Assembly (NCBI GenBank): GCA_965644315.1
Contig: CBFFRQ010000013.1
Coordinates: 434,001 to 498,000, forward strand
Direction: 5' to 3'
Source of the DNA: Caecitellus pseudoparvulus
Taxonomy: Eukaryota; Protista; Bigyra: Bicosoecida
DNA: 64,000 bases
In this document: piece after piece, positions 1-64,000 of the stretch
Position numbering within the stretch: the stretch's first letter is position 1
How the letters are laid out: the number at the start of each line of letters is the position of its first letter
Translations under genes and position numbers: made by a program
Notes under the pieces: generated by a model
What the model was told of the DNA's origin: nothing
The model's input: the letters and a program-made list of their open reading frames with translations, nothing else
Databases searched by the model: none

Positions 1-2
1 TC

Positions 3-3000
3 CGCGAGAACGCCGACGGCGGGCAGACAGTGTCTGGCGTACAGGCTGTGCCTGTCACGGACGCCGCTGGGCTGGGGGAGGTGCTCAGCACTGGCGCAGC
101 TTCTCGCAGTGTGGGGGCCACCAAGATGAACGCGCAGTCCTCCAGGTCCCATGCCGTGTTCACCATCGCCATGGAGCAGCGGCGGGTAGGCGAGGAGGGG
201 GAGGAGGAGGGAGACGTCCCCGCCTTCACCGCCGCCAAGCTGCACCTGGTGGACCTGGCCGGCAGCGAACGGCAGAAGAAGACGCAGGCCAGTGGTGCCC
301 GCCTGCGGGAGGCCTCCTTCATCAACAAGGGCCTGCTGGCGCTGGGCAACGTGATCAACGCCCTGGCCACCAAGGCGGAGGGTGGGCCCACTCGCCACAT
401 CCCCTACCGTGACTCCAAGCTCACGCGCCTGCTGCAGGACAGCCTGGGCGGCAATGCCGTTACCCTCATGATCGCCGCCATCTCCCCCGCTGACAGCAAT
501 TTTGACGAGACCCTGAACACACTGCGGTACGCCCAGCGGGCACGCAGCATCCAGAACAAAGCCGTTGTGAACACGGACCCCCACACGGCCCAAGTGGTGG
601 CCCTGCAACGGCAGGTGCGCCAGCTGCAGATGGCCCTCCTAGGCGCAGGACGTGGCGCCGCGGCCGCCTCCTCCACCCTCGCCCTGACGTCTGCCGACGC
701 CTGTGCGGGGGCTGGCGAGGCCAGTGCCGGTGGCATGGTGGACACGGACGCTCTCACGGCTGCGCTGGGGCGCGCTGCAGCTGCGGAGCAGCGGGTGGGC
801 GAGCTGAGCGCTGAGTTGGCAGCGGCCCGCACTGCCCTGCACGCGGCGTCAGACGAGGCGAACCGCCTCACAGACGAGCTGGTGGCGGCGCAGACCGAGC
901 GAGACGAGGCACAGTGGAAGTACGAGATGGCAGTGCACGTGACCCTGCCCATGGCGGCGGCGGCGGACACGAAGCCCAAGTCGGCGGAGGAGTCGGTCCC
1001 CGACGTCCTCCGTAGCCGCAATGCCCGCATCGCAGAGCTAGAGGCAGCTCTGGCGCGGGCAACACGGGAGATCGAGCAAGCAGCTGGTCGCGGTGCGACG
1101 CGCGACGTCGCAGCGGCGGGCCCCCGCCCGCCCACCGCCTCGTCCACAGGCCCCAGTCGCACGACACACGCTGCTCGCCGGCCCACAGCGAGCGCTGCTG
1201 GCCCTGAGGCGCAGGGTGAGGGCGCCCAGGCGGAGGTGCCAGCGCAAGCGGACGACGGGGGCGTGGACGAGGAGGAGGCTGCACACATGTCCCGGCAGGC
1301 GTCCATGCGGGCCGAGCTGTCCGCCATCAGCGACCTGCTGGCAGAGAAGGAGAAACTCCTGCGCTCCGTGTCCGCGTCAGGCGCCGGCATGACCAGCCTC
1401 GGCTCTGTGCCAGGCCCCTCTGCAGAGCACGACGCCAAGGTGGCTGCGCTGGAGGCAGAGGTGACCAGCCTGCAGGAACGCCTGCAGGCGGCGGAGGCGG
1501 TGGCGGCCAAGGCGGGTGCCACGCCCACGGCCATCTCCCAGACCGCCACCGCCGCCCTCAAGCGCAGCCTGGCGGCCAAGGAAGCCGCCTTGACCCAGCT
1601 CCGTAGCCGGGTGCAGGACACAGGGCGCCTGCAGCGGCTGAAGGCCAAGGCGGACCGGCGCGCGGAGGACCTGGCCCGCGAGATCCAGAACGTGAAGGCT
1701 GCCCGTGTGGCGCTCCTGCGGCGGCTGAAGGAGGACTCCGCGCGCTTCAAGCAGGCCTCTGCGGCGCGCAAGCGAGAGGTGGCCAGCCTGACCAAGGCCC
1801 GCGCCCGCACAGCCAACGAGCTGGCCAAGCTCAAGAGCGTGCACGAAAAGCAGGCGGCGGTGCTGCGGCGCAAGACGGAGGAGCTGCTGTCTGCCCACCG
1901 CAGCATGCGGGAGGCGGCTGCCAAGGCGCGCAGCAGCTCCAGGACAGCGGCAGGCAGCGGCGGCGCCGGCATGGCCCACGGCAGGGACGCCGGCGGGGCA
2001 GGCGCCCCGGCGGCGGACCCCCAGGTGGCCGCCTTGCTCAGCTGCGAGGATGTGACGGCTGTGAAGCTGCTGACCACCGTGCCAGCGCCAGGGCAGACCC
2101 TGGCGGGTGCGCTGGCCCACGCCAGTGTGCGGCGGGTCCCCCCCTCCGTGCGCGTGGCCCTGACGGGGGAGATCTCCCTCCGCGTCGCCCTGTCCTCCTC
2201 CAAGGACCTGCTGGGCGAACTGCTGGCGAAGCGCAAGGAGCTGGCGGCAGAGGCCAAGGCGGCGCGCGCCCGTGCTGCCGTGGGCAGCCTGACTGCGCGG
2301 CAGCGGGCCAAGCGGGAGGCGGAGGCGGCCCGTGCAGGCCGCACCTTGGAAGCTGAGGTAGCTGAGGCGGAAGCCGAGGCCGCGGAGGCGGCTGCGGGTG
2401 CACAGGCCTTGACGCACCAGATTGCGGACCTGCAAGACAGCATCTCTGCGCTGGATGAGGCGGTGTCCACGGGTGTCTGCGTCGCTCCGACGGCCCCCGC
2501 CGGTGCAGGAGACGGCAAGAAGTGGTCTGCGCTCCTCTCCGACGAACGCTCAGCCAAGCGCACGGTGTGGTGGCTGGCCAACGTCCTGGTGGAGTTCGCC
2601 AAGGGCACTGCCGCTGACCAGGCAGAGATGGAGCAAGCCACGACAGACGCCTTGGCACAGGCCACGGAGGCGGAAGCCGCCGCAGATGCAGCCCGGCGTG
2701 AAGCCCTCACGGCCCAGCAGCGCGCGTCAGCCGCTGAGCGCTCCGCTGAAGAGCGTGTGTTGTTCTGGATGCAGCACCACGGGGCCGCCATGGCTGCCGG
2801 CTTGCAGGAGGACGAAGAGGGGGAGGCAGGTGAGGGTGCGGACACCAGCGCGTCCTCGTCCATGCCATCGCTGGACGAGATCTCCCAGGCCATGGGGCAG
2901 GGGGCAGGGCGCGGCACGCCCAGCAAGGCCCTCTCACCACACAGGAGCTCCACTGCCAACCTGCGATCTCTCATCGCAGCCCAGCAGAAAGAGCTCGCCG

Positions 3001-3899
3001 CTGCCGCCAGTCTGCACGAGGCTGTGGCGAGCCTGGAGGGTGAGCGCAGTGACCTGCAGCTGGCCCTGGCAGATGCACAGGCAGAGCTGAAGCAGGCGGC
3101 AGCTCGCGAGGCGTCCGTGCGGGCCACAGCCGTCGAGCTGCGGAGTGCCCTGGACAAGGCGACGGAGGGCGGGGACGCCTCGCGGGCTGCAGCTGCAGCG
3201 GCGGCTGCAGGCTCCGCCGCCGCCGGCTCCGCCACCACCACCGGGCGCACATCCACAGGGGGCAAAGGCAAGCGCAGCCGGGGCGGCGGTGCCAGCACCA
3301 GCGCAGCGGACGGCGTCGTGTACTACGACGCAGACGACTTTGCCTGGGACTCGGAGGCCAGCGAGGGGCCGGGGGATGACGACAGCGACGACAGCGACTG
3401 GGAGGCGGGGGAGCGGGTTAAGGTGAAGGCGACAGGCGTCACCACCCGCCGCCGCGCCAAGGCCAAGAAGGCTTCCCTCGAGTCCACCACCGGCGGCAAG
3501 GGCAGCAGCAAGAGCAGGCCGGGGGCACGTGGCCCGGGCACCGCCAGCGGCCGCCGGCCAGGGACAGCGGGGGACCCCCCCAAGCCCCGCCCAGCCACCC
3601 ACTCGCAAGGCAGCAAGGGCGATGCCCGACTGGGCGGCCGCAAGCGACCCGCCTTGGGGTCCGTCTCTTCCAACACGCCAGCGACGCGTGCCCCAGGCTC
3701 CAAGGTGGCCCGGGGCGGGGCCAGCCACACTTCCCCCGCGTCCAAGACCCTCTCAAGCAAGGGCCGCACGAGCTTCATCGCCACCTCCAGGAGCGGCAGT
3801 GCCAGCACCAAGCCGGGGCGCAGCCTGTACGCTGCCGCCTCTCGAAAGGGCGCCACCGGCGGGCGGCGCCTGGGCTCCACTGCCTCCAAGATGCTGTGA
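3..3899 (+). CDS. Kinesin-4 family (KIF4/KIF21-like) motor protein, 5'-truncated by window edge
   Basis: Switch I NAQSSRSHAVFTI, switch II LVDLAGSER, INKGLLALGNVI, HIPYRDSKLTRLLQDSLGGN; long coiled coil with kinesin-4-like 'IQNVKAARVALLRRLKED...KQAAVLRRKTEE'; frame is open back to position 3. Confidence 0.9.
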   Translation, partial: RENADGGQTVSGVQAVPVTDAAGLGEVLSTGAASRSVGATKMNAQSSRSHAVFTIAMEQRRVGEEGEEEGDVPAFTAAKLHLVDLAGSERQKKTQASGARLREASFINKGLLALGNVINALATKAEGGPTRHIPYRDSKLTRLLQDSLGGNAVTLMIAAISPADSNFDETLNTLRYAQRARSIQNKAVVNTDPHTAQVVALQRQVRQLQMALLGAGRGAAAASSTLALTSADACAGAGEASAGGMVDTDALTAALGRAAAAEQRVGELSAELAAARTALHAASDEANRLTDELVAAQTERDEAQWKYEMAVHVTLPMAAAADTKPKSAEESVPDVLRSRNARIAELEAALARATREIEQAAGRGATRDVAAAGPRPPTASSTGPSRTTHAARRPTASAAGPEAQGEGAQAEVPAQADDGGVDEEEAAHMSRQASMRAELSAISDLLAEKEKLLRSVSASGAGMTSLGSVPGPSAEHDAKVAALEAEVTSLQERLQAAEAVAAKAGATPTAISQTATAALKRSLAAKEAALTQLRSRVQDTGRLQRLKAKADRRAEDLAREIQNVKAARVALLRRLKEDSARFKQASAARKREVASLTKARARTANELAKLKSVHEKQAAVLRRKTEELLSAHRSMREAAAKARSSSRTAAGSGGAGMAHGRDAGGAGAPAADPQVAALLSCEDVTAVKLLTTVPAPGQTLAGALAHASVRRVPPSVRVALTGEISLRVALSSSKDLLGELLAKRKELAAEAKAARARAAVGSLTARQRAKREAEAARAGRTLEAEVAEAEAEAAEAAAGAQALTHQIADLQDSISALDEAVSTGVCVAPTAPAGAGDGKKWSALLSDERSAKRTVWWLANVLVEFAKGTAADQAEMEQATTDALAQATEAEAAADAARREALTAQQRASAAERSAEERVLFWMQHHGAAMAAGLQEDEEGEAGEGADTSASSSMPSLDEISQAMGQGAGRGTPSKALSPHRSSTANLRSLIAAQQKELAAAASLHEAVASLEGERSDLQLALADAQAELKQAAAREASVRATAVELRSALDKATEGGDASRAAAAAAAAGSAAAGSATTTGRTSTGGKGKRSRGGGASTSAADGVVYYDADDFAWDSEASEGPGDDDSDDSDWEAGERVKVKATGVTTRRRAKAKKASLESTTGGKGSSKSRPGARGPGTASGRRPGTAGDPPKPRPATHSQGSKGDARLGGRKRPALGSVSSNTPATRAPGSKVARGGASHTSPASKTLSSKGRTSFIATSRSGSASTKPGRSLYAAASRKGATGGRRLGSTASKML

Positions 3900-3956
3900 G
3901 CGGTGGAGGCGCGGCGGCGCGTCGCCGAGCCTTGGCTCAGCCTTGCCAGCTGACGT

Positions 3957-3966
3957 CAATGCATTG
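3957..3966. terminator. Palindromic CAATGCATTG: candidate bidirectional 3'-processing (AATGCA) signal between convergent genes
   Basis: 58 nt after the kinesin stop and 11 nt after the carnitine acyltransferase stop; the same hexamer recurs at many gene ends. Confidence 0.5.
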
Positions 3967-3976
3967 CCTGTGCACG

Positions 3977-6385
3977 TCACAGCTTGGAGGCGCCCGCGAC
4001 GTAGATGACGCTGCGGCTGAGGCAGACCTTCTGGATGTCGATGAGGGCCTGCTCCAGGGCACGGCAGAAGCGGCTGGCACTGGTGTTGGGGTCCTTGTTG
4101 TTGGCGGTCACGGAGAATTTGAGCAGCTCGTCACGCATGGAGTAGCAGATGCCGTACCCGTCCTCATGCATGGCCATGAACCCGCCAAACATAGGGGACG
4201 ACTTCATGGAGATGTTGGAGGTGGACAGGCGGTACTTGCGGGAGGCCAGGAAGGCCTTGTCCGTGAACAGAGACGGCAGGGGGTCCATGCCGCTCATGAC
4301 GGCGGCCACGTACAGCCCCAAAAAGTGGCGGTCCACGCCCTGCCCCAGCAGAGCATCCTTCGCTGTCTCTCGGTGTGCGCTCATGGCGGCCTGCAGAGCC
4401 TCATACTTCTCCTTGTCCTGTGCAAAGGGGTGTGTGTGTGTGTGCGGGTGAGGGGGGGCAACAGAGGGTTGCGCGCGTGGGGGGCCGCACCGTGGCTGTC
4501 TTGCTGCACATGGCATCTGTGAAGGCAATGCTCTCCTTGCACGTGGTGCGGATGGTCTCCGTGCGGCCGTGGTAGAACAGGCGGGTGTGGGCAGACTCAT
4601 ACGTGGCAGCGACCTCCCCAGGGTGCAGGCGGGCCCAGGCCAGCTGGATGGCCATCTGGCACACGCTGTCGGCGATGAGGCGGTAGCGCTTGAAGAAGCC
4701 CTTGCCAAAGTGGTTGAACTCCACGACGTCCAGATCCACAGTGCTCACCAGCTGGAAGAGGTCAGCGCTGGCCTCCTCGATGGCCCCCTGCAGGTGCGTG
4801 TCCAGCTTGAACGTGACACGGGTGGGGGACACCAGGTCTGTGGCGGCCAGGTCCTCCGCCGTCGGCAGGCGCGGCGGCCCGTACTTGCTGATGTGCTCAT
4901 CGGCCTCCTCCATGGCCAGGTCAAAGGCGCGCACAACCACCATGGCATCCGCCCACGTATGCTCGCCGTTTGTACCGCCCTTGCCGTTCCTGAACTGCAC
5001 CAGGGTCACTGGCTTGTCAAACCACTTGTTCGAGCCGTCGCCGTGCAGGCAGGCCCGCGCACGCGCAGCGAGGTCATCTGGTGCAGGCGTGGTCTGGTCC
5101 AGGGACACGTGGAAGACGGCCTTCTCAATGAGGTCCAAGTTCTTGGCATTCGTGGGGTCCAGCTCTTGCAGGTGCTCCCGAGCCTGCGCCCACTTTGTGC
5201 GGTTTGTCCCAGTCAGCTTGCTCAGCGGCGCCTCTTGGTCAAACTCGAAGCGAGTCACGCCTTCTTGCAGCACCCGCTGGAATTGGCTGTGGACCGGAGG
5301 GGTGTGCAGGGGTGTGTCCCGTTGCTCCCCTTGGCACAGCGTGGGGCGAGGCTGCACGCGCTTGAGCAGGCACGCACATGGTGAGCTGATCGGGGGACAT
5401 GATGTTCCCATACTTGTCCAGGACGTCAAAGGCGTAGAACTTGTTCTCCAGCAGCACGATGATGTGGCGGTAGTCCCGCGGCTCCCACTCCACAAGCTCG
5501 TCTGTGTGCTCGCCGGGGACTCGACACACGCTGAACATGCGCCTGTACTGCGCCATGCACAGGGGCTGCCCCGCCATTTTCTCCGGCTGCAGCGTTCCAT
5601 CCAGCACCTTTTGCCGGAAGCGCAGCAGGAAGTAAGACACGACACCCGCACCTGTGGCGGGAGCAGTGAGCCAGTGCGTTGGAGAGCAGGGGTGTGTAGA
5701 CTTGCGAGGCAGAGTCCTGAGCGCAGTGCCACACACTCTGTGCCTGTGTCAAGTCTTGTGCGCCCCATGACCCCGGCAGCACCCCGTAGAAGTTCACGTT
5801 CACAGCAATGGGCTCCCTGCGCCAGTTGGGAGGCGAAAGTATGTGTGCTGAAGCGGGCGCCGAGTGCAGCTGTTCAGCCGTCGCACCTCCACATCAGGTA
5901 GGCGTACTCTTCCCACCATTGCTCGATCTGTGCATCGCCACCGAAAGTGGGGTTGAGGCGTGGGGCGCTGGCGGTAGCTTGGCGTGCCCAGCATCGGAAA
6001 ATGAAGGCTCAAGTGCAGTGCAGCAAGCACCACAGCAGAGAAGCTCGTCGGCCTGTGCGAGCGCTCAGAACGGCAGACAGCGCGGATCGCTGCCCAAGCC
6101 ACACAAACAGCACAACTACACCTCGTGGAAACGCACCCAGTTGCGGGAATCAGAAGCTCGGTCCTCCAGGATAGCCTGCAGTTCTGGGCCCCGTGTACGC
6201 TGAAAGTCCGCAATGACTGCCTTGGTATGCTGCAGCTCCTCAGGGCTCAGGAAGACCTCCGCAGACTTCAGAAAGCGTCGCATTGTGTCCTCTAGGGCAG
6301 GAACTGGGAGCGAGGGCAGGTCATCTTGGTACTGCCACAGGCTCTGCTTCGAAGCACTGCCGTCTCCGGTTGCAGCAGCTGCCAT
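3977..6385 (-). CDS. Carnitine O-acyltransferase (CrAT/CROT family), peroxisomal (C-terminal SKL); about 6 exons
   Basis: LPSLPVPALEDT, NW|IEQWWEEYAYL, PLCMAQY, catalytic EHTWADA, TYESAHTRLFYHGRTETIR, GVDRHF, LSTS; GT-AG introns join the ORF fragments; ends GASKL. Confidence 0.9.
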
Positions 6386-6615
6386 GTCCGGCTGGTGCTG
6401 CTGGCTTGTGACGTCTGCAGGTGACGCTGAACGGTCCAGGGCTGCCAGGGCCTCTTGCACAAGCACAATGAGGCATGAACATTGGATTGGAACAGTCAAG
6501 TTTGCCCTTCCATGGCATTTGGCGCGCCTACTCTGCGCGGCACCTCGCGTCGCCAAGTCAGCCCACACACTCGACTCAGAATTCAAGACTCGCCTGCCTC
6601 CCACTACCACCGCAT

Positions 6616-8301
6616 TCATGCACACCCTGGACGGACAGCACTGGCGATGACCGCCCTATCCTCGTCGCTCACCACGGCATCCTCCACCACTTCTTCCAGC
6701 CGCTGCTGCAGGTTCGGTGCGTGGGCTTCTGCTGCGCCGCCCGCCACAGCGCCCACGGTGCTGGCACACACAGCCCCTGAGTCCACGCTGGAGGGCGTGG
6801 ACGAGACAACAGTGCTGGCGTCGTCACTCCGCCACGAAAAGGCAGGGGCAGTCGACACATGGCGTGCCACGGCGGCCCAGGGCGTGGCTCCCAGCGCTGT
6901 GTGCGCCACCTCCCCCTCCTCCAAAGGGCCCTGCGCCTCACCGCCACCCGACAACTCTGCATCCACATCTTCCAGCACAGGCACGGCTGCCACCCGCTGC
7001 ACATTGATGCCGGACCATTGGCCGGCCGGTGATGGTGATGGAGGAGCCTCCTCCGCAGCCTCGCGCCACAGGAAGGGGCGGGGGCGCCAGCCAGACCCCG
7101 CAGTGTACTGTGCGGCCACGGGTCCATGCACAGCACACACATGGGACGGGTGCAGTGGGGGCAAGGGTGCTCTGCCTTGGGCATGCAGCCAGTCCGGAAC
7201 GGCAGCGTCTAATCCACTGCACTCTTGCCACCCTGCAGCCTGAGGCCCTTGCCTCTCAGCTGAAGGGGGCGCGTCGCTGAGTTCCGGAGCAGCATACACA
7301 GCGAGCGCAGCATCAGCTTGTTCGCCTTCGGGCACCCCCCTCGCCAAGCCGCGGTGGTGTGTGACGCCCACGACGTGGGGTGAGCAGGCACTGGCGTGGT
7401 CCACTGGGGCCACTGGCTCGCTTGCCAAGCGCAGTGCACAGGTGCACACCGGCAAAGCAGCCTCAGGAACAGTTTGCGTGGCCCGGGGTGGCACCACGGC
7501 GATGCTGGGCCCTGTGGTGGTCCCCTCCGGGGCGGCATCCCCCCACTGCACCCGCACAGTGGCCGCGCTGGGGTCACCGACGAAATGCAGCCAGTCCCGC
7601 ACAGCAGCTTGCGCCTCCCGTGCGAGGGTCTGCATCTGGTACCGCTGCTTTCTGCGCCCTTCCGGCACGCCTTGGCGGCGTTCGTCAACTTGGCCTCGGG
7701 GGGGCAGGTATGCTGGGGGGTAGCCGAGGCGACGCTGGCGCTGCAGGAGGGCCCTGGGCAGGACATCGAACCAAGTCGACTCCGAGGAAGTGTGGCGGGG
7801 CTGCTGGGACAAGGCATCCACGAGCTCGGCGCTGAGGGTGGGGGGAGGGGCTTGGAACTTGCTGGGTAGCGGCGGACGAGGGGCTCGTTGCCGTGAACCA
7901 GGCGCATTATGGTAGCGCTGGGCGGGCCCACCATCTCCCGTGCGGAGCGCCCCGAAAATGCGACGGCGCTCCGCAAATGCTGCAGGGTTCCTCGGTGCGG
8001 GGCAAGCGCTTGCTTCGTGGCCGGCTTGACCGCAATTCCAACAAACACTTGACGCGTCCAATGCCGCTTGCAGGGCCTCTCTGCCGCTTGGGCTCATCAC
8101 GCCTGCCTCATAGTGCACCTCATACAAGGGAACAGACGGCTCATTCCGCTGCTGAGCTTGGCTGTGCTGTAGGTGCCTCGAGTCATCAGTCTGCAGACCA
8201 GCGTGGGAGTTGCGGAATTTGGGTGCCGGCAAGAGGAGCGACACTGCGCCACGCACAGAAGCAGAGTCGAGCACAACCCAGGAGTCTGTGCCCAACGACA
8301 T
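6616..8301 (-). CDS. ZCCHC8: ZCCHC8-like zinc-knuckle/PSP-domain protein (NEXT complex subunit); start uncertain
   Basis: CCHC knuckle CWNCGQAGHEASAC followed by PSP-like 'PPTLSAELVDAL...RQRRLGYPPAYL'. Confidence 0.7.
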   Translation of the reverse strand: MSLGTDSWVVLDSASVRGAVSLLLPAPKFRNSHAGLQTDDSRHLQHSQAQQRNEPSVPLYEVHYEAGVMSPSGREALQAALDASSVCWNCGQAGHEASACPAPRNPAAFAERRRIFGALRTGDGGPAQRYHNAPGSRQRAPRPPLPSKFQAPPPTLSAELVDALSQQPRHTSSESTWFDVLPRALLQRQRRLGYPPAYLPPRGQVDERRQGVPEGRRKQRYQMQTLAREAQAAVRDWLHFVGDPSAATVRVQWGDAAPEGTTTGPSIAVVPPRATQTVPEAALPVCTCALRLASEPVAPVDHASACSPHVVGVTHHRGLARGVPEGEQADAALAVYAAPELSDAPPSAERQGPQAAGWQECSGLDAAVPDWLHAQGRAPLPPLHPSHVCAVHGPVAAQYTAGSGWRPRPFLWREAAEEAPPSPSPAGQWSGINVQRVAAVPVLEDVDAELSGGGEAQGPLEEGEVAHTALGATPWAAVARHVSTAPAFSWRSDDASTVVSSTPSSVDSGAVCASTVGAVAGGAAEAHAPNLQQRLEEVVEDAVVSDEDRAVIASAVRPGCA

Positions 8302-8683
8302 TGCTGAGTGTAGAACACTTTGCGTGCCCCAAGTTGCAGTGGGATTCAGCTGCGTGCTTGAAGGTCGCTGCCGCAGCAGTGTGTGCCAGCAGGCGGTGAC
8401 GCTGGCGTGCGGGAGCCACTTGCGCAGCCCTTGCTGACGCATGGGCTGCCAAACACACTGGGAGGATCTTATAAAGGTGTGAGTATGTTGCTGTGTGCAG
8501 TTCAGGAATGCAGCGTCTGTGTATGTGCAAGGTGCGGCTTCAGTTCAGATCAGGTGTCTTGAGCTGCAGCTGCAAAGGGGGGAGAATTGGCGTCGTTGGA
8601 AGCAGCAGACGACCCACAGCAAAAAACAACTATCCCTAACCCCCCTACCTTGCGAACGCATTCAACGGGCCACTCGAACCAGC

Positions 8684-8708
8684 CACAGCACAGCACAGCA
8701 CAGCACAG
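8684..8708. repeat. (CACAG)5 microsatellite in the divergent ZCCHC8/LSM14 promoter region
   Basis: Five exact tandem CACAG units. Confidence 0.9.
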
Positions 8709-8806
8709 CATAGCTTGAGCCGAGCAGCGTTTCAGACGCTCCAACGCACCCCTTGCCAGACAAGCTCGAAATCGCCGAGGCCGCCGCGAAGATTCCCAGA
8801 ATTAGA

Positions 8807-10183
8807 ATGGCAGAGTACATTGGTTGCAAGACAAGCCTCATCACCTCCTCTGGTGTTCGCTATGAGGTGAGCTTCGATGCATGCGCGGCGGGAGTGTCGC
8901 CACGCCACGGCACGCCACGCCATACCTATTGCGCTACTGCTTGCTGTAGGGCAAGGTGCATTCGATGGACCACACGAAGGGTACACTGACCCTGCAAGAT
9001 GGTGTGTATGCGATGATCAACGTCCATCATGTGTTCAGTGTGGCTGACAGCGTCCGCCTCTACTCTGTGCACAGTTGTGGTTTTTGGCACGGAGGACCGT
9101 CCAGTGCAGGGTCCCGTCATCCCCAAAGCTGACGTCGTGTACGAATTCTTGGTATTTGATGCTGCTTCTGTCCAGAAGTTGGACTTTGTTGATCCAGTCC
9201 CTACGGCAACAAGCGTAAGGCTTCCCGGCCCTGCCCGCCACCGTGGACAAACCCAGCACAGGTCCACGTTCCTTTACTTGCAGATCCCTGACCCAGGCGT
9301 GGTGGAGGCTGGGCAGTCCAGGCCGCTGGAAGCCACTTCGCACTCCCAGCAGCGCACTGACCCGTGGGGTCAGGCCACACACCATGCAGGAGCGGGGCCT
9401 GACGCGCCTGGCTCCTGGCGCACGGCGGCGCCGGCTCCCCGCCAGGAGCGGCGCCAGGAGCGCCATCGCCATGGCCACCATGGCCACCATAGCCATCGAG
9501 ACTCCCGCCGGGGTGGCGATGGTGGGAGCCACACTCGAGCTGGGCGCGGGGACCACCTGGTCGGCGCCAAGGAGCTTGACGGTGACCCCTCGGCCCCTGA
9601 GCCTGTGGATGGCGAGTTTGACTTCCAGTCAGCGAACGCGAAGTTTGACAAAGAAGCTGTTTTTGAAGAGCTGAGTCAAGAACAGCAGCACAGGGACGTG
9701 CCTGGCATGCCAGCTGTAGCCGTCGCAGCCCCTGGCGAGAGCACAGCAGCGGTCCCTGCGGCATACAACAAGACGTCTTCCTTCTTTGATACCCTGTCGT
9801 CCGATGCCTCGGACCGCGCACAGGGCATTGACGCTCGACCGGACCGCGCCAAGCTTCGCGCGTGAGTTTCATCTCTCTGCTCCGCCCCACCCCGTCTCGG
9901 CATGCATCGCTTTTCCCGCTCCCCCTTGCTCCACAGCGTGAACGTGGAAACGTTTGGATCTGAGGGGCTCAAGACGAGGCAAAGTGGTGGTGGGCGGGGT
10001 CGTGGCCGCTCACATGGTTATCACAGTCGAGGGCGAGGTGGATATGGTGGCGGCGGAGGCTACTCAGGCCATCGCTCCACAGGGAGGAGGGGTGGTGGTT
10101 ACCGTGGAGGGTATGGCGGCGGCGGCGGCGGCGGTGGCGGCTCTCGGCGAAGGTATGGCTCTGGTGACCCATCGAAGGACTAG
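8807..10183 (+). CDS. LSM14: LSM14/Scd6/RAP55 mRNA decapping and P-body protein; multi-exon
   Basis: LSm domain YIGCKTSLITSSGVRYE|G...VVFGTEDR; FDF motif (EFDFQSANAKFDK), FFD box (YNKTSSFFDTLS), TFG box (NVETFG), RGG tail. Confidence 0.92.
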
Positions 10184-10438
10184 TGTGCATTGCTGTGAGT
10201 GACTCTCTCCGCCCGCGAGCTTCCGTGTTTGCCTCCGATGATGATAGACAGCATTGTTCCTGACGTGCCTCGGCGCGGTGTAGATTAGCTTATTAGACAT
10301 GCATCTTAGGAGCGAACCCTGGGACTGGATCCCGCCCACGGGTACCCCCGTCTACGCCCAACAGCCCAAGTACCGCACCGTACTCCTCCTCGCAGACCAG
10401 GCAAGCGGGCTTGCCCCCTTCTCAATGCATGCAGAGCC

Positions 10439-11306
10439 TTACGGCGCAAGGGCAACGTCGGCATCTTCACCACCCTCCTCACCCCCATCTTGCTCTGAGT
10501 CTTCTGCCTGGTCCAAAGGCTGCCCCAGCGCCTGCTCCACATGCCGCACCACCGCGTCCACCTGCTCAGCTTGCGAGTGCAGCAGCTGGGAGTCGCGCTG
10601 CCGTCCCCGCACGCTGTCTTGAAGAGAGCCCCCACGCTTTGCAGCATCTTCTTCCTGCACTTGCGCTTCGCGTTCCACGTGCTCCCAAAAGAACCCCCCG
10701 AAAGGCGTGTGGCCTCGCTCGCCCTCCAAGTGCTCAGTGCATGCCTTCACCGCAGCAGCCACCTTTCTCTGCACGCGGGGGTTCAGCAGGGTTTCCACAA
10801 GCACCCAGACCCCACGAAGTGCGCCTCAGATAGACTTACCAGCCTGCTGGCGATGACAGCATGCAAAGAGGGACACTGCAAGATGCTACCGTTCAAGCAG
10901 TACCAGACACACACTGTGCTGTGGTCGGCATCTGCCGCTTGGGATGTGGCCTGGCGCTCTTCAATCAGGAGGAGCTCAGGGGACACAGTCTTCACCCCGA
11001 CAAACTGCCGGGCACTGCACGAGGGGGGAGGGGACGTGCTGTGGGCGAGGATCGGCAAGGGGGCAGCCGTGGGCTTACCCTGGCAGGCGCTGCCTGGCAG
11101 TATAGAAGGGTGACAGGGAAAAGTAAGCCACCACATTATCAACCGACAAGCCATTCGCGTTGAGGAATCCGTCGTCCCGAAAGACGTCCTCTGCAAGAGA
11201 GCATGCATGCGAGGAGTTTCGTGCGGAAATTGACACACCCAGACACAGCATACACACCCAAACTGGCCCCTACCACTGAGGAGGGTGTGCTCGAAGCCTC
11301 TGCCAT
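10439..11306 (-). CDS. MED6: Mediator subunit 6; about 4 exons, 3' end uncertain
   Basis: FRDDGFL...NVVAYFSLSPFY and 'PELLLIEE...VWYCLNGSILQCPSLHAVIASRL' match the Med6 pattern; GT-AG introns restore frame. Confidence 0.75.
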
Positions 11307-11404
11307 GGTGCAAGTTAGACAACCAAGACACCAAGGCTCAATACAAACGGCCCCAAGCACACGGCTCTCAAGTGAATGTGGTGAGAAGCGTGCATTGGCA
11401 GTGC

Positions 11405-12738
11405 TCAAGAGGCAGCCTGGCCACCAGTTGCCGAGCCCGGCACAGTCAGGTCAGACACATCAATGAAGCGCTTAAAGGTCTCCTTCAGCACCTCAGTGGC
11501 GCCGAGGGGCACCTTGCGGCTCTTCGGCCGCAGGGCCTTGGCACGCACAGCATCCACGCCATTCTGGCTCTCGTAGCTGCGAAGTTGCTCTGTCGCGCCG
11601 TCAGTGCGGATGATGGTCAAGTCCACATTGGAGCCTGAGCCCAAGTCGTTGAAGATGCCTGCACGGATGGCGCGGGCCACGAGCGCCTTGGCTTCGTCTT
11701 CCGTGAGCCCATCCTTGTACCCGCTCTCCAGCATGGCCATCGCAGCAAGGGAGCCAGACCCCATGGACACGAATGGAAGCTTGTCAGTGGAGCCATGGGG
11801 GTACACAGTGTACAGGTGAGGTCCAGTGCAGTCCACACCGCCGAGCACCAGAGCTGCTGAAATGTGTCCTTGGTACCTGCAAGACACGAAGGCAGGGAGA
11901 GCCAGTGTGCTTGGCCTGGGCCTCCACACACGCCCAGCGAGGGCAGTAACTCACTGGAAAAGGCGGCGCTTGAGCAGAGTCATGGCAGTGACAACTCGGG
12001 ATTGGGTGCCCATCTGGCGTCGCAGCAGCTCCAGGTTGGACGCTGTCAGCTGTGTGATGTTCTCAGTGTCTGCAGCTGTCCCCGCACCGCAGCAGTGAAT
12101 GTTGGGGGCCAAGTAGTGGATCTTCTCACAGTTCTTGTCAGCAACCTGGGACGCAGCGCGAAGCAGGGTGGTGGAAAGGAAGCAGACTCGTGGCAGGCGG
12201 CAAGGTGGGAAGCCAGCTGCGAGGGGCACTGCCGAACTCACAACAGTGCCTTCCGTTGCACGAGTGTCTGCTCCAAGAACAACCCCTCCCTGCACAGAGA
12301 GAGGGAGCGCGGCGGTCAGTGTGGGAGGTGCACGCCTGGCGTTTCACGTGTGCCACGCCATCGCAGCACGGTGGCTGCGCGCAGCGAGTGTGCAGCCACG
12401 CACGTCGAAGACGACGCCGCAAATGGTCGTTCCAGTCTTCAGTGCTTTTGGGGGCTTTTGGCCAGCTCGTAGAAGCACCTTGTTCCTGAGCAGCAGTGAA
12501 GTGAGGTCAGGGCGTTGGCGTGGCATGCTGACGGGCACGTGCTGCGCCACTCCGCACCTGAGGCTGCTTGAAAAGTCGAAGCCACCCATGGTCCGGGCAG
12601 TCACTGTGGAGCAGACCGAAGTGAAGCTGTGTGTGCCACAGCAAGGCCACCTGCTGACAAGGAGAACTCACCCTGCTCACTGGGGGTCGGACCCTCCACC
12701 GCCGCACCGGCAGTGGTGTGGACTCCCGAGAGCTCCAT
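11405..12738 (-). CDS. PSMB7: 20S proteasome subunit beta-2 (PSMB7/Pup1); multi-exon
   Basis: GGFDF...RN propeptide, KTG|TTICG catalytic Thr, [51 protein letters not shown]; first exon from ATG 12738 inferred from a phase-compatible intron. Confidence 0.93.
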
Positions 12739-13128
12739 GGTGCTGGTTGACACGCACAACAGCTGAAGCAAGGAAACGAGCCCTAGAAGGAAGCGTGCTG
12801 TGCACGAGATCGCCCTGTATGTTGAGGGGGGTTGGTGGATTGTTCGACAGTGCTTCTGCTGCCATGCCCTGGCGTCGACGGGTGCATGTCCAGGATGAAG
12901 CCACAGTCCCACAAGACGCAAGGCCGGAACGAAAGACAAAAATGGCAACACCACTGACATGAGTACTGTGTGTTATGTGAAAGGGGTGGCTTGAGCCACG
13001 TGGAAAAATCTGTCCTGGCCACCAAGTCATGTGGTGCGAAGCTCCACCCATCCACGACTCGTCCCACCTTGGAGCTGCATGGAGGGGGTGGTGTGGACCT
13101 ATCTCGCCCACCTACACCATTCACAGCC

Positions 13129-13741
13129 CTAGTCTCGCTTCTTGAAGCCGTACTTTTTCTTGTCGTAGTACCAATCTGAACGGGCGGCGCCGATGTTAAT
13201 CACGTACGGGCAGCCATCGCGCTGAGGAAGCGGGGGGAAAGGGCGTATGCAGGTGAGCCCCATGCAATAAGAAGCCTGCTCTCCATACGCACATCCTTTT
13301 CTTGCAACGTGCACTCCTTGCAGTAGTACGCGTCAGAAACCCCAGGCAGCCCGCAAACACAGCAGCGGTTGGCGAAGCTGCCGTAGTTGCACTCGTCGCA
13401 CACTCGGACCTGAACATGAGGCCTGACGAAAGAATCGCAAATTGGGCAGCGGCCGTCACCTGCGAACAAATCATGTGCACGTGCTGGCGATGTCGCCACG
13501 GTGCCACTGAAGCCCTCTCACACTTGACACAGAGCCGTCCCGTAGCTGAGAAAGGAGGAGAGAAAGCGAGCAGCTTGAGACAACACAAGCAATGCCATAT
13601 CACACAGCCAGTACTCACCAATCCCTGGCTGCTTCCTGCATAGGATCAAGTCAATCTCTGCGTTGGAGCAGTGCGGAAGTTGCTTGGCACGACACCAACA
13701 AGGCAGGTAGATGGGGGCGACGCACGATGCTTGGCGGCCAT
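13129..13741 (-). CDS. PHF5A: PHD finger-like domain protein 5A (SF3b14b/Rds3); 5 exons
   Basis: Spliced product [40 protein letters not shown]...CDECNYGS...[20 protein letters not shown]...KKYGFKKRD. Confidence 0.95.
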
Positions 13742-14356
13742 ACTGGACGCGTGTTGCAAGAACTGAATATATAAACGAAGCTCCTGGCACTACAAAAGCT
13801 CCTGATCTATCGCTACCGTCGGAGTCTAGCCTGGCTCAGCGCTGCTTCACAGGGACACAGAGCGAGGGGGTTCTGCAGATTCAGCCTGTCCACACAGACA
13901 GAGGGGCCAGCACCAGGGGGGGACAACTAATTCGACGAAAAGGACATCGGCCCACAACAGCGCGAGCACATACCGAGTTGGTAGAGAAATGTGGGGGAAG
14001 CAAGCTTCTGGCCCTTGCATGCCTCCCTTCTACAACAGCGAGGCGCGATTCGTGCTTGCGCACCTGCCTTCTGAAAGACATGCACGGACTGAGCCTGTGC
14101 AGCGGGGGCGTGCCTTGGGGACGGGCTTGGTATGCCCCCCCCCAGTCCCTTTCTGGGGGGTACGCATCACGCTCAATGCATGACAAGGCTCAGTTCCTAC
14201 TACCAAGGAATCCTCCCACATTAAGCTGGCTCCAAGACAGACTCAGTGCGCTGTGCAGTGACACAAGTTGCTCTCTGGTGGCTGTCCTCTGCAGGGGAGC
14301 TTCTGCGTTACGCTGCAAAGGCATGAGTGAGCCTCACGCTCGCACGTTGACGGCAG

Positions 14357-17300
14357 ATGGTCCTCGCAGCAGCAGCGTTGGTCAAGAACCCTGCGAAAGT
14401 GATGGATTACTGTGCGTGTGCAGCTTTGCATTCCCATGCACTTTCTCGGGCATCAGCCCTTCTCCTCAAATCGGTGTGGTTGCGCAGCGTGAAACGCAAG
14501 GTGCGAAGCATCGACCATCTTGCTGGGTGGCTTGAGAAGCGCTGCGAAGGGGACGAAAGTGGGGCATCTGCTGCCTATACTAGCTTTCAAGAACTGCAAG
14601 GGCCGCCAGTCAGCAACACTGCTGCACTCAGAGAAAGCCTGGCGTGCGCGACATCGGAGCGCACGCCTCCTCAGCCGGCGCAGTGCCGCACCAGCCTGCT
14701 TGCAGCGTGGCTTGCCCCGCCTATACTAGACACAGGCCGAAGAAAGAGAGGGACTGAGACAAGCTATCCCCCAGTGGAAGTCTTGTATGAGGATGGTTGT
14801 GAGCAAGAGGTGGAAGTTGCAGAGCACGATGCCGCGCTCGCTGCCGCGCTGCGGCAGGCCGCCAGAGTTGACTTGCTGGACCAACAAAACCTGGCGGGGC
14901 CCCAGTACATCGGCGTGCGGGAGCTGCAGAATGGCGCGTTCCGCGTGACCGCTTTCATTAACGGTCGGCAGCGCTTTGTGAACGATTGCTCGACGGCGGA
15001 GTCTGCCGCCGCCCTGCACGATGCAGCAGTGCTGCAGCTGTCGGCTCCATGTGACTGGCAAGGCAGAGATGCTGCTGCAATCCGCCACTTTGAACGACTG
15101 CGCCGGATTGCGAACGAATCGGGGCTTGAGCACGAAGGCCTGCTTACGCTGCCCCAGCCCCATGAAGACCGTCCTCCGGACGCCCCCGCACCTGGCATCG
15201 ACATCAACTTTGAGGCCGATTCGATGCAAGTCCAAGCCATGTGGCATCACGACGCCATCAAACGCCTCGCTCGAGAGCTGTCCGGCGACGGGGAAGTTAC
15301 CGCTGCCGTGCCCGAAGACCACTGCTGGGATGTCCACCTGCACTGTCGGGCTCTTGATCAGATGTGCGCTCAAGCAGAGGAGCGCTCGGGGCACCTCTAC
15401 GACAGCCTGGGGTATGGTGCAGACCTTGGTCCGAGGCAGTCAGCGCACGGAACCCCATCCAAGGACCACGCACACCCCACAGCTGCAACAGATTTCGTAT
15501 CTCAGCGAGCCGAGTCTGGAGCGTTCAGGGAGCCTCAGGCGCTGCCGGCTGCCTCGTGCATCCCTCGGCCCCCAGAAGACCCGGAGCACGACGGAGGAGG
15601 CTTGGCCTCACTGCTTGCCACAGCCCTCGTGTTACCCATTGCGAGCCGAGCATGCTGCTGCACAAAGACGTACTTGCCAGTGCTCATGAAGCACCACACT
15701 TTGCTGAACGAGTGCAGCCTTGCAGCGGCCATGGCCACTATAGCTGCGTGTCACGGCGGGCTGCCTGAGGCGGACGACGGTGTTGATGCCAGTGACGTCC
15801 CGGCAACAGAAGAACCAGAGCGCGAGGAAGTCTTGACTGCCGCACTGTTCATCCCAGGACTCGGCACAAGTTGCTTGTCCCTGACGGAGCATGCACGCCT
15901 GCTGAAGGTGCCCCTTGACCGGGCACAAGCGACTGCTTGGAACGCCTTCATGCTCCAGAAAGTAAAGAGCGCCAGGGAAGAGGCTGACTGGAGCGAGCTT
16001 GTGCAGCCACTCAGCATTCACGGTCCGAGGGATTGCTGGTGGCCACTGCCGGACACACCCACGAGCCCGGCCACCCAGCTTGCGCACGGCATCGCAAGCG
16101 TTGTCCACGCGCTCCGGCAAACATCCAGCAACCCAGCAGCTCAATCAGTGAAAATAGCCCACCTTGCGGATGTCGACAGTGCCCAAGCATTACTCCATTC
16201 ATTTGTGGCCTGGATACGGAAGGAGTGCATGCCCAGCCGCTACGCTGATGACACCTCGTTCAGAGCACAGCCTCGCAAGCAGCCCAGCACCATCAGCGTC
16301 GCGCTTGTGCCTCAGCTAGAGCATGTTCTCAAGCATACATGGAGCCGGGGCATCCCCGAGCTTGTACGCAGGCTGGGCATCCCACAGCCTGAGCATCTGC
16401 AACTGTGGCTTGACGGCTCAGAGGCGCTGCCAGTCCTGCTTGAAGCTGATATTTGTTTCGCTGTGCAGCAGTTCCTCGGCGCACTTCATGCGCTTCAAGC
16501 CAAGGGATTTCAGCTCCCCCTGCTTCCCTTTTACGCGGAAAGTCTTCCTGTTGCTCTCCGTGCATTCCCGAACATGTCCAAGGCGTCAGTGCTGCGCTTC
16601 GCGACTTCCATCTCCCCGCGCGTGTCCTGCCACTGCTCCACGGCACAGGCACAAGCCCACAGGCTTGCAGAAGCAGGGTTCAAGACGACTTTCACCGCGG
16701 AAGCTCTCCGTGGTTCGCGCACTTCTCGAGGGCGGGCGCCAGGTGGCGGTCACGACAGAAAGGCAGCCAAGCATGCGGGCAGCAAGGTGAGGGGCGCCTC
16801 ACGCGACGAAACCCGCAAGCGCTTGGCCCACGAGCGCATGGCACGACGTCAAACAGCTCGTGTGGCAGCCGCGAAAACTCGCCGGGAGAAGCAGCTCGCC
16901 CGAGAGCAGGCGAGGGCGGCTGCCAAGGAAGCCAAGCTGGTGACTGCGAGGCAGCGTGCTCTGGCAACGCAGCCAGTGACCACCATGGTGGGGGGCTGCA
17001 AGATGACCGCAAGGGCGGTTGGCCATGAGGTTCAAGGCGATGCAAGCGAAGGTGCCTGCGATGCAGATCGGTGCGGGGTGTGTGGCAGCAACTGTGCCAG
17101 TACTGACAATGCGCTGCTGCGTTGCTCGGGGTGTTCGTGCGTCGTACACCAACACTGTGTGTGTGCTCCCTGGTGCAAGGCTGCCACATCAGACTTCTTC
17201 TTCTGTCCCCATTGCATGCACACTCTGAAGGGCGCCTTCGCACCCGAGGCTTGGGCTGCGCACGTTGACTCCGCAGCCACGTCCTTGGAGTGCGCCGTTC

Positions 17301-19336
17301 GCATGGAGAGTGGTGTTGTTACTTGCAAGCAGTTTGAGGCCCTGCGCAGCGGCCTGTCAGCCCCTGAGGGGGCCCAGTTGGGTACCGTGCCTCTCATCAA
17401 GGCCTGGCTTCGTTTGGAGTTCGAGCGCAGGCAGTGCTGCTTGTGTGGCTTGGCTGGCCTTGGGCTTCCCCTGCAGCCGGTTCATGTGGAAGGCAGGGGG
17501 GGCTGTCTGGCCGTGTCGTTCGCTCACTGCATTTGTGCATTGTCACACTGGGGAACAGTTTGGCCCAAGGGCTGCCGTGCTCAGCGCCTATTGGATGTCT
17601 CAGGCGTTGTGCAAGGACAGAGGGAAGCAGCAGCGATGGTCGCGTTGGGGTGCACAGTATGCGGCCGGAAAGAGCGTCTTCCTCCTGAGGTGCACAGTGC
17701 AGTGGAGAAGTTCCCAAGCGTGCACTACTCCTGTGCGCTTCGAAGTGGTTTGCTCATTCTTCAGCGGCCACTGCTGCGAGGCTGGATCAGCGAGCTGCAG
17801 GCAACTCAGGACTCCCCGGCCGCGTTGGCTGATGCGCTGGAGTGGTATCGAGGTCCAGCGAGTGCATCTCAAACGCAAGCCTCTCAACTGCACTTCAGGC
17901 TTCCGATCAGGGCAAACTTTGGTGTGATTTCCACGAGCCAGCGTGGCGTGCCACTCATTCCAGCGAATATTGCTAGTGTGCGCATGGGCTCATTCACAAC
18001 GTACTCAGACCGCCAACGAGTGTTCGTTGACAGTATGCTGGCCGGGACGTGTGCCGGGCTCTGTGTGCCACCGTGGCTCTACGCCTCTCCCCGCTCTGAC
18101 TGCGCGAACATTGCCCTGAACATGTTGGTGCACTTGGACGGTCACCCTGCTCCGGTCTGCTGGCCACACCTGTCACGGGCGGAGAGCGTCGTCCTGCATT
18201 TGGCAGCGTTAGGGGACGCTGGTTGTGTTGCTGCATGGAAGAGGCGCGCCTCTCTCACTGGCACCGTGCAAGGCACAGGCGGGGAGTTGTCGCTGGGCGA
18301 TGGAATGGACGTGCTTGTCGTCACCGCAGCAGCGTACGCGGTCCAGGCAGTCGTGCCGGCACACGTTCTGGCACTGCACCAAGCCATCGTGTTCAACCAC
18401 CACCTCTCAGAGAGTGAGGCAGCTCCATCGTTTATGTCCCATGCACGCTTCCGTACCTGCCTGGCGACCTTTGGCCCACCCCTGCTGCGGGCACTTTCAC
18501 GACACAGCAGCTCAGCCAAACCAGGCTCAGAGAGAAGCGCAGTGGCATGCTTCCAGTCGTGGATAGCTGAGTTAGCCGAGTTGCAATCTGATTTCTGGGA
18601 AAGTTTTTGGAGCTTTGGTATGCACTCATGGACGATTCTAGGGGCTGCACGGCAGCAAACTGCGACGCGAATGCGGAGCAACTTGCTGAGGCAGGTGCGA
18701 TGGCCGGACGCTGCGACAGCCTTTCTCTCTGAGCAGCCGGAGCGAAATCAGGCCTTTGCAGAATCACTGGAAGCCCATGTGAAAATTGGCGCGGGCATCG
18801 CTGGCTGCACCTTCGAAGGCGTGCCAGGCTTCACGGGTGCCGCGGACGCACAAGGGGCAGGCGGGCAGCTTGTTGAGTCACTGGCACGGAAGGTGAGGCT
18901 GTGGGCTGTTTGGGCAAAAGCTGCGGGCTCGGCACAGTTCACACTGCTTCCCATTCCCAAGTCAAAGAAGAAGGCACTCAGGCTCGACTTCCCCACCCCT
19001 CCAGACCCTGAGGTGTGGCAAGTCTTCCTGAGCGCGGCACCAGCAGCTTCGGCACCCTCCGACACACCTTCAGCTCCAACTGTTGCCAGCGGATCTGGTG
19101 CATCCAGACGGCTGCAAGTGGGAGGAGGCAAGCGCGGAATGGAAGGGAAGTCAAGCAGTCATGAATTTTCACCGCCAACAAGGCCAAAGCGTCAGAGGAC
19201 TCTGCAGCAAGACCAAGCGCTGCCTGCTCCAGCTGCTTCAGACCCGCCAAGGCAAGCTCCTGTTGTGGACAGGCCTCGCCGTGGATCCCGCAGAAGAGGA
19301 AATGTTGACATTTCTGAGCTATCTTGCCTCCTGTAG
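14357..19336 (+). CDS. Large chromatin protein with AP2-like DNA-binding domain and PHD + extended PHD (PZP-like) fingers; true start probably upstream
   Basis: YIGVRELQNGAFRVTAFINGRQRFVNDCSTAESAAALHDAAVL (AP2 pattern); CGVCG...CSGCSCVVHQHC...FFCPHC (PHD); CCLCG...AHCICA...CTVCG...VHYSCA (ePHD). Confidence 0.7.
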   Translation: MVLAAAALVKNPAKVMDYCACAALHSHALSRASALLLKSVWLRSVKRKVRSIDHLAGWLEKRCEGDESGASAAYTSFQELQGPPVSNTAALRESLACATSERTPPQPAQCRTSLLAAWLAPPILDTGRRKRGTETSYPPVEVLYEDGCEQEVEVAEHDAALAAALRQAARVDLLDQQNLAGPQYIGVRELQNGAFRVTAFINGRQRFVNDCSTAESAAALHDAAVLQLSAPCDWQGRDAAAIRHFERLRRIANESGLEHEGLLTLPQPHEDRPPDAPAPGIDINFEADSMQVQAMWHHDAIKRLARELSGDGEVTAAVPEDHCWDVHLHCRALDQMCAQAEERSGHLYDSLGYGADLGPRQSAHGTPSKDHAHPTAATDFVSQRAESGAFREPQALPAASCIPRPPEDPEHDGGGLASLLATALVLPIASRACCCTKTYLPVLMKHHTLLNECSLAAAMATIAACHGGLPEADDGVDASDVPATEEPEREEVLTAALFIPGLGTSCLSLTEHARLLKVPLDRAQATAWNAFMLQKVKSAREEADWSELVQPLSIHGPRDCWWPLPDTPTSPATQLAHGIASVVHALRQTSSNPAAQSVKIAHLADVDSAQALLHSFVAWIRKECMPSRYADDTSFRAQPRKQPSTISVALVPQLEHVLKHTWSRGIPELVRRLGIPQPEHLQLWLDGSEALPVLLEADICFAVQQFLGALHALQAKGFQLPLLPFYAESLPVALRAFPNMSKASVLRFATSISPRVSCHCSTAQAQAHRLAEAGFKTTFTAEALRGSRTSRGRAPGGGHDRKAAKHAGSKVRGASRDETRKRLAHERMARRQTARVAAAKTRREKQLAREQARAAAKEAKLVTARQRALATQPVTTMVGGCKMTARAVGHEVQGDASEGACDADRCGVCGSNCASTDNALLRCSGCSCVVHQHCVCAPWCKAATSDFFFCPHCMHTLKGAFAPEAWAAHVDSAATSLECAVRMESGVVTCKQFEALRSGLSAPEGAQLGTVPLIKAWLRLEFERRQCCLCGLAGLGLPLQPVHVEGRGGCLAVSFAHCICALSHWGTVWPKGCRAQRLLDVSGVVQGQREAAAMVALGCTVCGRKERLPPEVHSAVEKFPSVHYSCALRSGLLILQRPLLRGWISELQATQDSPAALADALEWYRGPASASQTQASQLHFRLPIRANFGVISTSQRGVPLIPANIASVRMGSFTTYSDRQRVFVDSMLAGTCAGLCVPPWLYASPRSDCANIALNMLVHLDGHPAPVCWPHLSRAESVVLHLAALGDAGCVAAWKRRASLTGTVQGTGGELSLGDGMDVLVVTAAAYAVQAVVPAHVLALHQAIVFNHHLSESEAAPSFMSHARFRTCLATFGPPLLRALSRHSSSAKPGSERSAVACFQSWIAELAELQSDFWESFWSFGMHSWTILGAARQQTATRMRSNLLRQVRWPDAATAFLSEQPERNQAFAESLEAHVKIGAGIAGCTFEGVPGFTGAADAQGAGGQLVESLARKVRLWAVWAKAAGSAQFTLLPIPKSKKKALRLDFPTPPDPEVWQVFLSAAPAASAPSDTPSAPTVASGSGASRRLQVGGGKRGMEGKSSSHEFSPPTRPKRQRTLQQDQALPAPAASDPPRQAPVVDRPRRGSRRRGNVDISELSCLL

Positions 19337-19343
19337 GGATGGT

Positions 19344-20421
19344 TCAGGGGGCGCTGTGGGAAGGCGTGGCTTGTTCCTGGTCTCCAGGCCCGTCTGGAGT
19401 TGGGAGCGGCGGGGGCGACTTGGCAGGCGCCTTCCCACCTCGGCCTTCGCTTGCCTTGACGTAGGCGTACAACAAGCCACCTGCTAAAGAAAGGACGATG
19501 AAAAACCACTGCTTCGAGGAGATGGGGGAGGCAAAGAGCGCGTAGCCAATGAAGGTGACGGGGACCTTGTTCAAGGCCCCCACCATTGCGTACGTGGTTG
19601 CCCCTGTCATGTCCACACACCAGATGGAAGCCATGTTCAAGAAGAAGCCCACCGCACCAGAGAATGCAACAGCAATGCTGAACGCTGGCCAAGTCCATTG
19701 CTCAGCTTGCCAGGCGCCAGGCCACTCGCCGAGTGTGAGCGCCAGAGAAGCTGCCATGGGCAGCATTAACACGTTGTTGTAGTAGGCCTTCTCGAAAACA
19801 GACAGCTTCATCTTCACCGCAGCTCGCATGTACAGCACAAAGGCTGCTGTGCAGACGCAGTTGAGCACCATCCACACGTACCCCTCCACGCTGGGGGCAA
19901 CATCAGACACGCCAGCCATTACTGCTCCGGCCACGCACAGCAGCAGGGAGCAAACGATGCCCGCAGATGCAGACTCGCCATATAAGTACCAAGCACCAGC
20001 AAGTGTGATAATGTTCGTCATGTTCTTGAAGATGGTGACGACTGGAACGGCCAGAAAGCGCAAGCTGCGGCGGGCGGAAATTGAGTCGTCTTCGGGCTTC
20101 GGCACCCAACGGCAATGTGTGCATGTGTGCGTACGCTTTGAAGCTCGTGAAAAGCATGCACACGAAAAGGACATTAATGGGAAGCCACTGCTTTGCAGAC
20201 TTCCACGTCAGCGGCGCGATTTTCACGTAGCCCAGGGCAGACGCGAGGAGAAGCAGAGCAGTGGTCGTGCTGCCTTGCATGAGCAGGACCGTGCTGTTAA
20301 AGTGGAATCCGAAGCTGCTCATGACTGCCTTGTTCACGAGTGTCATGGAGACACTGCATGCACTGTAAAACAGGCATGACAGAGCTGCCTTGCTGCTCAT
20401 GGCCAGCGATTCCGGCGCCAT
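19344..20421 (-). CDS. Golgi GDP-mannose/GDP-sugar transporter (GONST/VRG4 family); 2 exons
   Basis: SMTLVNK, TIFKNMTN, YYNN and the GDP-sugar motif TTYAMVGALNK; multiple transmembrane helices. Confidence 0.88.
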
Positions 20422-20584
20422 GGTGCTGCTTGCCGTCGGGATTCAGCAGCGCCTTGTGCAGGCATCAAAGCAGTTGGTCGGCAAGAGGAAGGGCAGAGGT
20501 AGCAGCGCCTCTGTCCTTCAGGTTTTGTGTCTGTTCGTGCATTGTCGGAGCGGCATGGGGTTGCCCTGGCAGCCACAGCGAGGC

Positions 20585-21919
20585 CTAACTGCCACTCAGC
20601 TGCACCAACGCATCGTGCCGCTCTGCTCGCAGTGCTTGGCTCTTCGCGATCTTTTCAAGGAAGTAGCCGGGGTTGAGCAACGCGTCGCCAATGTTGCAGC
20701 GGATGATGAAGACGTCTTTCGTCAGGTCGAAGGGCAGCGCCTCGCCGGTTTCGGCGTGGCGAGCGTCAACGATGCAGGCTTCCTCCTCCCCCACGTTGTC
20801 GTCGAAGAACACAGAGTGCACGGTGGTGTCTTGGGGATCCACCAGCAGCAGCTTGCCCGCTTCTCCCACTTCTCCGGCGTGGTGCCAGTAAGCATAGTCG
20901 TCACGAAGCGCCATCATGGAGTGCTTGGGAGGTCGGTGGCTGGCTGGCGCCGACACGCCCAGGTGCGTCAGGATGGCATGGCTGACGTTGTGGGCGCCAG
21001 TGACGACGTCCACCACAGCAGGCAAGGAGCCGTGCTGCGACATGATGGCCAAGGAAATGACTGGCTCACCGCTCTCCATGTACCGCTGGAATCGTCCCGT
21101 GTCCTTCGAAGTCAGGCGCATGTCCGGGCGACCGGGCACGGAGCCATCCAGGGGCTGGGCTTTTGGGAAGGCCGGGTGGGAGCCTTCACAGTACATGTTG
21201 TGCTCCTTGATTATGTGGGGTAGATCGCTGCCGAAAGTCCTGAACACGATGCAGGCTTGCCTTGTGTCGGTAGCCAGCGCCTCCAGCGTGGCGAAGTAGG
21301 CAGGAATGAGGTGGTAAGACCCGCTTGCCAGGAACTCCACCTGCTTGCAGGCTTCCAGAGATTCAGGGGGAACCGCGAGAGCAGCATCCCACTGCTTCAC
21401 CAATTCAGCACAGGTTTCGCCGGGTTCCCCGGGTTGTGTGAAGCGGACTTTTATGTCCTGGCGTTTCACACGCGTTGCAGCATTGACCTTACGAAGCGCG
21501 TCGATGGCTTCTTTCGTGGCGTCGGCTGGCTCTGGCTGGTAAGGAAGGGAATCTTCAATGAACTCTGAGTAGCTCACCAGCCCGAGGCGAGGCCCATCCT
21601 CTCCTGGCTTCAGCTTCAGCTCCCACTTCCCTGTGGCCCCATCCACCACGCCCAAGGAATAGTCTGACGCGATGCTGTTCAGCACGTCAGCCTGCGACTT
21701 GCCCCCCGCCTGGTCTGTGCAAAGCACAGTCTTGTTCACATCAAAGTGCACGACCAGGGCCGGCAGCGGGCTGGGGTCTTCTGCAGCCATTGTTGACGAA
21801 AACTTGCGGTCAGGAGAGGGAGCCTGGTGCGAGCGCGAGTCCGAGCGCGCCAAACGAGGATAGCTACGCGGTACAGGCGCAAAGAGACTCCTGCACAGTC
21901 GACGCGACAGATGCTGCAT
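20585..21919 (-). CDS. Conserved uncharacterised HAD-like protein ('HFDVNKT' family); possible mitochondrial presequence, alternative start 21790
   Basis: VVHFDVNKTVL, IVFRTFGSDL and VFFDDN resemble HAD motifs I, II and IV; long intact ORF. Confidence 0.6.
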   Translation of the reverse strand: MQHLSRRLCRSLFAPVPRSYPRLARSDSRSHQAPSPDRKFSSTMAAEDPSPLPALVVHFDVNKTVLCTDQAGGKSQADVLNSIASDYSLGVVDGATGKWELKLKPGEDGPRLGLVSYSEFIEDSLPYQPEPADATKEAIDALRKVNAATRVKRQDIKVRFTQPGEPGETCAELVKQWDAALAVPPESLEACKQVEFLASGSYHLIPAYFATLEALATDTRQACIVFRTFGSDLPHIIKEHNMYCEGSHPAFPKAQPLDGSVPGRPDMRLTSKDTGRFQRYMESGEPVISLAIMSQHGSLPAVVDVVTGAHNVSHAILTHLGVSAPASHRPPKHSMMALRDDYAYWHHAGEVGEAGKLLLVDPQDTTVHSVFFDDNVGEEEACIVDARHAETGEALPFDLTKDVFIIRCNIGDALLNPGYFLEKIAKSQALRAERHDALVQLSGS

Positions 21920-22180
21920 GCTGGCACACATCGCAAGCGAAAAGCAGCCCTGCTGGGTGCTGGGTCACGTTGTGTCAAAGTGGGGGTGAGTGTCCCGACT
22001 CTCAATACTTGGTGGGGAGGCTTCCGTGGACGCCAGTGTGAGGTGGAGCCCAAAAACTGATAGGCACTCAACTTTGCTGTATGGCCTACGTGTTGGTCTT
22101 GTGAGAGTGAGTTCGTTGTGCAGGTAGACTCAATCGGCCGCGAAGGAGCACGCCCCATCGGCGTTGACTCGTGACACGCC

Positions 22181-24422
22181 ATGCCATCACAGGGCCGCTT
22201 GCAAGCTGCCCGGGCGCGTAGCAGGGACAGACAAGCCGCTCGTGCGGCTGCCCGCCTCGCCGAGGTTTCGGGGGAGCGTGGAGCTCGAGGGGGGCGTGAA
22301 GGGCGCCGACAAGCCGAGTTTGACCAGGCAGCTGGGGAACGAAGCAGGGAGAAGCGTGCACGGCGCAGGCGCTCTGGGGAGTCAGTATCTGGATGGGGCG
22401 GCGAAGCAGAGCAAGGAATCCCAGCTTCGCGAGCGTTACCGGGCAAGCAGAGAGCTCGCAGTGGAGGCCGGAGCAGGCAACGTGCTGGAAGCAAGCCTCG
22501 CGCCAGTCCGCATGCTCAACAGGCAGTGGAAGGCGAAGCGCGCGCCGCGAGCGGGCGGCCTGCTTATGTATCTGTGCCGTATCCTTCGAAGAGAGTGATC
22601 TTGAGCGATGGAAGTTCCGAGGTCGGGCGCAAAGAGGACAGGCAGCCAGCTGGCATTGCGGAAACTGCTTCGCGGCCTCCCCTGCTCGCTGCTCTGTGGC
22701 GCAGGAAAGACAGTAGGGCGATCATTGTACTCTCAGCAGCTGTGATGCTCATTGCATTGTGCGTGGGGGGCTTCCGACTTACGCGAGATTTCGTCGCAGT
22801 CGCCTCAGCAGGCAAGTGGGCTTCCAGCAGCAAAGTGTGGGTCACCGTTGCAAGGCTGCCTGAAGTCTGGCAGTCACAGCGTGCGACAGGTTCCATCTGT
22901 GAAGAATCGGCATCAACAGCAGGCCCACAGCCCACTTCACGCGGGGTTGGGTGCTTGCCCTGCCCACAGGGCGCGTTGTGTGCTAGAGGCCGGGTGCAGG
23001 CTTGCCCTGCGCCGCAGGTTGTGAACGCAGCGCAGGCAAGTTGCACGGACTCGAAAGACACCATCAAGCTCGCGGATGCGCTTGGAGTGGAAGGGCAATA
23101 CTTCATTCGGTGAGCCAAGGAGCTCTTGAGTCCACGCCTTGCTGTGCTCCATTCCACCATGTGTGCACTTTCTCGCTGCACTTCTCGCCTCGCTTGCAGT
23201 CGGTTGGCAGGGGCTGCGACGTGCTCTAGCACCTTTACAGGACAAGACGCAGGGCTAGGGCACCCGCTTCCAGCATCTGCTCCTGACAGTGAGCTGTCTA
23301 TGGTAACCAAGGTGCTGGAGTCGCAAGCGTGCGTTGCAGCGTCCGGATAGGGTCCAGCTCACCGTTCACGGCCGGCACATATTGCTCCTCCACAGGCGCC
23401 TGCATGCGACAGCGAATACCTCAGCAAGTACCATGACCAGGGCTGTCTCCTTGGCTGTGGACGGTCTGCGGCTTGGTGCCGCGCCTGCAGTCACTTGGCA
23501 AGCGAGGAGCAGGCTGTTCTCGTGCCGTGACGGACACGCTATTCGCCCAGCGCTGTGCATTCTGGAACAGGACTTGGGGGGCGCTTTTTCAAGCTTTTCC
23601 GCCATGGTGAGTGAAAAAAGTTGTACGGCAGGTCCGGCGGGGGTCCCCCTAGCCACGGCTGTTCACCGCCTCGCTGAGGCGGCTCAACGCCCCGCGGCCC
23701 AGCAACCTGCCACCGAGCACACACACTGGGATTTCGTTTTTGACGCCGGCTCGCGCTCAGCAGCGGGTGGAAATCCCAGGAGAAAAGCCACCCTCACGTT
23801 TGGAGGAGTGCTCCACTCCTTGCCGGTTAGGGACTCAGCCGCTGGGACTGATCGAAAAAGTGGCGCGCAGGCTTGCGCGCGCGTTTGATTTTGAATGCCC
23901 GTGATTGCGCTGTGTCCACCCCGCAACTCAGCGGGCGCCATGACGCACCCTCGATTTGCGCGCCCCCTTTCACAGGTGCTCATTTGCTGCTTGCTGGGCA
24001 TCGGCATGGCATCATCAGCTCTAAATGCGTACAGAGTGCATCGTGCCACCCCCGAGCTGCGCAGGGTGATGCAGCGAGCTGCTCTGGCGTACATTGAACA
24101 GCGCCATCGCAGGCTGGGGGAACCCACGCCCAAGAACGACGCGAAGAGTGTTGCGCTGCGAGTTGCTCTGGAGGCGCAGCCGCCCCCTGGTTCTGCTGCA
24201 GACGCTATTGGCAACACGGCCCGAGCGAAGCTCGTGGTGCAAAGCTGGGACTCTGTCGCTGAGGCGCTTAGCGCACTGCCATGCCTGGCAAGCACAGTGG
24301 TCAGCACAACGAAAGGCAACGTCCCAGCTTGGGCCTACACGGTGCGAGACCACGAGCCCGAGGGTTTTGTGAACTCTGTCCTCGGCTCAACGCCATCCCA
24401 GTTGCGTGGGCTTTGGACGTAG
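22181..24422 (+). CDS. Man1/Src1 (Heh1, MSC-domain) inner nuclear membrane protein; about 4 exons
   Basis: Basic N-terminus, TM1 (AIIVLSAAVMLIALCVGGF), luminal CLPCPQGALC...C...C, TM2 (VLICCLLGIGMASSAL), C-terminal winged-helix-like 'SWDSVAEALS...KGNVPAWAY'; last intron 23607-23975 is phase 0. Confidence 0.65.
23614..23853 (-). ncRNA. Candidate telomerase RNA, intronic and antisense to the Man1/Src1 gene
   Basis: Template CCCUAACC (23832-23825); pseudoknot GGGUGG/CCACCC + CUUUUCUC loop + CUGGGAUUU/AAAUCCCAG preceded by CAAAAACG; core-enclosing helix; distal hairpin; T6 run at the 3' end; 5' end approximate. Confidence 0.75.
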
Positions 24423-24470
24423 CAACCCTTGCGCGCTCGAAATGCAGGCTTCCTGAGTGCACGAATGCGT

Positions 24471-26326
24471 CTAAGCCATGCATTGGTTCCCCACACGCTT
24501 CACAACCACGTTCTGAGCCGCAGCGTGCAAGTGAGCTTGTGGTGAGCTGGGGCTGACTCCCGCAGCTTCCAGCTGGGCAGCCGCTGTCATGAAGGCAAGG
24601 GAGCTCTTGTACTCATCGATGTTGATGTAGCAACCCTGCAGGTGTCTAGCCGTAGCTTCACCATCCCCTTCACTCGCACCCTTGATCCCGAACGCTTCAC
24701 GTCCATGCAGCATGCGTCTGTTGTTGAACATGACCAAGTCGCCTGGCTTGAGCTTGAACTTGATGAACGCGCCAGAGTTTGGAGCACCCGAATTGGCATA
24801 CCGCTCCCTCCCTTTGATCACACGTGCGAATGCTGAGTAAGCTTCGTAGTATGCTTCCACAGCTGATGGGTGCACACACAGCGGCCCCTCGAACACTGGG
24901 GCCCAACTCACGGTGGTGATGGCCCCCTCCCGGCTGCCAGCGGGCAGGGGGCGGTGCAGCTTGTCCACAGTCGCTGTTGTCACGTGGGGTCGCTGATACA
25001 CCATGTGCACCGGGGTGTCCCGCGCATAGTGCACCTTGTGCAGGGTGGCTGGCACGGAAGCAAGGATGTCGAAGGCAGCGGGGCAGATCTCGCGGAACTG
25101 CTCGGCCACTGCCATGACGTCCATGAGAGTGCTCTCTCCTCCCTGGATAGCATCACCGAACTCCACACAATGTAAGAGCTGGATGCCAGGGGGAGACTCG
25201 TAGTACGCCAGGTCCTGGTGCAGCTCCAGGCCAAGCTGCGAGTAGGCCAGGTTCACTGGGTCCTTCTGTGCCTGGACATCAAAGACGTCGCCGTAAATGG
25301 TCCCCATGACGGGCGCCACAAGCTCTGCGACCTCCGCCACAGTGCCCCGTTCACACGGCACATCCTCAATCACGATGGCTCCCTCGCTGCGTACAAGGCA
25401 AGGTGTGGCATGGACCGTGCGCTGAGCAGAGGCGGTCGCTGGAAACGCACGCATTCATGAGAGAAAGTGCCTCCAGCAGCCCTTGCTTGCTATCAGTCAG
25501 TTTTGCGAACGGAACTCGGGAGGGGCCCGCCTGCGTGGAGGAGTCGGAGCCATCGGATGCTCCGTCGCTGCCGGCTGGGCTGCCAGCTGAGGGGGGCACT
25601 TGGAACAACATGCGCACTGCATCCCAGTCCACCGTCGGAGCCTGCTCCTCAGGATACTCCCCAGGCTCACTGCTCTCGAGCTTGGCGCCATCAAGGGGGC
25701 CAGGGCTCCCGGGTTGGGCAGTCCCAGCAGCCCGTGCCGATCTGTGCTCAAGGGAGGCCTCCGAGTAGTCATTGGCGCGGAGCCATGGGACGCTGAATGT
25801 GCTTTCTCCACCCCCTTCCCACTTGATGTGCAGGCACTGCTGCCCATGCTCTGCTGCGGTCTCAGCTGACTTGATGCCAGGCCGAAGCGGCATGGACCAT
25901 GGGGGCATCAACCGTTGGCCGGTGCCTGAGTGCAGAAACTCAGGGCTGTGGTGCCACAGCCACCGGGCGTGGAAGAAAGACTCCATTCCGTTGCTCCACT
26001 TCATCCACACCCCCTTGGGCTTGTGTGGACTGCACAGCAGGAGAGAGTTTCAAGTGCAGTGCACCTGCGGAATATATCCCACACAGGCAGGGAGAATGCA
26101 AGCCAATGCTGCGAGATGTCGACCTACCCAGCAGGTGGGACGTCATCCAAGACGTCTGTTCGTGCTAGGACGCGTTGTAGTTGTTGAGAAACAGCCCTCC
26201 TGGGTGCTCTGCATCGGCAGGCATAGCGGCGCTTGCAGATCATTCGCCCAGGGCGTCAGCAGGCTTCCAAGCTCACCCCGTTGCTGAACCAGCTGCTGCT
26301 CGCACTCTTGACATGGATGCCATCAT
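24471..26326 (-). CDS. Gamma-butyrobetaine/trimethyllysine dioxygenase family (TauD fold, 2OG-Fe(II)); multi-exon, 5' end uncertain
   Basis: GBBH-N-like 'KWSNGMESFFHARWLW...TGQRL', NLAYS...LHQDLAYYESPPGIQLLHC (HxD), FNNRRMLHGR, RHLQGCY. Confidence 0.85.
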
Positions 26327-26641
26327 AACGCCCTTCACGCTAGAAACGTTCGTCAACCTGGCACTGCCTCGGTGCAAGTGAACGTGGCTCCGCGTTTCAG
26401 CTGCGTTGCCAGGATGCGAGGGACGCCACGCAGTTGCAACACGGGCAATGAATGGCGAGCGCAGCCAGCAAACCAGTCAGCTAATCAAACCAAACCAAAC
26501 AATTGTTTACACGTGGAGTGGTTAGTTTTCCCCTCGGTGCGTTCTTTCCCCTTGGAGGGGCTTTACATGCTGCAGTGCCTGTGCCAAGTCGCAGCGACTG
26601 GCCAGACCGTCGGAATCGACAGGAGCGCCAGACGGAGCAGG

Positions 26642-27934
26642 ATGGAGGGCCTCATGTCTCTGTACCAAGCAAGATTCGACCAGGCTGTCATGCAGTTCAG
26701 CATTGCTGCGCGTGCTGATGCCGGGATGCCTCTCGCTTCTGCGCCAGCAGTCATGCCCGACACCCTCGCACTTGCGCATTGTCCGCCTGAGGTTTTGGAG
26801 CAGGTGGCGCAGGCCACTGCGCAGCTGAATACGGCCCTGAACACGGGGAGCGTGATAGCTTTGCCGGTAGGGGATCGGAAGCGCCCCAGAACGCAAGTCA
26901 AATCGACTCAAAGCACGTCCGCCTTGGTCAGCAACGCAGTGCCGAAACGCCAGCGACGCTCCACGACGGCGGCAGCACAGTGCGCCCTGCTGCCGACCGG
27001 GGCAGCGAGGAATGTAGACGGCGAGAACCTTGACCAACTCCTACAGCAGCTGTCTGAAGCAGTGGAGATGCCGCTGTCTGCAGTCGCGGCAGTGGCAGGG
27101 CCCGAATTCGGCACGGACACTGCCGGCAGCACAACGCGCAAGGTCACCCGCACGTCTGTGCTGTCTGGGGTCGACTCTTTCATTTGGAGGTATGCGCATG
27201 GGGTGAATCGCTTGGAAGGAACGGACATGCAGGAGCCCCCGCTGACGGTCGCCGAGCACTTGGGCGGCAACCCTGGAGCCACGCTGACCAGCACGTCATA
27301 CACACTGGCCGACGGCCACGTGGTCAGAGCTGTGCCCCTGCACGCCCAGGACCCACCCTTTACACAAGTACACGATGACATTCTGCGGGAAGTCATGGCA
27401 GTGTCCCCACACCTCCCTTGGGATGACATCACGGCGCTGGTGGTGGAGCGTTTCAAGAGAGCCGGGCTGAGTCTGCCGGGCACTTCATCGCGGGTGATCA
27501 AGCGCCGTGCCCTGGCCCTGCAGAATTCCAACCGCCGAGGAGGTGTGTGGACGGAGGCAGAAGACGCCCAGCTCCGGTGGGTCCTAAACCGCATGGTGGC
27601 AGAGACCCGCCCGACGTCCTTGGGAGGGGAGGGCTCCACCCGCCACGACCGACACGTGCAGTGGGCTGATGCAGCATTCCGCCTCATGTGGCGCACAGGC
27701 AAGCAGTGCCGGGACCGCTGGTATAACATCCTTGACCCCGACATTCGCCGCGGCCCTTTCACCGACGCTGAGCTGGAGACCATGCTTGCAGCCTACCAAC
27801 GCCTCGGCAAGCGGTGGACCGACATCTCCAAACTTATGCCGGGCCGCAGCGAGAGCATGGTCAAGAACTGGTTCATGGCCCGGGAGCGTGCCAAGCGCAG
27901 GGAGGCGCAGCGTGCTGCCCGCTCGCGGGGTTGA
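26642..27934 (+). CDS. Myb transcription factor (R2R3, with a possible degenerate third repeat)
   Basis: GVWTEAEDAQL...WADAA...RTGKQCRDRWYNILDPDIRRGPFTDAE...LGKRWTDISKLMPGRSESMVKNWF. Confidence 0.88.
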   Translation: MEGLMSLYQARFDQAVMQFSIAARADAGMPLASAPAVMPDTLALAHCPPEVLEQVAQATAQLNTALNTGSVIALPVGDRKRPRTQVKSTQSTSALVSNAVPKRQRRSTTAAAQCALLPTGAARNVDGENLDQLLQQLSEAVEMPLSAVAAVAGPEFGTDTAGSTTRKVTRTSVLSGVDSFIWRYAHGVNRLEGTDMQEPPLTVAEHLGGNPGATLTSTSYTLADGHVVRAVPLHAQDPPFTQVHDDILREVMAVSPHLPWDDITALVVERFKRAGLSLPGTSSRVIKRRALALQNSNRRGGVWTEAEDAQLRWVLNRMVAETRPTSLGGEGSTRHDRHVQWADAAFRLMWRTGKQCRDRWYNILDPDIRRGPFTDAELETMLAAYQRLGKRWTDISKLMPGRSESMVKNWFMARERAKRREAQRAARSRG

Positions 27935-28070
27935 ATTGTTCGCCGGGCGTGTGGAGTCCGATTGGAGCCTCTTTCCAAGCGCAGCCGGCCGAAGGCGCGC
28001 CCAGTACGCTCTGTGCGTGGGTGCAAAGCAGGACCCGACAACTGCACCCCTTGCGACAGGCCGGCAGACT

Positions 28071-29001
28071 TCACCTGTCACTGGCTCCGTCGGCAGGTGA
28101 GTCAGGGGTTGCCTGCGCGACCCCCCCTCGGCTTTGCAGTGCCTTGATCTCGTCGCTGGTCAGCGACAGGTTCTTATGCTGCACTAGGCGCACTCCACGG
28201 CGTGTCCCGCGTGCTGCTGCAACACTGCCCTTTGAGTCAATGTACGTCTGCACGGCATCTGCCATGCTGGCCCTGACACTTGCGCGCTGCTCGGCCAGGA
28301 TCTCTGCGACCAACTCCTCCGGAGACTGAGACACTGTCCGACTAAGGAAGGTCTGCAAAGAGGGGCAGCTTCAAGCGGAGTGCGAGAGGGTTGTTGGCCT
28401 TGGCCGGCAGCATAGAGCAGGCGCACCAAGTCTTTCTGAACCTCCTCTGGTGCCTGCAAGCGTTCGTAATGCTCCTTCCCGTTCTCCAGCAACCATGCCT
28501 TGGCAACACTGTAAGCTTCATCCTTGCTCTTTCCTGAGACAGATGGGCTCCTGGTATTGTGACCATGCCCACGGAGCAAGCGCAGCAAGGCTTTCTCCAC
28601 TCACCAGCCTGCATTTCCGCAACCTGGCGCTTAGCAAAGGTGGCCGCCACACTGCGCAAGCTCTGGTTCTCAGCATCTTCGATCATGGCTTGGGCATCAT
28701 ACTGAGCAATAGACGGGTTCTTGGACGCAAAGTCCCTGCGAAACAGACGCAGAAGCGAGGGTGAAGCGATTGCTGACACCGCTGGTGGACGTAGCAATTT
28801 CCGCAAGCCCAGCACGCACTTGATGAGCTGCTCCTCCACGAACCGAATCGTCGGAACATCGGACTTCTTCACTCGGGCAGGTGCAGGCAATGGTGGGACA
28901 TTGCGCACGGCGTCCCACCAAGCTGGCTTGTACCAGAGCCCGCCTCGGATCTGCTCCTTCCACTCATCCAGCAGGCGCAGGCGCCTGCGAAGCCGGGGCA
29001 T
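28071..29001 (-). CDS. Mitochondrial small ribosomal subunit protein mS23-like; about 4 exons
   Basis: KPAWWDAVRNVPPL...PTIRFVEEQLI|DFASKNP...AATFAKRQVAEMQAG...AYSVA matches the mS23/Rsm25 pattern. Confidence 0.7.
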
Positions 29002-29295
29002 CCTGGCGATGGGCGTGATGAGCAGCGTAGAATGCAGCGGGAAAGGGTGGGGTGACACTTGGGTGGAGTGTTTTAGGAGCTACGCGCCGAGTGACGTCCA
29101 CTGTGCTCGGCAAGGGTCGAGCAACAGCGCTGCGTGAGACCTGTCACAGCACGCGTCAGCTGTGCAGAACAAAACCAAACTACGCGCCAGAATCGTTGAA
29201 CCGGCTCAAGGACACGGGTGCCTTGCCTGTACATGCTTGCTCTTGGCCCCGTCCAGCACGAGTGCTCCCGACTGGTCGCGAGCAAGCTGCGCGAC

Positions 29296-30363
29296 ATGGC
29301 TGAGGCATTTTTGGGCTTCACGCCCAGCACATTCACTGACGACGGTAGGAACTGCGCTGCGTTCGCGCCTTCGAAAGTTACTACATGGCCCGCCCTTTCT
29401 TGTCTCATGCGCAGTGTTCAACAGCGTGGATGCGTACGTCGCGGATGCCATGGACCAGCTCGAGAAGGAAGTGGAGCGGGTAAGGCGCCACGGCAGGGGC
29501 GGCTGTCCCGAATGCCCGCCGTGCAGAGCTTCCTCCCTTCACTGTGTACAGCAACTTGGAATCGGAGGTCGAGCCCGGAAGTCTGCAGCTGCCAGGTCTG
29601 AGTTGCACGAGGTGCGCCTCGCGTTTGCGCGCGGAAATTGCAACGCTTGTCAACGGCAGCCCCCCCTCGTCCGCGCACTTCGCAGGGATGCGACGCCCTC
29701 ACGTCAAGGCTCCAGGAGGTGTTTCACTTAAACGTGGACAAGTTTGAGCTGTATGTACTCAAGAACTTGTTCGTCATGCCAGAAGCGTCTGTGAGTGCCG
29801 TGTGCCAGACGAGCCACTTCTGCTGGCCTCACGCAGCTGCTGCCACTGGTGCTCCCCGCTTTCAGGATGAGCAGGAGCACGCTGAAGAGCAGGGGGACGA
29901 CGAAAAGGCCTTGGAACAATCAGAGGAAGAGGCTGCAGCACTGGCAGCGGAACTTGAAGAGCTGAAGGCTTCCGTTGCCAAGGCGCGCTCCAAACATCGG
30001 GCCTTGCTCAGTATCAAGCGCTTGTACGAGAAGCGTCTGCCCGCAGCTCGCAGCTCTGCCCAGGCCCTGAAGGATGCCATGGGCACCCTGGCAACTCCAG
30101 AGACCAGCACAGGCGGCGGTGGTGAGGAGGCCAGCAGGCCTGGTCCCAGTACGCAGGCTACTGTTGCAGATTTGGTGTCAGAGGCTGCCGAAGTTGCCGC
30201 CATGTGTGGCCGCCTGTCAGCTGCTGCAGGCGACCAGTCTGGCGGCAATGCTGGGAGCAGCAAGCGCGGGCGCTCCAGGCAGTCATTTGGGGGGGTGCTC
30301 TCTCAGTATGAGCGTGATGTGAAGACGATGGGTGGCGGCGTGCGGGGAAAGGGCAAGAAGTAG
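29296..30363 (+). CDS. MIS12: Kinetochore protein Mis12; multi-exon
   Basis: EAFLGFTPSTFTDD|VFNSV...NVDKFELYVLKNLFVMP followed by coiled coil. Confidence 0.8.
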
Positions 30364-30437
30364 CAACAATTCAGAAGTGCATTCACAACCGAAGTCACGC
30401 CCCCCCAGCGATCACCCCGCCCACACACTGGCTCAAA

Positions 30438-33400
30438 CTAATCGCGGTGGGCCCCCGCCAGGGACGGGAGCACCCCACGAGGCGGAGTGTCGCTGTGCAT
30501 GACTGCCGCTTCCGGCCTCGCCGCGCCAGAGATGGGTGGCAAGGCGCCTGCTGACCGCATGCTTGACGTGCTGGACACCGTCGTGATGGACTGCTCTGGG
30601 GATGCCTGCGGCGCTGCAGCTGCAGGCTTGCGTTCAGCGGCAGAGCGGGCGGGCTGCGGCTCGCCCTCTTCCAGCCCTGGCGTGTCCGGGCTCGCACCCT
30701 GCTTCGCCGCTTGCCGGGCGCGCAGGCGCTGCACGTGCTCCTCGGGCAGACTGAAGGGCCTGGACAGGGAGACAAAGCTGCTCATTGCAACAGCCAGGCT
30801 GCGGCGCTGTCGCCTACTCAGTGCTTGTGACTTGCGCGGAGCTGGGTCAGGGTCTTCCTCTCCCGAGGGATGTGGGCCTTCGTCTGCTGACTCGGTTGGG
30901 CTTGGGGGTGGTGTGGGGGAGACAGCTTCAAGCCCTCGAGCTGACAGCTGGTGCAGCTCTTCGTCTGTCATGCCATGCTGCAGGGCAAGGGACCGGAGTG
31001 CCCGTCGCTGGACAATGACCCGGGACATGAAGCGTGAGATGACAGTTGCTGCCAGGTAGTGCTCGAGGCGCCAGTCTTCCTCCGAGTCACTGTCTTCCTC
31101 CCAGACCAGCTCCTGTGGCACGGTAAACTCCTTGCCCTGTCCGCGAAGGGTTTCTTCGAAGACCCGCTTTGCGAGCGCTTGGCCCATGTCGTGGAACTTC
31201 GCCATGCCATTGGCGGTGACTCGCAAATCAAGTTGGTGCATGCGAGCCTGCAGCTCCCTGTCAGAGGCTTCGTACGCGCCGAATCCCAAGGGCTCCGGCA
31301 GCTGCTGCAGCATCTTGGTGATGCTAGTGGAGGGCACCTCTCCGACGCCTTGGGGGTCGTACAGCACCCACACTTCCCTGAACTGATCAAACTGCTCGTC
31401 GGTCAGCCGCATGCCAGTGTCATCTGTCTCGGAGAAGCCCTCGATGACCACCGCAATGAGCAGGTTCAAGAAGACAAACGTTACGAAAATTGTGAAGGAG
31501 TTGAAGTACACGTAAGCTATCACGGACCCACAGCCGGTGAGGGGCGCACACGTGTCCAGGTTGTCAGAAAAGCCGCACATGTGCTTCTTTTCATCGTACG
31601 GCACGTTGTCCAAGTCCGTGCACTTGTCCGTTTCAGCAGCCTCGTACATGATGCCATTCCAGCTCTCCCCGGTGGACGCTCGCATCAATACAAGCAAGGC
31701 ATTCCCAAAAGTTTCGAAGTTTGCGTGGCGGTCGATGAACTCCCCATGCTGCACTGCCGCGAAAAGTTGCACGCCCATGACAGCGTAAATGAATAGCAGC
31801 AGGAACAATAGCGCTCCGATGTTGCCCAAGGAAGGCAGTGTCAACATGAGGGTCTTGAACAGCTGGTTCAGGCGCCGGGCGCGCTTCACGATGCGGAGGA
31901 CACGCCCAATGCGGAATGTGCGAATGACTGTGGCAACCGAGCCGATGTCCACACCAGTGGCAAAGCGGACGATGATGCCCACGACAGACGCCAGCACAAT
32001 GGTGAAATCAAAGATGTTCCATGACGAGCTGAAGTATGTCATGCGCAAGGCGATGAGCTTCACCACTGCCTCTGCAAGGAAGAGCACAGCAAATATGTAG
32101 TTGATGACCACCAGCGCAAGTGCATATTCAGTCGGCTGACCCCAGAATTCAATGGCCATTGTAAATGTGTTCAAGATGATGCACACCATGATGAAGGCCT
32201 CGAAGAAAGGGTGCATGATGACGTCTTGGGACCACTGCTGCAGAGCGTTGGTCGCAGGGGGTGGGCGCACATACGGCTGCAGCTTCAACATGGCCTCCTG
32301 GGTGCGCACCCACTCCTTCTGCTCTTCAGTCAAGAGTACGCTACCACCATGCTTGATTTTCATCTGGTTGAAGTTGTCGATGACCACACCTACGAACAAG
32401 TTCACCGCAAAGAAGGAACCCACCACCATGAATGCAATGAAAAACCACACCCACCCGGGCCTGAAATCTCGCACAGGCTGCATCTCCACCCCCCGCGCGT
32501 CAACACCTTGCCACATTACGTCCGCCCACCCCTCAGTTGTGCTCATTTCGAACAGCGTCCCGATGGCCTGCAGGATGTTGTCGAAGCGGGACGGCAGCAC
32601 AGCCTCCCACTCGCCACCAAGGACGTCACATAGAGTTCGCGACACAGGTGGCGAAGTCAAGTACTTCGAGGTGTACGAGGACAAGAAGTCTTGCGGCGTG
32701 GCTTCGGCGGGAATGCCGGAGCTGGCTCTGGCAGCCGCATGGTTGGGACTGGAAGCATTGAAGAGCGCGGCATGGAACGGCGTCACATCATTCCATGACA
32801 GGGGGTAGGTGATGAGGGACACCACTGCGGGGGAGAAGGACTCGAAAGCCGAGCCGCCACAAGCAAAGAAGGAGCCCTTGAAGTAGTTCACTGTCAAGAT
32901 GCCGAAAATGAGGAAAAACATCGCACACACAAGCACGACATTGGCGATGCTCTTCATGCTCGCGATCAGCGCGTTCACCACCAAGCGGAGTCCAGGGCGC
33001 CGCGAGACCACTCGCAGTGGACGCAACGCCCGGAGCGCACGCAAAGCTCGCAGGGAAGAGAGGGCAGAGTTTCCGTCCAGGGCCAGGGCTGCGATGGAGA
33101 TGATAACGATGCAGAAGTCCAGGATGTTCCACCCCGACCGCAGGTAAGCACCCTCGTGCATGAAGAAACCGAGGGCGACAATCTTCAGGACCATTTCCAC
33201 GGCAAAGAGGGTCGTCAAGATGATGTCAATGATGCCAATGGCTATGGCTGTGGTGCCGTTGGGATCTAGGAGCGGGTTGTCGATGGCCAGGGTGACCGAG
33301 GAAATGAAGATCAACAGCAAAATGCCGCGGTCGAACCACACGTTGGAAACGACGTCAAACACGTGCCTGCGAAACGCGTTGTCCTTCTCCAAGCAGCACA

Positions 33401-36400
33401 GCGCCCGCCCCTGCAGCTTCTCTTCGATCGGCGGCGGCGCTGGGTTGGGCATCATCGTCTGACGACGGCGCTTGGCTTGCTTGGTTTGATTGCTGATGCC
33501 CAAGGGGGACAGGATACGGTCCATGACACTGCCTCGTCGAGCGCCTCTCCCACCACGTGCCCGCTTTGGGACCCTGCGAGCCGGGCCAGGCGGCTTGGGA
33601 TGACTGTGGCCAACGCCGGAAGCCTGCCCAGCATCGGAGCTGGGAGTGCGTGTCGAGGAGCTTGCTGACCGTACGTGCACCGACACCGGGCGGCTGGAAG
33701 CTCCAGGGCTCGTGTCGATGATGCGCACAGTCGGTCGCTTGGGGGCAGGGGCTCCCGCGGGAGCCCCTGGCGGAGCACCTGGGCGCCGAGGTGGAGGTCC
33801 AGGCCGTCGGCGGGCGCCACCGGGCACAGTGCCGACCCCTGCGCCTGGGGACGGCGACTCCGACTGCTCAGGGGACACGTGTGCCTGAATGGGGGGAGGG
33901 CTGCTTGGGAGGTGACTTGCGCTGCGTGCTGCCTGCCCCTCAATGGGCACCACACGGCGACTGCCATCACCTCGGCTAGGCATGCCAGCCGGCCTGCGGT
34001 GCACGTGCCCTGACACCACCGCACACAGCTTCCTGTACCAAGGTAGGTCTTCATAGTATGGTGTATCGTCAAACGCGTCGCTGATGAACCGCGACTGCCG
34101 GCGTTGAACGCCCCGCTCCTCATCCTCTTCAGCACGTCGGGTTGCAGCCACCCAGCCCAGGGTGGAAGATGCGCGTTGGGAGGCTGAGGACAGCAGAGAG
34201 GACACGCTCCGGCTCAGGTTGCGCTTTGGCTTTGCGCCTGGACCGTCTGCCGACACCTGCCGCTTGTGGTCAGGGCCAACCTGTTTCCCCGAGAGGTCGA
34301 TGCCTTCAAAGTTGCCAAGAAGGATGGCCAGGAACAAGTTCAGCACAATGAAGTTGCCTAGAACGACCAGAAGGATAAAGTACACCACCGCTCCACCGCC
34401 CACAGCTCGCCATGCGTCGTACATGACGGAGTTCCAGTTCTCCCCCGTCAGAATCATGAACACTGTGGCAATGGCGTTCGTCAGGTTGTCGAAGTTTGAC
34501 CTGGGCCGGTCAAACTGGCCATCATCGCAAGGCCCTTGGCCTGCCGAGGGCACTTGCAGCCCAGTGTCGGGAGCGAAGCAGAGCTGGTTCGCGAAGAATT
34601 GCATGCCCACTAGCGCGAAGATGTACATGAACAGCATCAGCAAAATTGCAAAGTTTGCGATGTCGTTGACAGTCTTCAAGATTGTCGTCAGCAGATTGCG
34701 GAGGGAGGGCCATGAGGCTGCCAGCTTGAACACGCGGAAGAGGCGGAAGGTGCGCAGGGCTGAAATGGCGCTGCTCTGGCCCGCCAAGTCTGCCTCCGGT
34801 GTCAGGAACGCAGGGGGGGTCACGATGAGCTCCACCAGGGACAGGACGACAATGGCAGCGTCAAACAGGTTGAATGCATCGCGCGCGTACTCTGGAGGGC
34901 CAAGCCCAATCAGCTTGAGGATCATTTCCAGCGCAAACAGCACCGTGCAGACAAAGTTGATGATCTCCAGCACATTGCTTTCATCTGTTGTGATGGGGTA
35001 CCGGTCAGCCGCCAGCACGCCCGTGTTCACAATGATGAGAGCCGTCACGCTGCCTGTGAACAGGTCGTCTCGCACGAGGCCATGCACCCACCGCCGGCAC
35101 CACCCAGCATTTAGCCACACTTCCCTTCGGCGCACCTCCGCCAGGCGGGTAGGGGGTGGAATGGCTTTGTTTGTGACCCACGAACCATACCGGCGCACGG
35201 CAGCGGAGCCAGAACTAGCTGCAGTTTCTACAGATGTGCTGGAGTCCGCGCGTTCAACGGTCTTGCCCTTGGAGGGCTGTGGACTGCTGCGCAGGCCATG
35301 CTCTCGCCTTGACGCCTTGATGGCTTGCAGCTTAGCCTGGGCTTCGTACAGCTCCGTTTCTCCAAGGCTGCGCGAGAGGCGCCCGAGGGCAGCGACGCCC
35401 TTGCTCTCGGCACCACGCCCAGCCATCGGAACAGGAGAGCCACCGCTCTTCAAGGAGTCCTTTCCAGGGGTGCTGCGCCCAGCCGTCTCCATGCGCTCGC
35501 GCAAATCATAACTCATGGTGGGGGACCGCCGCTGGGCGCCCGGATGGGCTGCAGCTCCACCGCCGCGTTTCGTGCCGGGGTCTGTGTTGGGAGGGGAGCG
35601 GTGAGCCACTGATGCACTCGGGGTCCCACTGCCCGTGCCAGCCGCCACAGCAGTGGTAGGCGGCTGAAGTCCGGCATGTGGGGCCGTCATGGGGGCCTCC
35701 TGATCACCATGTGAAGCATCTTGCTGCCGTGACTGTGCTCTCGCAGCACGGTTCTCAGGATCAGCGCTGCTTGCGCCAATCATGCTGAGGGGAGCCCCGC
35801 CGCCACTGGCGTCTGCGTGCCCACCAGAGGCGACAGAGTTATCTGTCGCCTGGGACGCAAAGCCAATGCCTGCCAGCTGCTGCCCATCTGGGTGGGCAGG
35901 TGCGGTCAGGTCCCCGCTGCCACCAGCGGGAGTGTCCACTCCTCCACTGGACGACGGAGTCTTGGTCCCAGACGGGAGCGGCCCTTTGACGTCTCCCGCT
36001 GCTTCAGCTACGCGTGCTGCAGCGCGGAAGTGTGCAAGTTTCTGCTGAGCTGCCTTGCGCTTGGCCGAGTGCTTTCGGGACTTCTTCTGCTCCTCTGCCT
36101 GCTCCTCACTCTGCCCCTTGGAGAAGTTGTCCCAGATAACAGCCAGCGTCAAGTTGAGCAGAAAGAAAGAACCAAAGAGCACGAGGACAATGAAATACGC
36201 CCCTGACACGACGGGGCTGTACACATCCATGGTGTGGTACATGATGGTCGTCCACCCTTCCAGCGTGATGGCTTGGAAGATGGCCAAGAGCGCGATGCCG
36301 ATGTTATCAAAGACAATGAACCCCCAGTTCAACGACTCCGCAAAGGTGCCCGCTTCAACGACTGACTCGGAGGAGAAGCGAGGGTTCCCTAAGAAGTCGT

Positions 36401-37964
36401 AGTCGCTGCCACACCAACGTGCCTGAGCCGCATTAGGACACCTGTGCAGCCCTGCTTCGCCGACAGTGCAGAAGCTTTCATCCTCTGGGTCCACGGGCCA
36501 GAAGCAAGGCTGAGGGGTTGACCAAGGAGAGGAGTCCTTGGTCCAACTGTCGTCTATGAGCGCTGCGCCTGGCAAGCACGGCTCGAACAAAGAGCTGTTG
36601 AGCAAGCTGCTCATGGACAAGCCCAGCGTCGAGTTCGTCAGCAGGGCTTCACTTCCAGCGCTAGCAGAGGAGTTGGCGATCAAGTCTCTGCAGGCATCAC
36701 TGTTAGGTTGTTGGCAGGCTTGCAGGCCATCACCGCCCACGAACTTGACCGGCACTGATGTCAGCCGACAGCGCGTGTGTAGCAGCCCAGCCCACAGCTG
36801 CAAGCCCAGAATGCCGAAAATGGCGAAGACAAACAGCAACAGCGCGACAACATTGAGCAAGCCCGGAATAGACTCCAGGAGGCTGGAGACCAGCAGTCGC
36901 ATGCCTGCAAGATGAGTGGATGGCGGGCGTTGAGGGCAGAGCGCGGCTTCGCAAAGCAGCGAGGACCACACTCACCTGGGAGGACCACCAGGCTTCGCAG
37001 CGGGCGCAGCACCCGGATGGTTCGCAGGGCACTGATGTTGGGCACGCCTGGGACGATGGCGATGAGCCTGTGGGCAAAGCGCGAAGGGAAAGTGACAGGG
37101 TCGCTGCGACGTCGGCAACTGCAGGCACCTTGACACAGCTGCCACGCACCCGCCCATGACGACAACGAAGTCAAGGACATTCCAAGCATCACGCAGGTAT
37201 GAACCCTTGCCCCAGACGAATCCCATGGCAGTGATCTTCATGAAGCACTCGATGGTGAAGAGGATCGTGAAAACCAGCTCAGACTCCAGCGTCACCCGGT
37301 TGCGCAGGGATGAGTCCGAGAGAGAGCCGTCCTTATTCACTTCGCTATAGTCAGGCAGTCCAAGGATGATGCTGTTGGCCAAGATGAGCAGTCTGAGCGC
37401 GAGGGTGGGGAGTGAGGTGCATGAGTCCCGCCTGGACGGTACGCAAACACAGGCGTCATCGCCCGTGCTCGCTGCAGTGGGTGATGACGTGCGGGACCTT
37501 ACGGGCCCCAAGCGCACAAAGGACGCCTGGCCTCCGCCGCGATGGTCCTCTCCTGCCGCGTGGCCAGCGTGCAGGTGACGTTGGCTGCGGAGGCTGCACT
37601 CACAGAACGAAACGCTCGAACCAAACCCACTGCGTGAGCTCAACTAGCGCTTGCCTAACCCTATTGTCGCGTTCAAGGCAAAAGAGACTTCGCTTCGCAA
37701 ACTGTGGGCAGCATCGCACCGGGGTTAGGCGAATGAGTGACCACCAGCGGCGTGCTTGAGCGGCGGGCGTTTCGCGCGCACCTTCACTGTCTTGCCGTGC
37801 ACTTCGTACACTGCGTAGTCCTCCTCATCGGACGCGGATGAGGACAGCGTACCCCGCCTGCGAAGTCGCTTCCCCTCCCGTTCAGGCTCTGCGTCGTCCA
37901 CCATTTCGTGCTGGCCTTGGGACACGCGAGCTGAAGAGCTATCGCTTGCCACCAACTCTGCCAT
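30438..37964 (-). CDS. Four-domain voltage-gated calcium channel alpha subunit (EEEE filter); about 5 exons
   Basis: Four S4 segments (e.g. LRALRALRALRPLR); pore loops ITLEGW, LTGENW, STTEGW, STGESW; EF-hand-like and IQ-like C-terminus; 5' exons joined by GT-AG introns. Confidence 0.93.
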
Positions 37965-38296
37965 GGTGGTGCAGCGCCGTTCCCGCACAGTCTGCCGCTG
38001 ATGCCAGAGGCTTCGCTATTGCAGCACGGGCTCCAAATCAAGGCGTTTCTCACGGCAAGGCAAAGCAAGCCTGCCAAAAACCTGCCGAACCTCAGGTCGG
38101 ATAGGCCAGTGGCGTTTGCATTTGCGGTGTGAATGTTGTCTTGCTGGGTCAGGGCGTACGCTGTGACCTGGCCATGCCCGAAGCTGCATCTAGTGCAGCG
38201 TACAGTGCTCAACGGAGCTGAACACTTGCCAGGTGCTTCCAGCCTGCTGCGATTCGTGCCAGGCAGCAGCTGGGAGGCGGGGGCAAAACTGCCGAG

Positions 38297-38947
38297 TTAT
38301 CGCAGCACACAGCGCCTGGCCGTCTCGCGACAGCTACTGCTACCGGCCCCTGCGGCCCAGAATTCGTTCACAACAGAGCAGTGACTCTTGTCGTTGGCAT
38401 GCAGCCGAGCAGCTCTGATGCGCTTCATGGCTGTGGCTGGGCTCCAATTGTGGCACTGCCCAAGTATGCACAATCCCATGATGACAGAGCGGCCCCTGCC
38501 TGCTTTGCAATGCACCAGCACACGACCATGGTGTGTTTCAGTCCATCCCTCCTGCTGCAGCGTCCTCAGTGCAAAATCTGTTCCTTCACGGCACTGCTGC
38601 ATGGTTGGAGCTGTCATATCCTGGCATGGCAGCCACAAGTAATCAAAGCCAAGCTTGCGAAGCTCTGCGGCATCGTGCTGCCACTCAGAGCACATGTTGA
38701 TGATTGCGACGACACCAGCCTGCCGCAGCTCTTCAAAATCGGAGCGAAAGAGGGGAACAGCGCCCACCATCAGTTTTGTGCCAGGCACAAGATCCCACAG
38801 CCGGCGTTGCGAGGGGATCAAGAGTGCCCACGCGCGTGCAAAGGCAACGGTGGGCCAGAAAGCAAGATAAAGGTACCACACCTTCAGCCATGGGAGGTCA
38901 TCAAGAAGGCGACGGAAGGCAGCCCACACCTTCGCACATGCCTGCAT
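38297..38947 (-). CDS. PTPMT1: PTPMT1-like phosphatidylglycerophosphate/dual-specificity phosphatase (ORF extends to 39115)
   Basis: AFWPTV (cf. FYPTL), GAVP, INMCSE, active site VHCKAGRGRS. Confidence 0.78.
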   Translation of the reverse strand: MQACAKVWAAFRRLLDDLPWLKVWYLYLAFWPTVAFARAWALLIPSQRRLWDLVPGTKLMVGAVPLFRSDFEELRQAGVVAIINMCSEWQHDAAELRKLGFDYLWLPCQDMTAPTMQQCREGTDFALRTLQQEGWTETHHGRVLVHCKAGRGRSVIMGLCILGQCHNWSPATAMKRIRAARLHANDKSHCSVVNEFWAAGAGSSSCRETARRCVLR

Positions 38948-39115
38948 GCCTTGCGGTAATTGACGCCAGACGAAACCACAGCCACTTGTGCTGCGCTTGA
39001 GAAGCGCAGAGCTGGCGTAGAACCCCGCCCGGGCGACTTCCTTAACTAAGCGATGGAAGGGGTGCTTGAGCACCAGGGGGATGTTGGAGAATGTAAACTT
39101 GCTGTCGTTCTGCAT

Positions 39116-41245
39116 TCAGGTCGCCGATTTGGCCTCTGGCCCGGCCTTGGCCTCAGGCTCCTTGGCCTTGGCCTCTGGCTCGGCCTTAGCCTCTGACTCC
39201 TCGGGCTCGGCCTTGGCCTCTGGCTCGGCCTTAGCCTCTGACTCCTCGGGCTCGGCCTTGGCCTTGCTACCAGGCGTCTGAGTCGCTGGTGCCTTCGCGG
39301 GAGAGGGCTTTCTCTTGGCTGCTTCCTCCGCAAGTTTCAGTGCTGCAGCAGCGTCCTGAGCTGCTTTTTCTGCCGCCACGGCGGCTGCTTTCGCTTGCGC
39401 GAGCGGGTCAGCAGCAGAAGCACTTTCGCGGCCCTCGGCCTGCTTAGTGCCACTGGCGTCTGCGGGCTTGCTCTTGTCCTTCACTATTTTTGCTGTTGGC
39501 TTCGTGGGCGGTGGCTTGCCCTCACCCTTTCCTGCAGCAGGCTTGGGGATGTTCCCCACTGCCTCTTTTACTCCCACGCGATCAAGCGGCACGGTTGATT
39601 CTGAGGCCTTGAAGCGCTGCTTACGCTTCGCGATAAGCGAGTCCCAGTATGCTTCGTCTTGAATCAAATGTGAGTTCCCTCCCTCCTTTAGCCAGGCATG
39701 CTCCGACTTGAGGTAGTCACTCTGCCCAGCGGACAGACCAGGTGCCGAGAGCGCAAGGTCAAGGAGAGCGGCATATTGCGGGTACATGTACATGCGTGAC
39801 CAAAAAACAACCTCAGCTGTCAGCACCTCGGTTTTACGTGCGTTGTCTGTGCCAAATTCTTGCTCCTTTCCGAATTGCATGCGGGACTTTGAGTACAGGC
39901 CGGCGGTGGCGTTGACGAGATCCTTGGCAGTATCGTCGAGCTGCAAGCCAAAGAGATCCTGCATGATGGTGAAAGCCATAGGTTTCAAACTATTATAGTG
40001 TACGTGCCACCCCGGTGGCACCGGGATACCATCCTGTTTCATCGAGGCTGCCGCTGCAATGGGCACATCGTTGAGGTTGGCAACGTATGCAGCACAGTAC
40101 TGCTTCTTGGACGCCACCCGCGGCTCGGTGCCGTTGCCAGCGAGTATGGCACGGACTTGGGGCTCTGGTCGCTTCTTTTGAGTGCGAGTGCAAGGCGGGT
40201 CGACGTCTTTGGGCAAGGGGCGCGCCCCTTGCATGCGAAACATGGACACCATGACATCCTCTGGACGCCGGAAGAGGTACACCCACGGAGTCTTGGGGAA
40301 GGTCTCCCACAGCATGCGCACGTAGGACGGGGAGGTTACCATTTGGAACTTCAGGTACAGGCCAGAGTAGCCGCGGACCCGCGTCATGGCGGCGAGGACG
40401 ACTTTCAGCGCCCGCGCTCGCTCATCTGGTGGCATGGCACCAGAGCGCAGGACGTCAAGGGGGGGCGGGCTCTCTGAATACACCAAGGCTGTCTTGGGCG
40501 CTGCAAGCATGTTTGCCAGCAGGGTGGAACCCACTCGCATTTCGTGCAGGATCATCCCAGAAGGACTCAAAGGCGGAAAGTCGTCGGCAAACTGACCAGT
40601 GAACTTGCCAGCAGCCTCAGCGGCAATCCACGGCTCCAACACGGCTGCAATACCAGCAAGAGGCATGACGAGTCTGTTCGTGGGCTTGTTGCATCGGCTG
40701 ATCTTCAGCATGTCTTGGAACATGGGCGTTGCAGCAGGCTCCTGTGCAAACCAAGGGGTAGCGACATGTGCCTCCACGTGGAGCGACGCACACAGCGACG
40801 CACACAGCGACTCTGGGGGCACAGCGCACTATGGATGTGTGACACAACAAAGACAACACCACATTTCGCCAGGCACACTGCCTGGTCTTACGGGGGTGTG
40901 CGCTGAGGCAGCAGCCAAGGCGAACAGCATGGCAGCGTTTCATCTTACATCTGCATGTTTTTCCCAGAGCAGCTTGCACATCACCACCGACGTGCTGTTG
41001 AAGTCACGCCCCATCAAGACACGAATGGGAGTGAATCCACCAGACAGGTCCTCTGCAGTGGGGTTGGGCAGCGTACGCGCTTGCTTGCCGCCCTTTCCCC
41101 TCTGGGCTCTCCCGCCGCCTGGTGCTGGTGGTCCGCTAGGCCCCCGTTGCAGCAGCCGCTGTCCCGTCCCCTCCACCGCTTCGGCTGTGCCAAGGCACAG
41201 TAACCATGCCACCAGACCACAAAGAGCAAGCTGCACACCTTTCAT
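39116..41245 (-). CDS. Secreted or luminal sulfotransferase-like protein with repetitive A/K/E/P tail; 2 exons
   Basis: Signal peptide MKGVQLALCGLVAWLLCLGTAEA; 5'-PSB-like HEMRVGSTLLANML, YSESPP, 3'-PB-like PWVYLFRRPEDVMVS, VHYNSL. Confidence 0.65.
39171..39260. repeat. Exact 45-bp tandem duplication in coding sequence (KAEPEESEAKAEPEA x2) within a degenerate array
   Basis: 39171-39215 is identical to 39216-39260. Confidence 0.9.
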
Positions 41246-41648
41246 GGTCTTGTGGCACTCCACAACCTGGGGCGAGGGCCTGTGGCTCTCAGCACAGGCC
41301 ACGGGAAGCGCCCCAGGTACACGCAAGGGCAGGGTCCCAGGGAAGGGTGAAGTGGGCGTGAGCCCCTTCAGACTGTGTGCATCATTCAGTGGTTGTGCGA
41401 TGGATGAGGGTGTTATTTTTTCCATGACCTCAGGCGACTGCACACTCTCCCTGCCAGCTTACAACCGCACAGCTCTCGACGCAAGCTGCGCAAGGACGGG
41501 GGCAAAACTGTACTTCAACAAAGGCGTCGCTTTATCACAACTTTCATGCTTCGGGTGCATGGCACTTCCTTCCAGTGCTCTGGATTCTCCACTTGCTTGC
41601 TCCGCTTTGCCTGGGCGCGTGCGGAAATCGACGCCTCGCGCAGTCAAA

Positions 41649-42374
41649 ATGGGCTGCACGGCAGGCCTATCTCTGTTTGTATTGGGAGTAGTGCTGGCCA
41701 ACTCTGCGCAAGGAATCCTTCAAGTTGACGTGGAGGGCTCAGAGCCCCAGTGCTTTTTTGAAGAGCTGCGGGGCGGCTCGACACTCAGTCTGGCGTGAGT
41801 GCGGCAGGGCGGACACAACTCGACGCAGCGCCTGACTCGCTCCCTTGGCTTTTGCAGGTGGGAAGTTGTGGACTCTGATGGCTGGTATGATTTATCGGTG
41901 TCTCTGCGTGCTTTAGATGGCGAAGGGGGATTCAACACACTGTACGAAGTTGAGGCTGCACTGGTGTCAGGGTCCAAGACGGTGGAAGTGATGCCAGCCA
42001 TGCACACGGCACAGTACGAGCTCTGTTTTTCAAACGACGGCGCCACGAGATCACGCAAGACGGTTGCATTCGACTTCTCTGTGGGCTCCACCTCAGCTAG
42101 CCTTCGAGACAGTGTGGGTACACTTGAGCACCAGGCAGCTGTGCAAAACGAAGTGACCAAACTTGCCCGTCGCCTGGCCAGCATCCAAGTAGAAGCAGCG
42201 CTCATGCGGCGACGTGAAGAAGAAGCACGAAACACCAACGAATCCACCAATGCTCGAGTGCAGTGGTTCGGCCTTCTGGACATCCTCATCATCGCCTTGG
42301 CCGGAGCTGCGCAGGTGTACTCTGTTCTCACCATGTTCAAGTCCAAACTCCCTGCAGGCACCGGTTGGTGGTAA
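41649..42374 (+). CDS. p24/emp24/TMED family cargo receptor (GOLD domain); 2 exons
   Basis: Signal peptide, QCFFEE, YELCFSN, RRREEEARNTNESTNARVQWF, TM, MFKSK tail. Confidence 0.88.
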
Positions 42375-42391
42375 ATGACCACACTCTGCAC

Positions 42392-44156
42392 CTATTTCCC
42401 TGCGGGCCGCGGGGGTGGCAAGGCTGTTACCACCCTGCTTCCGACTGGGCGCTTTGCCCTCGGCCCTGTAGACGCAGAAGCCACTAGCCCTCGGGCGCGC
42501 TTTGTGCCACGTGCCCCAGGCACTGGTGCTGCTGCAGGCGTAACAGTGGTGCTCCAGGGCAGCTGGCGCTGTGTCAGTTCAGCGCCCCCGGAACTGGCAC
42601 TGGCGCCCATGGTCTGGGGAGTTGGCATGCTCACGGTGCGGCTGAGCAGGGCCTGGGCTCGCTGGTCACTCATGCCGCAGTTATCGCAGGTGCCTTGACA
42701 CACATCCCCCGGAGGTCGCTCACCAAAGTACCCGATCAGGCTTGCGCGGCGACACGTTTTCTGTGGGGCAGCAGCAGCGGGGAGGCGGTGTAAAGCTGGC
42801 GTCCAGCAGACAGGCTGCCCTCGATCGCTCAACGCACACCGTCTTCACAGAATGCCTTCATGCGTTCCAACTTGTCCATGTTGCGCTTGATGACAGTGGC
42901 GTTGCGACGACCGCGACCCGGGGGCCTTTTGATGAGCTGGGCGACTTTGCTGGCATCTGGGGCACGGTACATGAGCACACACCTCGCAGGAGCACCATCC
43001 CGCCCTGCCCGGCCAGATTCTTGGTAGTACCCCTCCACGCTCTTGGCGATGGTGAAGTGCACGACATAGCGCACGTTGGCCCGGTCGATGCCCATGCCAT
43101 ATGCGATGGTGGCACATACAACATCCACCACGCCTGCTTGCCACGCAGTTTGGACAAGACTGCGCTGCTTGGGGGTCATGCCAGCGTGATAGAAGTCGGC
43201 CTTGAGGCCTTGCTCTCGAAGGGCCCGTGCCACCACCGCGCACTCGTCCTGTGTTCGGCAGTACACAATGCCGCACTGCCCCTTCATTCCCGGCTCCTCA
43301 AGCAGGCCAGCCAGCTGTTTCAATGCATCTGGCACCTTGGCAGCCTTGCGAACCACCTGATACAGCAGATTTGGTCTGTTGAAGGACTGAGCAAAAGCCA
43401 GCTTCGCGTGCCCGGCTCCGCCCAGCCGCAGCGTGCTGCTGACGTCCTGCTGCACAGTCGGAGAGGCAGTCGCTGTCAGCGCCATTAGCGGCACGCCTGG
43501 ATACGACGCTCGAAGGGAACCCAGCTTCACGTAGTCTGGGCGAAAGTCGTGTCCCCACTGGCTTACACAATGCGCCTCATCCACGACGAACCTCGCCAGT
43601 AGCCCTGCTGCGTTGAGCTTGGACAGGGCTTCCCCGAGCGAGCCGCTGGATGCAAGTCGCTCGGGGGTAACATACAGCAGCTTGCATGAGGGGCCGCCAG
43701 TGTCCACAGGCCTATGCAGCTCCCTCAGCACGGCTTTGCCCTCTGCTTCGGACTGGTCACTGGCCAGGTACGTTGCGGGGATGCCTGCCACACTGCGGTG
43801 CACAAGGGCCCTGACTTGGTCATGGATGAGGGACAGCAGAGGAGAGACAACAACTGTGACGCCAGGCTGGCAGCAGGCAGGAACCTGCATCGTGTAGCGA
43901 GTGGAAGCGCGCCATGTCCTTGCGCGACAGAGCGGCCGATGCAAAGCAATTACCGCGAAGGCTGTAGCCGGCGCACCTGATAGCAGAGGCTCTTGCCCCC
44001 ACCTGTTGGCATGATCACAAAGATATCAGGTTTATCATGTCTGAGAGCCGCCTTGATGATTGGTAGCTGCTCCCCTCGAAAGTCAGAGTAGCCAAAGAGG
44101 GACTTCAGCACGCTGCGCAGCTCAGCGTCAGAGCGAGCCGCTGCCATGCCAGGCAT
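42392..44156 (-). CDS. RecQ family DNA helicase (helicase core + Zn-binding RQC, no HRDC); 3 exons
   Basis: [73 protein letters not shown]...CDNC. Confidence 0.93.
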
Positions 44157-44401
44157 GCAGGCAGTCCCCCCCGCTGACGCCCAACACAGTGTTCACCAAA
44201 ACCGAATCAGGGTTGGGTGTCAATTTTACTTTGACACATGCTATTTGCACCCACCCCCAGCGGCTGCGGCTGACTTCAATCGCCAACGCCAAACCTTCAC
44301 CTTCCATCGTACGGTCGTGCAGGTTTTGGCCTCCTACCTGAACGCCTGCGGTCCAGCCAGCTCTTGCTCTTGCCCAGGGCACGTGCTCTTGCTTTTCCAC
44401 G

Positions 44402-45332
44402 ATGCCCACAGCGACAGCCCCTCGTATCGCTGTGGCAGGGTGAGTTCGGGGAGGTCGCTGGGACGCCTTCTGGCGAGCACTCCTTGCGCCACCCCATACG
44501 CTCCTACTTGCGCCCAGGAAGGACTATGACCCTGACGCGGTGGACTGGAACTTTAAGTGGTTGAGCTTGCTTGATTTAGGCGCGGCAGTCTTCCTGGGTG
44601 AGTACGCTGCTGCGGCAGACGGCCAGTGTGGAGCCTGGTGCTGTCGCAGCGACCTAGGCACGCAACAAGTCTTACTTCCCATAGGCATGAGCGGCGTGAA
44701 CTTCATCTTGGGGGTAGTCCTTGGATCATTTGATATTGCGCGCCTTGATAGGCTTGTGTACGGCGCGTATCTCGTGTAGGTGGCTGCGAAGCGCCCCGCC
44801 GCAGGCCGCATGGCATGGCCTGGTCACCCCCTTCCAACGCAGGGTATTTGCGCTCATCATTGCCATTACCGCGATTGCTTTCCTGTCCACGCTGCGGAAT
44901 TGGGCCAAGTTCTGCTACTCATGGACAGGGCGAGGGGCTGCCTTCATCTTCCTCGGCTTCTCAGCTCTCAGCCCAGGCAGCCTGATGTACCTCATCGTGC
45001 CCTGCATTGTAGTCCTGATCGGGGTGGTATACTGCATCTTGGGGTGCGCGTGCCCTATTCCGGTGCCTTTACCCTTCATGTTTGCCGCTGATCTCATCGA
45101 TGAGCACGAGCGCGAGAACCCAGGCTACATCGATGCTCGGCGAAAGCACAACGCCCGGAAGGCGCAGGCACGCCTGAACAAGGTGGCTCAAAAGAAAACA
45201 GAGGAACGCCAAGCGCTTGCCACGAGAGAGCACGACTTGGCGCGACAAGAAGCTGAGGCTCGGGCGAAAGCTGCTGCCGCCGCAAAGGAGAGGCAGTCCG
45301 TGGCCAGGGAGCGCAAGGAGGCGTTTGCGTGA
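44402..45332 (+). CDS. COPI-associated (TVP15-like) multi-pass membrane protein with coiled-coil tail; 4 exons
   Basis: Four hydrophobic segments; KFCYSWTGRGAAFIFLG motif; phase-compatible GT-AG introns. Confidence 0.65.
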
Positions 45333-45343
45333 GCAGCGTCGCA

Positions 45344-47179
45344 TCACGCCCAGAATGCATTGCTCGCGTGTGGGCTGCACAGTCCTGCTTGTCCCGCGTG
45401 AGCAGGGCCAGGCTCAAGTGCTGAGTTGCTGGAGTATGCGGCCCCCCCTCCACAATCTTGGGCCACGAATCCTTGCCCGTGCACCTCCCCATGCAGAACG
45501 CAGCGTGCAGCGAGCCCATGCCACCCACGCTTCGTGTACATCACTGGTTGAGCGTGGTATGGAGGGGGCGTGGGAGGGATTGACACCCCGCGGCCAGCCC
45601 ATGCTGTCTCAAGGCAGGGAATGAGTGCTGAGAAGAGGCCCAAGGCATTCTGGACCAACCCTGTGAAGTACTTTCCAGCCTGCTCTTTGCCAAGAGCAGC
45701 AGGCACGAAGGCGCCAATCGCCAGCCACAAGCTTTCCACCGCGCCATGTGCTGGATCCCGCACCACGTCCAGCTGTCCCACCTCCAGGCTAGCATTGATC
45801 CAAGCTGCCCATGAAGACAGGGCCCGAAACCTCTGCTGGTGTGGCACAGCTGAGCAAGGCTCCACATTGGTCGGCCATAGAGACAAGTCGGGCTCCACGC
45901 GTAGGAGGCACCTTGTGCCTGTGCCACACTTAGATGCAGTGTAGTCCAAGTACAGGTCAACGTTTTCGGAGAACGGAAAGTCACGCTTCCCTTCCACCTT
46001 GCATCGGGATGAGACCGTGCACATGGCCGGATCCCAAGACCACGCAGTGACTCCGCTCGCCTGTAACGCCGCCAAGAAGCCCCTGGCAGCACACGAGCCT
46101 GCTTCGCAAGCCCATGGCACGCGGGCCAGTGACAACATGCTCAGCACTGTTAAACGTGGAATGACTGCGGAGTTCAGTCTGGCTGCTGTGCCTGGAGGAA
46201 GAATGCTTGAGCTCGAGCTGGCGGCCGCGGATTGCTCGCCTGCGCACGCTCGCGGCATGCGAGCAAAGGTGGGGCTGCCGCCGTCGGTCCTCTGCGAGCT
46301 TTGAGAGCTGAGCGACGGTGCAGACGGGTCACCCCCGCCAGGTAGCTGGGGCAAGACTGCATCTCTGAGCTGTAGAAAACTGACTTGCATGAGCCCAAGC
46401 TCGCCACAGGCTTGGGCCGTGCGTGCCAGCCCAACATCATGGCTGGTCGGAAAGTGCGCCCACTGCCCGACGCTATCATGGGCTTGAGCTTCCACCATAG
46501 CCACAGCGATCGCAGGTGCAATGCTACCCATGCCAACTGCAAATGCACATGGCGCATACATCTCAAGCACAGCTGCGGCTGCCGCGACGGCATCTGCGAC
46601 GAGCACTCCGCGCCGTGTGGCTGACTGCACTTCCACGGCACATGCCCGGAAAGAGATTGTCACACCTCGTGCATGCACATGAAGGAGCTGGAAAGATCCA
46701 AGTGGCAAGCCATGGTTCATGCGCGCGCACAACTCTGATAGTGCATCACGACGCTGCACGGGGAAGGCGATGCCGAGCGTGGCGGTCACAGCCCACCTCT
46801 GCGGATCTGCCTCTACACTCAGGGGGTCCAATTCTGCAACGCAAAGTTGCATGCTCGCCATGAAGGCACCAGCTTGAACCTGTAAGTGGCGCAGCAGGTT
46901 TGAATAGGACTCCCACGTGTGCTGCAGCGCGGGTGGAGCCTGCAGAGGAACGGCAGCGAAACCGATTTCGCGGCCGTGTTTGAGGGACGCGGCTGGGTCG
47001 AAGCCTGCAGTTAGCCAAGGCATGGGTGGAGAAGGAGACCACATCAGCCCAAGCAGCTTAGAAATTGTGTCAAGGGTGGACCGCTGTGCTTGCTCATCGC
47101 TTGTGGGACCTGCTGCATCCATTGCTGTTTGAGCAGCTGTGTGTTGAGGCGCCGCGTGTTTCCGCTGGCTGTGCGACAT
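45344..47179 (-). CDS. Hypothetical protein with two YbjN-like (T3SS-chaperone fold) segments
   Basis: 'FPVQRRDALSELCARMNHGLPLGSFQL...ISFR' and 'VPHQQRFRALSSWAAWINASLEVGQLDV'; long ORF; start uncertain. Confidence 0.5.
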   Translation of the reverse strand: MSHSQRKHAAPQHTAAQTAMDAAGPTSDEQAQRSTLDTISKLLGLMWSPSPPMPWLTAGFDPAASLKHGREIGFAAVPLQAPPALQHTWESYSNLLRHLQVQAGAFMASMQLCVAELDPLSVEADPQRWAVTATLGIAFPVQRRDALSELCARMNHGLPLGSFQLLHVHARGVTISFRACAVEVQSATRRGVLVADAVAAAAAVLEMYAPCAFAVGMGSIAPAIAVAMVEAQAHDSVGQWAHFPTSHDVGLARTAQACGELGLMQVSFLQLRDAVLPQLPGGGDPSAPSLSSQSSQRTDGGSPTFARMPRACAGEQSAAASSSSSILPPGTAARLNSAVIPRLTVLSMLSLARVPWACEAGSCAARGFLAALQASGVTAWSWDPAMCTVSSRCKVEGKRDFPFSENVDLYLDYTASKCGTGTRCLLRVEPDLSLWPTNVEPCSAVPHQQRFRALSSWAAWINASLEVGQLDVVRDPAHGAVESLWLAIGAFVPAALGKEQAGKYFTGLVQNALGLFSALIPCLETAWAGRGVSIPPTPPPYHAQPVMYTKRGWHGLAARCVLHGEVHGQGFVAQDCGGGAAYSSNSALEPGPAHAGQAGLCSPHASNAFWA

Positions 47180-47392
47180 GGAAACCTTAGAGGCCCCTCT
47201 GTGTGCGGCACTGAGTGCAGCCCTGCTTGAAATCAGGGATGGAGTTGACCCGCGCGCTGTGGAAGGGGGGTGACTGCTGTGCTTTCCAAGTGCGATATGA
47301 CCACCACCTGCAAAATCCTTCAACCTGCTCAGCAGATTACAAGCTGCGGGCAGCCCCCAATAGAGTATGTTGATCAAAGTCAACAATAAGAC

Positions 47393-48709
47393 ATGAGCCG
47401 TTTTACCCGCTTTTCATTTTTGGATGGACTTGTGCCAGCATGGCTGCCCATGCTGTCCATCAGTGCCGGAAACGCAAGCCCCCCTGAGTCATCAAGCCAG
47501 GGTGCTGATGGCCGAAGAAACTGGAATTCTGGCATGCAGTTAGTGAAGGAAAGTGCTGCATCGCTTCTGTTGTGCCAAGAAGCGCTGGAGAGCTTCAACG
47601 CGTCGTGGAGTGGAGTGGATGTGTCAACGGCAGAGTTTCGTGCGGCATTGAAAGTGCAGGCAGCCTTTCAAGCAGTGTGCGATCTGGCGACGGTAGCTCG
47701 TCAACGACTGGACTTGAAAGCTCAGCTTAAATCGTTTGGGTGCAGCTGCACCACGTTCCTTGCTGAGGCACGTCTCCAGTTCCTCCACTATGCTTCTGAG
47801 CTGCGGCGAGTGGACTCTCTTGCAGCGCAACTCCAGGCATCTACGACGGGCCAAGACATGCTAAATGAGATCGAATCGCTCGGCACAGATATAGAAAGCA
47901 TGCTCCTATCTCCTCTCACCCTCGTGCGGGCTTGTGCGCATGTGGATGGGCTCCCGGCGGCGGGCACGGGAGAGCTGCGAGGCGCTGCCTGTGGCCTTCT
48001 CAAAGACATGCAAGCTGCAGTTCTTGTGCATGCTACGACGGAGAAGGGGAGCCAAGTGGATGCCCTTGGGGTTGAGGTTGCGATCCAGTGCACCCTGCCG
48101 CCCTGTGGTGGTGCTCCTGGCCTCAGCACCCCTCAGGGGACTCAAACAGAACCGCCCTGTCCAGCCCAAGGTCCCGCGGCAGGCGTCCCGAGGGGGAGCG
48201 CGACAGACCCACAGCCTGGCCAAGCCCACAGCGGGCAAGCCGCGCAGGAGACTCTTGACTCCGCGCACTCTGAGCAGGCAGACGAGGCGTTGAGTGTGCA
48301 TCGATGCATTGGCCGAGCCGCACCCTCCCCGCTGCTCCTGCTCTCTGATACTCGCGAGGCAGGACCACCCCCCAGTGCAGAGCTTTGCCGGCCAGTGCCC
48401 CTGCGTAGCCAGACACTGCCTTCTTTCAGGACTCCCACAACCTGGATGCATGACCAGCATGTGCCTTCCCCTGGACGAGGAAGGTCCAAGAAGCACCCCC
48501 TCATGCACGGAAAGTACGCCAAGCGCTTGGAAGAATCGCGTCACAGTGGGGCGCTCTCAATGCTGTCCAGCTCCCACGCGTACAAGGCCCGCCTGAGCGC
48601 CATCCTCCAAGAGCTTGAAGTTGACTTTGAGAGACACGCCGCGACTCCCGCTGGGCCCTTTTCTCCTCGAGCGAGCTCACGTTCCACAACAAGCAGGCAG
48701 CATCAATGA
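47393..48709 (+). CDS. Hypothetical protein (helical N-terminus, disordered C-terminus)
   Basis: 438-aa ORF filling the gap between neighbouring genes; no recognised motif. Confidence 0.45.
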   Translation: MSRFTRFSFLDGLVPAWLPMLSISAGNASPPESSSQGADGRRNWNSGMQLVKESAASLLLCQEALESFNASWSGVDVSTAEFRAALKVQAAFQAVCDLATVARQRLDLKAQLKSFGCSCTTFLAEARLQFLHYASELRRVDSLAAQLQASTTGQDMLNEIESLGTDIESMLLSPLTLVRACAHVDGLPAAGTGELRGAACGLLKDMQAAVLVHATTEKGSQVDALGVEVAIQCTLPPCGGAPGLSTPQGTQTEPPCPAQGPAAGVPRGSATDPQPGQAHSGQAAQETLDSAHSEQADEALSVHRCIGRAAPSPLLLLSDTREAGPPPSAELCRPVPLRSQTLPSFRTPTTWMHDQHVPSPGRGRSKKHPLMHGKYAKRLEESRHSGALSMLSSSHAYKARLSAILQELEVDFERHAATPAGPFSPRASSRSTTSRQHQ

Positions 48710-48710
48710 G

Positions 48711-50096
48711 CTAAGGTGGCGGCAGGCGCAGTTGAGGCTTCTCAAGCACGTTGCAGTCCCACCGACTGGGGCTCTGTAGGATCTCCCCCCCCTGGACCCC
48801 TCCTCGTGGAATGCCACCTGCGCCAGTAAAGTGCCAGCAGCGTCGAATCTGATGAACGACGTGGTATGTCTCCCTTTCGTCGTTTACAAGGTTGCCCGAT
48901 GCCTCGTCAAACAGCAAGTGGTCCACACGATCCAAGGTCATGATAGGACCCCGCTCCAGCGAATACTTGACGGTCGGCTGCACTAAGTCACTGTGGACGA
49001 TGTAGTTGTGAAGCCCTTGGTCGTTGCCGTGGCGGCCACACCAGGGGTGCTGCCTGGAAAATCGGTCCTGAAGTGTCAAGTACTTCAACGCGTGGGGCGT
49101 GGTTGCAAGCGTTGTGCCTGAACAGGAGGCACGCTTCCCCCATAACCGGTGCATGGCAGCGTTACCAAAGCACTGCGATATCCACTCCGCGTTTATGTCA
49201 GGGTACTCCATCGTGTTCCGTTCGTTTTCTAGGAATGCATGGAGGCCAGGCTTGAAGCCCCCCGCCTCTGTCCGAATGATGTCAAAGGGGTCAAGCTGAA
49301 ACACGACATCGGTTACATCAGCAAACATAACTGCATCGTACTTTTCGGACAGACCCCACTCCTGGAGCATGTGCCGGTATGCAGAGAAGCGCACGGAGCT
49401 TGCGGCGATACCGTCCCATCGCGTTACTGGTCCAAATGCTAACTCCACCGCGAAGGCACCCCCCCCTTCCTTGGAGCTGAACTCAGAAAGGGTTGGCAGG
49501 TACGCTTCCGCTGTGTCTGTGACAATGAAAACGTCCGCTTCACAACCTGTGCCCCGCAGCGTTCGCAAGAAACGCTGCAGCTGAGGAGGCGGTGCAGTGG
49601 TGTACATGCCAAAGACAGCTACGCGCTGTGGCGAAGTGCGTGGAAGGCTGGAGGGTGTCGACCACCGGTGCATGACAGCAGTTTTATCAGCGCTGAAGTC
49701 CTCCCCGCTTCCCACTTGGCGGGGGTCGTGCAGTGCTAGCGAAGGCACAACCATATTGTCTTGCGTGATCACCATCCACGTCAGCGAGTACCCACAGGCA
49801 CCCAAGAAAGCCAGCCCCCAGAAACAAAGCACGGGGGCGGCAATTCTTCTCGCGAAAAAAGCCCAATTAAATGATCCATGCACCCAAAGGCCTGGCTTGC
49901 GTTGCTTTTCGCGGACCGAGTGGGGCAGCAGCCGAGGACCAGCCACAACGCCGCAGACCCCACATGCCCGCTCCCACACTCCAAGGTAGCCCAACGCAGC
50001 AAAGAGAAGGGAACCAAGCACAAGAATCAAGACGGCCGCATTGTATGCAGAGAGGTACGTCGGGTGGTACCAGTACGGCAGGTCACTTTCCGGCAT
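48711..50096 (-). CDS. Membrane-anchored GT-A-like glycosyltransferase
   Basis: Two N-terminal TM helices; RFSAY...VMFADVTDVVFQLDPF (DxxD), WISQCFG, CSGTT, DQGLHNY, VVHQ. Confidence 0.65.
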   Translation of the reverse strand: MPESDLPYWYHPTYLSAYNAAVLILVLGSLLFAALGYLGVWERACGVCGVVAGPRLLPHSVREKQRKPGLWVHGSFNWAFFARRIAAPVLCFWGLAFLGACGYSLTWMVITQDNMVVPSLALHDPRQVGSGEDFSADKTAVMHRWSTPSSLPRTSPQRVAVFGMYTTAPPPQLQRFLRTLRGTGCEADVFIVTDTAEAYLPTLSEFSSKEGGGAFAVELAFGPVTRWDGIAASSVRFSAYRHMLQEWGLSEKYDAVMFADVTDVVFQLDPFDIIRTEAGGFKPGLHAFLENERNTMEYPDINAEWISQCFGNAAMHRLWGKRASCSGTTLATTPHALKYLTLQDRFSRQHPWCGRHGNDQGLHNYIVHSDLVQPTVKYSLERGPIMTLDRVDHLLFDEASGNLVNDERETYHVVHQIRRCWHFTGAGGIPRGGVQGGEILQSPSRWDCNVLEKPQLRLPPP

Positions 50097-50229
50097 GGTT
50101 GATCGAGCAATTTCCGCCAGCTTCCGCTGCCAGTCGTCTGGGTCTGACCTCGATTGCCGCCACTTGGGCTAGGCGAGCAGACAGCGCAACTTTCAACTGA
50201 AGACTTGCACAACAAGTGCGTGGATTTTG

Positions 50230-52608
50230 CTACTGAGTTGGTTGCGGTCCCTCTGTAGCACAGTGATCTGAAGGCAGCCCTCCGCCTGTGAGTCCGTCCC
50301 CGCCGCCGCCTGGGTTTGCACACCCTGCAGCGAGCTGCCGTGCTTTGAGAAGTTGTGCAGCACCTCCACGACGCCGCTGCACGACACGATCGTGCGAAGC
50401 TGCTTGTACAGTGGCGGCCCGCGCCTGAGAGCGCGGCCGCGCATACTCCACGATGCTGCGCTGGCCCCTTGACGAGTCATGGCAAGTCAGCTGCAGGATC
50501 CGCTGCAACGCGCCAGGCATGAACACAACCATTGAAGTGACATCATCATGTACACGCCTGCGACAGCGCAAGCTTCCCCCCAGCAGCACCGGAAGGGACA
50601 CGCCAGCCACGCTGCCAGCCTTTGCCAACGCAGCGACAGCGATGCGGTCTGCCGCCGAGGTGCCCAGGCGCACCCGCGCCACGCCTTGGGCAGCACAAGC
50701 CACAGGATGTTCCACGATGCTGAACATAGACCCGCTGGAATGCACGCTTGCAGTGCCAGCCCCCCAGGCTTGCTCCTGCAGCACATGTGCAGGCCGAAGC
50801 TGCCCAGACGTAAAGCAGATGCCGGGAGGCAGAGTGTGCCCTAGCACCAGCGGTGCCACTGCAGGTGATGCAGTTCCAGGCGAAGCAACATGCGCCATTC
50901 GCTGGCTCTTCCGTGGACTCCGCTCTAGGGCACGGTCGGCACTACTCACCTCGCGGCGACGTCGCCGCGTCGAGCGAGGGGTGCCCGGAACAGCAACAGC
51001 CGAGCCAGGCCACCGCAGCGGCATGGCCAACAAAGATGCTGGCGGGCCTCGCAAGTTATGCAAGGGCTTGTGATCAGTGAGCGTGCCGCTGGTTGTGTTG
51101 GCCCGCTGAAGCTTGGCACGACGAGGTGGCGGGGGCGGGATGGAGGTGGCCGCCGCGGCCACTGTGTGACGCAGGCGCGGCTCTAGCACGGAGTCCACAA
51201 CCTCTTGGCATGACAGGCGCTCGTGCACCCCATCAGAGGACAAGACGAGGAACAGGTCAGCCTCATTAACCTCGTGCACAGTCAACTCCGGCACAGCGCA
51301 GATGTACGGCGTGTGCGTGGAGCCGCCACAAGCCCAGCCTTCGTGCTTCAAGTACAGGTCTCCCAATGCCCGTGTCACCGACAGGGAACCCGCCACGCGA
51401 ACGGGTGGCTGCTGCACTCGGCGTGCGACGTCCCCAGCGGAGGGGCGGAATGGCCGGCTGTCTCGGGCTGACCCATGCACGAGCACTTGGCGCTCCTGCA
51501 CAGCCAGCACCTCCTGCAAATTGCTGTGGTTGTGATCGCGAGTGAGCAAGATCCCACGCACTACACTCTGGTCCACTCCTGTCCCCAGGGCATCGGCTGC
51601 TGAGACCTTGGAGCTCTGTGCGTCACCCCCTCGGCTGGCCAGCTTGCGTTGGACAGCAGCATACACCCGAGCTTCCAGGGGGGCTTCACCGCCTCCAGCA
51701 GAAGCAGCCTCCGTCGCGGACTGCACGCGTGCCGCTCCGTTCATAAACTGGGTGCTGGCCCGGCTTGCGCTGCCCACGGCCGGTGCCACTGCTTGCGTCC
51801 CCAGCACCCCGCGGCAGTCGCCAATGTTTGCAATGAGCAGCAAGCCATTTTTCATGAGACCAATCACTGCACATGCCCCACTGTGTGCTAGAGCCTTGCT
51901 TTGCTCAGGGAGAGCCCTAAAGAGCTCACCCCCCCGCCCTTGCCGTGGCTGGCGTCCGGACCGAGTGGGTTTGCACGCCCCTGTGGTTGACGCTGCCGCC
52001 TCATCGTCACTGCACAGTGGTTGGTTGTCGAGCATGGATAGGACAAAGTCCGCCCAGGCCTGCTCCACCTCCTCCACTGCCCCGAGCAGGGCAGCCTTCC
52101 CCTCGTCACCGGCGCCGGCCCGTGTCAGGCGAGCCTGAATGGCCCGGGGCAGCCTGCGCGCCATGAAGGCAGAGCACGCATCACCACCATGACCGTCCAA
52201 CACCCCCATGACGGTGGCACCGGTGTCTTCATCGTGCACGAAAAAGTGGCGGTCTTCGCACGGGTCATTGGCGGGGAAGGTGGCTGCAACGTACGCTGGC
52301 ACACTGGTGCACAGGCCATTCTGCACTGCGTAGTCTACGGAGGGTGGCGCCATTGGATACCGCAGGCGGGAGGATGATGCGACACTAGCTGCACTGCTTG
52401 CTGTGTGCACAGGTGCCGGGGCCGGCGCCTCATGTACTCTTGCCGGTGCTTGGCTTCGGGCCGGCGCCGTTGCCGAGCGACGCAGCGACGCTGGACGACT
52501 GTGATCAGGGGTGGCAGGCGTTGGGAGCTCACACGTGACGCGGGGTTTGAGGTTGGGGGCAAGGAGATTCAGAGGGGCAACTTGGGGAGGTACATGTTGG
52601 GTGCTCAT
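50230..52608 (-). CDS. PP2C/PPM protein phosphatase (PDP/clade-D-like)
   Basis: ANDPCEDR, DGHGG, ANIGDCRGVLG, LSVTRALGD, LSSDG, RRRVHDDVT; 5' end uncertain. Confidence 0.88.
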   Translation of the reverse strand: MSTQHVPPQVAPLNLLAPNLKPRVTCELPTPATPDHSRPASLRRSATAPARSQAPARVHEAPAPAPVHTASSAASVASSSRLRYPMAPPSVDYAVQNGLCTSVPAYVAATFPANDPCEDRHFFVHDEDTGATVMGVLDGHGGDACSAFMARRLPRAIQARLTRAGAGDEGKAALLGAVEEVEQAWADFVLSMLDNQPLCSDDEAAASTTGACKPTRSGRQPRQGRGGELFRALPEQSKALAHSGACAVIGLMKNGLLLIANIGDCRGVLGTQAVAPAVGSASRASTQFMNGAARVQSATEAASAGGGEAPLEARVYAAVQRKLASRGGDAQSSKVSAADALGTGVDQSVVRGILLTRDHNHSNLQEVLAVQERQVLVHGSARDSRPFRPSAGDVARRVQQPPVRVAGSLSVTRALGDLYLKHEGWACGGSTHTPYICAVPELTVHEVNEADLFLVLSSDGVHERLSCQEVVDSVLEPRLRHTVAAAATSIPPPPPRRAKLQRANTTSGTLTDHKPLHNLRGPPASLLAMPLRWPGSAVAVPGTPRSTRRRRREVSSADRALERSPRKSQRMAHVASPGTASPAVAPLVLGHTLPPGICFTSGQLRPAHVLQEQAWGAGTASVHSSGSMFSIVEHPVACAAQGVARVRLGTSAADRIAVAALAKAGSVAGVSLPVLLGGSLRCRRRVHDDVTSMVVFMPGALQRILQLTCHDSSRGQRSIVEYARPRSQARAATVQAASHDRVVQRRRGGAAQLLKARQLAAGCANPGGGGDGLTGGGLPSDHCATEGPQPTQ

Positions 52609-53355
52609 CCTGGAGAAGCGGTAGCGGAGAGGGTGTGCGGGGGAGGCAGAGCAGAGCCAGGACACACTGTCTCAGCTGGTGCAGATGGGCATGGAAGTGG
52701 AAACAAGGATGGTATGACGCGTGTGGATGGAAGGCATTGATCCAGAATAAAGCTTGAACGGCACCAGAGTAGCCGCGACGCCTCACGGAGGGCGCTCAAA
52801 AGGCATGCAGTGGGGTGAAAAACGCGTAACGCCATGACACAGGTGCTGAGCCAGTGCTGCACACGTTCCCCATCAGTCGGTTGATACCAACACACACCTA
52901 GTTCAAAACAATGCCTTATCTCAGCCTTTCCTATTGAACGGCCCCAGTGTAGCTTTGGGCGTGTGTAGTGCAGCCACGGGTTTGGACTGCAGTTGCCAAG
53001 CAGGTGCTGCGACGTCTCAGAGGAGACTGGCATTGACGCCTTGCCACCTACAGCACCATTCTGGTTCGGAGCAGAAATGGGGGATAAGGATAGTGCACCG
53101 AGGTGTAGGCTGTGTCGGAGGGCTCGCATTGGACGACGCTTTGGGAGACTTCCTGCAGCTGGTTTGCAAGCAACTCGCCAAGTCCCACGCTTGAAGACAC
53201 TCTTGCAGCCAAACCAAATCTTGACTCACCTGCAAGACTGCATTCCACTTTTCCAGCCTGGGGCATGTCTCTGCCCACGTTGCCCGCTCCCAAGCCTGCA
53301 CTCGGCAAGAGCCCACCTTTCCCGTGGCTCGGCAGGTCGGTTTCTTGGGTGCAGC

Positions 53356-55222
53356 ATGGAGTTCACAGACCAGACAGCAGCAGATGCACAGGATGGTGAA
53401 AGCAAGCAGGAGTCGTCAGCACACGACGCCGGTGCTAGTGGTGGTGACCAGCTGGCACTGTTGGGCTTCACCGTGCGGCCTGGGGGAGGCAGTTTGGCTC
53501 CTGCGGAGTTTGACGTCGCTGCACCAGTATTGGCGGTGAAGCAAGCCATTTCCTCCCAGCTGGACTGCGAGCCCCACCACGTAGTCTTGCGGTTTGCCGG
53601 TACGTCAGAGTGTGCGAAGGGCTCATCGCCTTTGGGTTGGGCGGGCTGCTCTTGCAATACTGTGCAGCCCTTGCCATGCAAGCTGAGGAAATGTCGCGCG
53701 CTGCTCTTGGTCCCACTTGGACTGCACTTTCAGGACGGGCGTGTGCCTGGTCGACTGCCTGAGCTGCAGAGCAACTAGAGCACACTGCCTTCGCTCCTCT
53801 TTTGCTTTCTCAGGCATCGTCGTCCCAGCTGAACGCACACTGTGGGACTGTGGAATCCGGGTGGGGGATCACGTTGTCGGGGAGGTGACTGTGGATGAGA
53901 CCCAAACCAGCCACGAGTATGTCATGCCGCGCCTTATCACTATTGCGGTCAAGGACGAACTCACGGGGGCGGTGTTGCAAGAACTTGACGTGGAGGTGTC
54001 CAGGGACCCAGAGTGGGCCAACAAGCCGTACTTGGGCGGTTTCAGGCACAAAGGCACAGGCGTCCTGTACCACCATGCTGCCACCCAAACCGCCGGCAAA
54101 GTCAAGAAGCGTTTTGCAGGGTCGCAGCAGAAGTACAGCCGGGAAACTCAGACGGCGGCCTTCGTCGCGCGCTCGACGCAAACCCTGCGGGAAGCCAGCA
54201 CCCAAATGACTCGTCGCGACCTGTACGTGGATGGGCGAGGTGACGTTGTGCGGACACCGGGGGCGTACTTCTCAGCAGACGCCCTGGATGTCGTGCGGGA
54301 GGAGAAAGTCTTGCACATCCAGTGTGCGTGGAGGTGCCACGTGGCCCGGGGCAAGGCGGCTGCCGCCCTGCGTGAGCGCGAGGCTCACGCACAGGAGGCA
54401 GCCGCCTTGGAGGCTGCAGCAGCCGAAGCAGCGGCAGCGGAGGCGGCAGAAGCCCAGCGTCGGCGAACACAGCCCCGGTCCAAGCAGGACTTCGCTGCCC
54501 TGTACAACGAAGTGGAGGCCTGGCGTGCCTCTGAGACAGCCCGCATCGACGCTGACTACGAGATGTCCACGCAGGAGAAAGCCATTGCCCGCGCACGGCT
54601 CCTGGCCAAAGAAACTCGCATGCTGCAGGCCATTGGGCGCCTCAAGGGGGATGCGGCTGTGGCTAACAAGGGCGAGCGGGTGCAGAAGATGCTGGACGCC
54701 ATGGCGTCTGCGAAGAAGTGGGAGATGTCGGATGGGGAGGTGGCCGCCATTCACACACCGTTCACAAGCCGCGCAAAGGAGCTGGCAGACCTGTACCGGG
54801 GGCTGGGCTTGCCCGTGACAGCGACGCCCACTGTGGAAGCAGCTGCGTCGGCTGCCGGGGCGAGCGAGAGCAAGTCTCCCGCAGTTCTTGCAGGCTCCGC
54901 ATCGGCTCTGACTGTAGACGAGCGGTTGGATGTGCTGCTGCACGTCAAGTGGACCGTGCAAGAGTTCGACTGCAAGTTGACGCGGGAGGTGGTGTCCCTC
55001 ATCGACCGGGAGGCCGACATGCTCGACAGGGGGCGAGCTCCAAGCTCCATGAAGGGCCTGCGCAAACGCCTGCAAGGTTTGTTCCTGCAGTTTGTCGAGA
55101 CACCTGAGTTCAACCCGGAGGCTGCGCGGTTCCAGCGGGTTCCCAGGTCGTTGGATGAGCGCCCCCTTGTCAAGCCTATTGTGAAGAAAACCTACGGCGA
55201 CAAGTACTTGGACTTGGCCTAA
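53356..55222 (+). CDS. IQUB: IQ and ubiquitin-like domain protein (flagellar radial spoke, FAP253); 2 exons
   Basis: Ubl N-terminus, KPYLGGFRHKGTGVLYHHAATQT, IQCAWR, ERLDVLLHVKWTV...READML...TPEFNPEA. Confidence 0.9.
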
Positions 55223-55323
55223 ATGCACACACTTTGGCCTCTTATGACTGCAAACAGGGCTCTCCCCAATGCTGTCGCAGCATTAATGGTGCCATCCTGC
55301 GCACTGTTGGGAGCTGCAAACCA

Positions 55324-56898
55324 ATGAGTGACTCCGGCGCGCAGCATCCCGTGCTCATGCAGACCCCCACCGTGTTGCAGATAACAAAGCAACATGGCGA
55401 AGGTTGGGATGTTCGGCGGATCACCACAGAGGGAGTGCGCGCTGTGGTGAGCAAGTCCACGAGTGACCTGCCTGTTGCTGCGGAAATTGCTTCCGTGGCG
55501 CCGCGAGGGGAGGCCTGCGCGGACTCTGCGCGGATGCCAGGCAGCACCGAGGTGGGCGACACGCTCATATTCCTTCAGACGGGGCCCGTACTTTCCCCGA
55601 GCAATGTGCGCGAAGTCGCAGCTCTTGCGGGACAGGAACCCCTCCACGGAGCAGGACATGCTGCGGTGCTGGCGGTTGAGCACGGGGCGCTGACTGACCT
55701 GCTATGCAAAGTACCCTGCCGCGTTCGCAACATTTCCAAAGCTACACAAGTCCAGATTAAGGGGGTTGAGGACGTCATTCGCTTGCTGGGCGTCCTCCGA
55801 AGGCGGGCGAGCACGAGCCGGGTAAGCAGAGACCAGACCCTGGTCTTGAACATCAGCGCCCCGGAGAACCAAGCAGTCCTTCGCCTCATTCATGTGCCGC
55901 TGAGCGTGTGGGGCAGTAGCGGGGCTGCTCAGTCTCGCACAGGCGCTGCCATCGCGTCGCTGTTGCGAGTCACAGGAGTCCTCGCGGAGGCGTCTGCGAC
56001 TCTTCTCGCAGCCCAGTGTCTGCAAGGCCCAACATACTCGAGGCCAGCGCTGCAACAGAGAGTGCCGTGCACTGCTCAGACCCGCACTAGCTCAACTCGC
56101 TTTCATGTTCCATTTCGTGACTGCATTCTTGGCCAGCTGTTGCGACCTGGGCTGCTCAGTTTCAGGGGCGCCCGCTTGGTGGTTCTGTGTCCTCCTTCAG
56201 AATGCGAGCTGCCATCAGCCTTCCTGTCCTTCTTAGCACATGTCATTCCCCTGCTCCCTCTCGCTCCGTTTGTGGGGGGCAGTGCTGCTTGCACTCTGGA
56301 CCTGTACAGCCCGCCTGTGGCGGAGACCGCCGCGCACAGCTTGCTGAGCCACGCAACTCTTCGTGAGTGGCTCTTCAGTGGGCGAGCTCCAATTGGGACA
56401 AGCAATCAAGGAGAGGGACACCTAGCGGCAACAAATTCCACCACTTTGCCAGATTCGCCACGCTCCTCGTCGGGCAGCCAGCACAGCAGCGCCCCCCCGG
56501 CGAGTCAGAGTGGCACTCCCAAGGAACCACTTCTCCAGCCCATTCACTACCCCCGGCCAGTTTCGTCGCCGCTAAGGATGCCATCGATGCAGCCACTATC
56601 TCAGCAACGTCTGAGCCCGCCCGTCATGCGCAGCGTGGTGCGTGCGTTGTTCGGGAGCGCGTCCAGCAGCCCGAGGCATCTTCGTGCTGCAAATGATGCT
56701 CGAACTGGCAAGCAGTCTGAATCGTGCCAAGGCACGTTGGATTCCCACAGCTTGCCTGCTCTTGGATCACCCCTTGTAAACATGGTGTTCACTGCTGCAG
56801 CCCGCGTGCACGAGGTCTGCAAACGGCTGGATGTGACGGACGGCAGCAGTGTCGCAGCTCTCCAGGCTGGGGAGGAGGAGCAGAGCACACATACCTGA
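55324..56898 (+). CDS. Degenerate kinesin-motor-like protein (pseudo-kinesin); may extend by splicing to about 57204
   Basis: Collinear kinesin landmarks: TLIFLQTG, LTDLL, QVQIKGVEDVIRLL, IASLLRVTGVLA, HVPFRDCILGQLLRPGL...VVLCPPS; catalytic motifs absent. Confidence 0.55.
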   Translation: MSDSGAQHPVLMQTPTVLQITKQHGEGWDVRRITTEGVRAVVSKSTSDLPVAAEIASVAPRGEACADSARMPGSTEVGDTLIFLQTGPVLSPSNVREVAALAGQEPLHGAGHAAVLAVEHGALTDLLCKVPCRVRNISKATQVQIKGVEDVIRLLGVLRRRASTSRVSRDQTLVLNISAPENQAVLRLIHVPLSVWGSSGAAQSRTGAAIASLLRVTGVLAEASATLLAAQCLQGPTYSRPALQQRVPCTAQTRTSSTRFHVPFRDCILGQLLRPGLLSFRGARLVVLCPPSECELPSAFLSFLAHVIPLLPLAPFVGGSAACTLDLYSPPVAETAAHSLLSHATLREWLFSGRAPIGTSNQGEGHLAATNSTTLPDSPRSSSGSQHSSAPPASQSGTPKEPLLQPIHYPRPVSSPLRMPSMQPLSQQRLSPPVMRSVVRALFGSASSSPRHLRAANDARTGKQSESCQGTLDSHSLPALGSPLVNMVFTAAARVHEVCKRLDVTDGSSVAALQAGEEEQSTHT

Positions 56899-57210
56899 TG
56901 AGGTACCGGCCACCTGAAAACGTGGAGCGTAACATATTGCAGGCTTCCAGATGAGAATGACGCGTGCCTTGTTTGTCAAGGTCTAAAGTCAAGCACATCT
57001 GACTTGCTGTCGCCGTTCCTTCACACATCCCGTTACTGGAAACTTGAGGAGAAGAGCAAATCAAACAGTCCTCCCCAGAGCCGAGCCGCGTCTCTTGTTC
57101 CGACACTTCATACGAGAAGCAGCTCTCACCTGCCCTGCGAAAGCTTGACCTGCTCGGGGGCACCGCCTGCCTTGACGGTTGTGCATCCAAGCCAGTGCAG
57201 TTGAGTCACG

Positions 57211-58709
57211 ATGCAAGGGGTTTCAATGCACACGCAGCAGAGTGCAGCCCGCCAAGAGGAAGCTCACGGAGCCGTGGACAAAGTGTTCCATAACATCAAA
57301 GAGAAGATATCTTTGCTGGAGGAGAAACGGCGGAGACAAGGGGAGCTGTTTGTGAAGGCAAGTGTCGTTAGTGGCGCCAGACACGGACATCAGCCCGCAC
57401 GGTCGGCGCTGCGACGCCCCTTGCTCAGATCCAACAACAGAGGATTATGGTTCTGAAGGCGAGAAAAGACGTTCATGCGGAGCAAGCTGAGCTTGAGCAG
57501 TCGAAGCAGTGGTGAGTTGGGTCGGTCGCGGTGGCAGCACGCAACGCTCGTGAAACGCCGTTGGCCATGGCCCACCATGCTCGCAGGCTGGAGGACGCCC
57601 TGCAGTCCAAATGGATGCAAGATGCAAGTGAGGAAGCTCAGCAGGCCCGTGTGCGTGTAAACGTGGGGGGGCAAATCTTCGAGACGACCAAGGCGGTGTT
57701 GTGCAAGGAGCCAGAGTCGAGGCTCGCTGCGGTGGCTGCAAAGTTCTTGGCACAGGTGGTGGAAGCCAGGGACAGTGCGCGAGCTGCTGATGCAGGCACG
57801 CCCCCAACAGGAAGCGCAGAGGACACTGCGCAGGCCGCCTCTGCTATTCCTGCGCTGTCCATCACGGCGGAAGGAGGTGCAGCCACAACTCGTTTTGACG
57901 CTGCCGAGGCTGTTGAGCCGCCCTTCTTCGACCGGGACTGGTGGTTGTTCAGGTACATCTTGCAGTGTCTTCGTGAGGGGGCCGCCGCCCTGCCCCAGGA
58001 CCGGTCTCTGCTGAAGCAGTTGTTCAGCGAGGCTGGGTTCTGGCGCTTGACTGCGCTGCAGGAGGACATTCGCACCCTGTACATGAGACTGGCAGCTCGT
58101 GAAGCTGACGCGGAGGCTTTTCTGGGCGCCTCAGAGCCTCCGCCCCACCAAGTCCTGGCCCAGGTTGCATGCATGCCTCCATCTTCTCGACCAATGACTT
58201 CGTCGCAAGCGCTTCAAGCCACGCAGCCTTGGCCCGCTGAGCTGCCCTCCGTGCCGCAGCCGTACATGCCAATAGCACCTGGTGCTCCCGTGTGGCAGCC
58301 CTCCACAGCCCCACCGCCAGGGAGCTTGCGGCCAGGCGTGGCGCCGCAGCCTCAGCCCTCACCCAGCCCATACTGGAACTACGCCCAGTCTCAGCCATGG
58401 CCCACCCACAGCGGGCCCTCCTCCACGCCTTACGCCAGCACCAGCGCCCCCACTGGCCTCGCAGCGAAGGCGGCCATGGTCGGCTACACCCCCCCAACAG
58501 ATGCTTCAGCGTGGGCTGCTCGACCGCAGCCTGCCGCGCCGGGGTCGTTTGGGGGGAGGCCACCTCTTGCAGGAGGCACAGCTGCACAAGCAGGCCTCTC
58601 TTCCAGCCAGGGGTGGCCAACTTCAGCAGTGCCAGGCCTTGCATCTGGACTGCCGGGTTCCGTGTCCAGGGTAACGCCCCACTCCTCAGCAGGCTCAGCC
58701 ATGCTTTGA
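57211..58709 (+). CDS. BTB/POZ (KCTD/T1-type) domain protein; 3 exons including a GC-AG intron
   Basis: VRVNVGGQIFETTKAVL...FFDRDWWLFRYILQCLREG...EAGFWRL; introns 57358-57428 (GC-AG) and 57512-57586. Confidence 0.8.
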
Positions 58710-58828
58710 GACTGTCGTGTCAAACAAAACTTGGTGTCTGCCACCCAATGCAATCACATTCATCGAGGTCGGAAATGCAAGCTACTACCACCGGGAACTT
58801 GCCCCCTGCTTGTCACCCTGGCTCGAGC

Positions 58829-61800
58829 ATGGCGGCGGAATCGCAGCTGGACGTGCCAATTTCCGCAGCGCAGCTTGCCCGGCAAGGCCTAGACGAGTTC
58901 GCTGCGGGCAAGCATGCGCGAGCCGCCCGCACGCTGAGCTCAGCCTTAGAGTGCTGCTCCGTGGGCGAGCAACCTGCTTTGTTGTGCAATCGGGCAGCGT
59001 GTTACCTGGGTGAGGCACCTGTCACAGCCCCTGGCGCAGGCCTGTGTCACTTCTGTCATTTCCCGTGCGTTTTTCAGCCGTGCGCATGTATCGAAAGTGC
59101 ATTAAGGATTGCATCACTTGCCTGAAACACAAATCGGACGCCCTCACTGCGTTTATCCTGCATGGTGCGTGCAGCGCAGCAGCGCGTGCGGAGGCGGTTG
59201 AGCTGAACCTCTCTGTCACGTCTTGCAGGAAACGCATTGGCCGCTCAAGGGAAAGCCCAACAGGCCCAGCAAGTTTGGGCCGCAGGCGTGGAATGCGCAA
59301 GGAGTTCTCCTCTCTGTGACATCACAGCCTACGCCCGCCTTTTGGCACTTGTGCAGGGTGGGCTCCGTTCACAAGAGGTTGCGTCAGTGCTTTGCGTGGC
59401 CGATGCCGAGAAGCCGCTCCAGCGCCAGTCCCAGCCCCGCTCAGGACCAGCTGCTCCACCCAGCAGTGAAGTCCTGCCATCAAAAGCCGACTCTGCGCTT
59501 GATCCTGTCCTTGCGAGCACTGACACACCAGAAGAGGCGTCCGAGGTCGCGCATGAGGCAATACGTGGAAGCACAGCCAGCGCAGCTGGCGGCACGCATA
59601 CAAGCAGGGCAGTGTCTGACCAAGGCTCCACCCGCAAGTCACCTGCACAAGCTGGTGAGGGACAGGCATCCTCTTTGGCATCCTTACCGGGGCCCCTGGC
59701 CACAAAAGTGGTGCAGGCTGTGGTGGCTGGAAACGAACTTGTAAACACTGCGCGGTACGCCGAGGCAGAAGCAGTCTTTTCAGCGATGTTGGAAGTGGTG
59801 TCGTCAGTCGTGGAACTCTGGCTGGGAAGGGGCTCAGCACGGGCGATGAGGGGGAACCTTGTCGGGGCTCTGCAGGACTTCGATGCGGCCGTCAAGGTGA
59901 ACCCAAAGCACGTGGACGCACACAAGCGCAGAGGGCAGGTCTTACAGGCATTGGGAAGGCCTGAGGAGGCAGTGCAGGCGATGAACCGAGCTTCCCAACT
60001 GCTCTCAAGTCAAGCTGAATCCGGGGGCAAGGCTGCAAGCGGTGAGCACACGGCGCCTGGTGCGGCTGGGATGCCTTCGTCAGCAGGCGAAGTCGGTGCG
60101 GCTCGATTGCACTTGCTCCTACAGAAAGGCAAAGCCCTCTTTGCTTCACAGGACTTTGAAGGGGCCGTGCTTGACTTTCAAGAGGCTACACGCCTGGATC
60201 CCACGTGTGGCGAAGCCTGGGACCTGCTGGGGCGATCCTTGTCCACTTTGGGGCTGTGCAAGGCAGCTGTGCGCGCAGGTGAGCGAGCTGTGTCCCTGCT
60301 TCCGAAATCAGGGCCTGCATTGCTGAATCTTGCCGCTGCCCACCGACTTTGGGGATCAGGGAGCGCGGCTTTGAGGGTGATGAACCGTGCTGTGGGCCTG
60401 GGCGGTGACTCAGCGCTCGCTGCGCGGAGCGTTCGCAGCATGCTGCTTCATCAGCTCGGACACACTGCAGCAGCTGTTCAAGACATCCAAACTGTGGTTG
60501 CTGCTCACCATGGAGGTGTGGAGGCAAAGTTTGTGCTCGCAATGGCGCTGCATGCCCTCGGGAGATGGAGCGAGGCTATTCCGCTGTACGATGCCGTTGT
60601 GAGGAAGGACCCTGCGCACATGGCCTTCTCTCAGAGGGACTGGGCTGTGTACCAAGCACGGTGGGCAGACGAGAGGTTGTGGCCACACCTCTCCATTTCT
60701 GGTGTGGGTGCGCCTGTTGCAGCAGGGCCACCAGCACACTTCAGCGAGGCGGGGTACTTCCCAGACAAGCGGGTGCCTGCTGGGTGGAAAGAAGGGTTCA
60801 CGAAGCGACTGGGCAAGACAACATGGGCTGCCATGGCGTCGAATGGGCTTGTCCCCGAACCAGCTGCCTTGGAGGGCATGGCGCCGGACGTGTGCCCCAC
60901 AGACTTGACCACACCAGCTGCTGTTTCAGCTGCCTGGGCCACAGCGACAGCGCTAGGTGATGGAGTGCAAGCCAGCCCACTGAGAACAGCACCTTCCTCG
61001 CCTGTACAAGTCCTTTTGACTGCAGCAAAGCAGGTTGGGCGCATGCTGCAGTATGGCGGCAGCCCTGGCTTCCTTAGAAACGAAAGGCAGCACCTCCAGT
61101 TCGGGCTGGCTGCCATTCACATTGCCCAAGTAGCCCAGAAGGCAATGGATCCATCCACTCAAGTGACTGTACCGGACTGCGCGAGCTCCACTTCACAGCA
61201 CGAGGCAGACGAAGCAGGCTCATCACGTTCCTCGACCACGCAGCACAGGCTCTACTGGAGAGACTTCATGGACATTGCAGTCGTGTGGCGGCAGTTGAGC
61301 GATCCGTTTGACCCAGTGTGGTACTTGGACCGGTTAACTTCGGAAGGTTTCGCGGAAGGATTCGGGCTGCAAACTCCCATGGTGTCAGGCCAGCAGCATG
61401 TGCCCCGCTACTTCCCGTACAGCAGCCGAGCTCTGGCGATCGTGAAAGTGCTTGTCCTCAAGGAGCGCGAAGTGCAAGATAGCACGCGTGAAGCGCTTCG
61501 ACAGGCTTCCTCACCTGGGCAAGTGTACGAGGCACTGGGAGGGCAGGACTTTTTTGTCGAGACGCCCTGCTATTCCTCTCTGCACCCTCCTCCCTCCGCC
61601 TCATTAGTACCACTCAGGCCTTCTCCAACATCTGCCAAGTCCCTGCAGCCTCCAGACCGAGATGATGTTGCTTGCTATGAAGTGACTACATCGGTTGGAG
61701 GATGTGAGTCTGTCTCTGCCGCTGGCAGGCTGCCACCAGCGCAGGGTGTGGTGCTGGCGGGGACTCGACTGACCATTACTTCCAAAGAGGGTGCACCTGG

Positions 61801-62371
61801 GCACATGTTCACCATCCGAACTCCAGGCACCCCCAAGAGATGGGCCGCCATGTCTGCAGAAATCGATCATGCGTTGCGAGAGTTCTTGGCTGCTGCACAG
61901 ACCGGGAATCGTGCCGAGCTTGCGCCAATGGTGCTTCGAGTGTACTTCTACATTGTCAACATGGGTCCCTTGACCCGGGGATCATCAGCAGTCGCCATGG
62001 CCATGTTGGCAGGCTTGTCCATGGCATGCGGGCTGCCCTTGTCGCTGCCAATGACAAAGGGCGTGCAACTTGATTGGGAGGCCATTCTAACGCCAACACC
62101 TGCCTGCTTTACTGCACGAGTGCTCCCCATGGTCTTTCAGTCAGTGTGGCAGGAAGCGAATTGCTCAGGGCAGCTGGGCCATGCAGCCGGCGACGAGCCA
62201 GCAAGCAACACGGGCGATTCAACCTCCGTGCGACCGGAAGAATTGCCTTGTGTGCCAGAGTGCTTTCCTTGTCTGCGTAGCATTGTGGCTGCAATGGGGC
62301 ACGCCCCAGATGTGCACCCTTGTGGGCTGGGGGAGATCACTTCAGCACCGCCTGCAGGAAGTGATTCATGA
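58829..62371 (+). CDS. TTC13: TPR protein of the TTC13/SRFR1 family; 3 exons
   Basis: Multiple TPRs; WRDFMDIAVVWRQLSDP, TPMVSGQ...RYFPY, FTIRTPGTPKRW, NMGPLTRGSSA, GVQLDWEAIL. Confidence 0.82.
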
Positions 62372-63956
62372 ATGTGCCGTGGGGGTCCAGCTCACTCCGA
62401 AGTTGCTGCCAAGCCTTCATCCGCGGATACATCGCCTGCATAGCTTCCGGCGGCGCCTGAAAGCGCTTGGCCCAATGTGGCCTCCCCCCGAGCTTCAAGC
62501 AGATGTCTTCGAAGGCGTTAAAGTATCGGCTCAGCTCAGCTTCTGATGCATGGCCAAGGCCGATGGTTATGTGGCATGTGCTGTCACACAGCAGTGCTCT
62601 GGACGGCCCTCCAGCGAGCTTTGCCTCAGGGGAGCAAAGGCGCTTTTCACGCTCTGAAAGCAAGTGCTTGTGCTCATCAAAAGTGGGGCCGGCAAGTGAG
62701 GGGTCGTGTGCTGGGTGGTACGCCATGCTGAGCCAATCCCCGTCTCGGGCGACAAAGCGAACCTCATGAACGAATTCACTGTACAGCTCAGCCCGTGCCA
62801 TCCACTCACGAAGCTGTTGCAGGGCATCAGAGCAAGCCACCCCAGGAACTGCGTACTCCATTTCAGTGTGCGGTGGAATGCGGAAGGGGATGATTTGGAC
62901 CCGGTCTGAGCGGGCCACTCGCGTCTTCGGCAATTCGAACAAGATCTCCTTCAGGAAGAGGTTGCTCCAGCGGCGAGCTGACGGGGCAAGCGATGTGAGC
63001 AGTGTAATGGACTCAACCACGTAAGAAAATGCAGTTGACACTGCATCTGGGATGGTGCTGAAGTCTTGGGTTAGGTCACGAGACCTGCCAGCTGCCTGAA
63101 CTGGAGGCAAGAGTTTCACACCTGCGGGTGTTGGGTCAAAGCCGCTCCCGTCACCTGCAACTCTCACTTGACTCATGACTACAGTTGATTCCGTGTGAGG
63201 TAGCATCCAGGCTTTAGAGGAATGACCTGAATCCACGATGAACTCCGATATGTTGCTGAGAAAGCTGCTGCTGGGCACTGTAAACTCGTGCACCATGGTG
63301 CGTGACACAGGAACCGTCTGAAGAGAAACACTGACAATGACGCCAAGTGCACCCAATCCAACCCTGACCGCAGGCAGTAGCTCAGGCTGCTCCTCGGCCG
63401 AGAAGGAACGGAGCTGGCCACGGCCATCCACAAGCTGCAGCCTCACCACTGCGCTGGACACAGAACGGTGCGTAGCTCCTGAGCCGTGGGTAGCGGTGGA
63501 AATCGCCCCTGCAATCGACTGTTCATTGACGCTAGGGACATTGTGCAAAGCCCTGCCTTTCTTTGCTAGCTCTTCATACAGCTCTGCGAGGCGCATGCCT
63601 CCCTGCACTGTTACCACTTCGCCGTTTGAGTCCCAGCCATCGATCTTGCAAAGGCAATCAAGTGAAAGCACGACAGATCCAGGCACAGGCGCCGCGATGG
63701 TGCTCCACGAATGCCCCGCTCCAATCACTTTCACCTTGGATCCTTGTTCAGAAGCCTCTCGGACGAGCCACTGGACCTCCCCAACGGTGCAGGGTCGTTG
63801 CACTGTATGGTTGGAGGAGGCCAGCTGCACCTTGCCATCCCAGTTCCAAGATGGGGCAGGGATGCGCCGCGTCATCGGAAAATGGACATGATTCACCTGA
63901 TGAAATACCCCGACGGCGATGGCCAGGAGCGCCACGCTCACGGCGCAGCTACGCAT
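62337..63956 (-). CDS. L-gulonolactone/D-arabinono-1,4-lactone oxidase-like FAD oxidoreductase
   Basis: N-terminal hydrophobic anchor, WNW, GAGHSWS (covalent-FAD His), IAGAISTATHGSG, EMEY, EVRFV, GRPHWAK, LDPHGTFMN. Confidence 0.87.
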   Translation of the reverse strand: MRSCAVSVALLAIAVGVFHQVNHVHFPMTRRIPAPSWNWDGKVQLASSNHTVQRPCTVGEVQWLVREASEQGSKVKVIGAGHSWSTIAAPVPGSVVLSLDCLCKIDGWDSNGEVVTVQGGMRLAELYEELAKKGRALHNVPSVNEQSIAGAISTATHGSGATHRSVSSAVVRLQLVDGRGQLRSFSAEEQPELLPAVRVGLGALGVIVSVSLQTVPVSRTMVHEFTVPSSSFLSNISEFIVDSGHSSKAWMLPHTESTVVMSQVRVAGDGSGFDPTPAGVKLLPPVQAAGRSRDLTQDFSTIPDAVSTAFSYVVESITLLTSLAPSARRWSNLFLKEILFELPKTRVARSDRVQIIPFRIPPHTEMEYAVPGVACSDALQQLREWMARAELYSEFVHEVRFVARDGDWLSMAYHPAHDPSLAGPTFDEHKHLLSEREKRLCSPEAKLAGGPSRALLCDSTCHITIGLGHASEAELSRYFNAFEDICLKLGGRPHWAKRFQAPPEAMQAMYPRMKAWQQLRSELDPHGTFMNHFLQAVLK

Positions 63957-63964
63957 GGCGGGCA

Positions 63965-63974
63965 GCGGAAATTG
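63965..63974. promoter_or_regulatory. GCGGAAATTG element 8 bp upstream of the GULO-like ATG (one of at least 8 exact copies near gene 5' ends)
   Basis: Same 10-mer at 11223, 20074, 28795, 29631, 50108, 55480 and 58857. Confidence 0.55.
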
Positions 63975-64000
63975 GCGTGGCTACCAACACGCCAAGGCGA

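Follow-up and report, generated by a model that had tools for sequence, protein, structure and literature searches.

The locus at 23607-23975 in the genome of Caecitellus pseudoparvulus raises the question of whether a spliced intron of a protein-coding gene carries, on the strand opposite to that gene, the telomerase RNA (TR) of this organism. The locus lies in the window analyzed here, a stretch of 64 kb contained in a eukaryotic assembly of 30.6 Mb. Here it is proposed, with a probability of about 0.92, that the element is the TR gene of C. pseudoparvulus, on the basis of its motifs, their conservation and covariation, the promoter geometry, its uniqueness in the genome, the telomere repeat, the presence of a telomerase reverse transcriptase (TERT) and the delimited intron. 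Its transcription, polymerase, exact ends, base triples and activity with TERT are predictions from these features.

Host gene, intron and orthologous loci

The host gene occupies 22181..24422 of the plus strand, with exon ends and starts at 23109/23200, 23328/23396 and 23606/23976 and an uncertain start codon. The intron of 369 nt at 23607..23975 (plus strand, GT..AG, phase 0), as delimited in the initial annotation, is supported by frame continuity and by a spliced contig of the RNA-type run X1, which skips exactly 369 nt; spliced joints also define introns at 23110-23199 and 23329-23395. The encoded protein has two membrane helices flanking a Cys-rich segment, and its C-terminal domain is of winged-helix type. 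An exon-by-exon Pfam search gave a weak MSC match (E 0.19), MSC clusters of the Atlas were matched at 0.79-0.84, and the winged-helix-type fold matched MAN1 weakly. The gene probably encodes a MAN1/Src1(Heh1)-like protein of the inner nuclear membrane, every match being weak. In yeasts, members of the MAN1/Src1/Heh1 family anchor telomeres at the nuclear envelope; that a member of a telomere-tethering family hosts a TR is probably a coincidence.

Downstream of the host are a gamma-butyrobetaine-dioxygenase-like gene (24471-26010) and a Myb gene (26372-27934). The dioxygenase of the relatives (~61-63% protein identity), together with the last exon of the host, led to syntenic contigs, and the order of host, dioxygenase-like and Myb genes is kept in L007 and L009; through this synteny the orthologous loci were found. 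The element is antisense in the same host intron in four relatives, being full in L007, L009 and L053 and represented by its 5' part only in L052, so that four full orthologues, including that of the window, and one partial orthologue are compared below. The T run at the predicted 3' end of the RNA ends 2 nt from the host splice donor here and 36-51 nt from it in the relatives.

Template, pseudoknot and conservation of the core

All parts of the element described below are on the minus strand. Every motif read there in the initial annotation, including the template, P2, the linker, P3, the GC arm and the U6 run, was recovered in its place. The template CCCUAACC (23825..23832) consists of a 6-nt repeat plus a 2-nt alignment region, is complementary to more than one unit of the TTAGGG arrays found at contig ends, and loses this complementarity on both sides of 23825-23832. 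The octamer sits within a 22-nt invariant block and is itself invariant in the four full orthologues and in the partial one, as far as its contig reaches. The genome has pure TTAGGG telomeres, with CCCTAA arrays at contig starts in telomeric polarity, which bears out the telomere repeat that had been predicted from the template; the start of contig C8 has 869 perfect units in the correct polarity. Two further observations were made at these ends: a telomeric tract of 420 nt lies 10.6 kb inside the end of contig C5 (L062:578-1000, corresponding to C5:10578-11000), and C5 and C8 have nearly identical sequence directly beneath the terminal tract.

The crossed pseudoknot described initially is present in full, both helices being completely complementary (6 and 9 bp) in an H-type topology (23726..23793). 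P2 is formed by 23793-88 and 23770-65 and P3 by 23779-71 and 23734-26, with a pyrimidine linker at 23787-80 and an A-rich loop at 23742-35, and two-sided changes are found in both helices. The crossed P2/P3 arrangement and an A5 loop are kept in the relatives; the sequence of P3 differs among them, and the linker is U-rich in three of the four full orthologues, with two U to C changes in L053. The close likeness to the human pseudoknot described in the initial annotation is thus partly specific to this species. In plant and algal TRs the pseudoknot is built on the same general pattern (PMC8287931). The second loop of the pseudoknot contains a small bulged hairpin (23745..23761), a feature new to the present analysis, which has G-C here where three relatives have A-U. 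Another hairpin, between the template and the pseudoknot (23804..23820), differs in sequence in each lineage and is self-complementary in every one.

In 3000 dinucleotide shuffles of the intron, an 8-nt template arose by itself in 13 and in none with such a pseudoknot after it; likewise, no other template-like 8-mer within the 64-kb window is accompanied by such a pseudoknot. The support comes from conservation rather than from stability, because the folding energy of the whole sequence is in itself unremarkable (z -1.57). Core identity between lineages is 0.76-0.88, compared with 0.46-0.48 for shuffles, and the 3' part is 55-79% identical, while the promoter spacer and the other flanks are at or near the shuffle level. 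When the structure is applied to the three full relatives, 92.9% of cells are paired and two-sided change is seen at five pairs; the covariation score is reached by 2 of 500 shuffles and slid controls drop to 34-51%, results to be read with the caveat that related sequences can beat shuffles without structure and that there are four full sequences in all. Adding the window reveals further two-sided changes in P2, P3 and the small hairpin of the pseudoknot loop. The comparison with the orthologous intron of relatives, proposed at the outset as a check, therefore finds the template and the pseudoknot kept, with compensatory changes.

Promoter and expression data

A motif of consensus SCCCRCTG, corresponding to the upstream element (USE/PSE) of a type-3 promoter, lies at 23929..23936, and a TATA-like box at 23888..23895, 41 nt from the USE start. 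The same motif is found 67-73 nt before the U1, U2, U6 and SRP RNAs of this genome; U6 and SRP also have a TATA box ~41 nt after the USE start, and U1 and U2 are without TATA. Each of the five TR loci has the USE, followed after 40-41 nt by a TATA or TATA-like box (canonical in L052 and L053) and after 103-104 nt by the template, with USE-to-template spacers that are unrelated in sequence. The comparison of the upstream region with small RNA promoters, suggested in the initial annotation, thus yielded a USE and a TATA-like box at the spacing of U6 and SRP. TATA-dependent Pol III promoters of this pattern have been described for green algae and humans (PMC8287931). Taken alone, the USE+TATA pattern shows no genome-wide enrichment, with 16 sites against 28 in the control, and U6 departs from it by a single base; the weight of the promoter argument is therefore on position and on the orthologues; one of the 16 sites has a template, and this is the TR locus. 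As for the other small RNAs, the USE is inverted at U3 (L019) and U5 (L022), in both cases 54 nt from the Rfam start, unlike the forward USE at 67-73 nt of U1, U2, U6, SRP and the TR, and U4 and MRP show no clear USE. The genome also encodes SNAPC3.

Four low-depth contig sets, probably of poly(A) type, include the spliced host transcript, and no read or contig in them covers the TR; its absence from data of this type is expected (PMC8287931).

Predicted transcript ends and template boundary

The promoter geometry places the predicted start near 23868 (range 23868-23863). Counted as far as the T run, the transcript would be ~255 nt long here (23614..23868) and 250-255 nt across the four full orthologues. 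Compared with the ~240-nt span proposed initially, the 5' end probably lies ~15 nt further upstream. The putative Pol III terminator is a T6 run (23614..23619), with T5 in the same place in three relatives; the SRP gene of this genome appears to end in T5 and U6 ends in T7. Two La-motif proteins are encoded in the genome (L056 and L057), one of them apparently with La and RRM domains and genuinely La-like. La-type proteins bind the TR 3' end in plants and ciliates (PMC12972900), and by analogy these two are candidates for binding the 3' end of the predicted TR.

Immediately before the template, a P1.1-like hairpin (23835..23851) has 6 bp and a 5-nt variable loop, ends 2 nt before the template, and keeps 6/6 pairs in all five lineages, being conserved without two-sided change. 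A long-range helix between the segment 5' of the template and a downstream strand, proposed in the initial annotation, does exist as 10 bp here, at a higher energy than the local hairpin, and 8-10 bp, many of them G-U, can form in all four full orthologues. When each is enforced, the hairpin is better by 2.7-9.2 kcal/mol in all four. The second pairing that had been proposed, with 23718-13, has by inspection no counterpart in the relatives. From these models, the local P1.1-like hairpin is more likely than the long-range helix to be the template boundary. The extreme 5' end would then close the core with the strand after P3, as a P1c-like helix in which 23860..23868 pairs with 23726-23717; this helix has 6-7 bp in all four full orthologues, with one two-sided change in L053, and is weakest in this species.

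Between this strand and the boundary hairpin lies an invariant internal T5 (23855..23859) followed by CG, at +9/+10 of the predicted transcript in all orthologues. It could terminate Pol III, because the SRP RNA here appears to end at T5. Pol III would have to pass the internal T5, unless the mature 5' end is downstream of it. The terminal T5 runs of the relatives and of SRP are followed by G, the internal one by CG; a context-dependent read-through by Pol III is speculative. A sub-case of the TR reading, and not exclusive of it, is that the same RNA has other ends or another fold, starting after T5 (~23854) or being trimmed there, with a long-range helix of the vertebrate P1b type as boundary. 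This is judged unlikely, although such a start removes the terminator problem and the long-range helix, possible in every full orthologue, is part of the unenforced minimum-energy fold of the window. A start at ~23854 needs a USE distance of 82 nt, outside the 67-73 nt of U1, U2, U6 and SRP, and leaves T5 and the 5' helix conserved although upstream of the start; moreover, the hairpin model is lower in energy throughout, and in the window the strand that would pair at long range lies elsewhere than at the homologous position.

The 3' domain

The 3' domain (23625..23713) has a closing stem, a long arm (23698-23652) and a short hairpin (23649-23640) arranged as a three-way junction, which is the minimum-energy fold in three of the four full orthologues (window, L007 and L053). 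The short hairpin has 3-4 bp, and a GGG/CCC stem is invariant without covariation. The corresponding loop is UGUU in three relatives and GGAC in this species, whose loop is without the conserved U residues of animal-type P6.1. A CR4/5 three-way junction with P6.1 is known from animals and filamentous fungi and not from plants (PMC8480181, PMC11892584). There is moderate evidence, from modeled folds, that the 3' domain resembles CR4/5 with a P6.1-like hairpin. The fuller proposal, in which a stramenopile lineage has a Pol III TR that lies antisense within an intron of a gene for a nuclear-envelope protein and has as its 3' domain a functional CR4/5-type junction with an equivalent of P6.1, is tentative and rather doubtful; if true, a CR4/5-type domain would predate the split of opisthokonts and Diaphoretickes or would have arisen twice.

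Uniqueness and identity of the element

For a covariance model trained only on the relatives, the sole match in the genome is the element in the window (103 bits, E 4e-30), and a DNA search gives one copy of the TR. A better TR candidate, named initially as an observation that would count against the locus, did not emerge from the covariance model, the DNA search or the USE+TATA sites. Rfam, in gathering and E-value modes, gave no match to a TR model; because the TR families of Rfam are clade-specific, this excludes those families and not TR function. The tRNA scan returned nothing. A pattern scan of metagenomes gave one true match (L031, with the same sequence as L007) and seven chance matches, and the same kind of scan gave no match in viral and prokaryotic genome collections. 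A derivation of telomeric LINE 3' ends from the TR was considered and rejected: in 30 kb from two chromosome ends the TR model scores nowhere above 13 bits, and genome-wide neither the model nor the DNA search has a match outside the TR locus.

TERT has a single match in the genome, on contig C77 (L026:3540-7670), as a frame of 1389 aa with the usual reverse transcriptase motifs and related to human and Tetrahymena TERT. This frame looks intronless, has FYITD as T motif where FYxTE is usual, and is only ~40% identical to its nearest relatives. On another contig, a divergent full-length small-subunit rRNA (C213:27842-29337, 451 bits) was also noted, possibly mitochondrial or bacterial.

It is very improbable that the element is another, so far unfamiliar, structured Pol III RNA in which the template-like octamer is coincidental and the real TR lies elsewhere. 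The octamer stands inside a 22-nt invariant block, whose invariance could have another cause; against this, it matches the actual telomere repeat, the template, boundary hairpin, pseudoknot with pyrimidine and A-rich loops, enclosing helix and distal domain follow each other in TR order, and U1-U6, SRP and MRP are already located elsewhere in the genome. A cis-acting structure of the host pre-mRNA on the plus strand, such as a splicing regulator made without a separate transcript, would suit an element that fills most of a conserved intron whose spliced host transcript is the sole one seen, and is hardly credible given that the conserved USE, TATA and T run are all oriented for the minus strand and that many conserved pairs are G-U there and become A-C mismatches on the plus strand.

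Proposed mode of action

In the TR reading, SNAPc would bind the USE and, with the TATA-like box at the U6 spacing, direct RNA polymerase III, which would transcribe ~250-255 nt opposite the strand of the host pre-mRNA and end at the T run before the host donor. The subsequent steps, taken from known TRs, would have the RNA bind TERT, the 8-nt template align with the terminal GG of the telomere, and one TTAGGG be added per round, with copying stopped by the hairpin 2 nt upstream of the template. The pseudoknot, probably with U-A.U triples between the pyrimidine linker and the A-rich loop, would be one TERT-activating domain, and the 3' three-way junction may be the second. Mouse TR also has an 8-nt template with a 2-nt alignment; the element here shares the template size and alignment and differs in permutation, promoter type and 3' domain. 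Since the alignment is of 2 nt, low repeat processivity is predicted.

Comparison with known telomerase RNAs

The element shares with animal and filamentous-fungal TRs the TTAGGG template and the pseudoknot type (PMC8480181, PMC11892584), and, in its predicted fold, resembles the CR4/5 of these groups (P5, P6 and P6.1) in a three-way junction whose hairpins are one long and one very short. It differs from them in having a Pol III-type promoter and no H/ACA or Sm domain, and from their P6.1 in a short stem of 3 bp without covariation; three relatives have in the loop the U residues that are essential in animals, and this species lacks them. The 3' junction can be used to test at what point the CR4/5 junction originated. 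As in Ustilago, whose TR is processed from a protein-coding mRNA (PMC9564094), the element overlaps a protein-coding gene; unlike that TR, it is antisense, intronic and provided with its own promoter, and so is not derived from the host transcript.

The closest resemblance in testable features is to the Pol III TRs of plants, green algae and ciliates and the Blastocystis candidate (PMC8287931, PMC12133305), which share a USE and TATA like those of U6 and SRP, an end at a T run, a P1.1 boundary hairpin, a short GC-rich P2, a longer P3, a pyrimidine linker of 6-8 nt, an enclosing P1c and a distal stem. Plant, ciliate and Blastocystis TRs were defined by an architecture that the element shares (PMC8287931), and its size is within the range of 235-347 nt of plant TRs (PMC8480181). 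From the TRs of plants, ciliates and Blastocystis it differs by the conserved antisense intronic nesting, the additional hairpin in the pseudoknot loop and the internal T5, and also by the predicted distal three-way junction with a short P6.1-like hairpin, which plant TRs are without (PMC8480181). The screen for Pol III TRs counted overlap with annotated genes among its points of manual rating (PMC8287931, PMC12133305); if the TR reading is right, such genes can lie concealed on the antisense strand of introns, and screens based on promoter and template may give them a lower rank. The candidate of Blastocystis, itself unvalidated, is the only stramenopile TR in the literature searched (PMC8287931), and the family described here would be a second and independently supported one, with five lineages, a covariance model and a cognate TERT. 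By its testable features the element belongs with the Pol III TRs of plants, ciliates and Blastocystis, and its reading as a TR supports the view that the production of TRs by Pol III is deeply conserved across Diaphoretickes.
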